Made by a program: the position numbers and the translations under genes
Assembly (NCBI GenBank): GCA_958009085.1
Contig: OY253672.1
Location: 1,364,001-1,428,000 of the forward strand
Length of the DNA stretch: 64,000 bases
Source: Protoeuglena noctilucae
Lineage: Eukaryota
Direction of reading: 5' to 3'
In this document: in pieces, positions 1 through 64,000 of the stretch
Layout: each line of letters starts with the position of its first letter
Position numbering within the stretch: the first letter of the stretch is position 1
The notes under the pieces: generated by a model
Seen by the model: only the letters and a program-made list of their open reading frames with translations
The model's database searches: none
What the model was told of the DNA's origin: nothing

Positions 1-88
1 ATAACCATATGTACTCTCCCACCCGCTCCTCTCCCCTGTTCAGCTGCCTGTTCCCCCCCCACGGACCACCCCGCATCCCCACCCGCAG

Positions 89-1485
89 GCCCCTTCCCTG
101 GTGCTCCCCTTCAAGCGCCCCGTCTACTCGCGCGTCGCCGCCGAGTTCATCCCCGTGATTCGCGAACTCGAATTCCGGGCGCGCAAGATCCCCAGCTCCG
201 CGCTGCAGCCACGGCGGGGGCAGCACGCGACCCGGGCACTGGGGAGGTCGACAACGGGGGTGCTGATTGACCCTGGGAGGTGGACCAGGGGTGCGGGGGA
301 GGGTGCCGTGGGGACGCCCGTCCGCATCCTCAGGGCCGGCACGGGTGAGAGCGGAGGGGCGGGTGTCAGAGCGTGGCGTGGAGCGTGCTATGGCAGGCAT
401 TTGTAAAGTACTCTGGCTCAGTCGCGCTTGCTCTAGTCGCTCGCTCGTGCTCATGCCCTCCACCACGGCAGCCCTCACTCGCAGTCACTCCCTGCAAGCA
501 CAGACAGGGTCTTACCCGCCCCCTGCACGCAGGCCGGAGTGAGATTGTGGCTGCGGACCCCAGCGTCGTGGGCCAGGTGGTTCCTGTGTCAGATTCTCCG
601 GGGCTGGCATCGCAGGGGAGCTCAGATGGCCAGGGGGGTTCGTCTCAGGGTGACGGTGAGGGAGCGAGAGAGGCGTCATCGGGTGCTGGCAGTGAGGAGG
701 GAAGGGACGAGGGAGAGGGAGAGGGAGAGGGGTGGTACTATGGGGAGAGCGATGACAGTGAGGGGGAGTCTGGGGATGAGTGGGAGGGGAGCGAGGGCGA
801 TGGGGATAGGGGGCTGGGTGTGAGCGCTACCCAGGGCAGGGTGGAGCGGGCACTAGGGAGGGAGTCTTTGAGGGAAGGCGGGGGTGCTGCTGAGAGCGAG
901 GGGACGCGGAGTGACGAGGGGTGGCACCAGGGCAGCCCTTCGGTATCTGGGGTTGGGGCGGTGGGGCGAGGGTGGGGGTCGGGGTTGGGTGGGCGGGGGC
1001 GCGCAGCGTGGGCGGGTGGGTCGGAGGCTCAGGCGGGAGCAGGGGACGCTTGGAGGGGTGCTAGGGGATTCGAAAACGGCGTGGATGGGGTTAGGGGCCG
1101 GGGGTTGGTGCGGGGGTCTGAGGGTGGCGCCGTGGGTGTGGGAGAGAGCCCTGCGTCACGCAGCCTGCAGCCTTGCGAGGTGTCGAGGGGTGCTGGGGTG
1201 GGGGAGTCCGAAGGGGCCGGGAGCGCGGGGGCCGCGGTGCGCGTGATTGGCCCCGGGGGGTGCTTCGTGCGTGTGGTGTGTGGCGGCATCATAGCGGACT
1301 TTGACCCCACGTCGAGGAAGTTCCGAGCGCTGGGCAGCATGGCGTGGGTGTCGGGGCCGGTGTTTGAGAGGGGTGCTCTCAAAGCCCAGCGCGCAAAGGG
1401 GGACACCTGGCTGGTCACAGTGCGGGTGGGGGACGCGAGGGGAGAGCCGCTGCGGGAGTGGCTGGCGCGCAACGGCGGGGTGTGA
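89..1485 (+). CDS. 3' end of an unknown protein with an acidic/Gly-rich linker and a C-terminal SAND-like domain (5' part outside the window)
   Basis: Exon ~89-343 (cag|GC...ACGG|gtgaga) joins an exon ~533-1485. The C-terminus VRVVCGGIIADFDP...WVSGPVFER...DTWLVTVRV...GEPLREWL resembles a degenerate SAND domain (recognised by eye). Confidence 0.5.
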
Positions 1486-2697
1486 AGAGGGGAGTTGGCG
1501 TGCGGGGTTGGCGCGCATGTGGTGTGGGTATGGGAGCATGCATAGTTGCGTGATTGCTGGTCGAGTCGACGCCAGCGCTGCCGTGCTGCGCTGGGTTGCT
1601 GCGACATGAGATGACATGCGTCGCGTCGCAGTCGCGCTATTCAAGAGAGGACAGTGTCACACACGGTCAGCGAGCTAGCCAAGTCACATTTATTTACATT
1701 GGTCGCCTATTGTCGCGGTCAGTCTACGCATCCCTGCCTGGTAGTAGTCACCGAGGACGGGCGCGCGCTTGCGCGTCTACAGTTGAGGAACGTGCTGCAC
1801 AACGTCTAGGCAGGAGGAGCGCAAGCTTCCAAGTCCCGAGTCTTTCCCCAGGGTGGCCGTCTATTGGAGGTAGGCCAGTCACAGCTAGGGCGAACAAGAG
1901 GAAAGGCGCAACGGGTGGGGTTTGAAAACTAAAGACCCTTCCTGACAGGGAAAGACATCGCCACCTGCCACTTCCTGCCTGTGCAAGCCTCGCGAAGGAA
2001 CAGAAAACTGAACAGACATGGAACAAGATCGAACACGTCATGGGAAGCATTCCATCACCAACGAAGGCTCGGGTGGGTTGGATGGCGGTCAAACATGCAA
2101 ACATACAGGACGGGCATGCGGGAGAGCCATGCACCATGCGACAACTCATCGTGTTGCAGGCGCCGTGGCACCAGGACCCTCGCTGCTGGCGAGAGTGTCG
2201 ATATGGGAGGGCGGGGAGGGTTGAGAGTCGGTTCGGTCGGAGAGGGGTGCGGGAAGAGGAACAGGACATGCAAACATCTATGCCATCGCCAGGACGAGCG
2301 AACACGGCAGCCCACATCGAGGCGCTGCCACCCTCGCGGCGCTCGAGGGCGCGCGCCAATGGGCGGGCGGCATCGGCGGTGCCCAAGTGAGGCCCGCACG
2401 CTGCGCCGAAGGGGCCATTGCGCCAATGGGCCATTACGTCAGTGTAGCCCTTGCGCCAATGGAGTGGGCCCATCACCGCGCGTGCTCGGACGCGCTCGCC
2501 GGGCCCAGCCGCATGGCACCCACCCCAGCCTCCACCTCGCGATGCGCCTCCGTCATCGGCCCACCCATCGCCACGTTGCCATTGACCCCCCACAGCCCCT
2601 CCACCTCCCCGCGGCCTTCTACAGGCACGCGCCCCGGCCTGGGCGGCGTCCCTGCCGCTCCCCCAGGGGTCCCCTTCCCAGGCCCAGCAGGGACCAC

Positions 2698-5600
2698 CTA
2701 ACCCGAGCGTGACCTCGACAGCACTGCGCCGGCCCCGGCAGGTGCGCTGGCACCAGCACCTGCGCCCCCCGCCTGCCGTGACCGGCGTGAGGGCGACCGG
2801 CCATGAACCGGCCGCGCCTGGCCTAATTGGAAGGGCCCGCTTGCTGGATGGCCCATCCACGCCCCCGTGTCGCCACCGCGCAAGTCCAGGCGCGCCGCCA
2901 CCGCCTCGGCCAGGCTCTTGCCGCCCATGCCAGCCATGCCGTCCTCTGCGATAGGGCCAGGGGCAGAAGGCATGCGATTAATGTATGTGCACCCAACCAC
3001 GACTACCACACGCGCGGTGCACTCCAACTGACCGATTCTTCCATCCAATCGCAGCGCATCTCTAAACAGCCCTCCCCAAGCACCCATCCGCCCATTCCAC
3101 CCAGTGCGCCCCTCGCACTCACTGGGGGGTGTCCAGGTGCGCGAGGGCGGCCCGGCGCTCGATGGCCCGGACGGCGTCACGGAGTTGGGGTCCGACAGGT
3201 TCGAAAGCCGCGACCCCGCGCGGGAGGCGCGCTTCCGGGGCGGCTCGCGCGCCGACGCGTCGCTGTCGGTGCTCGAACGGCGGTCGTGCCGGCCGCCACC
3301 GGGGGCCTCGCCGCGGCGCCGGTGCAGCTCCCCCGCGCCGCGCTTGCCGCCCGAGTCGTGCTTGGCCGGCGGAGCGGGGTTCGACCCCACCGCCCGCCCT
3401 CGGTCGTTCGCCTTGGTCGGGGACCCAGGGCCACGCCCGTCAGCGCCGCTCAGCCCCGCGACGCGCACCCCTCCGTCGCTGCGACGCGCCCGCCCCTCCA
3501 CCCCGCCCCACCGCTCCTCGCCCTTCCCCGCCGCAGCCCCCGCTGCGCGCTCTGCGGCCCTTCCCGGCGACACCGACTGCGCCCGATGCGCACCGCCCCC
3601 CACGTCCCCGTACGCTTCGTCCGAGTTGCCGGAGTGCGTCAGGCCACTCATCGTCTGCGCGGCGGACTCCTGCGGACGGCACGGGGGCGACCTGATCAGT
3701 TTATAAAGACACGCACTGCCAAGGGCCGCCACCCAATACCATTCGCTCGACACGCAGCGAGCCTGCAACGCTTCGGCCAGGTCAGTCCCCGCATTTACTC
3801 AACAACACACGTCGCCCGCCCCGCTCACCCGCCCCACGGCTGCCCCCATGTGCACTGTGATGCGCGATAACCCACGCGACCCCCCCTCGTCGCCCCCCTC
3901 CCATCCGTCGTGGGCCCGGCGCCGCGGCACGTCGCGCCCGGGACTGTCCTCCCGGTCGTTCTCCGTGCTGGGCCTGTCCCAGACCCCCTCGTCGCTCGCA
4001 CGCTCCTTGCCACCCCCGCCCACGTCCCGGTCGGGCCCCGGCTGGCGCCGCCGCCGCCCAGTGCTCTCCGGGGAATGGCGCGCGTGCGATCCCTGCACCT
4101 GCGCATGGCCGCCCTGCCCCATTCCCGCATGCCGCGGGCCCGCGGGTCCGTTGCCCTTGGAAGGGACCCCCTCGCCCCAGGCAGCGGCGCCCTGGGTCGC
4201 CATCTGGGCGTATGCGTTCATCAACGCAAAGTAGCAAGTCCTGCGAGCAGAGCGAGTCGGGCAGTGGCATCGGAGACAATGCAAACAGCACCAGTACAAA
4301 GCATGGATGTGGTTGCAATCCATGCACCGCAAGACGACCCTGCCAGGTCGGCACCGCTTGCACGCACGTGCGCAAGCGCAGTGGCAGCTCACCCGGACCC
4401 GGACATGCACCACCAGCACCGCCCGCATGGCATAGCCTGCGCTCCCGTGCCCCCGTCCGCGGCCGGCGCCCGCGCCCCTCCCATCCACGCCTGCATCATC
4501 CCAACTTGCGCCTGCCACGCTTGCATGTACTGCTGCTGCACCTGCGCCTGGTACATTCGCATCTGAGCGGCGTAGGCGTCCCACGTCGGCGGCGCCTGCG
4601 CCCCGTACGCAGCGTGGGACCCGGCAGTCCACCCCGCGTGACCCGGCGAGGCGGGCGCCTGCGCTGCCACCGGTGGCGCCCAGCCATGCCCCTGCCCCTG
4701 CACATGCCCTTGGCCGTGCTCCTGCCCGTTTGCAAGCCCCTGCGCGCGCGCCTGGACCGCCGCGTCGCTCCCCGCCGACGCCAGAGACCGCAGCGACACC
4801 TCCCGGCGACCCAAAAGCTTCCCGGAGCTCTCGGCCCTGACAGGCGGCGCCGACCGGTCCCCCTCGGCGCCGTGCTTCCCCGCGTCGCGCCCCCGCGCCC
4901 GCGCCGCCTCCTCCGCGGGCGCCAGCGTGCCCGTCGTCGACCGCCGGAGGGGCGAGCCTCCACGGTCCAGGGACCCTCGCCGCGACGGCGCGCCTTGGTC
5001 AACCGAACGGCGCCCGGTGGGCAGCGGGGCCCGGGCGGGTCCCGGCGCGTCCCTCGGGTGGCTGAGCACCGGGAGCGCGCTGCTCCCGGGCGCCTTGGCC
5101 GCCATCATGGCTGCGTTGGCCATGGCGAGCGTGCCCAGCGGCGTCGCCTCCCGCGCCCTCGCTCGCGACTCGGACCCCGCGAGGCTCTCCGAACCCGACC
5201 GAGCGCTGTCCCGCGGGTGCGTACCCGCGCCCAGAGGCCACGTGGACGGCTGGCTGGCCCCGTAGACCTCGTAGCCTGCACTGCCGGGGGACCGGGAGGG
5301 CACCGTGTTGCCACGGCCGGGGCTCGACTGCGTGGTGCGGGGCTCCAGGGACCCGGCGCTCCGCATCGCCGGAGACTCGCGCGACATCCCACCCAGGAAC
5401 TGCGGGGCAAGGCAGAGGGACAGGATGACCGGGATGCGCCACGCGGCACCTGGCATGCAATGAGAGGGTGGGACTTTCTGGTTGGGGCACAGGATTCAGA
5501 CATCGCAGCGCCGCGGGGTGCAATACGGACCTTGCCGTCTTGCACCGACGCGACCCTGGGCATGCCCGGGCCTTGGGGCACCGGCCAAGGGTCGGGCGTG

Positions 5601-6240
5601 CCGGAGGCGGGGACACGTGCCGGGGACTTGAGGCCGGGGACCGGGTGCACGAAGGGCACGAAGCGAAGGGTGCTGGTGAAGTACTTGGCGGTCTTGGCGA
5701 GCATAAGGTCCATCCAGTCGGGGTCCCCGCCGTACGCCTGGCGATGCTGGGTCTCGTACTTGCGAACCAAAACGTGGCTGCGAGAGGAGGAAGCGGATTA
5801 TGAGAGCGGGGTCGCTGGCGCGCGCGGCGCGTCCGCGGTGCGGGCGGGCGGGCCGCGCACCCTTGCTTTGCGGCCGACTTGTGCTCGGGGAGATCGGATG
5901 CAGACACATACGAGTAAGCGCCGCTGCGGTAGTGCTCTCGGCCCGTCACGGTCGACGTCTCCTCGTCGTCGACGTCGATGACGAGGCCCGAGGCGCGGCG
6001 CCGGCCATGCTCCACGGGCGGGGGTGGCTTGGGGACGCGGACTTCTCCTGCCAGGGGGGGAGAGGGGACTGGAAACGCGTTCCTGGAGAGGTTTTGACGG
6101 CGACAAGGCAGCGCGCGAGGAAAGGCAGCGCGAGAGTTGCGCAAATTCTGCTGCTCACCGTGTGGAGCGTCCGCGGGCTCCACCGCCACGCCAAGTGCTC
6201 CGCCGCCCTGGACCGACAGTGGCGGCATAGCCGCAGACAT
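2698..6240 (-). CDS. Unknown multi-exon, largely low-complexity protein with a CGRCWWC..C motif and a Q/M-rich segment
   Basis: About 7 exons chain in phase through GT-AG junctions: ATG 6240; ...AYS|HVLVRKYETQH...; ...MSGSG|TCYFALMN...; ...AVGR|ESAAQT...; ends ...SRSRSG TAG at 2698. No family recognised. Confidence 0.55.
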
Positions 6241-6763
6241 GTTCGTGTCCGGAGCGTCGAGGCCCGCCTGACGAGGTGCAATCCTTGCCCGTGCGCCAAC
6301 CCGCGGCCCAGCGGCCGGGATTCGACAAGGGTCGCGCGCTGATCTAAGAAAAGCTTGAGCTCGAGGACAACTTCAGTTGCGCTGCCACGCCCCCGCGTGG
6401 AATCGACACCCCAGGCGCTCGCATGCGCTCACATCTCGCGCGCATCGCGCCGACGGAGCACGCGTGCAGACAAATAACGACGTCGATTCCTAAAGAATGG
6501 CGCCCGAGCGGCGTCGCACGGCTAAACAGCCCTGAGCCCGGCTAGCGTTTCCTGACAGGGACGGCGGGTCGTCCTCCGCGCATCCGACCCCAGGTGCGGT
6601 TTTCTTTCCAGCTAAAATAACCAGCTGGTCATTTGAGGTTTTTCAAAACCGCCTCCCCGCGCCAGAGCTCGCGCAAGGGGCGCCAAGCGAGGCCAGGCCA
6701 GCGGATGTAGATGCACAACGGGCGTAGGACCTCGCCCATCCGGGTGTGGGCCGCCAAGGGAAC

Positions 6764-7645
6764 TCACTGGGGGGTCTGGAGGCCGTACGACTGGCCCGCC
6801 TGCGTGTGTGTGAGGGGCGCGGTGGCTCTCGTGTGGGGCGCACCAAGCGGGGGCTGGCACACAGTCACAGTGCAGCATTGGCACACTCCGGCGACCAGAT
6901 ACCGACAGCCAGGCGCTGGGACCCTCGCCGGCGGCTGCCCGCACCTGCGCCGACATCTTGCGCCACAGGTGGTCCACCGCCGAGTCCGCCATGCCCTGCA
7001 CCCGAACCTTGCCCGCGAGGGCGATCGTAGAGAACTCCCCGGTGTAGACGCCCGCCTCGTCCAGGTGCCCGATGTTGAGCTGCACCGACGCGTGGTCCTT
7101 GGCCGGGATGAGCTTGGAGGTCCACGCGCTGCGACGGGCAAGGGCAGCGCGTGCGGTCACCAAAGGCTCAGGCTGCCAAGACGCGGCGCAGCGGAGCGCG
7201 CCACGGCCGCGAGGGCCCGCTACGGGGCGCGGGGAACCAGTGGGCTCCCAGGCGCGGGCCAGCGCCGCCGCTTTGCCGCGAGACGCCCAGCCCCGACCCA
7301 TCCGAGCTCCCCGTAGCGCGTGAGCATCAGGGGCGCGCGCGTGCGGCACGTCGCAAGCCTCGGGGCGGCCGGACTGGCGCCGGATCGGCAGGTGCGTCGC
7401 GCCGGCGACGGGATGCGAGACGAGGCACGAGTCACTCCCAGGAGATGGGGAGGGCAGCCGAATGCCACAGCCCCAGCGGGTGTGGAGGGCGCGCCGGCCC
7501 TGGCAGCGCGGGAGGCCGCTCCCCGACCCCAGGCACCCGGCAGCGAGCTGACGGAGATACGCAGGTGATATGGTAGGCCCCGCCCGTCGCCTCACCACTT
7601 GCGCGGGATGTAGAGGTCCACCACCTCGCCGCTCGCGTTCAGCAT
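6764..7645 (-). CDS. RPS21: 40S ribosomal protein eS21
   Basis: Exons 7645-7596, 7128-6945 and 6799-6764 give [49 protein letters not shown]..., the canonical eS21 signature. Confidence 0.97.
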
Positions 7646-8100
7646 CCTGCTCCTACCGTCGGCCGAGGCGCAGAGTGTGCGAGAGAGGAAAAGGACGGCG
7701 GCGGCCAGCCCCGGGAGCTCTCGTCGGCTTCCCGAGCCATCCTGACGTCAGTTGCTGCCCGAACAGCGGTGTCACGTGTCTACAGGCGAGGGCGCGGCCG
7801 GAGCATCGAGCCGTTGTCCATCCACGATATATACATTCCCCTGCCGTGATCGCGGGTCTCGAATAGCACAGGGTCCCGTCCCGCCACGGTTTGAAGTGTA
7901 CCCCGGGCCCGCTTGGAGAGTGCGGCGCGAACAGCGGCTTGAGAAGCACGACGGCTCTATCGCTCGCCTGCCGGCGATAAGTGCCCGGCCCGCGGGGGCC
8001 CCGGGGGAAGGATGAGCACGCTCAAGATGGTGCGCACATGCCATGCCTTCGCAGCTCATGGGCTCGCCCGCGCGCCTGCGTTCTGCAGTTTCCGACTAGC

Positions 8101-10039
8101 ATGATACCGTTGCTTCGCACGGTAGAAGGCGCGACCCTGACGGACCCTTCCCGAGACGGCATTCTCCGCTTGTCGCTGCAGGAGAAGCCCCCCCCCGACC
8201 ACTCTATCGTGAAGCTCCGCGCCTACGAGGAGAAGCTCGCGTCGTTGCGGGATAACGTGAGCGAGCACCGGCGGCGGGAGCAGGCGGCGCTGTGGGAGAA
8301 CCGGAGCGTGGGCCGGGCGCAGGCGGGCCTGGCCTCGCTCAAGCTCGAGGAGATGCAGTGGCGCGCGGAACAGGAGCTCCTCCGCCGGCGCGCGGCGCTC
8401 CAGGAGAAGCTCGAAGCCGAGGACCGAGCGCTGAAGGCGGAGATGCTGCGGACGGAGGAGACCCCCGAAGAGCGGAGGGCGCAGCTGGCGGCGCGCGCCA
8501 AGGCTCTGAGCGAGGCCCGGGAGAACGCGCGGCGGGCGCAGGCGGAGGAGCTCATGCTCCGGGCCTTCCGCGAGAACTACGACCCCGTGCGGCAGGAGGA
8601 CTCAAAGGTGCAGACGCTGCGCGCGGCCCAGGACCGCCGGGCCCAGGCCGTGGAGCGCGAGGCGGCCCGGGAGGCGGCCCGGGAGGACGAGGCGGCGTGG
8701 GCGCGGGCGTGGGAGGCGGATCGCCAGAAGAAGGAGGAGAGGTACCGGGAGGACAAGGAGAAGGAGCGTGCCCTCAATGCCGAGACCATCCGCATCCTGG
8801 ACGAGCAGCGGGACCAGTTCGAGGCCCGCGTGCGGCGAGAGCAGGAGGAAGCGGAGCGCGAGACGCGGGAGATGAAGGCGAGCGGGAGCGGCGGGGCCGG
8901 GCGGGTCGTGGAACGGGATGGGCCGGCCCACGTTGCCAGTGGTTCACCGCAGCATCGCCCGGCGCTGTTGCGCAGGAGGAGTGGGCGAGGCAGGACAGGG
9001 AGGCGGAGGAGCGCGCGGCGGAGGCCCGTCGCCTCGAGGCTCGTCGCGTCGCGGAGGTGGCGGCGTTCAACGCCGAGAAGCGAGCGATGGACAAGGCCGC
9101 GCTGGACAAGGACCGCGAGGAGGACATGCGGTACCTCGAGGCGAGTACTGCGCGCTGCGGCACGCGTGACTGGCGGCGCCTGGCTGCAGGACGTAGCGCC
9201 GTGCGCACGCCTGCCCATCCACCCTGGGGCGTCCCTGCTCGCAGATGGCGTTGAAGCAGGCCCGCGACGACGTGGAGCGCGAGCGCCGTGCCAAGGAGTC
9301 GCGCCGGGACCAGATGATGGAGTACCGGCGTCAGCTGGAGGAGCTGATGGAGAAGGAGAGGGAGGACACGGCGGAGCAGGACCGCCTAATCGAGGAGCAA
9401 AACCGCCTGCAGCAGGAGAAGCAGGACGCGCGGCGGCGGGCGGAGGAGGAGGCGCGGGCGGCGCTCATGCGGGACGTCGTCGAAACACGGGCGCAGCAGC
9501 TGCAGGCGAGCATGGCCAGCGTGACGTACCGACCGTGCGGGACCCGGCACTCCGCAGCTGACGCGATGCCCGGGCGCGATGCCAGGGCCTGACTTTGAGA
9601 ACCTTTGTTTGTCTCTGCAGTGGCAGTACGAGCAGCGGCTGATGGAGTTGGAAGAGACGCGCGCCGAGGCGGAGATGCTGCACGCGGAGAACGAGCGTCT
9701 TGCCGAGATGGAGGAGGAGATGCGGCACCAGCTGCGGCAACGGCGCTTGGAGGCGCAGGAGGAGCTTAAGAGGCAGATGGCGGCCAAGCAGGAGCGCCTG
9801 GGGAGGGAGAGGGAGCAGGCGAGATGCGTCGTGCCTTGACGCGCACAAGTGGTCCCCTCGCTTTTCGCTTACGCGCATCGCACCGCATGACGCGCTTCCT
9901 GCCCATGCCGCCGCAGGACCGTCAGGACAACCTCCGCATCCTCAATCGGGACCAGGAGGCCCAGGCCATGATCCAAAAGATCCGCGGCCAGGAGCCCACG
10001 CGATACTTTGGCCGCAAGAAGGTCGACTGGTTCTACTGA
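8101..10039 (+). CDS. CFAP53: Cilia/flagella-associated protein 53 (trichoplein-family coiled coil)
   Basis: Exons 8101-8121, 8182-8877, 8976-9140, 9245-9505, 9621-9818 and 9917-10039, all phase 0. E/R/Q-rich coiled coil with ETPEERRAQLAARAKAL and WEADRQKKEER, ending FGRKKVDWFY. Confidence 0.8.
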
Positions 10040-10209
10040 CGCTTTGTATGCTTGGGTTCCACCGTGCACTTGAATGTGCACTTGAATGCCAGGGCGGAAA
10101 GCAAAGCTTGACGACTGCTGCACGCGCAGTCGGGCGTGAGCCCAAAGGCTTAGACAGCAGCAAATGGCGTGGACTGCGACAATCCCTAAGCACGAACAGC
10201 AACCGGCTG

Positions 10210-10859
10210 TCAGTTCCCACGTCCTGATGCATCCCCGGGGTTCGGTCCTCCCGGCTTGGTAGACCCCTCACCCCCGGCCGATGGAGAGCCTCCCGCCGGC
10301 CCGCTCGCGCCGCTCGGAGCCAGGACCGTCTCGGCGACCGGTGCCGGCGCAGCGTCGCCTTGGCGCGTCCCGCTCCCGGACGGCCCCTCGTCCTGCCCGT
10401 GATGGCTGCACCCACCGCAGTCAGGGCAGTGGTCGTGGTCGTGGTCGCCGTGCTTCTTTTTCGAGCTCTTCTTCACCTTGCGGCGGCTTCGGGGATCGAA
10501 GTCCCCCTCCGAGTCTGCAAACGAAGGGGATGGGACACCGTGCGTCGGGCATCGGGCGTGCAGGGCCTCCCGCAGCCCCAGCGACGCTTGGGCCACGCAC
10601 CGGAGTCCTCGGTGTCGCTCCATTCGCCAAACACGCGAGGTGCGTGGTAGATGCAGCAGCGCTTGCTCGACCGCTTGCCGGCGTCCTCGTTGTCCACCGT
10701 GTCGGGCGACCATGTGACGCTGGTGCGCGGCCGGAGGGGCACGACGAGGTGCTCGATGACATTGTCGTCCTCCTCGTTCTCGCGGCCCGAACCGCGGCGG
10801 CTTGCCTCCGCCGCGCTGCCCCGCACTTGCTCGAGGGCCGAAGAAACCTGGCGCTGCAT
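10210..10859 (-). CDS. PPP1R11: Protein phosphatase 1 inhibitor-3 (PPP1R11/Ypi1 family)
   Basis: Exons 10859-10601 and 10514-10210. [14 protein letters not shown] (RVxW-type PP1 docking motif) is followed by [11 protein letters not shown] and FGEWSD, the family signature. Confidence 0.92.
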
Positions 10860-10888
10860 CGCGAGCGTAGCGGCACGGGGACAGAGGT

Positions 10889-11293
10889 TCAGCCCCAGGC
10901 AGGGGCGCAGGCGTAGTTGACGATGAGCTGGTTGTTCACCGCGTACGCCCGGTGCAGGACGCCCACGCTCTCGTCGAGGGACGGCGCGAACGCAGTGTTC
11001 AGGTACGCGAATACGGAGGTGCGGCCGAGCTGCTGAGAGACGAACGATACCACGTCGCGGAACGGCCTGTCGCCGGCGATCTGCGCGGCCACGGGGGGGC
11101 GGGAGTGGGTCGCGCAACCCGGCTGGGGGTTCCTGGGTCCTCGCGACGCCGCCCTGGACCAAGGACACCGTCACGCGAGCCGGAAAGATGCAAGTGCGCG
11201 AGACGCGTGCGCTCGGGGCACCTTGACTTTGCTGTTCTTCAGGATGGGAGCGTCACCCGTCGCCTTGAAAACGACGATCACTTTCTCATCCAT
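10889..11293 (-). CDS. ATG12: Ubiquitin-like autophagy protein ATG12 (87 aa)
   Basis: Exons 11293-11222 and 11080-10889: [31 protein letters not shown]...[15 protein letters not shown]...[12 protein letters not shown], with the C-terminal Gly intact. Confidence 0.96.
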
Positions 11294-11613
11294 GAGCCAC
11301 CCGTTCGGACGCCTGCGTCGCGAATGCTCGGGCGGCGCTTCTGCGAAGCCCGGAGACAGTCAGCTCGGGACGAAGGTGCTGGCTTGAGACGAAGGTGCGG
11401 GTTGCGGGGCGTGGCTCTTGATGCGCGTGAGGCCACAGTCCGGGAAGCTAAGATGTGATGTGGCAAATCATACAACTTGCCCGGGGGGACGAGGGTGGAG
11501 GCGGGGCATCCTCCTGGCGTAAACGCCAACCCTAACACAAATTTCCTGACAAAAGCGTTGCTTCCTCGCGCAGGCACAAGCTTGACGTACAGAGAACACG
11601 TTTGGCACTTCTC

Positions 11614-11655
11614 ATGGAGCCTCGCTCCGACCTGGGCGTCGCTCGGCGTCGCTAG
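11614..11655 (+). other. Possible 13-codon upstream ORF (MEPRSDLGVARRR*) before the gene at 11677
   Basis: ATG at 11614, TAG at 11653-11655, 21 nt before the next ATG. Only relevant if the transcription start lies upstream. Confidence 0.3.
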
Positions 11656-11676
11656 CTATTCCATAGCCCGGACTCG

Positions 11677-12359
11677 ATGGTCTGGCCCGCCGTGGGGCTC
11701 GCCGCCCTCGTGGTGGCGAAGAAATTGGCAGGTGCGTGGCTTTGGAGCTTCAGGCGGTGCGAGAGACGCGAATTCTGCGCTCGCATGCTGCACAATAGGT
11801 CGGGGCGATCGTGCCGCATGCCCCCGGCCCAGCGCGGGTCCCCAGGGCCACACCTGGAGCCCGCTGACGTAAGTATCGCGTGCATGCAGTGGTTGCTGTG
11901 GCCCAGAGCATTGGGCTGCCCCGCGTGTATCGCTACGGCGTGCGCGCCTCCCGGAAACTGGAAGCGACGCTGCCGGGTGTTGGACTGGGCTACACTGCGC
12001 GCCAGGGCGTCAAGGCGTTCGTGAAGGTGCTTGCAGTCGCGGCAGGGAGTTCTTGTTACTTTGCCGCTGGCCTGCTGAGCCCCTGCGACTGTCTCTCCAC
12101 CCTGGCACCCCCGCAGGTGGGGAAGAAGCTAGACCTGAAGCGCATGGTGGGCGCCAGCAAGAGCAAGCCAGAGGAGCGCCAATTCAGCAGTTCGGCATTC
12201 AGGAAGCAAGAGCAGCGAGTAGGAGGCACGACAGGGCGCGGGCAGGCCCTCACGAGGGGCGCGGCGGTTGGGTGGGTGAAGACGAGGCCTGGGCAAGCTT
12301 GGGAGGTCGCCACCCGGGGAAATGGAACCACGCCGCCCCCTCCCAAGAGCCCCCAGTGA
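11677..12359 (+). CDS. Small basic protein with a hydrophobic N-terminus, function unknown
   Basis: Three exons joined by GT-AG introns: MVWPAVGLAALVVAKKLA|VVAVAQSIGLPRVYRYG...KAFVK|VGKKLDLKRM...PKSPQ*. Confidence 0.6.
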
Positions 12360-12554
12360 TTCCTGTGAGGTTTCCGTGACAGCTTCTGGCATAGAGTGTG
12401 TAGATACTAGCCTTTGCTCTTGTCTTGTTGACAGCGCAGGCCTAGGCAGACACCCACGCACAGCAACCTGTTCGAGTCTACTTGTGTATTCATCGTGCCT
12501 GTCCCCTGCATTTCAATGCAACCATGTGTCACTCCCTACGGCAAGGGCCACCCC

Positions 12555-15500
12555 CTATACTCGGCCCGAGGCAATGTCGTGCAAAGAGGGTCCCTTGGAC
12601 GCCGACGCGGGACCCCGCAGCGTCGGCGAGGGGCCGTTCCCAACGCCAGAGACGCCGTCAGCGGCTGACTCGGGATGGAGCACCGAGAAGGTCGAGAGGG
12701 GCGGCCGGCGGGGCCTGCCCGCGAGGTCGTCCAGCATCCCAGAGAGCGGGCTGCGAGCGACAAGGACGGAAGGGTTTAGGTGCCCCACTGTCCTTCGAGG
12801 TTGCCCCGTGATCGCGCACCTGGCCGGCGCCTTCTGGGTGTTGATAAACATCACCTGGGCCTCCCCGTCGCAACCACGCGGTTCGGGCTCGCCGGGAGCG
12901 ACATGGACGACGCCGTCGGCGTGCCCTGCGCCCGCGTCACGGGCCCGGACGCCGCGGCGCGCGGCCCTCGCTCCTCCTGCCCCATCACCCTCAACGCGGC
13001 GCCTTCGGCGCTGTACGTGCTCCACGCCGACGGCCCCGGCGCCGCCGCAGCGCTGGCCGCGGCAGCACCGGGCGCAACGCCGGTGTGCCGGGCCCAGCCT
13101 TCGTCCCCCGACCTCACGGACGAGGGCGGTTGGGACCCCCAGTGCGCGGACACGGGCCCACGGCTCGCGAGGCCCGCCGTCTCGGGCCCCGAGTGCGGCA
13201 CCGCGTCCACCCAGTCGAGCCCGGACGAAGCCACGGGCCGCCCCGACGTTGCGCCTGCCTGCGCGCCCGGCCTGTCGCCGTTTGCCGCAAGCGGGGATGC
13301 CGTGCTGGGGGCAGGGACTGAGCCGTGCACGGACACGTGCCGCACGCCCACGCCCGGCGGAGCCCCTGTGTCCCTGCGCGCGTCGTACGCAGCCACGTAC
13401 GACCCCCCCGCGCCCGCCTGCGTCGTCGCGTACTGGTCCGCGTAGCTCCCCGTCCCTGCCGCCACCCCGGGCGCAGAGCTTGTCAGCGACGGGGCGCCGA
13501 CCGGCTGCCCGAACGCGCGCGACGCCGGGGCGTAGCCGCGGGACTCCGGAACGCCGGCGTTGACCCCATCGCTGGGCGCCCGCGGCCCGGCACCCAGAAG
13601 CCGTTGGGCGAGGCTGCCACGCGCGAGCGCTTGCCGCGCCTCCGCTGCTGCCTCCATCCAACTCAGCGCGGTGCCGGCGGGGGCGGCCTGCGTCGCAGAT
13701 GCGCCCTGGCTGAGGCCCTCCTGCTCCCGAGGGGTGCTGGCAGAAGCAACCCCCGCAGGCGCGTCCCGGGCAGACACGCCCATCGCACCGACGCCGCCGC
13801 GGGAGTCCTCCCAGTCCTCGCGGATGCCAGAGACCTCCAGTCGCTGGCCGCCGCCACCGCTGCCAAAGCCCGCGCTTGCCCCGGCTGCGGGCCTCCCTGC
13901 CGGGTCTGGGCCTGCAGCCGCGGCCCTAGGGGTCGCAGCACCGTTCACGGCGGGAAGCGGGGCATTCCACGCTCTGTCTGCCACTCCGCCTGTCCCCGCC
14001 GCCCCCGGCCGCTCCCCCGCCTCGCGCGCTGCCCCAATCGCCACCCCGTCGCTCCTCACGCCCACCAGCTCCTCCAAAGCCGGCGCGCCCACCCTGGACT
14101 GCAGCACCTTGGCCTGCCCTGCCAGCGCCTCCTGCAGCGCCCGCTTGGACTGGGCCAGGTTCTGGTTTAGCTGCTGCAGCCGAGCCGTTTCCGACCTGAG
14201 GAGACACGGGACGGAGAGGACAGCGATCACGGAAATCCATTATTCGCGACACGAGCATAAGATTACCATATCATACTACTGTCGAATTGCTTACACCAGA
14301 CTGGCCAGCCAACTGGTCTCCTTGCCTGAGCGCGTCGTTCTCGCCCTGCAGCTGCGTGGCCCTTGTGCGCGTTGAGGAGAGCTCCACCTCCATCGACGCC
14401 CGGGCATCCAGTGCCGCCTTCAAATCCTCCAGGGCGCGGGTCAGGCGGCCCCTGAGGGTGCGGGGTTGGTGGGGTTCGCAGTGCGCTCTGTTGCACAAAC
14501 GTGAGTTGCTCCGGGAGTCCAGCAAACCGCTCCAGCACTTCGCGCAAGCCAGTGATGTCTTCTCGTATCACAGCCACGCTTGACATCGCCCACCGCAACC
14601 CCTCACCTCGTCTCCGCATCCCGAAGCGCCTGCTGCTGCACCGTGGCGCTCAGCTGGGCCTCCAGGGCCATGACCTTGCGACTGAGGGCCTCGTTGCGGG
14701 CCACCAGGTCCCTCGACTCCGCCTCCGCTTCCCTCGGCGCCTTGCCTGGGGCCTCGGCTGCGGCCCCGGTGCCCGACATGAGCCGCGCGATCTCCTGGCG
14801 CTGGGCGTCCACCTGCGGCAGGGAACGAGAGCGACGGGAGGGAGTGGTATGAGAAGACACGAACATAGTTAGTTGCAGAGGGCCGGCTCTGGCTGGGATG
14901 AAGGTCCGGTGCACGCTGAAGTGTCGTGAGCATAACCGTGGGTTGACTGGTGGTAAGTGTCGCGCTGTCGAGGCGCAGGTCCCTCACCTGCGCGTGCACG
15001 TTGCCGAGCTCCTCCACCAGTGCCCTCTCCGTGTGCTGCAGCCTCTCCACCTCGGCACGCAGCGCCTCAGTCTCCGCCCCCGGTGCAGCAGGGGCGCGCT
15101 GCACGGCCGTGTGCAGGTGCGCGTTGGCTGCCGCCAGCTGCCCCTCCAGCCGCGTGATGTGCGCCTCGCACTCCCCCACGCGCGCGCGCAGCTGCCGCGC
15201 AGTCTCCTCACGCTCCCGGACCTCCCGGTCGTGCCTGCACATGCCAGGGCACGCAGCCGATCACGAGCACGCACACGCGCACGTCTCCCGCCTCCATGCA
15301 CTGTTCACCGTCCCAAGCCCTCCAGTGCAAGAACTTCTCTACCGTGTTTGAACGCCACGACAGCCCTTCACCATCTCTGAAGGCCCTCGCTGCTCACCTG
15401 GCCCCCATCTCTTCCGCCTGTGCCGCCCAGTGCCCCTGGGCCTGCCTCGTGGCCTCCCTCATCGCCGCCTCCACCTTCGCCTCCGCATCCGCCTGCACGC

Positions 15501-17547
15501 GCTCCACCTCCGCCCTCAGCTGCCGCGCCTCCACGTCTCTTCCCATAAACTCGTCCTCCAGCTGCTGCATCCGCTCCCCCATCTGCTCCACCCTGCAAAT
15601 GACGAAGGCACTCACGCCATCAGAAGGGGTCGGCCCGGCAACGCTACTCTCTTGACCCAATGCGCTCGGCCGCGAATCCTGTCATGCCGAACAGCAATTC
15701 GGTACGCAGTCCCAGCCACGTTGTACGACACCCATCCTCACCGCTGCTCCGCCGCCGCTGCCCGCGCCACTGCCGCGTCGCACTGACCCTCCAGCGACTG
15801 CACTGCGGTCTCCAGCGCGGCCTTCTCCCCGCGGAGACGCGAGCACTGCGTCCGGAGATCCTCCTGCGAGCGCCGTGAGACCACCAGGCTCAGCTCAAGG
15901 TTCGAGGAAGCACGGGCTGCAGGGTGGCAGTTGACTGAGGTTACAAACCAGCCATCAAGCATCGAGAGGAGGCTGGTTAAATGACGCTGGAGCTGGCGAG
16001 GGCACTGCCAGCCCCTCGCCCGCCCAGGCCGGCGGGGACAATCCCACCGTCCGCCCTCACCTCCCGCCGCTCGGCGCCTGCCCGTGCCGCCGCCGCCTGG
16101 TCCGCCGCACGCGTGGCCTCCGCCAAGCGCGCTGCCAGCCGCGATTGGTCCTCTCGCGCACGCGCTACCGCGAACAGGAGGCGGCCCACGGGCTCATCCC
16201 CCGCCTGTGCTGCGGGCCGCCCCGCTGCGAAGTTCTCCCCCAGCTCCTCCTCCCCGAGTTCAAGGGCTGCGCGGAGGACCTGAGGAGGCGGAGAGGCACC
16301 GGCAGCGTCTGGGCCAGTGGGCGCTGAGAAGGCCACGAAACTGCAACACGCCCTTTGTGAGGCAGCGCTTGGGTGCGTCTGTTGCCACCCAAAGGGATCC
16401 CTGCCGCCACCCCCTCACTTTCAATTGCTCTTTGCTCGTCTCCGCCACGCCCTCCGCCACGCGTCTCCCCAGTCGCGCCTCCTCCAGGGCCCCCGCCAGC
16501 TCGACCACCTTGGCCTCCAGGCGCCGCAGCTCCGCCGTGGCCCCGTCCATCCGCCCCAGGCTGTCCAGGAGGTCCACCCTGGCCTGAAGACGCCGCACGG
16601 TCGCGTCGTCCGTCGCTGCCCGGGCGCGCAATGCAGTGATCTCTGCCCCCAGCGCCTCGATCGACTGGTAAGCGTCCTCCAGCCGCCGCGATTTGTCCTG
16701 CAGCTCCCGTCGCACATCACGTAGAGTGCGGCGGAGCATGTCTGCAGAACCGGCGGGGGCGGGCGCGTCCGAGCAGCCCGGGAAAGCAATCTGCTGACAA
16801 CGGCCCCTCAAGGCGCCGGATGCGAAAGACATGGGACGAGCGGGATGGCAACTGCGCAGTAAAAGCTTGCCTGAGGTCTGGTCGAGGCTCTCCGCCCTCG
16901 CAGACGCCTGGTTGAGCGTCTCCGTCAAAACGCGGACCCGCGAGTCGGTGATGGGCCGCGCGAGCATCGCCGCCGGGGAGTCGGTCATACTGGGGCGTAG
17001 AGGAAGCACATAAAATCACAATTCCGTTCAGAAAGCAAGTGGATGACAGCGATGTCGCGCGGGACAGCACGCAAGATGCTCAAACATTCATTCGCCGCTG
17101 CAGGGAGCGCGGCGCGGTAACATGTCCCGGCATCGCCTAAGTCAGCTTCAGATGCTTCCCAACAGGCATATGGCTGTCTCCAAAGGACGCGATCGCGAGC
17201 GGTTACGCACCTGAAGGGCGCGCCGAAGGATCGCACACCCGCTCCGAGGGAGCTGTCCAGAAAGTGCATGCGACCCGCGTTCACAGGAGTGGGACGCCTC
17301 TTGCTTGCGGAGGCCTGCAGACACGCGATGGCGGACGCACATCGCAAGTGAGTGTGAGCCCAGCAGCGGCATGCTGCTGTGCGGCGAGCGGGCCACGCAC
17401 GCTGCGGGGTCGGCCTGGCTGAGCTGGCTGAGAAGTGGTGGTCTTCGCCGCGGGAGACAGGGGAGCAGCGAGCAAGTCCGCGTCTCGGCGGGTGGAAGCC
17501 GGCCCGCTAGCATACCGCCCAGGCGTCTGGGAACGCCTGGACGCCAT
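12555..17547 (-). CDS. Large multi-exon coiled-coil protein with a low-complexity C-terminus (possibly basal-body/cytoskeletal)
   Basis: ATG 17547 (MASRRSQTPG). Many phase-consistent exons carry heptad-like E/A/R/L/Q sequence (e.g. MLRRTLRDVRRELQDKSRRLEDAY). Last exon ends ...HDIASGRV* at 12555. Confidence 0.65.
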
Positions 17548-17879
17548 TGCCACCGACAAGATGCACTAGACTAGGCAGCAAAGAATCGGCAGCGGGTCCG
17601 ATTCAGGCTCGGGTCTGGCCAACAACACAGGTTACGCGCCCACTGTGTGGATGCGGGTTCACGGCCAGCGATCCCACGCGATCGCAGCACGGATGCGGTG
17701 TGGCATATCACAGGCGAGCATGCGGGTGATGATACGTGCGACAATGAACTCAACTGGCGCATGGTCGCCAGAGAACTGCCGCCGTTCAAAGACTGCAGTG
17801 CTCTTTCAGCGTCGTTGACTGCCGCGTATCGCGGCTGCCGTTCGCCCCAGTCTGGGCAGCCGCCGATGTGGTCCTAGGC

Positions 17880-20800
17880 ATGTCGGGGAGGGATAGTCCG
17901 AGCCGTGGCAGGTGCGCTGACATTGCTGCAAATGCTGTGCCTACAGCGCCCCGCCACTGCTGCCATATCACAAAAACGAGTAATCTGTCTGTCTGCAGGC
18001 CGTCCCGGCTCGCGTCTCAGCAGGCGCTGCGCGCAACGGGCCGGCGTTCCCCCTCGCATGACGGGCGGCCAGCTCCCCGCAAGGTCGGCAGCGCGGGGTC
18101 GTCGGGCGCCACCCCGACACGGACCTTATTCCAGCGTTCGTATGGGCCAGCTCGGACCAAGTCCCCGCCGCTCCCCAACCCTCTCCCACGGCTGAGCATC
18201 AGCCGCGCAGGACCTTCAGCCCCCGCAACGACGCCGTCGAGCAACCGGACGGCGCCGCAGCAGACCCCGTCGATCACATATGTGCATGACCAGGTCTTGG
18301 CGAGGCCCTCGAGGGACGGGCCGGCCGCTAGGCCGGAGGGCGGGCTCACAGCCGAGACAGGCAGGACGCGATCGCCGCTTCCCGCGGAGCCTGCACCTCC
18401 ATTCGGCCCGAACGAGCTGACCGGTCCAGTCCGCGCACGGCGGGGTCGGTGGACGCAGTTGAGTTCCTCCGAAGGCCAGGGACCGTCGTCGCTCTTTCGC
18501 TGGTCGACCCTGCAGCCGGACATGCCACACGAGGCCCTGCTGGCCCGCGCGGCATCGGCTCGCGCTCGGCGCAAGAGCAGGACGTCGCGTGGGGAAGCGT
18601 CCAGCGGGTCCCGCAGCCGGAGGGCCAGCTCGGGGCGCCCGGCAACGGCCTCAGCGACGTTGGGAGCCGCAGGCGACGTTGCAGGGGTGGCAGCAGTGAC
18701 GCCGGTCGACGGCTTGGGAACCCAGGTTCAAGAGGGGGAGGGTCCCGTGACGGATGGCGCCAAGGAGGGAGCGGCGCAGGCCTCTCTCGACGTAGGCCAG
18801 CGCGGTGGGGTGGACGCGAGCGGCGACGGTGCGGGAGATCCCGGGAAGGAGGAGCGGGCGCGCCCCGCGACGGCGCGCGTGACGTGGAAGTCAACGGAGG
18901 AGCCAGGGTCGTCTGGGAGGCCCCAGGCAAGCGCACCCCACCACACATGCGCGCAGCCACTGCACCTGCGCCGATTCTTAGCAAGCGGCAGTCGTGTTGT
19001 GTCATGTTCAAACCATGCCTTTTCTCTTGTTCGCAGACCGCGGGCCCTCGGCTGGTGACCCTCCTCCGCGACGGCAGCCCCTTGCCGCCCATCCGCGAGC
19101 GCGAGGGCCAGCCCGGCGTGGGGGTGTCACCTCCGCGCACCCGCCGCTCCGGGGCCGCCGTCAACTCTCCCGAACGTCTCCGCGCCGTGCTGCATCTCCT
19201 AGAGGCGCTCTCACAGGGGTCGCTGAGTGCCGAGGGCCAGTCGTGGGCCTCGAACCTGTCTGACGCGATTGAGGCGGCTCTGGAGGCCGTCATGCCCGCA
19301 TCCATCGATTCGAGTGACTCGCGGGACGTGGCTGGGGAAGGCGCGCAGAGGCCACGACAGCGGAGCGCCGCGTGGGGTGGGAGCGAGGGTGGCGGCAACA
19401 GAGCTGGGGGGTTGGGACGGGCGGGGCGGCCGTGGTCCGCTGTGGCGTCTGCGCGCGACTCCTGGGCCGCGGGCAATGCGTCGGGGGCGGCTCGCGAAGG
19501 CGGCGGGGCAGCGGGCGGTGTCGTGGGGGTTGCGTCTGCGGCAGACCTGTGGCAGAGGCGCGTGCGGCCGATGCGGCATCGTTTCTCGGAGAAGAGCGAC
19601 GGCCGGGGTACCCCTGATCCGGCGGAGCACGTTCCGGCGGAGCACGTAGGCCCACAGCACGTTCCAGCCCGCGGGTCCTCGCGCTCGACGCCGCGGTTCC
19701 CCTGGCGCGGGGCGCTGGCAGCCGAGGGCAGCGACGCTTCACTGAGCGACGGGGCCGCGCGGCGGTCGCGGGCGTGGGCGCGGGACGGGCGGGCGGCTCC
19801 CGGCAGCACGTCTCTGCGCCACAGCACGTTGGGCCCCGCCGCGGGCGACTCGGGGCTCCTGGGCCGCATCGGGCGGCACTTGCGGGACGACCGCCTGGCG
19901 ACGCCGGCGCAGGATATGGTTCCAGAATGGATGAGTCAGGGTCGGCCTGATGACAGTGTCGCGTCGGGGAGTGGGAGCGACGGAGAGGCGTCGCAGGGAG
20001 AGGGTGACTGGGAGGGTGGCTCGCGGAGAGGAAGGGTGGGCGGTATGGAGGGAGGGAGGGACAGGCGGCACAGGCTGGCGAGTGGGGCGGGGTCGGTGGG
20101 GTCAATGGCCGGTGACCGTCGGGCACGGGCAGGGTCCGAGGCAGCAGCGAGGAAAGGGAGCGGACGCCTGGCATGCGGGAGCTCAGGAGCGGGTGGCGGC
20201 ATGGACGGGGTGAGGATGGCGACTGGGCCAGATGCCAGTCGCAAGGGGTGGCGATGCGGCTGTCCTTAGGCCCGCGTCATGCCAGGTGCATGAAGGGTGC
20301 TGATGTCGGACACATAGCCCACTGTTACAATGGTGTTTCTCGCCCCCGCAGTCGAGGCCGGTGTCTCCGGAATCGGAGGGAGATGGCTCAGACGCCGGGC
20401 ACCCGACTCCCCCGCCCATTCAGTGGCTGCCGCACGCCTCCATCAAGCAGGCGCTGACCAGAGAGGCTTCCTCCAGCCAGGTGAAGGCGATTTAGGCCGC
20501 TTGGGGTCGTTAGGAGCGAATGTTGCCCTACCCCTTGCCAGCTGTCGTTGCACGCAAGTCACGGTGTGAAGAGTGAGCATAGTATTGATGTCTCGCACAT
20601 GCAGGTGATGGTGGACGACTCGATGTTCCGGATGATTCGCGACGAGGCGTCGGAGTTCACTCTGATGTTCCGACGTGAGATTGCCGACCACCCGCTTCTG
20701 TGGGTGGCCGAGGCGGGTGACTGGGAGGGGGTCAAAGTGGCTCTGGTGGGGCAGGACCCAAGGGCCACAAGGGGGGTTGAAAAGACGGGGCAAGCAGAGG

Positions 20801-23028
20801 GCGGGGACAAGGCGAGGGATGGCACAGGGGTGGCAGTGGCGACGGGTGCAGTCACGAGCGCCGCACGCGATGGCGGTGGGGCAGCAGGGATTGGAGCGGC
20901 GAGGGCAGCGGCGGACGCTGCCGCAGGGCCGACAGCCCAGGCGCCCCGGGCACCTGCGGCGGTGCCTCTGGGTCTGCCAGCGGCAAAGGACGGCATGAGT
21001 GGGATGGTGACGTGGCGTGGGAGCGCTGCGGTGCCCCCCGGGCGCCAGCCACGCCGCAATGAGCTTGGGGTGGATTTAGAGGATCGGAATTGGCTGGGCG
21101 ACACGGCTCTGCACGTGGCGGCGCGGACGGGCAACTCGGAGATCGTGCGACTGCTGCTCAAGCAGGGCGCGGATCCACTGGCCCAGAGCAACACGGGCGC
21201 GGCGGCCCTCCACGAGGCGGCTCGGGTGGGCAGCGTCGGCGCAGCGCGCATCCTGGTGAGTGCAGTGCAGTGCGCCTGGGCAGTGTCGGTGCAGCGCGCA
21301 TCCTGGTGAGTGCAGCGCGTACAGGGAGTGTCGGCATGGCACACTCATCCTGACCTGTCTTGTACCTATGAGCTACACCTCCTGATCCCTCTTTTGTGCT
21401 TACCCAGCTTCTGCACGCTCGCACGGAGGAGCGCCGCGTTCTGGCGCAGCGCATGGAGGCCGCCAAGGCATCCGGAGACCCAGCGGCTGCGGAGGCGGTC
21501 GTGGGACACCCGGACCTGGCGGGCGGGGCCACGGCGGTTTGCGATTTGACGGGAAAGACTCCGCTGCACTACGCCGTGATGCACGGCTTCAAGGGTGTCG
21601 GTGAGCGCACGGAGGAGCGTGCGCATGGGCGCTGCTCTGTAACAAATCACAAGCGCCTTTGCGACGCTTTTCGGTGTTTGTCATCGCAGTGGACCTGCTG
21701 TTGCGTGAGTTCAAGGCGGACAAGGAGGCCCGAGACCACTTGGGCTACACCCCGCTTCACATGGCGGCGCGGAAGGGGTACAACGACCTCGTGCGAGTCT
21801 TGCGAAGCTTGGTGAGACCACGCATGAGAGCGGAGACGCAGCAGCGACTGCTGCGCCGTGGACATCGTTGTTTGGTATTTGTCATTGGCGTTTGCGTATG
21901 TAAACAGGCTTGGCCATCGTCTCCTCGTTTCCTACGCTCCCAGGGGGCCGACCCGAGCCCGGAGGACAAAGTCGGGTGGACACCCCTGACGCACGCTGCG
22001 GCGCTGGGACACGTGAACGTCGTCCGGACGTTCGTGCAGGACCTGAAGTGCGACACGGGTCACCGCACGCGGCACGGGGAGTCGCTCCTGCACGTGGCGG
22101 CGCGTCACGGGTGAGGTGCCAGCGGGGCACAGCACGTTGGGATCCAAAGGGCATAGCACGATGGTGGTAGACGTTTACAAGCAGAACTTTTCGTTCCTGT
22201 CACTGGACGGTGCCCTGGCAAAGGAGAGGTACCAGTGAGGCTAGGGCATGGGTCGGTCGCTTGTCGTGCCTCAGCCCCGACGGCCCAACTCTCCTCCGCA
22301 ATCGCAGCCAGGCCCGGGTGATCGAGTACCTCTGCAACGTGACGGTGCTCAGCAACGTGGAGATGAACGCGACGTCCCGCGCGGGCATGACGCCGCTGCA
22401 GTGCGCGGCGGCGTTCAACCACGAAGAGGCGGCGCGTCTGCTGATCAAGCACGGGGCGGACGCCACGGCGGAGCTGGTGTGGGGCATGCGGCCTCACGAC
22501 GTGGCACGGGTGCAGGGGCATCGGGAGCTGGGGCGCACGCTGCGGCTGCTGATGGAGGAGCAGGTAGCGGAGACCCAGAGGCTCGAGGCGGAGAGAGCGG
22601 CGGTGGAGGCGGCGCGGAGGGAGCAAGAGGAAAGGGAGAGGCAGGCGGCGGCGGAGGCGGAGGCGAGGGAGCGAGAAGGGCGAAAGGGGAAGGGGCGGAA
22701 GGGGAAGAGGCGGGGGACGAGGCGGGCGGCGCAAGAGGGAGAGGCCCGAGAGGACGACGGGGCCGACGGGGCAGGTGCAGGTGCATATGGGGTGGGAATT
22801 GCACGTGGTTTGTATGAAGGCTTGCAGCTTGCAGCTGACGGCACAATGCCCGCCCTCACGCAGAGGAGGGTGCCGATGCCAGCGGGGAGGAGAGGGAAGG
22901 TGCAGGGGAAAGCTCAGCTGCCAGCGCTGGCGAAGAGGAGGTGTCGGGGAGTGCGAGCGATGCGGAGAGTGGGTCTGTGGAGGAGCACTCGAGCGAAGGG
23001 GGAAGTGGGTCTGCAGAGGAGCTATTGA
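17880..23028 (+). CDS. Ankyrin-repeat protein with a long disordered N-terminus
   Basis: Ankyrin motifs GDTALHVAARTGNSEIVRLLL, GKTPLHYAVMHG, GYTPLHMAARKG, GWTPLTHAAALG, GESLLHVAARHG and GMTPLQCAA lie across spliced exons. The 5' exons link in phase from ATG 17880; the termini are less certain. Confidence 0.85.
21231..21352 (+). repeat. ~50-nt tandem duplication spanning an exon end and 5' splice site
   Basis: CAGCGTCGGCGCAGCGCGCATCCTG|GTGAGTGCAG at 21231 recurs at 21281 with two C>T changes. A degenerate third copy follows at ~21327. Confidence 0.9.
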
Positions 23029-23237
23029 GTGGGGAGTCGAGAGACTTGGGCGAGGAGGAGAGAGCGAGTTTAGGAGAAGTATAGAGATGAACAGTCGGGG
23101 TGGATGGTAACGTGCTTCTGTCGTGCCTCGTTCGTCGTTAGTCGATTTTCAATTGAGAGGACGATCCGTCGTGCAGGTTGTCCGCAGCGCAGCCATGCAA
23201 TCCCGAGCCCGGGGCGCGCCGTTCGCTGCACCGCAAA

Positions 23238-23791
23238 TCACTTCTTTTGCTGCAGCTCTGCCGCCTTCTGGGAGAGCTCCGCCCATCGCATGGCCATCCG
23301 CTGCGTGGAGTTCATGTACTTCTGCGGCGAAGAAAGGCGCGCATAAGACAAGAACACGCGCGAAGCGGGCGGAGAAAGGCGCAGGGCGGAGCGTGCCGCT
23401 GCCAAGCTCGCCTGGAAGCATTTCTGCGAGCACTTGCGCTCCTCGTCCGTCAGCGACTTGTTCCGAAACTCGTTCATACAATCCACGAAACACCGCTCCG
23501 ACAGCTTCTCCTGCGTCGCCATCCTGTGCGCGCACGTGGGAGCAAGGCGTCTCGGGCCCCGCTTGTTTACCAGGAGATGCCTCCGGCGATGTCCCGCGGC
23601 CATCATATGCTATGTAACATGATGCGCACATCGGCTGCGGCTCGGCCCTGCTCGTGCGCTGTGCCTCCGGCGCGGGCACAGCCAAAATGACAGCGTTTTT
23701 TTTTTTTTGCGCGCCCTCACATGTCCTTGATCTGCATCTCCACCTCGATCTGGGCATAGTCCTCCTGAGAGGGCTCCGGAAACTTCTCCAT
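23238..23791 (-). CDS. TIM9: Mitochondrial intermembrane-space chaperone TIM9
   Basis: Exons 23791-23721, 23523-23412 and 23321-23238: ...EMQIKDMMATQEKLSERCFVDCMNEFRNKSLTDEERKCSQKCFQKYM..., a twin CX3C motif. Confidence 0.92.
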
Positions 23792-24179
23792 CGCGCCCCC
23801 GCCGTCTCGAATCGCCGTGTTCCCGGTACGCTGCGCTCACAGCATTCTCCCCTGGCCGCCGCCCCTTCTTCCTTCCCGCTACGACCCCTAAATTGCTCGC
23901 AAAGACTTGCCAGAGAATGCGCACTAGTAGAAGAACAACAGGCGTCGGATTGGCGAGGGGTGGGCTGCGCGGGCGCAGCTGGTGCCTCGCCGCAAACTCT
24001 GACAGCGATGCCAGAGCCGCGTGGTCCACGGCAGTTGATGGAAGGGCAGCAGCTCGTGACGGACCGTGCGCTATAGCTGCACGGGCACGCGGTTGTTCAT
24101 CTGCATTGCGAGATAGGCGAAGGGTTGCGGCCGCAACTTTGCAAAGGCCCGTGGGGGCTCTCTGCACCGCGAGTAGGCC

Positions 24180-26041
24180 ATGTCGTGCCGGTTGCAGTTC
24201 GAGGCCGTGTATCGCACGCGGCGGTTTGGTTTCTTTCTCCCACTGGCGCTGCGCGCGCGAAGCAAAGCGCCATGCATTGCCCGTCAAGCCGTGCGTGCCG
24301 CGAGCGACGACGCGGCGGGCGGGAACGCCGCGACTGTTTTGCGAGTTACGGCAGAGAACATGAAGCAGCGATTGGATGCTTTCGTTTCCGAGAACTTGTC
24401 GGACGTGACCCGGTGCGACGTCGGCAAGGCGGCGGCGTTGGCCACGGCGCCCCGCGCCGCGCGCGTGGTCCCACGCTTCCGCGCTTCGTTGTCGCAGTGC
24501 TCGAGTCCAGAGTAGCATCCGGGAGGGTTTGATTCTGGTCAACGGGTCTCCCTGCGACAAGACAGGCCACCGTCTGCGTGTCGGGGACACGGTGCAGGTC
24601 CTGGGCCTTCGCCAGTCTCCGCCCATGGCAGCGTTCCCGGAGTCTATACCTTTGGACATCGTGCACGAGGACGAGTGGCTGCTGGTGGTCAACAAGCGGG
24701 CGGGGATGGTGGTCCACCCGGCCCCTGGCAACTACACGGGGTGGGTTGCGGTGCAGACATCCACACATGACGCGCTGTGGGCTCTGGCGCACGCGTCACC
24801 TTCTTCTGTTACCGCAGGACACTGGTGAATGCCCTCCTGCATCACTTGGACCTCCCTGCCATGTCAGCTGAGTCGATGGAAGGCGAGGAGATGGCCGATG
24901 ACGATGGAGACGACGTGGATGGCGACGCAGAGGGGAGCGGGGCGGGAGAGGGCGACGGAGACGTGGCGAATGGCGGAAACACACCCGGGTTGTCGTGGCA
25001 GGGAAGCGGGGCGTTTGGTCGGAGGGGCGCGGCTGCGGATGGACCAGCCGAGGCGCCCGTGCGCCCTGGGATCGTTCACCGGATCGACAAGGGCACATCG
25101 GGGCTACTGGTGGTCGCCAAGGACGACTTCACGCTGGTGAGGGGTTGTTCTTTCACTGTTACTTGGTGCGGCTGTCCCTGCCTCCTCCGTTGCCCCTCTT
25201 TGCGGCACGTATCAACCAGCATGCGGCAGAGCATGCTTCGACGTCACACACTCGCAGGCGCAGCTCTGTGACCTCTTCAAGGCACGGCAGGTGGACCGTA
25301 CGTACCTGTCGGTCGTGTGCGGCACGCCTCGCGAGCCCAGGGGCCGCGTGGAGACGCTGGTGGCGCGGGACTCGGCTGACCGAAAGCGCATGACGGCACT
25401 TCCCATGGGATCCAGCAGGCGAGGGCGTATGGGGTCGCAGGCCATGCCTAATAGGGCCGCACTTGATGCCATGCGTGCTAATTGGTTTGCGGCAGATGGT
25501 GTTTCACTGACAGCTGTAACACCCCTCGTTGCATCGCCATTCTCACCCGTTCTGCGCAGGGGCCGGGTCGCCGTCAGCAACTACCGCACCGTCGAGTCAC
25601 TGAATGGGGTGTCTGTCGTGCAATGGAAGCTTGAGACGGGTCGCACGCACCAGATCCGGGTGCATGCCAAGTACATGGGGCATCCGCTCGTGATGGACGA
25701 TACCTACGGAGGCACATTTGTGAGTCTAGCGGAGTGGGCTTGGAACAGGGTGCGAGGTTGCTAGAGGATGACGACGTGGCGGAGTGGTTGGGGTGGTGTT
25801 GACCTGGGCCCCGCCTCGGCTGCCCCAGGCACGGTCGACGCAGGGAATGACCAAGCTGACGCGAGATCGACTGGCACCCACCGTCAAGGCTCTGGGCCGC
25901 CCGGCGCTGCACGCCATGACGCTGGGTTTCCGACACCCGAAGACTGGCAGCAGATTGGACTTCAAGGTCCCGCCGCCCGCGGACATGCAGGCGCTTCTGC
26001 ATGGCGTAGGGTCGCAGCTCGTGGAGGGCGGGGCGGATTGA
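24180..26041 (+). CDS. Organellar RluA/RluD-family RNA pseudouridine synthase with an S4 domain
   Basis: Transit-peptide-like N-terminus, RLDAFVSENL (S4), VVNKRAGMVVHPAPG, catalytic PGIVHRIDKGTSG, LETGRTHQIRVH and RPALHAMTLGFRHP. Confidence 0.93.
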
Positions 26042-26149
26042 TCGAGATAAACGGCGTGCGCCAACGCAACCATAGGCACGCGTCAAGGTCGCTTGACAGG
26101 CTTCAACTCTCCGCCGGTGATGCGCCCACTGACGCGCTCGGCGCCCTCG

Positions 26150-28636
26150 TCACCGCCCGCGCTTCGTAATCTTTGAGGGCGGTTTGACTGCTGTCGTCTC
26201 CACCATCCCATCGCCGCCCCCCTTCCCGTCCCCATCGCCCTCCCCCTTGCTCTCCCGCTTCCCATCCCGGTCCTCCTTGCCTATCCGGGACTTCAGGTCA
26301 CCCCTGCCGCCGCCAGGGCCCCCGCCCCGCCCTGCCTCGGCCGCCCGCCCCCGCCCCCGCCCCAACGCAGCACTGAAGCCCCCGCCCGTCCGCTTCTGCG
26401 AACCCATGCTGCTCTGCTGACGCTCCAACCTGCAACGCAAGGCCAATTATATTGTATAAGCCTTCTCCTCATGTCTGGGGAGCCTCAATCGGTAGGATGG
26501 ACATGGGCACAGGCAACCTTGCAACCTTTGAGCACGATACCAACCGCAGCCAGACACCGCCACCGCGGCTCACCGCGACCCCGACGAGACCCTCGTTCCC
26601 AGCCCCCGCTCCCCGTCGCCCCCGCGGCTGGCGCCCCGGCTGCCCCCGGCCCTCGCCAGCCCCATACTGGGCTCCCTAGGACCCGCGTCGCCGTCTGCCT
26701 CACGCCCTCCCGCAGCCTCCTCCGCCACCTCCTCCGCACGCGGCTCCTCGGGGCCCTCTGTGTCGTCCCCGGCCACCTCCTCTGGCGTTTCATGCGGGGC
26801 CGGGTCATCCCCCGCCGTCCCGGGCCTATCGGGCAGCTCCGACGTCTCGGCCTCCAGCTCCCCGTTTGGTAGCGTCTGCGGGGAGCAAAGGACACGCGAC
26901 GGCGGCTCAGGGCTCGCCAAGGCAACGCAGGGGCAACAACGACAACCAGCTGCGTCGCGTTTTTGCGTGCCCCCTCGCGCCCCTCGCCTCGATCTGCACG
27001 GCGGCCCGCTCGTGCAGCATCTTCTGCACACGATCGCGCGCCACCATTCGCCGGAAATAGGACTGGATGATCACGACCGCCTCGTCGGCCGTCAGCTCCG
27101 ACGCGAGCTTGTAGCTCCGCTTCTTCTTGGACCCTGAGTCGTCGACGAGGATCATCATGAGCAGCACGCGGGGCTCGTCCAGCTTCGCGAGCTTGAAGTC
27201 CACCTCGGCCCGAAGGCTCTCCAGGCGCTCCACCTCACGCTCGCGAGACCTGCGGGGCGCCGCGGGCGGCGAGGCCGTTTGATTGGGCTGCGCAGGAAAG
27301 CCGCAGGTCGTCGCCGCACGCGCCGCGCGCTCCCTCGCCTGAGCTCGTGCTCGCGCATGCGGAGTGGCAGCAGCGCCCCCTGGAGCTTCTTGATCTGGAT
27401 CTTGGCGGCCCGGAGGTCCCGGTCGCGCTCCTCGAGCTCCCGCGCGATCTCGTCGCGCTCCGCCTGCGCCTCCGCTTGCTCCTTCTTGGCCGTCGCCACC
27501 GCCTGCTTGGCGCCCCGGACCTCCACGCGCGACGACAGCTCCAGAACCTCGATGCGCTTCTCGAGGTCCGCGATCTTCCGATTGCGCTCCTCGAGCTGCC
27601 GCTGCGCCTCCTCGAGCTGCTTGCGCGTGACGGGCTCGGCCTCCACGCTCTTCTTGAACTCCCTCAGGTCCCGCAGCTTCTCCTTGTACTTGTCGATGTG
27701 CGCCATCTGCATCTGGATGATGCGCTCCTGCTCCTTGTGCACCGTGCGGGACTTACGGAGCTGCTCCTTCGCCACCCGGTTGTCCTCCACGAGGGCCCGC
27801 ACCCGGGGCGGCAGGTCCATCGTCTGGCTGTACTCGAAGTGCAGCGTGGCTTTCGCGAAACCTGCGAGCAGATGGATGTGACAAATCTCGTTGCGTTGCC
27901 GGGGCCACAGCGGGGACCGGGGCGCCGGCGCGCGCGCGCGGGGCCCGCAGGCGCACCCGGCTCCACGTTCTTGGCCTTCCGCAGCTCCTGCTCGAGGACC
28001 TGCTTCTCCTTGCGCAGCACTTCCAGCTCCTGATTCGCCTCTCCTGCCGTACGCTCGATGGAGATCATATGGCTCTGGGGGCGGGAGGAAAACGCGCGGC
28101 ATGGTTGTTGCGGGTCGCCGAGACTCTGACCCGAGAGCCGGGGGGGCTCCCAGACACACGCGAGAAACCAAGCCTTCATCCGTTACGCGTGTGCCGAAGG
28201 GACAGGGGGCATCACCGAGGGATGCAGCGGGGGCGCGCCCGTTCGCCCGGCATGGCCCTCGTGTGGATGCGTCAGCTGCCCCGACTCTCCCACGCCAGTG
28301 CGGGGCCGCTGGTAGCATCTCATACCCTCGTTCCGACGGTGCATCAGGCGCACGCACCTGAAGCTCGTGCAGGAGCGCCATGGTCTTCATAGTCTGCATG
28401 TGCCCCCCCGTCCTGACGTCCTGCTGCAGGACGGGGGACAGCGATTGCCGCTTCGGCGGCAATGTATTTGTTCCCGCCGTGACGCTCATCGCTCCGACCC
28501 CAGCCCCTCGGAGGAACCCGTCCTCCCGACCGTCGGCGTCGTCAGCGCCCCAAAGCTCCCTCGCGGGGCTGTATCCCCGAGCTCTCCTAACGAAATGCGC
28601 GTCGGCGACGCCCTTTGATGCCGAAGGATTCTGCAA
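26150..28636 (-). CDS. Lebercilin-like coiled-coil protein with an IQ motif (5' end unresolved)
   Basis: Coiled coil DLPPRVRALVEDNRVAKEQLRKSR...LEERNRKIADLEKRIEVL resembles the LCA5 domain. IQ motif AVVIIQSYFRRMVAR. Ends ...KITKRGR* at 26150. Confidence 0.6.
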
Positions 28637-28991
28637 CCTGTTGGCAAACCAGTCAGCTTTCCCCTAGCACCGACACAGACGAATGCAACACGCGGTCACG
28701 GAAGTGGATGGGCAAGCTGGCCGCTATAGGGCTCGGCTCGCGCATCAGGTGCAGAGGGCGACGTGCGTGCCGGCGACACGTACATTCCGTCACATCGCTG
28801 CACTCGCTGCGAGCTCTCCGAGGCCCGAGCCCCGCACAGGACTCAGTTCATACGATCCTGACGCGGACCGGCGCGCTTGCTTCGTAAACTCCCACCAGTG
28901 ACTGCAGCGACCAACTGGTTTTCCTTCCATCGCGCGTTCCAGAGGCCAACGAGAGCACTGGGCGTCGCTCGGGGTTAGGAGGGGCGGGGGG

Positions 28992-31032
28992 ATGACGGGG
29001 GGAGTGGATCCCGCCGCTACGGCGACGGAGGTGGACCCCCTCATCGTGCTGGCGAAAAAGGTGAGGCTCACCCTCGCGTGTGCGCTGGATCTGGCGCGAT
29101 GTTTCCGCTCGCCGCTTTCCATCGCGACTTTGGGAGTTCCTGTGCCACGCGAGACGCGTGTCGTCCCCGGAGCAGGCGCGGGGCGAAGCGTACGCGTTGT
29201 GTCCTTCGGACTGCCTTGGGATGGCCCCCGGCATGTGTTGCCGAGTTAAATGCCTCGCCGCGGCTCTGCACATTGCACTTTACACGAAGCTTGGGCTTGT
29301 GCGCGTGCACCTCCTCCCGGGACGCCCCCACGGTCTCTCGATGGTGGCCAGCCGTTTCCAGGCCACCATTGGTGATCTTGCGACGCTCAGGACGCGCTCG
29401 CCGTTGCTTCGACTCTCGTGCTTGCGTCGCTCGCAGCGCTTCCTGCTGAAGCACACGGACGTGGAGGGCGTGGACCGCACAGCGTTGCGCAGCGATATCC
29501 TGTCCTACATCGAGTCCCGGAGCGCGGCTCCCATGTACGACCACTTTTGTCAGAGCCTTGGGTGGGCGCGGGACGCGGCGCTGGCCGAGCGCATGGCCTC
29601 GGCGAACCGCGCGAAGCTGGAGGAGCTGGAAGCCAAGCTCAAGGACGCTGAGGAGAACCTCGGCGATGTGGAGGTCCGGGAAGCGCTGCTGGCCAAGGCG
29701 GACTATCTTGCATCGATCGGGGACCTTGACGCGGCGCTCGCGGCGTACGACGCGACGGGTGCGTGGCGCGACGCAGTTGCTGAATTTCTCCGCGCCAGCT
29801 CCGCCCAGGCACGCCCCGAACACCGCGCGCGCCCTGAAGCACCTCGCAGAGGCCAAGACGATCGCGATGGGTCAGAAGCTGGACCTCGTCTTCAGCTCCC
29901 TGCGCCTGGGCATCTTTTTCGAGGACTGGCACCTGGTGAAGGCCCGCCTGGCCAAGAGCCAGAAGATCTTCGAGATGGGGGCTGACTGGGAGAGGAAGAA
30001 CAGGCTGAAGGTGCGCCGAAGCGGCTGGGATGGGCCGCGCGGCGTCTAGCGTGTCGATGCATGCGCCGGCCTGCGTTTTGCTTCCAGCTGTATGCCGCCA
30101 CTTTTGCCCCACCCCGCAGGTCTACGAGGCCGTGATGCACATGGCAACGCGCAACTTCGAGCGCGCCGCCAACCTCCTGGGCTCTTCCGTGGCCACCTTC
30201 ACCACCGTTGAGCTCATGTCGTATTCCGACTGCATCGGCTACTTTGTCCTGATGGCCATGGTGGCACTCGACCGCCCCCGCCTCAAGAAGGAGGTCATCG
30301 ACTCGCCCGAGGTCCTCTCGGTCATGCCCAAGCTGCCGCACCTGCGCGACTACGTCACGTCCTTCTACGATTGCAACTATCGTGGGTTCTTCCAGGCAAG
30401 GGCAGCGGCAGGCTAAGGGCAGCAACAGGCTAAGGGCAGCGGCAGACTAGACTAAGGGCAGCGACAGGCTAAGGGCTGGCCGTCTGGGCGAGCGGGCACC
30501 CGCGCCGGCCTTGCGAACCACGCAACGTCGCCACCTCCCACCCCACCTCTTCCCTGTCCCTCTTCCCTACCCCCACCTCTTCTCTCACCCACTCTTTATC
30601 CTGCCTCCCCCACCCCCCCGTTCCCCGTCCCCTCCCACTCGCCCTGGCTCACCCCAACACCTCCCGTCCCCACCCCAGGCCCTCTCGCGCGTGGCAGACA
30701 CAGCTGCCGCCGACCCCTACCTCCGCGCCCACGTGCGGCACTACCTGCTTGAGGTCCGGGTGGCCGCGTTCCGTCAGTTCCTCGAGCCCTTCAAGTCCGT
30801 AGAGCTGCGAGTCATGGCTGAGTCATTCGGCATGTCCCCTTCCTTCCTGGATGCCCAGCTGATGGAGCTCATCGTGACGGGGCGGCTGTCGTGCAAGATG
30901 GACCGCGTCGCGGGGGTCATCCAGACCAACCAGCTCGACAGCAAGAACGTCGTGTACCAGAAGACGCTCAAGGACGGGGATGCCCTGCTCACGCGCCTAC
31001 AGAAGCTGTCCAAGGTCACCGACATGGACTGA
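28992..31032 (+). CDS. RPN7: 26S proteasome lid subunit RPN7 (PSMD6)
   Basis: MTGGVD...LIVLAKK|RFLLKHTDV, DAEENLGDVEVREALLAKA, GADWERKNRLK|VYEA, and a PCI C-terminus LSCKMDRVAGVIQTN...LQKLSKVTDMD. Confidence 0.96.
30393..30478 (+). repeat. Intronic minisatellite, unit ~CAGGCTAAGGGCAGCRR
   Basis: About 5 imperfect copies starting at the RPN7 GC donor (CAG|GCAAGGGCAGCGG). Confidence 0.85.
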
Positions 31033-31208
31033 TGCATGTACTGACAGTGCCATCGGCGGGGCATGTTGTCATGGACGCTGCTGTGGCGTGTCTGGTTGAA
31101 GTAAACTACTAAATTTTGCAATACCTTGCTGTGCTGGAGCGTTTGGAGGGACATGCATGACACAAGCGTGCACAAGAGGGCGGCCATGCAGGCTGCCTTA
31201 TTAGCTAT

Positions 31209-34200
31209 TCACGCCAGCTCTGCTAGCGCCCCATCGCCCGCCTCGTCCGCCGCGGCGACCTTGACCAGCACCGTCGCAATGTCCAGCGGCCGCACGAGCA
31301 CCACCGTGCGAGCCTGCAGCCCCTCGCTTCCCCCGCCGCTTATGAGGTCGGGAGCCTCGGCTGGGTCGTATATCCGCGAAAGGAGAGCAGGGTCGATCAC
31401 GCCCTGGGCTGCAAGGTGTGATGCCTCAGCAGGAGGCACTGGGTCAGGCTCCGGCTGGTTGGCCGTAAGCGACACTTGCTGAACCGCCAGCACCTTCATT
31501 CTGCGTCAAAGCGTGTAGAGCATGTCTTAGCATGTAGAGCATATCGTAACACGCCCATCTGCCTGAATGTGACTCATCGCGTGACTTGCACATGACTGAC
31601 TCTCGCATGCATGCACACGGTCTGCCCCAGCTCCCCGTAGCTTCTCACCGGCTTGTGAAGAGCTGCGCCAGATCCACCGCGGTCGTCTGCCCGAGGTCCC
31701 CCGCGGTGCCCTCGGGGTACAAATGGCTCAGACGCACGAGGAGCACCCCGGGCCGCCACCACTGCAGCGAGAGCAGGTGCAGGTTGCGGGGGAGAGGGGC
31801 GAGGAAGGAGACGCCCAGGGGACCGGGGGGGTCAGCAGAGGCACCGCCGCCGCTCTTGTTGTTTGAAGTGGTGTGGGCGTGGGTGGCGCTGGCGTCTTTG
31901 ATGCTGTCGACGCCGTGGCTGTACCGGCCCTACAAAGGGACGGGAGCGCTGCCATCTCAGCACCACCGGTGTGCCCCCCGGTACCGCTCAAGACGAACAC
32001 CCCAGAAACAGTCGCCTCCCTCACTTGCACCCCCACGAGCGCCCACGGCTCCTCCCGCAGCTGCATGGCCGTCCGCAAACGCTCCTCCATCCCCGCTTCG
32101 CCCGACAGCAGCAGCCGCGCGCGGCCCCACACGACCTGTTTCTGGCACGGCGCTTGCGGGGCATTACCCGGCACGGTCCCGCACATGTCCTCGTCCAGTG
32201 GCTCGGAGAGGCCGCGGCCGTCGTCGCTCTTCAGGCGCCTGGAAGAGTAGAGGGACGTGACGCAAGTGTGTTTGTCAGTCACTCACAGAGTCGATGCCCA
32301 TGTGCGGATAGGGCACCGAGGCAGCACTGAAGACTGACATGTAACAAGTGAGCAAGTGCTTACATGTGCACCCTAACCTCCACCACGTGTATGCACCGCC
32401 AACTCACCGGTGCACCATGATTTCCATCTCCCCGTCGCGCGCGCTCGCCACGCCCAGCCCCCGGTCCACCACCACGCACGCTGCCCTGCCCGACGGCCCC
32501 GACTCCCTCGCCAAGCACCCCGCGGCGCTGGCAGGGTAAAACCCAGACGCCACCGGGTCCGAATCGTCCGCCCCCGGCCGCGCCCGTTCTACCATGAGGC
32601 GTCCGTTCGCGTCGGTGGCGAGGGACGTCCGGGGCCCGAGGTCCGTCGTGATGCGGAGCACCACGTCCCTGCCCACCTCGCCGGCATCTGCGTGCGGTCA
32701 TGGCTAGCGGTGGTTTGTGTGCTGCACATCAGCGAATCAAGCTGCGCTGTGCGTAGCAAACATCGGGCTGTGTCGGGGGCAAAAGGAAGGGCTGCGTGCA
32801 TGTATGTATGGCCTCACCGAGCGGGATCGCCCCGATGGTCCAGTCGACCACCACCGCCCGCTCTCCCGGCAGCAGGCGCACGGTCAGGAATGCCCAGTCA
32901 GAGAAGTGCTGCCGGAGCTCCATGATGCCAGACGCACTGCACACGGCCTCCGTGACCACGGGCCTGCGGGGGGCGACGTGGGACAGGCATGAGGGCTGGG
33001 CAGCGTGACGGACATGCAGATGGAGGGAGCGAGGGGATTCATGGGTAGAGAACAAGGGTAGTTTGCCCATGGCCCACTCTCACTCACTTGCCACCATATC
33101 TGCCCTCTGCCCCACCCTCTGCCCCACCCTCACCCGATTGCCACCGGGTCGCGGCCTGCAGGCCGGAACACATGGTGGCCCCCCAGCTGCCCCTTTCCGT
33201 CGGCCCCCGCCCACTCCAGGTAGTACGCCAAGTCGAGCGTCACTGCCGCACTTGTGCCGTCCTCCAGGTTTTCCACCGATGAGACCAGGCCAGTCGATGC
33301 GGACGTGGTGACCTGGGGCTAAGGAACCATGGACATGTGCAGTAGCAGTGGAAAGGACTCCAAGGTTGGCACCAAGCATGAGATGGGGACATGCCGAACA
33401 TGCCGCTGTGCGCAATACACGTGCACGGTGGCCATGCCACCACAACGTCCTTAAAACATCGGCACAGCGACTCACCTCAAAGAATTCGTTCCTCACGACC
33501 CACCCACCGTCCCCTGCACCACCGCGCACTCGCTCGCAGTCCTGCAGCGTCGCCTGGTCTTGAACACGTCCCTGCTTCCCTTCACGGCTCGTCGCGGGCC
33601 CTCCACTGTGCTTCCGGGCTTCAGATGCCACTTGCCGCCCCGACTGCCCCGCCCCTGTCTCCCCCACCTCCCCGTCGCCTGCCGACTCCTCAGTCTTGAT
33701 CGTCACGACGGTGTAGCCCACGGGGGGCGTCGTCAGGTGCAGCCACATGACCGTGTCGCTGACGGGCCCTGGGGTGGGCGCCGGGGCCACGCCGGCAGGG
33801 CCAGCCAGGCTGGGATCGTTCGTCGCCCCCAGCCATGCGTCCCGCACGTACACCTCTGCCTTCCCCAGCGCCCACACCTGCGCTCACCGCATGGATTGGC
33901 TCGGGTCAGCCCTAAGCACTAAGCCACACCACGACAAAGCGAGGCCAAAACCCGTCGCCCCGACGTCTGACCCGTGCCCCACCTCTCCCTGTCTTTAACT
34001 TTTACAATATCAGAGCCCCAGCCCAACTCGCCTGGCTGGGCACCTCCGCCCCCGCGGCGTCGCGCACCACGAGCCTGCTCCCGTCAGGCACACGCACGGG
34101 CAGCCGGAGCCAGTGCGACCGCGGCCAGGCCAGGGGGTTCCACGCCACGACCCGCACGTCCTGCCCGCGCGACGTGCCGATGACGCTCCACCTGCACAGC

Positions 34201-36602
34201 GTGACGTTCAGGTGCGGGCAGTGGTGCAGCACCTGTCCCCCGGGCTGAGCCGTCATGCGCGATGCCACCGCACCACGGGCACCACGCACACCGCCCTCGT
34301 TGGCGCTGCCGTCTCCGTACATGTCCAGCAGCACCTCGACCGATTGCCGCATGCCCTGCCAGCCGTCCTCCATCCCCATGTGCACGCTGCGAGTGGTGCA
34401 TCGCATCACCCCATGCGTCGCTCACGGTGCGGTGTTAGCCAGCCAGATGAGACCGCAGACTTCGCCCGTCCACAACAGCTTACATTCCCTCACTGCCACG
34501 CACACACTCATCCCCCAACGCGCACAAGTCGTCCACCCCCCCAGCCCCTCACCGGAATGCGTAGTCGTCTGCCACCGCCTGCCGCACCGTCCCCGTCATG
34601 GCGTCGTGGTGCTGCGTCATGGCCACGGCCTCGTCCAGCGACCGCGTCCACCCGCCCTCTGGCATGCGGTCCTCCGCCAGAACCTGACCCAGGGCCTCCA
34701 CCTGCCGGACCACCTGCAGGATGACACGGCACGCCATCTAAGCTGTGATGACACACCGCCCGTCACATACACCCGGGCTGTTCTGTGCATGTGCTGTCAT
34801 TTACAGCCTAATACTTCTTGCATGCTGCGCACCCCGACCCTCTACACACACACACACCCCGCCCCTCACCTGCAGGAACCGCCCCGCGTATCGGAAGTAC
34901 CCCTTGTGCCCCGGTCGGCTGGCAAAGAGCCCCGTCCACACGGCCTGGGGCGCGTCTGCGTACACCGACAGGTCGTCCCTGCCCGCGGGGAGCTGGAAGG
35001 TGGACATGGAGGCGTCGAGCATGGTGGGCGTGGAGTAGAAGGCGTTGTATTCGCCGTCGTTGTTGACGGCGTCGATCAGTCGGTCCAGATTGGCAAAGGC
35101 CGACTCGGCTGCTGCGAAGTAAAAGGGGCCACCAAAAAGGACAGCCAGGTGCTGCTCCCCGAAGGAGGAGGGCTGGTCCTGGGCCAGCTGGGCCACATGG
35201 CGTTTGAAGGCGGCCACGCGGGCAGCGACGTTGCACTCCAGGCGCAGGTAGTCGTCGATCACTGCGATGGGAAGGGGAGGGGAGTGAGACGTGGGCAGGT
35301 GGCAGGGGGGTTCTAATCTCTGCGTCCGTGATGTCGTACTAAGGACTGGGACGTGGGGAGATGGAGGGTGCCATAGCGGCCTTAATAGGGCAGCCAAGGA
35401 TTGCGACGGGAGTGACATGAGCATCACCGCAGCGGCAGGCAATGTCTGGGATAACCTCACCCGGCTCGGCGTCGCCGAACATGAGGTCGAAGTCAAAGCC
35501 ATCCGGCGGGGCGAAACCCCCACTGTGGGACGCGTGGGTGCGCAGCGTCTGCGCCCCGGGCACCGCCTGCCCGCCCTGTCCTCTCAGGTCCCACAGGAAC
35601 GCCAGGGACTTGCGATCCCGCATGGCCTGCAGGACATCATAGCGCGTGCGGCCCAGGAACAAGGAGCGGAGACCCGACCGCCTCAGCAGCGCGGCGCTGG
35701 CGGCGGAGTGGCCGTAAGGGTCCAGCTGCCACCCTGTGTGGGGTTCGAACCCGAGCTCCTCCTTGAGGAAGCGGTGGCCGAGGGTCATCTGGTCCACGAT
35801 GCCCCCGTAGTGGGTCAGCCCCTCGTCGTGCTGCACCCAGCCGCCCCCCGCCACCTCCAGCTGTCCCGCAGCCACGAGTCGCGACAGCAGAGTGTGGTCT
35901 GACTCGGGGCGGTTGTCCCACCACCTCGACAAGAAGGCCACCTGCGTTCAGTAGTGGGACAAGGCAACACAGCTGGGTTGAGCGCCATCATCACCACTGC
36001 CGCTGCCACTGGCACCGCCATCATGTCACAGGTCTGGCATCACAGACGCGCCCCACCTCCCCGATGGTGAACTTGCGCAAGGCATCCCGGCGGAGGGACT
36101 CCACCACGCTGTCGATGGCGTACTGCGCCGACGCCGGAGTGACCGACGCCGCGCTCCCCCAGTAATACTGCTCGAGATTTTTGAGACGCCCGGCATCGAA
36201 GTGGCTGTGGCATATGATGTGGATGTTGATCTTCCCCGGCTGGGGACCGGACACCCGCTTGGCGGCGCCCTGCGGACAGTTGTGCACTTTTGACCGATCC
36301 CGCGCGTTCACTTCAGTCCAACGCGCAGCTCGTGTGGATTTCTTGACACTCTTTGAGGTGTTCGCTTCCATCTCAGCGCGACGGGCCAGCGAGATGTGTC
36401 TCAGCGGCATCGCAAATCAGTTCACGAGCTCAGGCCGGGGCCTCACCGACTCTTGAGCACGGGACGCGATGCCTGTTGGATACCCAGCGTCAGCAATGAG
36501 CGCAGCAGCGGCGACGCACCCAGCGCCGAGCAGGAGAAGCGCGACGAGTGCGTGGTGCCAAAGCGAGGCCGCCAAGCCAGCCCGCGGCCCCCTCCCCCGC
36601 AT
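31209..36602 (-). CDS. GH38 alpha-mannosidase-like protein with a signal peptide and a divergent active site
   Basis: HSHFDAG, GQLEVAGGGWVQHDE, GWQLDPYGHS (nucleophile), VWTGLFASRP, QHHDAMTGT, VVAWNPLAWPR and TDANG motifs. Hydrophobic N-terminal signal peptide. Confidence 0.92.
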
Positions 36603-37013
36603 CGTTGGCGTGTGGCGGCACACGATATGAAATCGTTACGGAATCGCGGCAATATGACTGGAACGAGCCCCTGCGGTCGCGGGAGCGACCCGGCAAGGCT
36701 TCTGCCAGCTGCTCGGGCCCGATGCGAGCGGGACTTGCCACCCCGAGATGAGACACAGTTGCTTGAGAAAGCAAGCTGACGATTGCAGGCTCACAGGCCC
36801 TTTCGTGGGCCCCTAACGGCGTCCATGGCTTGGTGTGTCTGACATTGCAGCACATTTTTGGGCATTCGGCGGCTTAATGTGCGCGCGTGCTTTGTGAAAA
36901 CGACGTTGTCCCAGCCCTCTACGCCCAGCAGTCGGTGGTCGCTCCATCACTGCGCGCTGTGGCAGAGACAGCAAGCCTAAAGGTCTTGCACGCCGGCTTG
37001 CCGCCCATCGGCC

Positions 37014-39320
37014 ATGGCTGGCCCTGAGGGCCCCACAGTGAAGAAGAAGAGAAAGCACAGTTTGCAGGTGGAAGAGTCCGCAGTAAATAAGCGTGCCGGT
37101 GAGCAGCAATTCAGAGTTATATTGTACCAGAGGCTCGCGGCGTTCCGTCGAGTCGCCAAACGTATTGCCTTTGGTCTGTCCCGATTCTTTGTAGGTGGTA
37201 GTGATGGCGGGCGTGGCAAGAAGCGTCGCCGTGGTCGCGGGGCGTCGGGAGGTGCTGGGCCCACCGACCTTGGGAGCGCGCAGGTGATGGCGCCAGCGCC
37301 GCGCTTGCATGCAGGCCGCGCTCTCGCCCTGCACGTGCGGGCGAGGTAATGTTCCCGCTGGAGTGCCTGGTTGTTTCAGTAGCCCGCCCGTCCCTCCCTG
37401 CAGAGCGCTGCGGAGCTGGAGGCCTGGGGCCTGGACCGCCTGTCCCTGGAGTTGACCCTTCGAGGCCTCAAGACCGGCGGCTCTCTCAAGGATCGCGCAA
37501 CGCGGCTGTTCGCCAGCCGGGACACGCCCTGGGCGCAGTGGAAGCCCCGTGACTGGAGTAGCATGGCCAAGCGATGCGTGGAGGCGGTGGCAGCCGAGTG
37601 CGGGTCCCCAGCCGAGGGGCGCATCGAGCGCGGGCGACTGGTGCTAGTGAGTACCCGCCCACACCCTCTACTCTTCTATTGACCCAAATTAAGCTGGGGT
37701 AGGAGTCCGGTGTCGGGCGTTGGTGCCTACGGGCAGCAGTCAGCGCCAGCCTTCCTTCCCGCAGGTGCATTGGGACTCAAAGATGGTGTTCAGTGGCACG
37801 GCGCTCCGGAAGGACGGCAAGCCCTTGCCAGTGGGTCACGTCGACTCTGGCGGGGCGCTTCACGTGGAGTGGCACGAGGAGGGAGGGACTGAGGGTGCCA
37901 GGAAGGACGTGGAAAGCGCCAGGAGCCAAAAGCGCAAGGGCGTTGCGGGTGCTCAAGCCGCGTTGGGATCGGGCGGTCCGAGTGTGGAGGCGGCGACTGC
38001 GGCGGATGAAGAGGCGTCTGCCCCTGCGGTGCGCTTCCCATTCGAGACAGAGGCCGACGATCACTGGTGAGCGTGAGAGAGACCCTTTTAGTCCTTCATG
38101 TGACCTTTGGATGAACAGTCCGGTCGCAGTGGCATGACTGCTGACACTCCACCCCACATAGGCCTCCACCTGTCTGTCAAGGCCACCACCAGAGGTATCA
38201 TTGTTACCCGTCTCCTGGCCATACTTTCTTGCGACCATTTCCACCCTCCTTGCCCTTTCAGCGAGTCCCCATTTGAGGCATATCGCGACGTGGCGACAGT
38301 GCTGGACGTCATTGCTGCCGCCCTGGGCAAGACCCGGGCGGACCTGCGCATCTACGACCCTTACTACTGTTCCGGACGTGTCGTCGAACATTTGGCGTCG
38401 CTGGGGTTCCTCCAAGTGAGCCTCCGCTGGTGGTGCAATGGCGACCGAGGTACGTCACGGGGCATGTTTTGTAACTGCGATGCTGAGATGCGAAAGATTA
38501 AGGATGCGGTACATTCCGCTGCTACAAGCATTGGCCCTGGCACTTTGTCCCCCAGGTGTACAACAAGTGCGAGGATTTCTATGCCGTGGTGGCAGAGGGC
38601 CGCGTGCCAGAATACGATGCCCTGGTGACCAACCCCCCTTACTCGAGGGACCATTTGGAGAGGATCGTACAGTTCTGCGTAACGCAAGACAAGCCCTGGC
38701 TCTTGCTGCTGCCCAACTTCGGTGAGCATGTTGACATGGGCCAGCATGGGCTGCTAGGGGTATCGTATGGTCCAGGTCAGGCGTACACCCTTGTTGCTCG
38801 CCATCCACGCAGTGTACCAGAAGGATTTCTACATGCGCTTGACGGATGCCGAGCGCCCCGCGTACCTCGCCCCACGCAAACGGTACACCTACTGGACGCC
38901 CAAGGCCCTCAAGCGGGGCAAGCACACGCACACGGGTGAGCGCAGGCGTGCGCTTGTACGTCGCAAGTGGCATGTATGGGCCAGCGCCCTCATGACGGTG
39001 ATCCTGAGCCATGCCGGCTTCGGTGGTGGCGTGCAGGCACCATGGGCGAGCGCACGTCTCCCTTTGTCAGTTTCTGGTACCTGGGTCTGAAGAAGCTCAG
39101 GAAGCGCGTGGTTAAGGAGTGGGGCTCGTCCCACAGCACGTGCGCTCTGGCGCCAGACGCGGCTGCGCTGCCGCATGGTGTGATGGACGTGAACGATCCC
39201 AACCGAAAGAGGGCGAAGAACGCGGCGAAGGAAGAGAGGAGGAGGTTGCGCAAGGAGGGCGCGGGGGCAGACCGGGTACGCGGGGTGGGTCGGGAGTCGG
39301 GTGGTGGGGTTGCTGACTAG
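37014..39320 (+). CDS. Putative N6-adenine (amino) methyltransferase with an NPPY motif and an N-terminal SDE2/SF3A3-type SAP domain
   Basis: About 8 exons. SAAELEAWGLDRLSLELTLRGLKTGGSLKDRATRLF (SAP-like), then DDHCESPFEAY, IYDPYYCSG, EDFY, LVTNPPYS, KPWLLLLP and SPFVSFWY. Confidence 0.75.
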
Positions 39321-39740
39321 GGCACACTGTGGCAGCACGACGACACTCTCCACAGCGTGTGGACGCATGAGTGCACGAATTCGTCGTCATTTCGCTTTGA
39401 AAGGCTGCTCCATTGCCGGCGGCCAGCCATGGCACGTTGTGCAAAGCCGAGGAACGCAATCAATAGACAAGCTCCTGCTACGACCGCATGGTGTGGACAA
39501 CACTGCACGCATGGACCTGCGCGTGCTGACGAACTGATCGCAGCCGCCTTGTGCAACGGGGGCCCACGTGGGGCGGCGGTGGCGGGCGCTGTAGGGACGG
39601 TCACGGACGTGGACATGTGCATGCATGGGTCGTCACGGACCAGGGGCGCCCAGGCACCCTAAAAAGACTCAGAAACATAGCTCGGCAAGAAACGAAGCGA
39701 CCCAGGGGGTCACATGGGACTTGCGAGGACGTGTCGGGGA

Positions 39741-41861
39741 TCAGAGGCCCATGCGCTCGTCCACGGTGTGGGCCCTCTCCATGGAGTTCTTGGTGACGCA
39801 GAAGAGCACGAACTCGGCCAGGCTGATCTTGTTGTCCTTGTTCCGGTCCATGCTTTGCACCAGGCTGCGGGCAGCAGGTGCACGATGCATGCTTTACGAA
39901 AGCACTGCTGCTGTGCCACGCACCGCCCCCGCCCGCCCCGCCCCTCGCCTGCTGATCTCCTCACGCCGGGTGTCGCGGTGGCTGTTCTCCGCGCTCATCT
40001 CCTTCATGAGGACCTTTTCGAGCTCCTCGATGCGGATGAACCCGTCGTCGTTGAGGTCGAATATGCTGAAGGCCCGCTTGGCCTCACGGAAGGCGCTGTC
40101 CCCCCGGATGCCCCCGTCTGTCAGCAGGAAGGCCTCGATCGCCACGTATAGCCAGTCGTCCTGCGTCAGCCCCTTCGACGCGTCCACCCCCGCCTTGGAC
40201 AGCATGTCCCGCATCTGCTCCGGCGTCAGCGCGATGCCCTGCGCCTGCAGCACGCGCTCGGCGTCCTCGACCTTCATGCGCCGGGCGTGGTCCGAGAACA
40301 TGTCAAACTCCTCGATCAGCTCCCGGCGCACGTCCTGCAGCGCGTAGTCCTCCCCCACCTGCAGGGAGGGCCCGGGGGACGTGCGGTGAGGCTCACCGCC
40401 GGCTGCGAGATTTGATGTCATCGGCCTAAGCAGCAAACAGGGCGAGTTTGAGCGACACACTCAGCGCCGGCGGTGCATGGATGGCCTCCCACACTGCTGC
40501 GCACGACTCGACTTGCCTCGATGAAGGCGCGCTCGATGGCGCTCGTGAGGGGCACGCCGACCGCCAGCACCACGGGCGACGTCATGATGTTGTCCACGAA
40601 CTCGTCGAGGTCGATCTTGCCGTCCTTGTTGGCGTCGAAGCGCTGCGAAGAAGGACGGGCGTGCCGCTGCTCGTCCACTGGTGGTGCCCGCGTGCCACCA
40701 TGCCACAAGTTCTTCACCCAGGTTGCGGCGGGGCGCCTGCCATTCCATTCGCACACCTGGAGGAACGACTGGACGTTTTTGGCGTCCACATCGATCCCCT
40801 TTGACCTCAGGAAGTTCTCAATGTCCGCCTGCGTGGCGTAGCCGTCCCCATCTGCATGTGCGTAAGTGCGTTGGAGCGCCCGTCATGTGTAATGGTTAGG
40901 GTTAGGGGAAAGATGTGCAAGGCGTTCAATACATTCCGACCCGGCCCGGCCGTGCACGTTCACGCCGCGCAGCACCGGCGCTCACCCATGTCGAACCGTG
41001 CAAACTCCCGCTTCACTTTGGAGAGGAAGTCGGCGTCGACTTGCCGCATGATGACCTTGAGCACCTCCAGGAACGTGAGCGTCTTCTCCCCCGGCTTCAA
41101 GGCGCTCTTGAACAGCTCCTGCGCCTGGTCCTTCTCCTTCTCTGTGGCATCGGTCCACGCGTTGCCGAAGAGGAGGTGCAGGTACTGTGGCACCTGCGAG
41201 CGGGACGCCGGGTGCGCCACGCCGATGACGCGTCCCGTGCGCGATGCGTCGCGACGGGCGCTTGGAAGGGGCAGGTGCGCGCGGACGGAGCGGGCTTGCC
41301 TTGGCGAGCGAGAGGGTGTTGTCCGCCTCGCAGAGCTTCTCGAAGATGGCCCGCGCTCGCATGCGCTGCGCCTGGTCCAGAATCACGCCACTCATGCTGC
41401 TGAGCTGCGAGCGAGGAGACGTGCGGGGGGCGTGCGGGCACACTCGCATGCATGACGTCGAGGGAGGCTGCCAACGGACCGTGTGGTCTCCCCGGGCGAG
41501 ACCGACGAGGTGCCCTTGCAACTCCCATCGTATCAGCTTCCGTGTAAGGCAGGCGGGCGTCCCGAGCCAGCGTTTGCGCGAGAACTCGCAAAAACCCCTA
41601 ACCGCACTTCCCAGGCGTTGTGCGTCGCGCACAGCACGCGATGGCCGCGACGCGCCGCCGTCGCCTCCCAATCACCTCCATTTGCAGCTTGGTGCGGGCG
41701 CCGGCGAGCATCTTGCGCCGATCGATCGAGTCATCCGGGCCGGGCATGGTCGTCGCGGTTCCAGCGGTCCGTAAAGAGCCGTTAGCACTGCCCTTGGTAG
41801 ATGGCTCCTTTCTCTGCGTGGAAGTGGTCTCGTCGGGCACTTTGCTTGCGCAGCCGCCCAT
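39741..41861 (-). CDS. Multi-EF-hand calcium-binding protein with an N-terminal acylation motif
   Basis: Starts MGGCASK. EF loops DMDGDGYATQAD, DANKDGKIDLDE, DLNDDGFIRIEE and DRNKDNKISLAE lie over about 7 exons. Confidence 0.88.
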
Positions 41862-42125
41862 TGGCACGCTGGAAGAGGGCAATGCGGGATCCGACACGCC
41901 AACGGACGACAGATCGGCGTGTGGTAGCCTCGCAATCAGCCCATGCCTGCCCCCAAAGCCTTCCCGCTCTCAGAAACTCCGTTCCAGCGTTTGTGTGATT
42001 GCCCTATTGCACGAGATTTGCGAATTGGCTCGCCATCTGCGCTCCCGGTGCTCTGTTTCGGGCGCGTCGATCGCCAGGTCGGGCATCCGTGTCGGGCGCG
42101 CCGGCGTTGCCTCGCTGCTCGCCTC

Positions 42126-45100
42126 ATGACGGCGCGCGTCCTGCCCCGGGGCCATCCGGGGCCATCCCAGGCCGCGTCGACCTGCGACCCGAGCCCCTTT
42201 TCCGAGGATGAGGTGGAGAAGTTGATAAGGGATCTGCATTTCGGCGCAGAGGCGAAGGCGAGACGGCGCCTGCTGGGCCCAGCGTGGCAGTCCTCCCCGG
42301 ACGCAGGACGCGCGCAGCAGATCCTCCTGACCCGATCTGAAACGTGTGTTTGTGTTCCCATTCAGGAGGCCCAGAAGGACGAGCCTGGGGCTCACCAGAT
42401 GTGGCTGCACCTCCTCGTCGCGCTCACGGGTGAGGCTCGTCCGCTGCAGCAGACGGCAGCCGCTGCGCCGTACACTCGCCAATCGCGGGGACGCGCATAT
42501 TGTCTCCAAGCTGCAAAGCGCGGCCTGACCAATGGCCGCAGGGCTGCGAGGACCCCCCGACCGTCCGGGACCTGCCAGCGTCGACCTCCTCTGTGATATG
42601 TGCCGAACCCACCTGCCGGTGCTCGCGTCTGCGTACGACGAGGCCGCCCGCGACGCCGTCGCAGGACTTCAGGTGCTGCAGGACAGCTGCTGCAAGATGG
42701 TAACGCGGGTGCACACACGAACGCACGCATGCTTGACCTCCCATCCATGCGCCCCTGCCCCGCAGACGCCCACGCCCTCGGGCCCTCGCCCTGCCGACAC
42801 CCTCACGTACGCCGATCTCCTGTCAGACCCCGTCCTTGGCCGGGAGCTCCTCCCAGACCCGACCAGCCCCGATGCGGCCTCCCTGGACCCTTGGGGATTG
42901 CCCCCTGGGCCGGGCGAGTGCCGAACCGACGCCAGCCAGGGCCGGGGTTTCGACGGCGGGAGCGACAGGGGTGGTCATCGGGTCGCACCGGACTCCGCGC
43001 CTGCCCCGGGGGCTGTGCGCGTGCCACCCTGGGTCGCTGCCGAGGAGGCAAGGGCCGCACAGGGTCAGGGCCCCGCATCCACGGGACAGGTGAGTTGCTG
43101 CCACACCTGCGCTGCCACAGTGCCTGCATTGCCACAGCAACTGCGCTGCCACAGCACCTGCGCTGTTGCCGTGCCGTTGCGGTAGTCTTGAGCAAAGCAC
43201 GAAGGACTAAGGTCGTTCCGTGCGTCACGGAAGCACGTAGCACGAACCGCGGACGCCCGTTGGGTCCCAGGTTGCTGCCAAGCGCCCGGCTCCCGACGCT
43301 TCCATAGGCCGGCCCGGCAAGCGGCCCACGGCGGACGGGGCTGGCAACTCGGCAGGCCCTTGGGGTCCTGCTGGCCGTGGCGGGGGTGACATGGGGCCGC
43401 GGGGCACCTGGGAAGGGCCCGGGTCAGGCAACAGCGACGAGGGGGGGGAGCGGGCGATGATGCCGGGGATCGAAGGTGGGGATGCGGCTGGGGAGGGTAT
43501 CAGGGGTGGTATCGAAGGACATGGTTGCATCGTTTGGGAGAAAGGGTTCGGTGTACCTACCACCCCTTTGCTGGGTGTCGAGCGTGGTTAATCCCACACA
43601 TTCTGTATCTGCGAGCCTATCTTGCCCGACTACCCGCACCTGACAGTCTCCGTGCCTGTCGCGATGTGCAGGAGACACACCCGAGGCGTCGCGGACCGCC
43701 TATGCCTCCATGTTCCGCACGGCTACGGCGCAGCTAAGAGAAGACGCCAAACGCAACCCGGCGTCATCGGGGAGACCCGTGGCGGAGCTCGGCGGCGGCA
43801 CGGGGGCGGCAGTGGCTGGGCGGGGACCTTACGGGGGCCTCGGGAAGGCCCGGGGGGGCCGGCGGCTGGGGATGGGTGCGGGGGCGGGGAGCGTGCGGGG
43901 AGGTTTCATCCCGCCCTTTGTTCGCAAGGGGATGGAGGACGGGGATGGGGGTGGTGGTGGGCGGGGTGATGCGGGGGCCAAAGGAGCGGGGAGGGAAGGG
44001 GATGGGCGGCTGGTGAGGGGGGGGATGGAAGGGTGGGGGGTTTGGATGCGTGCACACGAGGTGCGGGGGCTATGGACGGTCGTGTTTGCTGGTCTTCAGC
44101 CACCATCTGTCACATCATCTGCGCCGATGCCAGTATCATGTGCATCGCCTATCAATACATGTATCTAGCGCTCTCAATTCCTGCATTTGTCTCTCTGCCC
44201 GTGCAATGCAGTCCCCCAAGACCCTGGCGCTGCTGGGGGTGCCCGAGGGGGGCGAGGTGCCAGAATCCATCGCGCGTCTGGACCCGGAGATCGTGGAGGC
44301 GGTGTGCAGCGAGGTGGTGGAGGGCAGGGCCACGGTGACGTGGGAGGACATTGCTGGGCAAGAACACGCCAAGGTAAGCGAAAAGGGGCGCAGGTGGGAT
44401 TCGATGCGCGGATGGGGTGGCTAGGAGGCATGTGCGGATGCCTCATGAGGTCTTGTAACACCACACGAAGGGCGGGGCATCGCACATGCTTCCCTCCTCA
44501 CCCTATCAACCGTCCATCAGGCCCCTCGCACCCTCGCACCCTCACCTCCACCAGCAGTGCCTGCCTCAGATTTAATTCACACACACCCAACCCCACCCCC
44601 CCTTCGCCCCCGCAGCGCCTGATTCAGGAGATGGTCGTGTGGCCGATGCTCAACCCCCACCTCTTCACTGGCGCCCGTGCCCCACCCCGCGGCATCCTCC
44701 TCTTCGGTCCCCCGGGCACTGGCAAGACCCTTCTGGGCAAGGCCATCGCCACCAATATCCACGCCACGTTCTTCAGTATCTCTGCCAGTTCTCTGACAAG
44801 CAAGTGGATCGGGCAGGGAGAGAAGCTCGTGCGGGCGCTCTTTGCCGTCGCGGGGGTCGTGCAGCCGTCAGGTGAGTGGTGCGAGAGGTGGTGGGTGGAT
44901 GGGGTGACAGATGGTGGGGCGAGCATGGTGGGATGGCGCGGTGCAGCCGTCGGGTGAGTGGGGCAGGAGGTGGTGGGTGGGGTGGTCGGTGGGCTGTCTA
45001 TGCATGGCGAGCGGTGGGGTAAGGCAAGTGCAGGGTCAACCCAGCCAACCCTTGTGAGCCATTCTTCTCCAACAACTTGTGTCCTGTTCCTTCCCACTCC

Positions 45101-46324
45101 CAGTCATCTTTATTGATAAAATTAACACCATCTCTCTCTATCCCCCCTCAGTCATCTTCATCGACGAGATCGACTCCATTCTGTCGGCGCGCAAGGCCGA
45201 CGGGGAGCACGAGGCGTCGCGGCGGCTCAAGACGGAGATCCTGGTGCAGATGGAGGGCATCGATCCCAGCAGCGACCAGGTAAGACACCGTGTCACCTCA
45301 CTGCACCTACCTCACCCTCACCCTCACTGCCACCCTCACCCTCACCCTCACCCTCACCCCCACCCCCACCCCCACCCCCACCCCCACCCTCACCCTCACT
45401 GCTACCCTCACTGCCACCCTCACTGCCACCCTCACCCTCACCCACCCACCCACCACCCCCAGCGGCGTGTCCACATCATCGGCGCCACCAACCGCCCCGA
45501 GGAGCTGGACGAAGCCGCGCGGCGCCGCCTGCCCAAGCAGCTCTACATCCCCCTGCCCTGCGCCCTGGCCCGCCGTGACATGGTGCTGCGGCAGCTGTCG
45601 CCCGACCGAGGGGCTGTGGCATCGGACCTCAGCGGCCCAGACCTGGACAAGCTCGTGGCCCGCACCGAGGGGTACTCCGGTTCTGACATGAAGAACCTGA
45701 TTCAGGAGGCCTGTCAGGGGCCCGTGCGGGACGCCGTGGCGAGGCTGGGGGCGCGCATTGCGGACCTCTCGCCCAGCGATCTCAGGCCCGTGGTGCTGAA
45801 GGACTTTCAGGCGAGGCGAATGATAGCAATGATACTAGTGACAGTAATGATACTAATGTTACTATTGGTACTAATGATACTACTGATGGTAATGATACTA
45901 ATGATAATGATAATGATAATGATGACGCGGTGTGGGATGTTGTGTCGTCCACTGCAGCAAGTTTGACAGTTTGACAGCGATCTTGGTCTGGGGAGTGTGG
46001 CTGGCATTTGTGCCAATTTGCTTCAGCGTGTATGTACATGCTGGAGCCGATCCGCGCACATGCTGATTATGCTCCCCACGAGATAATGCTGTATAATACC
46101 TGCCTGCCGACCATGCCATACCTGGCCACCCGTACCTGCCCACTTCACCCATTTTATGCCCACCCACACGCCTGCCCTGCATGTCCCCTCCCCTTCAGAT
46201 CGCTGCGCGTGCCCAGAAGGCATCCGTGGCGCCGGATGAGATCAAGCGATACGAGGAGTACGACGCGAGGCACGGGGCGCATTACGCGCAGGACGGGCAG
46301 GGCGATGATGATGGGGAGGAGTGA
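42126..46324 (+). CDS. FIGL1: Fidgetin-like 1 AAA+ ATPase
   Basis: FRTA and GFIPPFVRK motifs, [26 protein letters not shown] (Walker A), VIFIDEIDS (Walker B), [16 protein letters not shown] and EGYSGSDM. The 5' exons are less certain. Confidence 0.88.
43097..43166 (+). repeat. Intronic minisatellite, unit ~GCTGCCACAGCACCTGC
   Basis: About 4 imperfect copies just after a FIGL1 donor site. Confidence 0.75.
45293..45460 (+). repeat. (CACCCY)n hexamer microsatellite in a FIGL1 intron
   Basis: Long run of CACCCT/CACCCC units, G-rich on the minus strand. Confidence 0.95.
45820..45925 (+). repeat. AT-rich (ATGATA/ATACTA)n microsatellite in a FIGL1 intron
   Basis: Sharp AT-rich island, ATGATAGCAATGATACTAGTG...ATAATGATAATGATG, in GC-rich surroundings. 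Confidence 0.9.
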
Positions 46325-46606
46325 TAAGAGTGGGGATGGGGAGTGGTGATAAGAGTGGTGGTGGGGAATTTCCTAGCATGAGAGCATTCAACTGTGGTGC
46401 CTTGCGATGTTGAATAACGACAGCCCAAACGCTTGGGTGATACGCTTCAATACGGCATTCTACCCTAAGCAAGCAGCCAGCTGCCCATCGTCTTTGACCC
46501 ACACGACCGGTCCCTCCCGCTCACTGCCTAGCTCCCACACTTGCGCCAGCCTGCCCCTCACACCGTCGCCACCATACACAACGGTGCACCCCCCCACCAC
46601 ACACCG

Positions 46607-49600
46607 TCACCTCCACAGCTTCACCACCCCGTCCCTGCCGTACGTGACCAGCAGCCGGTCGCTGGCACCCAGCGCCCAGTCCATGCCCGCAATGGCGTCC
46701 CTGAGAGGAGAAGACGCATGGGTGACGGTGGATGTGTCATCCTTAGTGCTACTACTCACTACAAAGTAAACTACTTCACATGAAAGTATGATGATTGCAC
46801 ACCGTCGTTCCTCCTGTCCATCCCTCGACACCCCTGCCCACTCGCCTGTGGCACTGGTGGTCGGTCCGTCTCACGAGCGCGTCCCACCGCCGGACGGGCG
46901 GCTGTTTGCTCTGAGCCTCCGCCTCCCGCAGCCCCGCAGCCAGGGCACGGTCCACATGCACTGCCTCGTCCAACACAGGCACCCCATCCACCACGGACGT
47001 CCTGTGGGAAGACCGATGCAATGGTGCGATTGTTATCAATAACGATAGTAATTAGCGATGGTGAAATCGTCGTTATGAGAGCATGCAGGGGCTCGTGTGA
47101 TGACAGCAGCAGTCGCGGATCGCCACTCACAGCCACCTCACTGCACCCACACAAACCCTTACCACCACCCACACTGCACCACCCACCCACCCACTTCCTC
47201 ACCTGTACTGCACCGCCACCACACGCTGCAGGGCCTCCCCCGGGTCTCGCCCCGCCAACACCGCGACTTCCCTCGCCCGCGCAATCAAAGGGTCCAGTGC
47301 CGCCCCCCGCGTATGGCCAGGGTCCGGTGCTGGTGCTGCCGGTGCTGAGCGCGTGGCAGCCCCGGCACCCAGACCGGCACTGGGCCCGGAGAGCTGAGAG
47401 CCGCTTTGCGCGTCGTCCGCGTCACCGGAGATGGGGTAGATGAGGTCGTGGTAAGGGGCACTGGGGGCAGAGAGTTTGAGGAACTACACAGCTACTTATG
47501 GTAGTGAGCTATGTGGCTCAGCCCTGCCAAGCAAGGGACCAGCCTTGCGTCGCAAGTGCCCAGAGCTTGTTTTGGCGTCCTGTTCTCACCACATGAGGTA
47601 GCTGGCACCGGGGTCGTGCGGCACAAAGACGTGGACGGCGCGATCGGACCCGCCCACCAGGACCTCCCCCCCCGGCAGTGCCAGAACCGCGGACGGAACG
47701 TCAGAGCCGGCGCCAGAGCCGTCGCCCTGGGGAGCGGCGCCCGACGGGCCCCCGGCCGCCGCGGACCCCGGGACTGAGCCGCAGTGCACGAGGCGCGCGG
47801 TGGCGGTGCGGGGGGTGTCGGCGGCGCGGCGTGCGGGGTCGTTTGGGTCGACGTCGTCGGGGAGTAAGAGCGACAGCGGGGCGGTGGTTGCTGGGCTGGG
47901 GCTCGAGACTCCCAGGGACGTCCGGAGGACCTGGAGTGGTGGACAGGGGGGTTGCTGGGTTATTTTGACTGGCGAAAGTGAAGTGAGTACTAGGAAAGCG
48001 GTGGGACAGCAGACGGGGTCACATGGGTCGGATGCAAAGCCAAGAGCCACAGCACGTTCTTAGGCATGACAACAGCACGTCCCCTGTCATGGCGGCAGCA
48101 CGTGACGCACTCACCAGGGCCGGCACGCCCGTGGCCAGATCCCACAGCGACACCTCGCCCCCCCGCGTGCCCACCCAGGCGGCCGGCCCGGCGCTCCCCG
48201 CGGCCCGGGACCCCCGCGTCGGTGCCTGACTCAGGGGGTCGAGTGCCAGAGACTCCACAGGGACGTCGCCCGGGTGGCGCCACTGTGCAGCCGGTGCGCC
48301 CATACGCAGATCCCAGACAGACACAACGCCCGAGGAGGATCCCGTGAGGGCCCAGGAGGGGGCGCGGGAGGGGTCTGCCGCGAGGTGGGTGAGGCGGCCG
48401 TAGTGCGCGGACTGTCGCGACGACCACGCGGGGCCGGGAGACCACGCGCGGGGGTCCAGGATGTGGACGCCGTTGTCGGAGGAGAGGGCGAGGAGGCAGC
48501 CGGAGGAACCGAGGGGCTCCAGGCGCAGCGCGGAGGGCGCAGCGCGGGTCGCGGGAGAAGTTGGAGTGAGCGCCACGGTGTGTGCCACGGTCGGCGTGCC
48601 CTGCGCAGTAGCATTGTGCGGCTGCCCGGCGGGGGGCCTGTCGTCCGCGGCGGGCGCCCGGTCAAGGTCGTGCCACCGCACGGCGCCGTCCGCAGCGCCG
48701 ACCGCGATGACCGACTCCGTGACAAAGGCGGCGCTGCAGAGCGGCACATGGCCGTCTGGGCTGGCGGCGGGGGCGAGGCGCGCGAGGGCCCGCGGCTCCA
48801 GGTCCGCCTGCGCGCGCCGGCAGTCCCACACTGCGCCGTCTCCGTCGGCGGCGGCCGTGGCGATGAGGTGGCGGGAGGGCGAGACGGCCACGTCGCGTAT
48901 CGGGCGGGCGTGGTGGTGGAGGTGCGCGACGAGGACGCCGTTGGGGCGCCAGGGCGAGGCGGAGGAGCGGTCCTGGGTGGCCCAGTCCTGGGTGGGAAGG
49001 GTAGGGGGGTGATGGTGTCGGTGGCGGGAGAGGGGGTCGTGGCAGGCGTGGTGGGTGCCCTGTTATTAGCAGCATGTGATATGCATTTGCTTCGGTAACC
49101 TCACCGCGTGTCCCACCGCTGCTACGGAGCTGCCCAGCGGGGCTGCGATGGCGCTCGCGACCCCCCGGCGCGCGGCGGCCGCGTCATCGGCGGGTTTCGA
49201 ACCCCCGCCGCGCGCGGTCGAGGGGCTCCCAGCGGCCCTTGGCCCCAGACCCATGCGCAGTCGGTCTCGTATGCGCTGGTGGTCCTCCTGTGCCGTCCCA
49301 TGGCCACTCTCCACGACGCGGGCGACGTCCAGGAGAAGCCCTGAAGCAAGGCACGGGTAGCGCAGGTGGTTGCGAGGGTTACACGCTCACACCCCCGTCA
49401 GCAAGCGATGGTGGTGGCGAGGGTGGCGTGACAGGAGAGAGTAGATAGGGTGGCTTACCTGTGAAGACCTCCATAGGGACGTCCAGAGCGCCTTTCGCTG
49501 CCTTGGATGGGGCATATGCGTCGGGGTTCGCGACCACCGCCCCTCCGGTGCCAGTGAGGGTGTTAGTGAGGGTGCCAGAACCCGCGCCAGTCGTCAGGGG

Positions 49601-52600
49601 CGCGCGGGTGGCGGGCTGGGCCAGGAGGGCGCGCAGAGCGGCGCGGTGGCGGCTGTGCAGCGACGCGGCGTGGTCGCCGGTGCCTGCCATGGCGGCCAGC
49701 ACCGCCCAGCCGACATCCGTGGGGGCAGGCGCGCTTTCGCTGTTGACTGGCGACGGTGGCTGGGCCTGGCGAGCCCTGAAGAGCGGGGGAGGCTCCACCT
49801 GCACCTCTGCGAATGGAGGGTGTGTGGAACCCATGTACGTGTGGGACCAAGTTTGATTCATTTCACAAACGGAAGCGTGGACTGGGCTGTCCTGAGAGGT
49901 TCTAAGAGGTTGGGCTGAATAGGTTCGAGTCCTGGCGGCGCGCTCACCGAGGACCGGGGCGGAGAGCACGGCCTGCGCCCAGGGAGTGGGCCGGGTCGCG
50001 TGGAAGGACGAGGTGTGGCGGCCCGCGTCGCGGTCGGTGCCCGGGGCGGGGCGTGAGGCCGAGAACAGCACCCTGGCGTCCCTGCGATGGATGGGACAGT
50101 CGGCGATGTTCTGTGTAAGAAATGCTGACGAATAGGAGTCGAGTTCAGATGAGAGGTGAGGGAGACAGGACAAGTGGGCAGGGCAGCATTGGGGCTGTGC
50201 ACCCTGCACGGCATGACGTCAACCAGTCACACGAGCCTTCCCAACCAACCCATTGCCGTCCCTCCCTGCCCTGCGTCACGAGAGCGCCTCACCGGAGCCC
50301 CGCGAGGCCCAAGTTGGGGTCCAGGGCGGGCAGAGCCCCGCAGACAGCGGGGAGGAGCAGCGCAAAGGCCTCCGCGTCGCTCATTGCCCCCGCTACTGCG
50401 GCCAGCGCCTCACTGGCGCCCAGCCGAACCCAGGCCAGGCGGTGGTGGAGGGCAGAGAGCGCGAGGGGCACGGCGCGCGCCCTCACGGCATCTGCCATGC
50501 CCCCGCACCCTGCCACGCTCGCCAGCACCCGCAGAGCCTCGCCCGCCACCCCCGCCCACTCCCCCGACCCCGCACGCGCTCCCCGCCCGACCGACTCCCC
50601 CTCCGCCTCCGCCTCGCTCTCCTGCGCCTGACGCAGGCACTCGAGCGCCAGGAACTGCACCCGCGCACCGACACGCCCCGACACCCGATGCCCCTCAAAA
50701 GCCCCCTTCCCTTCCTCCGCGTCCCCACCACCCCCGTCCTGCCCCTTGTCCTCATGTGCCACGTCCCTCGCTCCCTCAATGGCTCCACGGCACGCCCGCA
50801 GCATCACCGCCGTGCTCCCGGGGTCGCCCTCCGCCAGAATCTGAAACATGGCTGCCAGGAACTCTTCGCCCTCCCTCGAGGTCTTAGCCCTGACGCTGTC
50901 GTGACTTCCATCCACTTGCTGCCCCTCCCTCGCGCTGCCCGCCCTGGACGGCCGCCCAGCGATCTCTGCCAACCCCTCCCCATCCTCCCACACAGCGATG
51001 GCGTCACTTCCACCCCAGAGCGCCACTGGGGCCACCGCAGCTCTCGCGTGGGCTGCCTGAGGCCGCCTCGACGACAGCAGTCGGCGCAGTTCGCTCCGCA
51101 CCAGCGACCCCAGCTGCTGCCTCCCCGTCGCACCGCCCATCGCACTACCTGCGCCCCCCTCTGCCCTGTCCGTGCCACCCTCCCCCAGCCCCTCGCCCCC
51201 GATGCGCCCCGCCACCGCCAGCAGCAATGACGCGTACTCCGCCACGGCACCGGGGGAGGGGTCCTCCGAGAGCACCGACACGGCTGGCAGGACGTACGAC
51301 GCCAGAACACGCGTTTCGGCCTCCGAGCGTGCGTCCGGGACCAGCAGCACGATCTCCGCAATGCCCCGGGCGGAGAGCGCGCGGACGGGGGCGTGGCGCG
51401 ACCGCAGGCCCCACAGGAGGTGCGGGAGGGCCCAGTCGCCCGTGGGCCCTCGGGTCAGCGTGCCAGTACACGCCAGAGCCCTGGTGACGCATCGGAGCAT
51501 GCGCAGGGCTGAGAGGGCTCCGGGGGCCGTCTCCGCACCCTGGACGCAGGCGCAGAGCAGAGGCACGAGCAGGGACACGCAATCCATGGCAGATGTCACT
51601 GGTACAGCCCTGGCACTGGTGCCTTCTGCTTGTGACGAGGACTGTGGGGCAACGTGTCCGTCGCTTGCCCCATTACCACCACCCGCATCTCCCCTATCTG
51701 GTTGCTCCGCGTCAGCCTGGCCACCGCTCACGTCACCTGACACCATCGGCCCATCGCCGGATGGGCCAGCCCCCGCCCCGCCCCTCTCCTGCCCAACACC
51801 CTCCGGCCCTGATCCAATCCCGCGCCCGTCGTCACTGCTTCCTCCCACCACGCCCTCATCCACCACCGCCCGCCCGGCCGCGACAGCCGCAGCCATGACC
51901 GCCACCGCCCTCGCCGCCACCCCACACTCCGCCATGCCCCTTGCCACCCTCTCCATCCGCTCCGCCAACGGTTGCTCCGCCACCTGGCCCTCCCTGTCCG
52001 CCCCCCTCTTTGCACCGTCTTTCCTCGTCGTTACACGACCCCCATGGTCCCCCACGCAGACGTCGCTCTCCGTGACCCGCACCCGCACCGCACGCCCCGC
52101 CCGGGTCGCGACCCGCGCCTCTCGGCAGAGCCTCGTGAGCACCGGATCGTCCCTCGCCTCGCTGCCACCCTCGTTCACGATGGCCTCGAGGGACCCCACC
52201 AGGCCCTGCCTCACTAGCTCGACCCTGTGGTCGCCCGCCGCAGCGACTGTGGCAGTGACCAGCGGCGATACGGCCGCACCGAACGCGGCGGGGAACACCT
52301 CGGGGCCGTAAATGCGGAGGCAGTCGGCGGCTGACGGTCGGGAGGTGGGGTCGCGAGAGAGCATGGCCGTGAGCATCGACGTCACGGGGCCCGGGGGCAG
52401 GTGGAGCGGTGCGAGGAGAGACGACGCCGAGTCGGAGCTCTTGCAGTACGCGAGGAGCTGCGGAGACGACGGGAGGGTAGCCATGGAGCATGCACAGATG
52501 GATGTGCGAGAGAGTGCGGAAAGCGCAGGGCAACTGTGTCCCGACGCTGCCCGGCGCAGCACAGGCATTCGTCAGGATGCAACGGCACTCGTCGGCATCA

Positions 52601-53846
52601 TCCTCGCTCACCCTGCTGAGGTCCATCCACACTTGCCCGTCGAGCAAGAGCTCGACGATGGCGCAACCGAGCGAGAAGACATCACTCGCGGGGGACAGCC
52701 CGTCGGCGCCGGGCGGCGCTGCGTCCAGCAACAGCGACGGCGCCCCCGCCCGATGCTGCTGCCCGGCCTGCCCCGGCGCCCCCATGAAGCGCTCCGGGGC
52801 AATGTACCCACGCCTCTGACCGTCCGTGTCGAAAAGAAGAGAGTAGAGCGCTGGGCTGTCAGCGGGGAGGTGCGTGGGCTTGTAGAGCGCGAAATCAGCC
52901 AGAGCGACAGCAAACCACGACGTGACCAGGAAGTTCTCGAGCTTGATGTCGCCGTGGGTCAGCCCAGCCTCGTGCGCGTCTGCCACCGCAGCTAGCATCT
53001 GGAACGCGAGCCAAAGCTTCTCTGCGGAATACACGAGATGAAAGGACTGTTTCAGCGTAGTCACTCTGCTGCTACTGCTGCTGCGTTGTGTAAGGAGGGG
53101 TCTGCTGTTGGGCAGGCAGCAGTTGACGGCCCTCACCGACTCCGGAGAGGAAGGGCCGCGTGCTGAGGCGGTCGTACACGGTGCTGAATGCATACTGTCG
53201 GACTTGCACGACGGCGGAGTCGGTGAGGACGACCTCCAAAGGCGGCACGAGGCGCAGCACGCGGGACGGGGGCAGCGAGGCGAGCGTGCGGTTGGTCGCG
53301 TCCAGCGCGGCAAGCGCCCCGAAGAGCTCCGCATCTTCATCCGCCGCGCCGGATTTGACAAACACTTTGGCGACGACGGGGCTCCCGGCGCGCGTGCACA
53401 AGAAAGACCTGCGGGCGGGGACGCGGCCAGGGGCGCCGTTCGAGCCGCCTTTGGCTGGCGCTCGATGAAGCGTTAGGTAGATGACATTCAAAACGATGCT
53501 GCCATCAATGCCACGCGCCACAGGGACCGCCGGGACGTTCGGCAGGGGGCCCGCGGCGCAGCGCCACCTCACTTGATGCATCTCCCACCGCCGAGCGCCT
53601 CCCGGTGTACGACGTCCGGAAGCTCTGCCAGCACATCCACCTCCGAGACCTGAGGGAACGTCCCGAAAACGCTGCTGTCGGCGCGGCTGTGCCCCGTCCC
53701 TAACGAGGCGAAGTTCAAGGCCTAGAACCCATTCGTGCGCGGGTGGGATATCCCCTTGGTGTAATCAAAGCCCAGTCTATCTCTGCAAGGGTCCAAGCAG
53801 CTCGAGAAGTCACCTTCGGGGGCCCCGTGGACAGACGGTTTCCCAT
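46607..53846 (-). CDS. VPS15: PI3K complex regulatory kinase VPS15 (kinase-HEAT-WD40)
   Basis: MGNRLSTGPPK|VSEVDVL...LGGGRCIK|SFLC...VVAKVFVK, RQYAFSTVYDRLSTRPFL, EKLWLAFQML, HGDIKLENFLVTSW and YIAPERF. The C-terminal WD40 ends LLVTYGRDGVVKLWR*. Confidence 0.93.
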
Positions 53847-54146
53847 AACGACGCGCTGGGGCCTTCACAACTACATATTGGGATCCGACAAGGTAGATGC
53901 AGCCACCTGATGGGGTAAACTTCCGCGAGGACCAGCCCGCACTCTCGCAGAAAGCGATGCCTGCGCCCTCGACACAGGCGCAAGCCCAGCTCTGCGTCAG
54001 CCGCCCATATGCACAGCTGAGCAGCAGGCCGGCCTGCAGTTTGAAGGCCTGTCATTTTCGGGCCGCTGATTGACTGAGCTTTCACTTATTAGGTCGCGAG
54101 CTCCCGATTGCACAGCCCTCCCGTGCACGGCTTTTTAGGCGATGCG

Positions 54147-56202
54147 ATGTCGCCAGCGGTGCTCCGACGGTCCGTCGCGAGCCTGGTCCGGCAGCATGGG
54201 CCAGAGAGCCATGTGGGATTGGCAGTGCTGCTCCCCGGCGTGGGGAGCGTAGGGAGCTCCTCGCCCGCGCCGAGTCTCGCCCAGCAGCGGATGCAGCACG
54301 ACGCGAGCTCATCTGAGAACTACGATGTCGTGATCGTCGGGGGCGGCATGGTCGGGGCAGCGCTGGCGTCGAGACTTCGTAGCCAGGAGCGCACCCGCCA
54401 CTTCTCCGTCCTCCTGGTGACGAACGCGAGGCTCGCGCTTCGTGAACGCCAGCCCATTTGACTTGTATAGGTTTTCTCTCGCCCACGAGGTCGATGATTC
54501 GTCCATCGACCCACGGCGGGGGCGAGGAGGTCGATATGAAAGGCTGGCTACAGTTGGCGCCTTGATTCGGGAAACGCAGGCTCATCCATGGCAGCCTTCC
54601 TCTCTACGCAGTTGGATCAAGGGAAGATGCCGGAGATGTTGCCGGAGAGGCCCCCGGATGAGCCCCCGTCCATCCGTGTGAGCACCATGACCTACCAAAG
54701 CGTCCAATTCGCCCAGCGCTGCGGAGTCTGGAAGGCCATCGAGCCCTACGCGGCAGGCTTCTCGTCCATGCAAGTCTGGGAGGCGTCAGGCCGCGGCTGC
54801 ATCAGGCGAGTGGGACCGGCCGTGCTCGTAGTCGCGCACAGCTGGCCCCGTAGGATCTCCAGCGATGCCACGTGCTCAACCAGCGCCTTTCGATCAACAC
54901 GACTCCGTCTCCAAGCAGGTGGGACTCGATGGATCTGGGCCTCGACACTATGGGGCACGTGGTGGAGAACGCAGTTATCCAAGCGGCCTTTATGCCAAGG
55001 GGCGAGGGCCCTGGCCATTTCGAAGTCGAGTTTGGGAGAGGAGTGGACAGCCTGCGGCTGCCGGGAGAGGGCAGGCCCGGTGAGCTCGGCAAGGACGACC
55101 CCGCGTTGGGCGGGGCAGGCGCCAAGGATCGCAACGGCTTCGCCAGCCTCACTTTGTGGGGAGGCCGGCACGTGTCCGCCAGGCTCGTGGTGGCCGCCGA
55201 CGGCGCGAACTCCAAGCTCCGCGGCATGGCGGGGATCGCGTGCAGCTCCAAGGACTACGGCCAAGTGGGCGTGACGTTCACGGTGCGGACGCATGAGCCC
55301 AACAACGCTGCCTGGCAGAAGTTCCTCCCGACGGGCCCCATCGCGGTGCTGCCGGTGCGCGGGGGCTATTCCAACGTCGTATGGTCCACGTCGCCTGACA
55401 TGGCCCAGCGTCTCTTGACCCTCTCGGGTGCGGACTTGGCGGCGGCGGTGCGGCGTGCTCTCGAGTTCGACGAGCCCAGCGGTCCAGATGGTTTCGTTGG
55501 CTTCCTGCGCAAGAGGATCGCTACGGGTCCGGCCGAGGCGTTCGCAGCGCCCCCTGAGATCCTGGAGCACATGGGCGAGGCACCCCGTGCCTTCCCGCTC
55601 AGGTGAGGGTCGGCTAAGGTGGCGTTGGGTCTCGCGAGTGGGCACACGTGACTGCGCACTGGAACGCGGCGGTGTATTGAGTAGCGAGGGCGCTGCTTTG
55701 ACCAACCCTGGACCAACCGAGGATGTCGATGTCGGTGGCTCGCAGGGCGCTCCATGCAGAGAAGTACGTGGCGCCTCGCTTGGCGCTCGTGGGCGATGCG
55801 GCACACGCAGTGCATCCCCTTGCGGGTCAGGGAGTGAACCTGGGCCTGGGGGACGCTGCGGCGTTGGCGGAGGCGCTGGAGGGGGCGGCGGCGGAGGGGG
55901 CCGACTTTGGCGACGCGTCGTGGCTGACGGAGCGCTACGAGGCGCCGCGGAAGGTGGCCAACATGGCGATGATGGAGGCCTTGGATGGCATCCGCTCGAC
56001 GTTCGCCGTGCAGCTGGGGCCCATGCGCGCGCTGCGGGGCCTTGGGTTGGACGCCCTCAACGAGGCGCGGCCCGTCAAGGCCGCCATCATGGGCTATGCG
56101 ATGGGGCTGGACACGGAGGAGATCTCACGGCGCCTGCCTGGCGTGCAGATCCCAGAGGAGCTGCGCCGGGCCATCTTCCACCCCGGCTCACGTGGTGTCT
56201 GA
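54147..56202 (+). CDS. COQ6: Ubiquinone biosynthesis monooxygenase COQ6 (UbiH/COQ6 family)
   Basis: YDVVIVGGGMVGAALA, LVVAADGANSKLR, AWQKFLPTGPIAVLP and LVGDAAHAVHPLAGQGVNLGLGD. Mitochondrial-type presequence. Confidence 0.93.
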
Positions 56203-56401
56203 CGCTGACGGTGCTTGTGGAAGGTGCTCGCCTTCAATTCTTGAAATCTTTGCTGTGGCAGCTGACGGAAGACACTCGCGCATGCATCGCCGTCTCGTTG
56301 GGCGCAATCTTCTCGTGTTCGCATTGTGACGGTGGTAGCGCAGCAAGGAAGAGAGGCGAAAGTGCGCTGAGTTTGCTGTAACTGCGGCTCGTGCGTGAGA
56401 A

Positions 56402-57246
56402 ATGGCCATCGCGGCGAGGAATCCGTTCATCGGGAGCCGCCCCGTGTGCCGCGCTGCTAAGAAGTGCGCGCCAACTGTTGTGCACGCCCTCCCTTCCGCC
56501 ACGGAGGCTGCAGCCCGGGCCGCTAGCATCACGGCGTCGATGATATTGGTGGCCTCGCTGGCCAGCCCAGCGCATGCCTTGTCAGGTGCCGGATGGAGCG
56601 CGGGGACATGGATTGTCTTGCACTGGCTGAAACGCAGACCTCGTCGATGGCGTCCACGGCCAGCGACGTGCATTGTCCTGCACTCGCGGGGACGCAGACC
56701 TCGTTGATTGCGTCCCTGGCCTCGCGTGCAGGCGGCGGCAAGAGCCTGGGGATCGCAAAGCCTCTCGATGGGGAGGACCTGTCCAACCGAGACCTCACCA
56801 GCATCGCATTCACCAAGGGCTCTGCCCGAGAGACCAATTTTTCCGGCTCCAACCTCCGGGGCACGTCGCTGTTCGGCGTGGAGGCCATCGGTGCCAAGTT
56901 CGTGGGTGCGGACCTCTCTGGGGCGACGCTCGAGCTGGGTAACTTCGAGTCGGCTGACTTCACGGATGCGGTGCTGGAGGGGGCCTTCGTGCAAGCAGCG
57001 GCCTTCAAGGGCGCGAAGCTGACCAACTCGGACTGGACGGACGGTGAGCGATGGGAAGGCTGGGTCCCGTCCGCCGTGCCATGTGCATTGGGCATGTAAT
57101 TGGGGTGACCTCGATGCCGATGCGCCTTTCATCCCGCAGTGCTGCTCCGTAAGGATCAGCTGACGGCCCTGTGCTCCAACAAGACCGCGACGGGCGTCAA
57201 CCCTAAGACGGGGGTGGCGACGAGGGAGAGCCTCAACTGCCCATGA
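56402..57246 (+). CDS. Thylakoid-lumen pentapeptide-repeat protein (TL15/TL17-like)
   Basis: Bipartite transit peptide ending in AHA, pentapeptide repeats (SNLRG, ADLSG, ADFTD, AVLEG), and a C-terminus LCSNKTATGVNPKTGVATRESLNCP*. Confidence 0.9.
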
Positions 57247-57459
57247 AGGATAGCTTGTCCAGCAGCGTCAGGGCAGCGATGGTACAGGTGGCATTGCTTT
57301 GCGTGGGGTGCCCCAGATTGCGATTGAAACAGTGTGAACAACTCGCACCGACGCGCTCGCCCATGTCGGGCCCTCTGCCTGCCACCACCCCACAAATGCC
57401 AAGCACTGTTACAAGACAGGCAGCCCACCATCGCCTCCCGCCTGCATCTCGCCCTCATC

Positions 57460-60860
<3,401 letters not shown>

Positions 60861-61408
60861 GGTGACCCGATATCAGCTGCGGCCCGCTGGCCGGGCACGT
60901 CCGGGGCTTCCGGTAAGTTTCCTTCGAGGACCCCGCGCGCTCCAGGGGGCCCGAGCTCGGGAACACGCGCAGTTCCGCACCAGCAATGCAGAACGCGTGC
61001 CAGCTAGCGCAGGCAGCTAGGAGGATGCCCACGGCAGCCAACTGAGGCTACGGTGCCCTGGCGGCAACGACTGGGAGGGGCTCGAGGCACGTGCGAGATC
61101 TAGTGGCCATACCTGGACCGGGGCTGCCTAACGGGACTCGCTGTTGGCATCCGAAAAGCCGTGCCAGCGACACGTCCACGTTGACGCAGCTAAAGTCCCA
61201 GGATTCACCAGCTCTGCGCAGTGTTGCGGTCCCAACGACAACTCCTTTCGCAGTCCTCAACAATCAGCGACGTTCCTCCTTTGTTTGACGCGGACCCAGC
61301 ACCTCAACCGCGGCTGCAGCCCACCGCCCTGCTCCTTGGGCGAAGAGACGCGTTGGTTGAGAGGCCTGTGAGCCTTGCTTGCAGCCCGCCCATGCCTCGC
61401 ATGAGGAG

Positions 61409-64000
61409 ATGAGGGCGTTCATCGGGGGCTTGGACACGTTCTTGGGCGCAGCCCTGGCGGAGGCGCTGGCGGTGAGAGGACCGCGCGCTTTTACCTCCGC
61501 CTCGCGCTGGTTATGGTGTTACCGACTGCGGAGTCGGCTGGCTCTGCGCCCGACAGCCAGAGGCACGGTCCCCGCGTGCACATGTCGCGCAACCCGGCTC
61601 CTGTCCCTTCCTCCGACGTCCCTTCTCGACCCTCTCTCAAGGTTGCATTTGCGTCATCTTCCTCCACATGTTACATCTCTGCTCTAGCTTTCGCTCCGCC
61701 CGCATCGCCCGCGACGCCCTTCACCCCTCGCCGCTGCCTGCCCCGTTCGCCGCAGAAGGATGGCTACGACATCGTGGGCACCGCCAACTCAGCGGCATTA
61801 GCGCCCGCGGTCGCCAAGATGGTCGTTAAGCCCCTCCCCGGCCCGCCTGGCGCATCGAACCGCTTTGAGCAGATCGACCCTCTCGTGAAGTCCGCGTCCA
61901 TCGTCATATACGTGCTCGCCGGGCGCGAACACGAGGCCAGATCTGCGATACTCTCCGTCGACAAGGCGAGGCGCTGCTCCTCGCTGCTGCCCGCCGCCAT
62001 CTGCAATCTTGAGGCGCTTTCTCGCTTCCGCATGCGATGGCGTGCGCCGGCCCCGTCCCTGAGCGCGCCAGGGCTCGGTTTCGCTGCAGGACGTCGACCC
62101 TGCGGCCGGAGAGCGCGTCTTTATCGGGATATCCAACCCGATATCTTGGGGCTGCACTCTGAGGACGCCCACGGACCCGCCCCCGCCCACGCCGCCCCCG
62201 GAAGGCGACCCCAGCCTCAGCGCGGAGCCCGATGGCCTGGAGGGGGCCGGGTCGCTGATGGAGAAGGACCGCGGGGAGCTTTTTGAGGGAGATGACAAAG
62301 GGGAGAAGGCGGCCGGGGGTGATGGCAAGGGTGGGGACGGCAAGGGCGGGGCGGACGCGAAGGGCGCGGGGGGTGCCGCCGGGGAGCTGTTTGCGACGCG
62401 ACCGTCGGCGGACTTGCAACGCTCGAGCCTGGCGACCATTTCGGAAGGCGCGGAGCTGCCGGGGCAGATGGGCCCCGTGACGCTCACGGCGGCGATGGAG
62501 GGGTCGCGCAAGCCCATGGTCATCGGTGAGGAGCACGCGGGGGCTCTCACGTCTCGCTTGCTTAACGCATCCATGTAGAATTTAGTTAGGGCTTCACAGC
62601 GCACCTCTGCGCATGTGTGGCAAAGGCACCTGCGCAACCTCCCCCGCAGCGCGGGACCTGATCAGCGTGGAGCGCGTCATCATGCGCGCGCACAAGCCGG
62701 ACCACCTGCGCACGCACGTGGTGTGCCCGGGGATGGTGTATGGCGGTGGCGAGGACGATCTGGGCCTCCACCCGCTCTTCAAGTTGGTCTTTGAGAGCCC
62801 GGACGATCCCCTGAAGCTCCTCACGCCGGGAGCAAACGTGCTCCCGCTCATCCACATCGCCGATCTGGTGGCGTACGTGCAGGGCGTCCTCTCGGGGGCG
62901 CCCCCGGAGCGCTACCTGCTGGCGTGCGAGCCGGGCCGGGCGACGCTCAAGGCCGTGTCCCGGGCCATCTCGACGTGCATGGGCGGCGGGCAGCTGGCCC
63001 CCGCGTCGTGGCAGGACGTGCTGGCGAGGCCGGACGTGACGCACCTGCTCATGCACGTGCCGTTCGAGTGCACGCGGCTGCCCGAGGGCCGCGGCCCAAG
63101 TTTCTCCGAGGATGGGTTCCTGGACCGCGTCGAGCAGGTCGCGGAGGAGTACAAGGCCGCCCGGGGTTTGCGGCCGCTGCGGGTCGTGCTCCAGGGACCG
63201 CCTGCCAGCGGCAAGACCCTTTTGGCCACGGCGTCGGCCAAGATCTTTGGGGTGCGAAGGGTCGACCTCAAGACGGTCGTCGAGTGGGCCTACGCGCAGC
63301 CCGAGGGGAGCCCCACGCGCGCGCGCATCGACGCCGTCATGAAGGCGAGCCGGCCCGCGTGTGGCAGTACCCGCGTCGCCGCACTTCCGTCCCACATGCG
63401 CCCATGCATCGCCAGCCCCGCCGCTGCTCACTGAGCGCAAGGGAACCCACCATAGATAGCAGTGGTGTCGCTTTGTCTTGCAGGGCAAGCCCGGTCGCCT
63501 TCCGGACGACCTCCTGGCCCAGACGACTCGGGACTACCTCCTGCAGCCCTCCGTGGCCACGCGGGGGTGGATCCTGGAGAACTTCCCCAAGGCGGTGGCG
63601 CAGGTGGAGCCGCTACTGGCGTCCGAGGCGTACCTGAGGTACAAGGCGGACCTGGCGGCCGCGACGACGTCCAAGGGCAAGCCGGCCAAGGGCTCGTCGC
63701 AGCGTTTGGCGCGCGAGGACATCGCGCCGGTGGCGTACGGGTTCGATTCCAGGCTGGCGCCGACGCACGTGGTGGTGCTCGAGTGCGACGACGCCACGCT
63801 CATGCACCGGACGCGGATGATGGAGTCGCACGAGGCGGGGCTGGCGGCGGCGGCCAAGGAGAGGGGCGAGGTGTTCGCGCCGACACACAACAACGTCAAG
63901 GACGCCGAGCGCCGCAAGAAGCCCTACGCCGACCTGCGTGCGGCAGACAAGAAGGACCTGGAAGACAAGGCAAGTGCCTGGCTACCCTGGGTTGGCATGG
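61409..64000 (+). CDS. AK7: Adenylate kinase 7-like flagellar protein (runs off the window end)
   Basis: N-terminal Rossmann-like MRAFIGGLDTFLGAALA, THVVCPGMVYGGGE and GANVLPLIHIADL, then the AK P-loop RPLRVVLQGPPASGKT and RGWILENFPK. Confidence 0.8.

Follow-up and report, generated by a model that had tools for sequence, protein, structure and literature searches.

The ATG12 gene and the PP1 inhibitor-3 gene on the minus strand of the window, by which we mean the whole 64,000-nt stretch of DNA analysed, are probably expressed from one bicistronic nuclear mRNA whose second ORF would be reached by leaky scanning. We infer the single molecule, the translation of both ORFs and the leaky route, and give this reading a probability of roughly 0.65. 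The structures of the two genes, the family of each product, spliced RNA continuous over both ORFs and a tight pairing in three lineages were observed directly. In the mechanism that we propose, one promoter upstream of about 11465 would give rise to one spliced transcript of about 1.15 kb that carries two independent ORFs. ATG12 would be made by the scanning 40S subunits that initiate at its AUG, and those that pass this AUG would meet almost no other and would initiate at the inhibitor-3 AUG, in another frame.

Gene structures and RNA over the locus

Rebuilding the gene models by script gave an ATG12 ORF of 264 nt with a product of 87 aa, followed by an inhibitor-3 (Ypi1/PPP1R11) ORF with a product of 187 aa (Table 1). 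It also reproduced from the sequence what a preliminary description of this DNA had reported, namely a minus-strand pair in which the ATG12 stop (10891-10889) and the inhibitor-3 ATG (10859) lie 29 nt apart. Both spliced models are identical to entries of a public protein collection, P0152 for ATG12 and P0003 for inhibitor-3. The identities proposed earlier for the two products are borne out by Pfam, since APG12 (PF04110) matches ATG12 exon 2 with an E-value of 8.8e-14 (52.1 bits against a cut-off of 22.8) and PPI_Ypi1 (PF07491) matches inhibitor-3 exon 1 with an E-value of 6.3e-18 (64.7 bits against a cut-off of 27). ATG12 exon 1 alone aligns with positions 1-21 of the APG12 profile at an E-value of 0.0077 and 17.1 bits, below the cut-off of 22.8, and the exon 2 half of inhibitor-3 matched no Pfam family. 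ATG12 is a ubiquitin-like protein that is conjugated to ATG5 through its free C-terminal glycine. In the window, and in the metagenome loci L002 and L055 described below, the ATG12 protein terminates in A-W-G followed by TGA, so that the C-terminal Gly is exposed by the natural stop.

Table 1. Features of the ATG12-inhibitor-3 locus, in window positions
Feature	Position	Strand	Remarks
5' UTR	11294..11464	minus	about 160-171 nt; contig ends at 11453 (X3) and 11464 (X1), not mapped transcription starts
ATG12 exon 1	11293-11222	minus	24 codons; ATG at 11293-11291
M-R-K-stop mini-ORF	11289-11278	minus	out of frame, overlaps the ATG12 ORF
ATG12 intron	11221-11081	minus	GT..AG, 141 nt
ATG12 exon 2	11080-10889	minus	63 codons and TGA at 10891-10889
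Inter-ORF spacer	10888-10860	minus	29 nt; sets the ORFs out of frame
Inhibitor-3/Ypi1 exon 1	10859-10601	minus	ATG at 10859-10857
Inhibitor-3 intron	10600-10515	minus	GT..AG, 86 nt
Inhibitor-3 exon 2	10514-10210	minus	His/Gly-rich tail; TGA at 10212-10210
3' UTR	10209..10078	minus	about 130 nt; X3 record 4 ends at 10078

When inhibitor-3 exon 1 was used as the query of an exhaustive HMMER search, 794 relatives came out at an E-value of 1e-3 or lower. An alignment of 25 inhibitor-3 sequences shows N57, E58, S65, K66, C68, C69 and H72 to be invariant and W50 nearly so, and the core carries a V-x-W motif, which we take to be of the PP1-docking type, together with an SK-x-CC-I/V-Y/F-H block. The His-rich tail is common to the window protein and the L002 protein (P0007). 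Forty relatives, picked from the 150 listed mainly for a match late in the protein, were scanned with Pfam; each of the 40 carried PPI_Ypi1 as its single family and APG12 was found in none, hence no ATG12-inhibitor-3 fusion protein was seen among them. For both inhibitor-3 exon 1 and ATG12 exon 2, word-indexed protein searches matched the window's own ORFs only.

We compared three RNA runs from two studies (X1, X3 and X5) and one DNA run (X7) over positions 9700-11900. The joint 11080/11222, which corresponds to the spliced ATG12 intron, is present in contigs of all three RNA runs and thus in both studies, and the joint 10514/10601, corresponding to the spliced inhibitor-3 intron, is present in contigs of X1 and X3; neither joint was seen in X7, where the unspliced sequence occurs in one piece. 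X3 record 4 (1149 nt) spans 10078-11453 and X1 record 1 spans 9700-11464, both with the two introns removed and with no other letter changed, and the two contigs, each from a different run of the same study, continue uninterrupted from the ATG12 stop over the spacer into the inhibitor-3 start. The contig of X5, the run of the second study, covers 10931-11322 only, a part of ATG12, and is spliced there.

At the 5' side, the stretch 11294-11464 contains no ATG, and the nearest upstream ATG, at 11471, lies outside both contigs. RNA cover is then interrupted from about 11465 to 11610, and another contig begins at about 11611; this gap of about 146 nt looks like a promoter region shared with a divergent neighbour. 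At the 3' side, the 3' UTR overlaps the 3' end of a convergent plus-strand gene by about 15 nt (X3 record 3 reaches 10092), and no poly(A) signal of the TGTAA type was seen in it by eye. In X1 this convergent gene is merged with ATG12 and inhibitor-3 into one contig. Since assembled contigs can merge overlapping transcripts, as this one does, the RNA fits one mRNA without proving a single molecule.

The same property of assemblies speaks in favour of two overlapping monocistronic mRNAs joined by the assembler, with inhibitor-3 starting inside ATG12 (in its intron or in exon 2) and ATG12 polyadenylated inside inhibitor-3, and the X5 contig, which holds ATG12 only, would suit such an arrangement as well. 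However, no contig of X1 or X3 begins or ends inside ATG12 exon 2 or the spacer, and no RNA form that retains an intron was seen in these runs. It is also conceivable that a bicistronic precursor is cut or trans-spliced in the spacer to give monocistronic mRNAs, a kind of processing that occurs in other eukaryotes such as kinetoplastids. Nothing in the present data speaks for it, and we consider it very improbable here, because the 29-nt spacer of the window contains no AG dinucleotide that could serve as an acceptor, neither loose ends nor letters of a foreign leader were reported there for the RNA contigs, and the spliced contigs run through this spacer.

Conservation of the pair in metagenome loci

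The preliminary description had proposed a search for adjacent ATG12 and inhibitor-3 ORFs in other green-algal transcriptomes. We scanned metagenome contigs with the alignment of 25 inhibitor-3 relatives, which gave 159 confirmed stretches, of which 80 loci were kept. In four of these 80 loci, which represent two sequence types (L001-L003 and L055), the ORF immediately upstream of inhibitor-3 is ATG12, in the same orientation. In a tblastn search of the 80 loci with the window ATG12, L001, L002 and L003 matched with 62% identity over exon 2 (E about 1e-23) and L055 with 31% identity (E 1.4e-7), and all remaining matches had E-values of at least 0.5. The same four loci were recovered when six-frame ORFs of all loci were searched with an HMM built from three ATG12 sequences.

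In L002 the ATG12 ORF runs from an ATG at 4438 to a TGA at 4865-4867 with its intron at the same position as in the window, and it matches APG12 with an E-value of 2.6e-13; after a spacer of 19 nt, an intronless inhibitor-3 ORF starts at 4887 and encodes P0007. In L055 a spacer of 23 nt precedes the inhibitor-3 ATG, which lies at 4800. The L055 upstream ORF scores 15.9 bits against APG12 (E 0.018), below the cut-off of 22.8; its BLASTP match to the window ATG12 (32% identity, E 2e-11), its conserved hydrophobic pattern and its A-W-G end suggest that it is ATG12-like. The inhibitor-3 core is 68% identical to that of the window in L002 and 59% identical in L055, and the two ORFs are mutually out of frame in all three lineages.

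The surroundings of the pair differ among the lineages. The window ORFs from 4000 to 18000 match the L001-L003 and L055 loci only at ATG12 and inhibitor-3; the neighbour in L002 is RPN7, in convergent orientation, and that in L055 is a divergent gene for an RNA polymerase subunit (RNA_pol_N). The pair has therefore been kept together while the flanking synteny is gone, as a shared transcript predicts. Because it recurs with spacers of 19 and 23 nt in two lineages with other flanks, the adjacency is far beyond chance, and we regard this conservation as the strongest new evidence for the bicistronic reading. It bears equally on the overlapping monocistronic mRNAs considered above, under which it is hard to see why three lineages whose flanks are unrelated should all have retained a spacer of 19-29 nt, and the ATG12 coding sequence would have to double as promoter and 5' UTR of inhibitor-3 in all three; on balance we consider overlapping mRNAs unlikely.

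On the other hand, 46 loci extend for 900 nt or more upstream of the inhibitor-3 match, and in 42 of them neither tblastn nor the three-sequence HMM found an ATG12 there, which suggests that the pairing is lineage-restricted. Pfam APG12 was likewise found in none of 146 upstream plus-strand ORFs from 12 high-GC loci, with L002 as the positive control (2.6e-13), and for the other 30 loci (322 upstream ORFs) the absence of ATG12 is judged by tblastn and the three-sequence HMM only.

Start codons and the route to the second ORF

Between the ATG12 and inhibitor-3 starts of the window the sole AUG is that at offset +4 (11289), which opens the M-R-K-stop mini-ORF, exactly as the preliminary description had it. 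One AUG before ORF 2 compares with 2.9-3.6 expected, but taken for the window by itself the deficit lacks significance: one AUG or fewer has a probability of 0.21 when the sequence is shuffled and of 0.64 when synonymous codons are resampled with the protein fixed. We did not accept AUG depletion in the window alone as evidence. Over the three lineages together there is one AUG between the starts against 6.9-8.0 expected, with a Poisson P of 0.003-0.008 when the homologous, Met-poor proteins are treated as independent.

The start contexts had been described as CTC ATG G for ATG12, with C at -3, and as GCG ATG C for inhibitor-3, with G at -3, and both are as stated. A G at -3 of the ORF 2 start occurs in all three lineages. 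However, the ATG12 start of L002 carries a G both at -3 and at +4, and since -3 is a purine there, the weak ATG12 context of the window is not a conserved property. The three spacers (29, 19 and 23 nt) have no sequence similarity and no common motif, which argues against a conserved IRES-like element.

A bicistronic mRNA could also deliver inhibitor-3 by termination and reinitiation 19-29 nt after ATG12, and some ribosomes might restart after the M-R-K mini-ORF. Spacers that are always shorter than 30 nt and a first ORF of just 87 codons would suit this route, as would the 3-codon mini-ORF of the window, which overlaps the ATG12 start and after which the next AUG is the inhibitor-3 start. However, the efficiency of reinitiation drops after long ORFs and with short spacers, and this counts against it. 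The mini-ORF, moreover, is absent from L002 and L055, and no motif is shared by the spacers. Mutagenesis of green-algal bicistrons in vivo, as given in the accessible part of PMC11892635, showed that a stronger ORF 1 start leads to less ORF 2 output. We thus favour leaky scanning over termination-reinitiation, given this support in the class, the very short and unrelated spacers and the missing mini-ORF in the relatives; reinitiation is a possible but not a likely route.

The ORF 1 of L055 is peculiar in its start. The divergent RNA polymerase subunit gene begins at 4002 on the opposite strand, and the ATG12 strand contains no ATG from 4003 up to the inhibitor-3 ATG, so that the ATG12-like ORF is open and conserved without an AUG. 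The GC content of L055 is 77%, and an open frame alone means little at such a composition. It is possible that a near-cognate codon serves as the start of this ORF, or that the ORF is in decay. A near-cognate start in L055, if used, would be the extreme form of a weak ORF 1 start. A relative whose ORF 1 lacks any AUG lets one ask, by a natural experiment, how weak ORF 1 initiation can become. One may go further and picture the pair as an ancient, selected translational switch in which the choice of start codon sets the ratio of ATG12 to the PP1 regulator. Under this view, ATG12 of L055, the GC-richest relative, would be translated from a near-cognate (non-AUG) codon, leaving the first AUG to inhibitor-3, and shifts in stringency under starvation or stress signalling would move output between autophagy and PP1 control. 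We hold this elaboration to be quite doubtful.

Relation to known bicistronic loci, and implications

Nuclear bicistronic and polycistronic loci are documented in chlorophytes by Gallaher et al. 2021 (PMC7896298) and Duenas et al. 2025 (PMC11892635), which agrees with the earlier statement that chlorophyte loci of this kind translated by leaky scanning are known. As far as the accessible parts of these two papers go, the present locus resembles theirs in having two unrelated, separately terminated ORFs on one strand, a purine at -3 of ORF 2 and a colinearity kept across divergent algae. Green-algal bicistrons are characterized in PMC11892635, in the part at hand, by a short 5' UTR, a weak ORF 1 context and few AUGs before ORF 2, with in vivo evidence for leaky scanning; in Auxenochlorella the median ORF 1 is 291 nt and the median spacer 40 nt. 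The small ORF 1 (264 nt) and the short spacer (29 nt) seen here are like those of this published class, and the scarcity of AUGs before ORF 2 agrees with it in direction. Unlike it, the 5' UTR here is longer (about 160-171 nt against published medians of 54-83 nt, PMC11892635), and weakness of the ORF 1 start context is not a consistent feature. In addition, the present locus is known from sequence and assembled RNA contigs, whereas those of PMC7896298 and PMC11892635 are known with long reads. The proposal that one mRNA carries both ORFs has gained support from the spliced contigs of two samples, from the occurrence of the pair in two further lineages and from this fit to the profile in the accessible part of PMC11892635.

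Among individual loci in the part of PMC11892635 available to us, the CDC26-TTM3 bicistron of land plants and green algae is similar in that a small conserved regulatory ORF 1 precedes an unrelated ORF 2 and the arrangement is kept over long evolutionary distances. A link to NMD may be a further likeness, as the ORF 1 stop is far from the mRNA end and the inhibitor-3 intron sits about 290 nt downstream of the ATG12 stop. Unlike CDC26-TTM3, the present pair consists of other genes, and its conservation covers three GC-rich algal lineages only. Small autophagy-pathway proteins on green-algal bicistronic loci also have precedents in the accessible parts of the two supplements, namely an ATG10-containing bicistron in Chlamydomonas (Cre12.g532314/Cre12.g532327, PMC7896298) and an ATG101-containing one in Auxenochlorella (PMC11892635), although the autophagy genes and their partners differ from ours, and those loci have long-read support.

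The preliminary description had known of no report of the pair, and we did not find it by name in the accessible parts of the supplements of PMC7896298 and PMC11892635, where ATG10 and ATG101 were the only autophagy entries to come up, a result that depends on the gene naming of the authors. A literature search for ATG12 together with bicistronic or polycistronic, or for PPP1R11 together with ATG12, yielded nothing relevant. As far as these searches reach, the gene pair is new, and the bicistronic arrangement is already known in green algae.

The window belongs to a nuclear genome that is GC-rich (61-73%) and contains introns. It includes an exon of a FIGL1-like AAA ATPase that is 62-74% identical to sequences of the core chlorophytes Apatococcus, Monoraphidium, Tetraselmis, Coccomyxa, Ostreobium and Gonium, 54% identical to that of Bathycoccus and about 51% identical to those of land plants. 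Judged from this one exon, the host, a marine alga, fits a core chlorophyte green alga, and since it groups with the core chlorophytes, in which bicistronic loci are documented, its probable position counts for the bicistronic reading.

The preliminary description had also suggested that the mRNA couples autophagy to a PP1 regulator. We found no evidence at this locus for such a functional link; if the pairing were functional, autophagy would be linked to PP1 regulation at the level of translation, though nothing here shows this. What the locus does provide is a conserved, RNA-supported pair for the catalogue of green-algal nuclear bicistrons. It also shows that environmental sequence by itself is enough to find pairs of this sort and to cross-validate them. 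ATG12 belongs to the core proteins of autophagy, and annotation that assumes one gene per transcript would miss either ATG12 or inhibitor-3 at loci of this kind, and would thereby affect inventories of the autophagy pathway in algae.

The ATG12-like reading frame of L055

The ATG12-like ORF that lies directly upstream of inhibitor-3 in L055, a metagenome locus of another lineage, is conserved and yet lacks an AUG start: on the plus strand, ATG is absent throughout L055:4003-4799, that is, from the start of the divergent RNA_pol_N gene to the inhibitor-3 ATG. In-frame ACG and CTG codons occur at the position homologous to the start and immediately 5' of it.

Coordinates of features around ATG12 and inhibitor-3
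Feature	Location	Strand	Remark
RNA_pol_N (RNA polymerase subunit gene)	L055, start 4002	minus	divergent neighbour
Inhibitor-3 ATG	L055:4800	plus	
98-nt intron	window 9819-9916	plus	in gene convergent with inhibitor-3; spliced out in RNA contigs
Proteasome RPN7 gene	L002:5423-6559		directly downstream of and convergent with inhibitor-3
RPN7 exon	window 29065-29985		~18 kb from ATG12/inhibitor-3 pair

The convergent plus-strand gene

For the intron of the plus-strand gene that converges with inhibitor-3 in the window, GC..AG are the sole sensible borders within the 5-base alignment ambiguity, and its donor hexamer, GCGAGA, also fits the ATG12 intron of L055. The 3' end of the ATG12/inhibitor-3 RNA overlaps that of this gene by ~15 nt (window 10078-10092), and one contig from RNA run X1 joins the two.

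Inhibitor-3 relatives, synteny and host

Some database relatives of the window inhibitor-3 (P0005, P0006) carry two PPI_Ypi1 domains in tandem, and the P0006 cluster includes members named as foraminifera-derived (Nonionella, Bolivina). Synteny around the pair may once have extended further, with RPN7 as a trace of it: the gene is adjacent to inhibitor-3 in the metagenome locus L002, and the window has an RPN7 exon at a greater distance. Elsewhere in the window, a minus-strand ORF (27155-28663) matches the ciliary protein family Lebercilin with an E-value of 5.1e-8, just under the curated cut-off, and this sequence match hints that the alga is a flagellate.

Follow-up and report, generated by a model that had tools for sequence, protein, structure and literature searches.

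A single spliced nuclear gene of a GC-rich marine green alga, encoding a protein of 481 aa, occupies positions 37014-39320 of the window, by which we refer to the whole 64,000-nucleotide stretch of DNA that was analyzed; all features described here lie on its forward (+) strand. Script-built splicing of the eight exons yields 1446 nt, and all seven introns begin with GT and end with AG. From the N to the C terminus, the product presents two NLS-like basic tracts, a SAP domain of the SDE2/SF3A3 type, a five-strand beta module of ~50 residues, an acidic linker and a class-I methyltransferase (MTase) with an NPPY motif, and we hold this gene and domain identity with high confidence.

Exon structure and transcript

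The exon structure is documented by RNA contigs from four runs (X1 to X4) of one study. Contig record 1 of run X1 (1479 nt, 0 mismatches, 0 gaps) spans 36931-39270, links all eight exons and skips introns of 96, 120, 118, 195, 140, 91 and 101 nt exactly at the model junctions, while the X2, X3 and X4 contigs reproduce subsets of the same joints. A preliminary description of the locus had proposed one intron-bearing gene, and had named transcripts separating the SAP exon from the MTase exons as the finding that would speak against it. In the RNA contigs these exons were found joined and, because a single X1 contig connects all eight, the SAP and MTase exons form one transcript. In addition, the product aligns to its relatives unbroken across exon junctions 4/5 to 7/8. 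RNA coverage of exon 8 ends at 39246-39272 and no contig from X1 to X4 lies over 39273-39385; the stop codon and the last ~50 nt of the coding sequence (39271-39320, the last ~16 residues) lie beyond the RNA contigs and are predicted from genomic DNA.

The 5' UTR covers at least 36931-37013, as the X1 contig starts at 36931; upstream, the reading frame is closed by a stop immediately preceding 36981, and no ATG follows it before the one at 37014. Exon 1 (37014-37098; joint 37098/37195 in the X1 and X2 contigs) contains the start codon and the basic tract KKKRK (37041-37055, from residue 10), and exon 2 (37195-37283; joint 37283/37404 in X1 and X2) a Gly/Arg-rich stretch with the basic tract KKRRR (37218-37232, from residue 37). 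Exon 3 (37404-37646), identified by its Pfam match and RNA joints, encodes the SAP domain followed by the first strand of the beta module, the remainder of which is found in exon 4 (37765-38066; both joints in RNA contigs), followed by the acidic, low-complexity linker and, with motif X (DDHCESPFEAY, from residue 237), the opening part of the MTase. The end of motif X and the SAM-binding motif I, IYDPYYCSG (from residue 270), are encoded by exon 5 (38262-38415; joints in RNA contigs), and EDFY (from residue 297), the catalytic motif IV NPPY (38631-38642; VTNPPY from residue 315) and KPWLLLLP (from residue 337) by exon 6 (38556-38721), which on its own also matches phrog_799, a phage 'DNA methyltransferase' family, with an E-value of 0.0041. 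Exon 7 (38813-38935), supported by alignment and RNA contigs, comprises a conserved RY.YW.P strand region, and exon 8 (39037-39320), supported by alignment and by RNA up to 39246-39272, the SPFVSFWY strand (from residue 395), a conserved LP..MDV.DP.R tail, a basic C-terminus and a TAG stop. All the motifs that had been listed for the locus are present in the spliced product, with NPPY at the very nucleotides initially given.

One X2 contig joins ~38447/9 to ~38554/6, skipping 106 nt, and points to an alternative exon-5 extension (38416-38449; donor 38449/GTACGT) that adds 34 nt, so that the reading frame would shift. The GC content is uniform across the region (0.61-0.73), its neighbors, one an EF-hand and the other a GH38 gene, are ordinary host genes, and the window contains one copy of the family gene.

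The methyltransferase and its relatives

The adenine-N6 MTase core (aa ~230-405; 38035-39089) extends over exons 4-8, with introns 4-7 inside it, and aligns without breaks to its relatives, with E-values down to 3e-74. Of the family columns in a 52-sequence alignment (A1), it retains all 19 that are invariant and 29 of the 31 that are near-invariant, and its motifs predict a catalytically intact enzyme. By sequence, it is a member of the Group-2 clade-3 'CHLREDRAFT_205675-like' family of N6-adenine MTases, catalogued in silico in 2015/16 (Iyer, Zhang and Aravind, BioEssays 2016; PMC4738411). Comparison by eye with the published clade alignment reveals a common series of motifs, consisting of a DH.ET helix, IYDP[YF][YF]C.G, DFY, TNPPYS, KPW.LLLPN and then the strand 6-7 region, and the same spread over chlorophytes, cryptophytes, stramenopiles, haptophytes and kinetoplastids. 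The header of that alignment reports the loss of strand 3 of the Rossmann core (PMC4738411), and the AF2 model of P0010, a relative with 43% identity to the window protein (pLDDT 89.6), runs from residues 66-67 to 88-91 without a strand, as for a lost strand 3. A profile search places the size of the family at 2692 clusters at 50% identity (E <= 1e-3), and the family is without a Pfam model. Our literature search found no bench work on it, with 'CHLREDRAFT_205675' mentioned in a single paper and six other family gene IDs in none, and nothing relevant emerged on SDE2 or SAP domains in connection with methyltransferases and Chlamydomonas.

The structure of the MTase was compared through the P0010 model, relying on VIA-align in place of Foldseek, which gave only four PDB matches at E <= 0.001 (TM <= 0.37); a PDB search with the A1 profile gave 0 matches at E <= 10. 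Over residues ~8-222, the model has the catalytic-domain fold of the gamma-class DNA N6-adenine MTases (M.TaqI, CamA, M.BseCI, MmeI/DrdV and type I HsdM), at an identity of just 10-17%, and after the core it presents only short helices and no separate target-recognition domain. The original assignment of the catalytic part as an NPPY amino-MTase agrees with this class-I fold, the nearest neighbors of which are nucleic-acid adenine-N6 MTases. Pfam Eco57I stays below its cut-off of 25.3 bits, both in window exon 6 (12.6 bits) and in 2 of 67 relatives (18.5-18.9 bits), and Pfam N6_Mtase gives no match. The rRNA adenine MTases of the METTL5/PH1948 and Dim1/KsgA/Erm groups have no detectable sequence relationship to the window MTase, and the N-terminal DH.ET helix and C-terminal strand region are, compared with them, the family's own. 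The MT-A70 enzymes (METTL3/14, METTL4 and AMT1) share the predicted chemistry, SAM-dependent N6-adenine methylation in eukaryotic nuclei, but their catalytic motif is DPPW, whereas the window family has NPPY and another motif order. The MT-A70 profile PF05063 has no match in the window exons or in any of 200 relatives, and the separation from MT-A70 drawn at the outset is thereby upheld. Profile searches assigned the enzyme to no characterized family of protein MTases, the sole trace in NCBIfam being a faint match to TIGR03534 PrmC in one of eight relatives, scoring 12.4 bits where the cut-off is 199.1. We consider it very probable that the MTase acts on adenine N6 in nucleic acids.

The preliminary description had further presented the enzyme as phage- and giant-virus-like and as domesticated. 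What stands of this is a remote homology to phages: phrog_799 is matched by 6 of 8 relatives with E-values of 4.2e-8 to 1.7e-5 and by the other two at 0.022-0.089, a tie that amounts, in sequence terms, to remote homology and not to clear membership. A scan of viral contigs produced 126 pattern matches and one relative, L001 from IMG/VR. A 166-aa viral ORF of L001 is a strong member of phrog_799 (E 3.7e-18) and matches the family profile with an hhalign probability of 98.2%; it differs from the window MTase in having NIPF in place of NPPY, and it carries no appended domains. Close phage relatives were not found, a tblastn search of P0010 against 50,697 phage records giving no match, and no giant-virus MTase relative turned up either. 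In genome contigs, the A1 scan gave 30 pattern matches and 0 relatives, the published bacterial conjugative-element cognates not being recovered. The broad and ancient distribution of the family among microbial eukaryotes does not suggest a recent domestication from viruses.

The SAP domain, the beta module and their fusion

The first part of exon 3 (37404-37550; aa 59-107, with the SAP string at 59-94) encodes the SDE2-type SAP domain, exon-3 residues 1-49 matching Pfam PF13297 SDE2_2C with an E-value of 1.4e-14 and 54.2 bits, against a gathering cut-off of 26.6. The solved structures matched are human SDE2 (7n99_A, E 3.8e-7), 8c6j_z (E 5.3e-6) and residues 253-290 of human SF3A3 (5z56_w, E 5.2e-4), and the window SAP has in common with this type (PF13297; 7n99) the helix-loop-helix signature LE.LGL.+L..EL..RGLK.GG.L..RA.RLF, confirming the earlier classification of the module. 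The domain is C-terminal in SDE2 and internal in SF3A3, whereas in the window protein it lies N-terminal to an enzyme. According to published work (PMC9399289), the human SDE2 SAP domain prefers ssDNA, SAP and the C-terminal tail (CTT) of SF3A3 are required for chromatin binding, recombinant SDE2 yielded no complex with RNA in vitro and, in the solved post-catalytic spliceosome, the contacts of SDE2 are made by its N-terminal part and not by the SAP domain. Preferential ssDNA binding via SAP and tail is known for the human proteins only (PMC9399289); it needs a lysine-bearing C-terminal tail, and the window SAP is likened to theirs by sequence.

The five-strand beta module that follows (aa ~129-175; 37614-37872) is split by intron 3 (37647-37764) and aligns, over the boundary of exons 3 and 4, to its counterparts in two relatives, P0076 and P0106. 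An AF2 model of the P0106 module reaches a pLDDT of ~90 over residues 8-57. Structural look-alikes of the module are found in giant-virus proteins with SNF2 helicase, AT-hook or DNA-MTase domains, a context that may be taken as a weak hint of a DNA role.

P0106 is a Pedinophyceae protein in which SDE2_2C (E 4.5e-20), the beta module and the MTase follow each other in the same order, and it aligns to aa 44-464 of the product with 38% identity (E 4e-83). It is the only SAP-bearing protein among the 200 relatives scanned. A search for the exon-3 peptide in longer proteins scored 0 of 852 candidates, by a method that is limited to shared words and overlooked even P0106. In the catalogue of the family, no SAP is given for the clade-3 type member or for the other chlorophyte entries consulted; the supplement has 0 occurrences of the string 'SAP+N6-MTase', and SAP figures in just one of its entries, a 3593-aa Aureococcus model annotated as 'DUF501+N6-MTase+SAP' (PMC4738411). 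The N-terminal SDE2-type SAP domain and the small beta module are the new parts of the protein, the MTase family being already known. Other domains are found appended to sister members: P0096 carries a CCCH domain (E 8.9e-7), as do three further members with weaker matches, and both CCCH and KH fusions have been described, with a subset of the family predicted to methylate RNA (PMC4738411).

Substrate and possible function

We regard a SAP-steered 6mA writer acting on single-stranded or unwound DNA as the best explanation of these features, and would give it an even chance of being correct. SAM would be bound via motif I and the ED of EDFY, and a flipped-out adenine would enter the NPPY pocket and be methylated at N6. 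As there is no target-recognition domain, the appended modules would set where the enzyme acts and, given that the human SDE2/SF3A3 type of SAP prefers ssDNA and mediates chromatin association, the SAP domain would be expected to tether the enzyme to chromatin. The mark would then be placed where DNA is single-stranded or unwound, for instance at forks, in transcription bubbles or in repair intermediates, rather than in bulk on the duplex. As for the substrate itself, single-stranded or unwound DNA is slightly favored, at a little under even confidence, over RNA, which we rate a tenable but lesser prospect. Several observations run against DNA, namely the CCCH-bearing sister members, the KH fusions and RNA methylation predicted for a subset of the family (PMC4738411), and the fact that SDE2 and SF3A3 are spliceosome proteins. 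Robust genomic 6mA, moreover, is confined to AMT1-encoding species (PMC12695648), so that a second bulk DNA writer would not be needed.

The foremost alternative, plausible though short of an even chance, is an RNA m6A writer docked by SAP and the basic tracts either on chromatin or on an RNP of the U2/spliceosome type. Such an enzyme would methylate nascent mRNA or snRNA co-transcriptionally, performing a METTL16/METTL5-like function on an unrelated scaffold. The CCCH and KH fusions of the family and the RNA prediction made for it (PMC4738411) are in keeping with this, and so is the missing target-recognition domain. SDE2 and SF3A3, moreover, the only other two known carriers of this SAP type, are both spliceosomal (8c6j_z, 5z56_w; PMC9399289), and AMT1 accounts for robust genomic 6mA (PMC12695648). 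On the other hand, the ssDNA preference of the SDE2 SAP domain, the lack of an RNA complex with recombinant SDE2 and the spliceosome contacts of its N-terminal part, all from the same work (PMC9399289), fit an RNA writer poorly, and relatives in prokaryotes and phages carry DNA-MTase annotations (phrog_799; PMC4738411). The window member itself, besides, carries neither a CCCH nor a KH domain.

Eukaryotic adenine methylation is ascribed to MT-A70 enzymes for DNA and mRNA, with METTL5, METTL16, ZCCHC4 and PCIF1 acting on other RNAs. A bolder proposal, speculative and on balance unlikely, is that protists, green algae included, have a second, MT-A70-independent adenine-methylation system, in which a TaqI-like MTase lacking a recognition domain is steered by swappable single-strand-binding modules, with CCCH or KH taking in paralogues the place of the SDE2-type SAP found here. 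With SAP attached, the enzyme would place 6mA on ssDNA, whether at forks, R-loops or repair sites, or else m6A on spliceosomal RNA, using the docking points of SDE2 and SF3A3. Were this so, the m6A writer of trypanosomes, still given as 'None known' in a 2025 review (PMC12905994), might be sought among the kinetoplastid members of the family (PMC4738411, supplement). The family offers writer candidates for lineages that have m6A yet no known writer, and a fusion to a SAP domain of the ssDNA-preferring type provides a concrete, testable handle on the function of a large and conserved group of MTases; should the enzyme just join the known methylases of rRNA or snRNA, the result would be an ordinary one.

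It is improbable that the protein methylates no nucleic acid, either as a protein (Gln/Lys) MTase using its NPPY pocket as HemK/Mtq2 do or as the silent partner or scaffold of a paralogue. Genomes often carry two paralogues of the family, which might dimerize like METTL3-METTL14 (PMC4738411), in line with a silent partner, but throughout the family the added domains are nucleic-acid binders, and a dead subunit is disfavored because none of the invariant catalytic and SAM-binding positions has been lost. Against a protein MTase stand the PrmC score, far under its cut-off, and the absence of any such enzyme among the best 50 matches listed in the structure comparison. Lastly, a fusion artifact, whether of two adjacent genes or of a recent viral insertion, is hardly credible: the presence of SAP in just one scanned relative, itself a suspicious gene model with an Fpg glycosylase part devoid of its N-terminus, could be read that way, but the 0-mismatch RNA contig contradicts it, and the beta module begun in the SAP exon and continued in the next, the matching order in P0106, the seven spliceosomal introns, the uniform GC content and the ordinary host neighbors all weigh against it.

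In Fpg/Nei enzymes the N-terminal proline is the nucleophile. The Fpg match of P0106 starts at profile position 28 of 117, and the part is therefore without that proline; it was rejected as evidence of a DNA role and is probably the product of a merged gene model.

One spliced mRNA for the SAP and methyltransferase exons

A single spliced mRNA encodes an SDE2-type SAP domain and an intact, NPPY-bearing class I methyltransferase (MTase) of a defined family. The window is rich in GC (0.61-0.73 per 2 kb) and its introns are green-alga-like. The gene model, built by reading positions 36500-39900 and stop-to-stop frames, comprises eight exons on the forward strand: 37014-37098, 37195-37283, 37404-37646, 37765-38066, 38262-38415, 38556-38721 (with NPPY at 38631-38642), 38813-38935 and 39037-39320, the last ending in a TAG stop at 39318-39320. 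Joining these exons by script yielded a product of 1446 nt and 481 aa with a single terminal stop and GT..AG in every intron, and each motif listed in the preliminary description was recovered from the spliced product at the position first assigned to it.

RNA evidence was drawn from four runs (X1-X4) of a single marine metatranscriptome study, in which 0.28-0.50 of the sampled words of the window are present, by aligning their RNA contigs, which are assemblies, to 36900-39500. One X1 contig (record 1) aligns over 1479 nt with 0 mismatches and 0 gaps, spans 36931-39270 and skips stretches of 96, 120, 118, 195, 140, 91 and 101 nt that match the model junctions exactly. SAP and MTase coding sequence is thus carried by one spliced RNA contig, contrary to the main objection foreseen by the preliminary description, namely that transcripts might assign these exons to separate genes. 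Subsets of the same joints are also present in X2, X3 and X4 contigs. In one X2 contig an alternative donor in intron 5 (38449|GTACGT) is used, skipping 106 nt instead of 140; the 34 extra nt (38416-38449) would shift the frame, and this form may reflect minor unproductive splicing or arise from the assembly. Intron 1 (37099-37194, 96 nt) is in frame and stop-free, so that its retention would give 32 more residues; it is removed in both contigs that cover it. The RNA contigs of the gene end at 39246-39272 and none was found over 39273-39385 in the four runs, which leaves the final ~16 codons and the stop codon as predictions of the model. The GTACGC at 39276 is another possible donor.

Ordinary host genes lie on either side. 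The N-terminal part of a family-38 glycosyl hydrolase (GH38, E 1e-5) occupies 36021-36416 and a convergent EF-hand calcium-binding gene (several EF-hand pieces; EF-hand_7, E 4.6e-8) occupies 39741-40882, both on the reverse strand. Higher-depth contigs that begin at 39385-39391 and extend beyond 39500 probably derive from the latter. The 64-kb window holds only one copy of the MTase family.

The methyltransferase family and its relatives

A Pfam search of exons 4-8 returned no family, the sole trace being Eco57I at E 0.15. Searching with exon 6 led to 85 longer relatives (31-69% identical to that exon), none with precomputed Pfam domains, and residues ~220-480 of the product align unbroken to relatives with E down to 3e-74. 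A profile of 52 such MTases had no match in a sequence search of the PDB; among 1.84 billion representatives it recovered 2692 clusters (50% identity) at E <= 1e-3 and 1093 at E <= 1e-30. Of the invariant columns of the family the window protein retains 19 of 19, and of the near-invariant ones 29 of 31; judged by these residues, the MTase seems catalytically intact.

In the available part of PMC4738411, Iyer, Zhang and Aravind defined this family as "Group-2 (M.EcoKI/M.TaqI-like) clade 3", with Chlamydomonas CHLREDRAFT_205675 as type member. They describe it as broad among microbial eukaryotes, often with two paralogues and frequently fused to CCCH or KH domains, predict RNA methylation for part of it and locate its bacterial cognates on conjugative elements; tabulated members are from chlorophytes, cryptophytes, diatoms, brown algae, haptophytes, kinetoplastids, Perkinsus and Symbiodinium. 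Compared by eye, their alignment, annotated "Str-3 lost", shares with the window gene the motifs DH.ET, IYDPFFC.G, DFY, TNPPYS and KPW.LLLPNYV. The accessible supplement has 0 occurrences of the string "SAP+N6-MTase"; an Aureococcus model of 3593 aa is entered as "DUF501+N6-MTase+SAP". Given this description, and since CHLREDRAFT_205675 was named only there and six other member IDs were absent from the literature searched, the family is known in silico and, within reach of our literature searches, uncharacterised at the bench. The finding is thus a new domain architecture rather than a new enzyme class. Its importance lies in the size and conservation of a family that is still uncharacterised at the bench and has kinetoplastid members; for kinetoplastid m6A writers, the available part of a 2025 review (PMC12905994) states "None known".

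The preliminary description of the MTase as phage-like holds as remote homology only, and its giant-virus-like label found no support for the MTase. Six of eight relatives matched phrog_799 ("DNA methyltransferase") at E 4.2e-8 to 1.7e-5, the other two at 0.022-0.089, and tblastn against phage records gave no match. A viral-contig scan turned 126 pattern matches into one relative, on the 4.7-kb IMG/VR contig L001. The 30 pattern matches of a prokaryote genome scan yielded none. The L001 ORF (216-716) strongly matches phrog_799 (E 3.7e-18) and the MTase profile (hhalign probability 98.2%, E 5.8e-14). It is a minimal member of 166 aa with NIPF replacing NPPY; the adjoining ORF (740-1489) weakly resembles a terminase large subunit (phrog_2666, E 3.3e-5) and is followed by a 591-aa ORF without family match.

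SAP domain, beta module and phylogeny

The proposed SDE2/SF3A3-type SAP domain is borne out by a Pfam profile match and by sequence matches to solved structures. Residues 1-49 of exon 3 match Pfam PF13297 SDE2_2C (E 1.4e-14; 54.2 bits, cut-off 26.6), as well as human SDE2 SAP (7n99_A, E 3.8e-7), SDE2 in spliceosomes (8c6j_z, E 5.3e-6) and residues 253-290 of human SF3A3 (5z56_w, E 5.2e-4). According to the available part of PMC9399289, this SAP type is common only to SDE2 and SF3A3 and prefers ssDNA, and recombinant SDE2 did not form a complex with RNA in vitro.

Pfam scans detected SDE2_2C in 0 of 67 and 1 of 133 MTase relatives. The exception is P0106, from Pedinophyceae sp. YPF-701 (NCBI); it is 38% identical to product residues 44-464 (E 4e-83) and keeps the order SAP, beta module, MTase. 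After its MTase, residues 453-699 form an Fpg/Nei glycosylase part (Fapy_DNA_glyco, E 5.4e-22; H2TH, 1.3e-21) that begins at profile position 28 of 117 and hence lacks its N-terminus; probably two neighbouring genes were fused by the gene caller.

The beta module, ~50 residues between SAP and MTase with the pattern h.VEGV..D..L.LVD......VY.......G...R.G.WD, straddles the exon 3/4 junction. Of 199 relatives with at least 40 N-terminal residues, 13 matched a crude regular expression for it, and a profile of ten modules retrieved 24 proteins, 14 of them new, 10 of which also carry the MTase. The AF2 model of the P0106 module has five strands (pLDDT ~90 over residues 8-57). Among predicted structures, uncharacterised proteins of giant viruses come closest, with TM 0.53-0.68 across ~50 residues in the Atlas and E 0.04-0.16 in BFVD, none at E <= 0.001. 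Eight module-bearing proteins of 527-546 aa (P0273-P0278, P0280 and P0157) form a subfamily in which the module is preceded by a conserved acidic motif, DLSRFD..S.DE.DF.ARVRA.E, in the N-terminal region. A quick tree of 70 rows was drawn from 161 unique cores, taking the full set of 19 that bear the module, every third one of the remaining 142 and six named rows. In it the closest neighbour of the window protein is P0106 (path 0.9), and the window protein falls within a group of 17, 15 with the module, whose SH-aLRT of 81 is not strong; the SAP fusion may have a single origin.

Predicted fold, mechanism and substrate

The AF2 model of a relative, P0010, computed from the 52-sequence alignment (pLDDT 89.6, pTM 0.82), gave weak Foldseek matches. 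Among 48,161 representative chains compared by VIA-align, its best rows were adenine-N6 MTases: 2f8l (a putative class I SAM MTase of Listeria; score 11.4, 3.2 A, 161), 1wy7 (PH1948, 11.0), 6h2u (METTL5, 10.7), 5hr4 (MmeI, 10.5), 7lo5 (DrdV, 10.4) and 1aqi (TaqI; 10.2, 3.3 A, 156). DNA and RNA enzymes score level, so the fold does not decide the substrate. In the proposed mechanism, the basic tracts would direct nuclear import, motif I and the ED pair would hold SAM, and a flipped adenine would be methylated at N6 inside the NPPY pocket; since there is no recognition domain, targeting would be provided by the appended modules.

DNA is the leading, if tentative, candidate substrate, in view of the ssDNA preference of this SAP type, the chromatin association mediated by the SF3A3 SAP, the DNA MTase annotation of phage and bacterial relatives and the DNA-related company of the beta-module look-alikes. 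RNA is a somewhat less probable target, for which argue the CCCH or KH domains of paralogues, the spliceosomal nature of SDE2 and SF3A3, which share this SAP type, the compactness of the enzyme, as in METTL5 and Dim1, and the report, in the available part of PMC12695648, that robust genomic 6mA follows AMT1 alone. Methylation of a protein, or a role as a silent subunit, appears improbable; the protein glutamine MTase Mtq2 scored below the adenine-N6 enzymes (8.7), and, on re-examination of Foldseek's best 1000 chains, 50 of the 50 top rows were DNA or rRNA adenine-N6 MTases.
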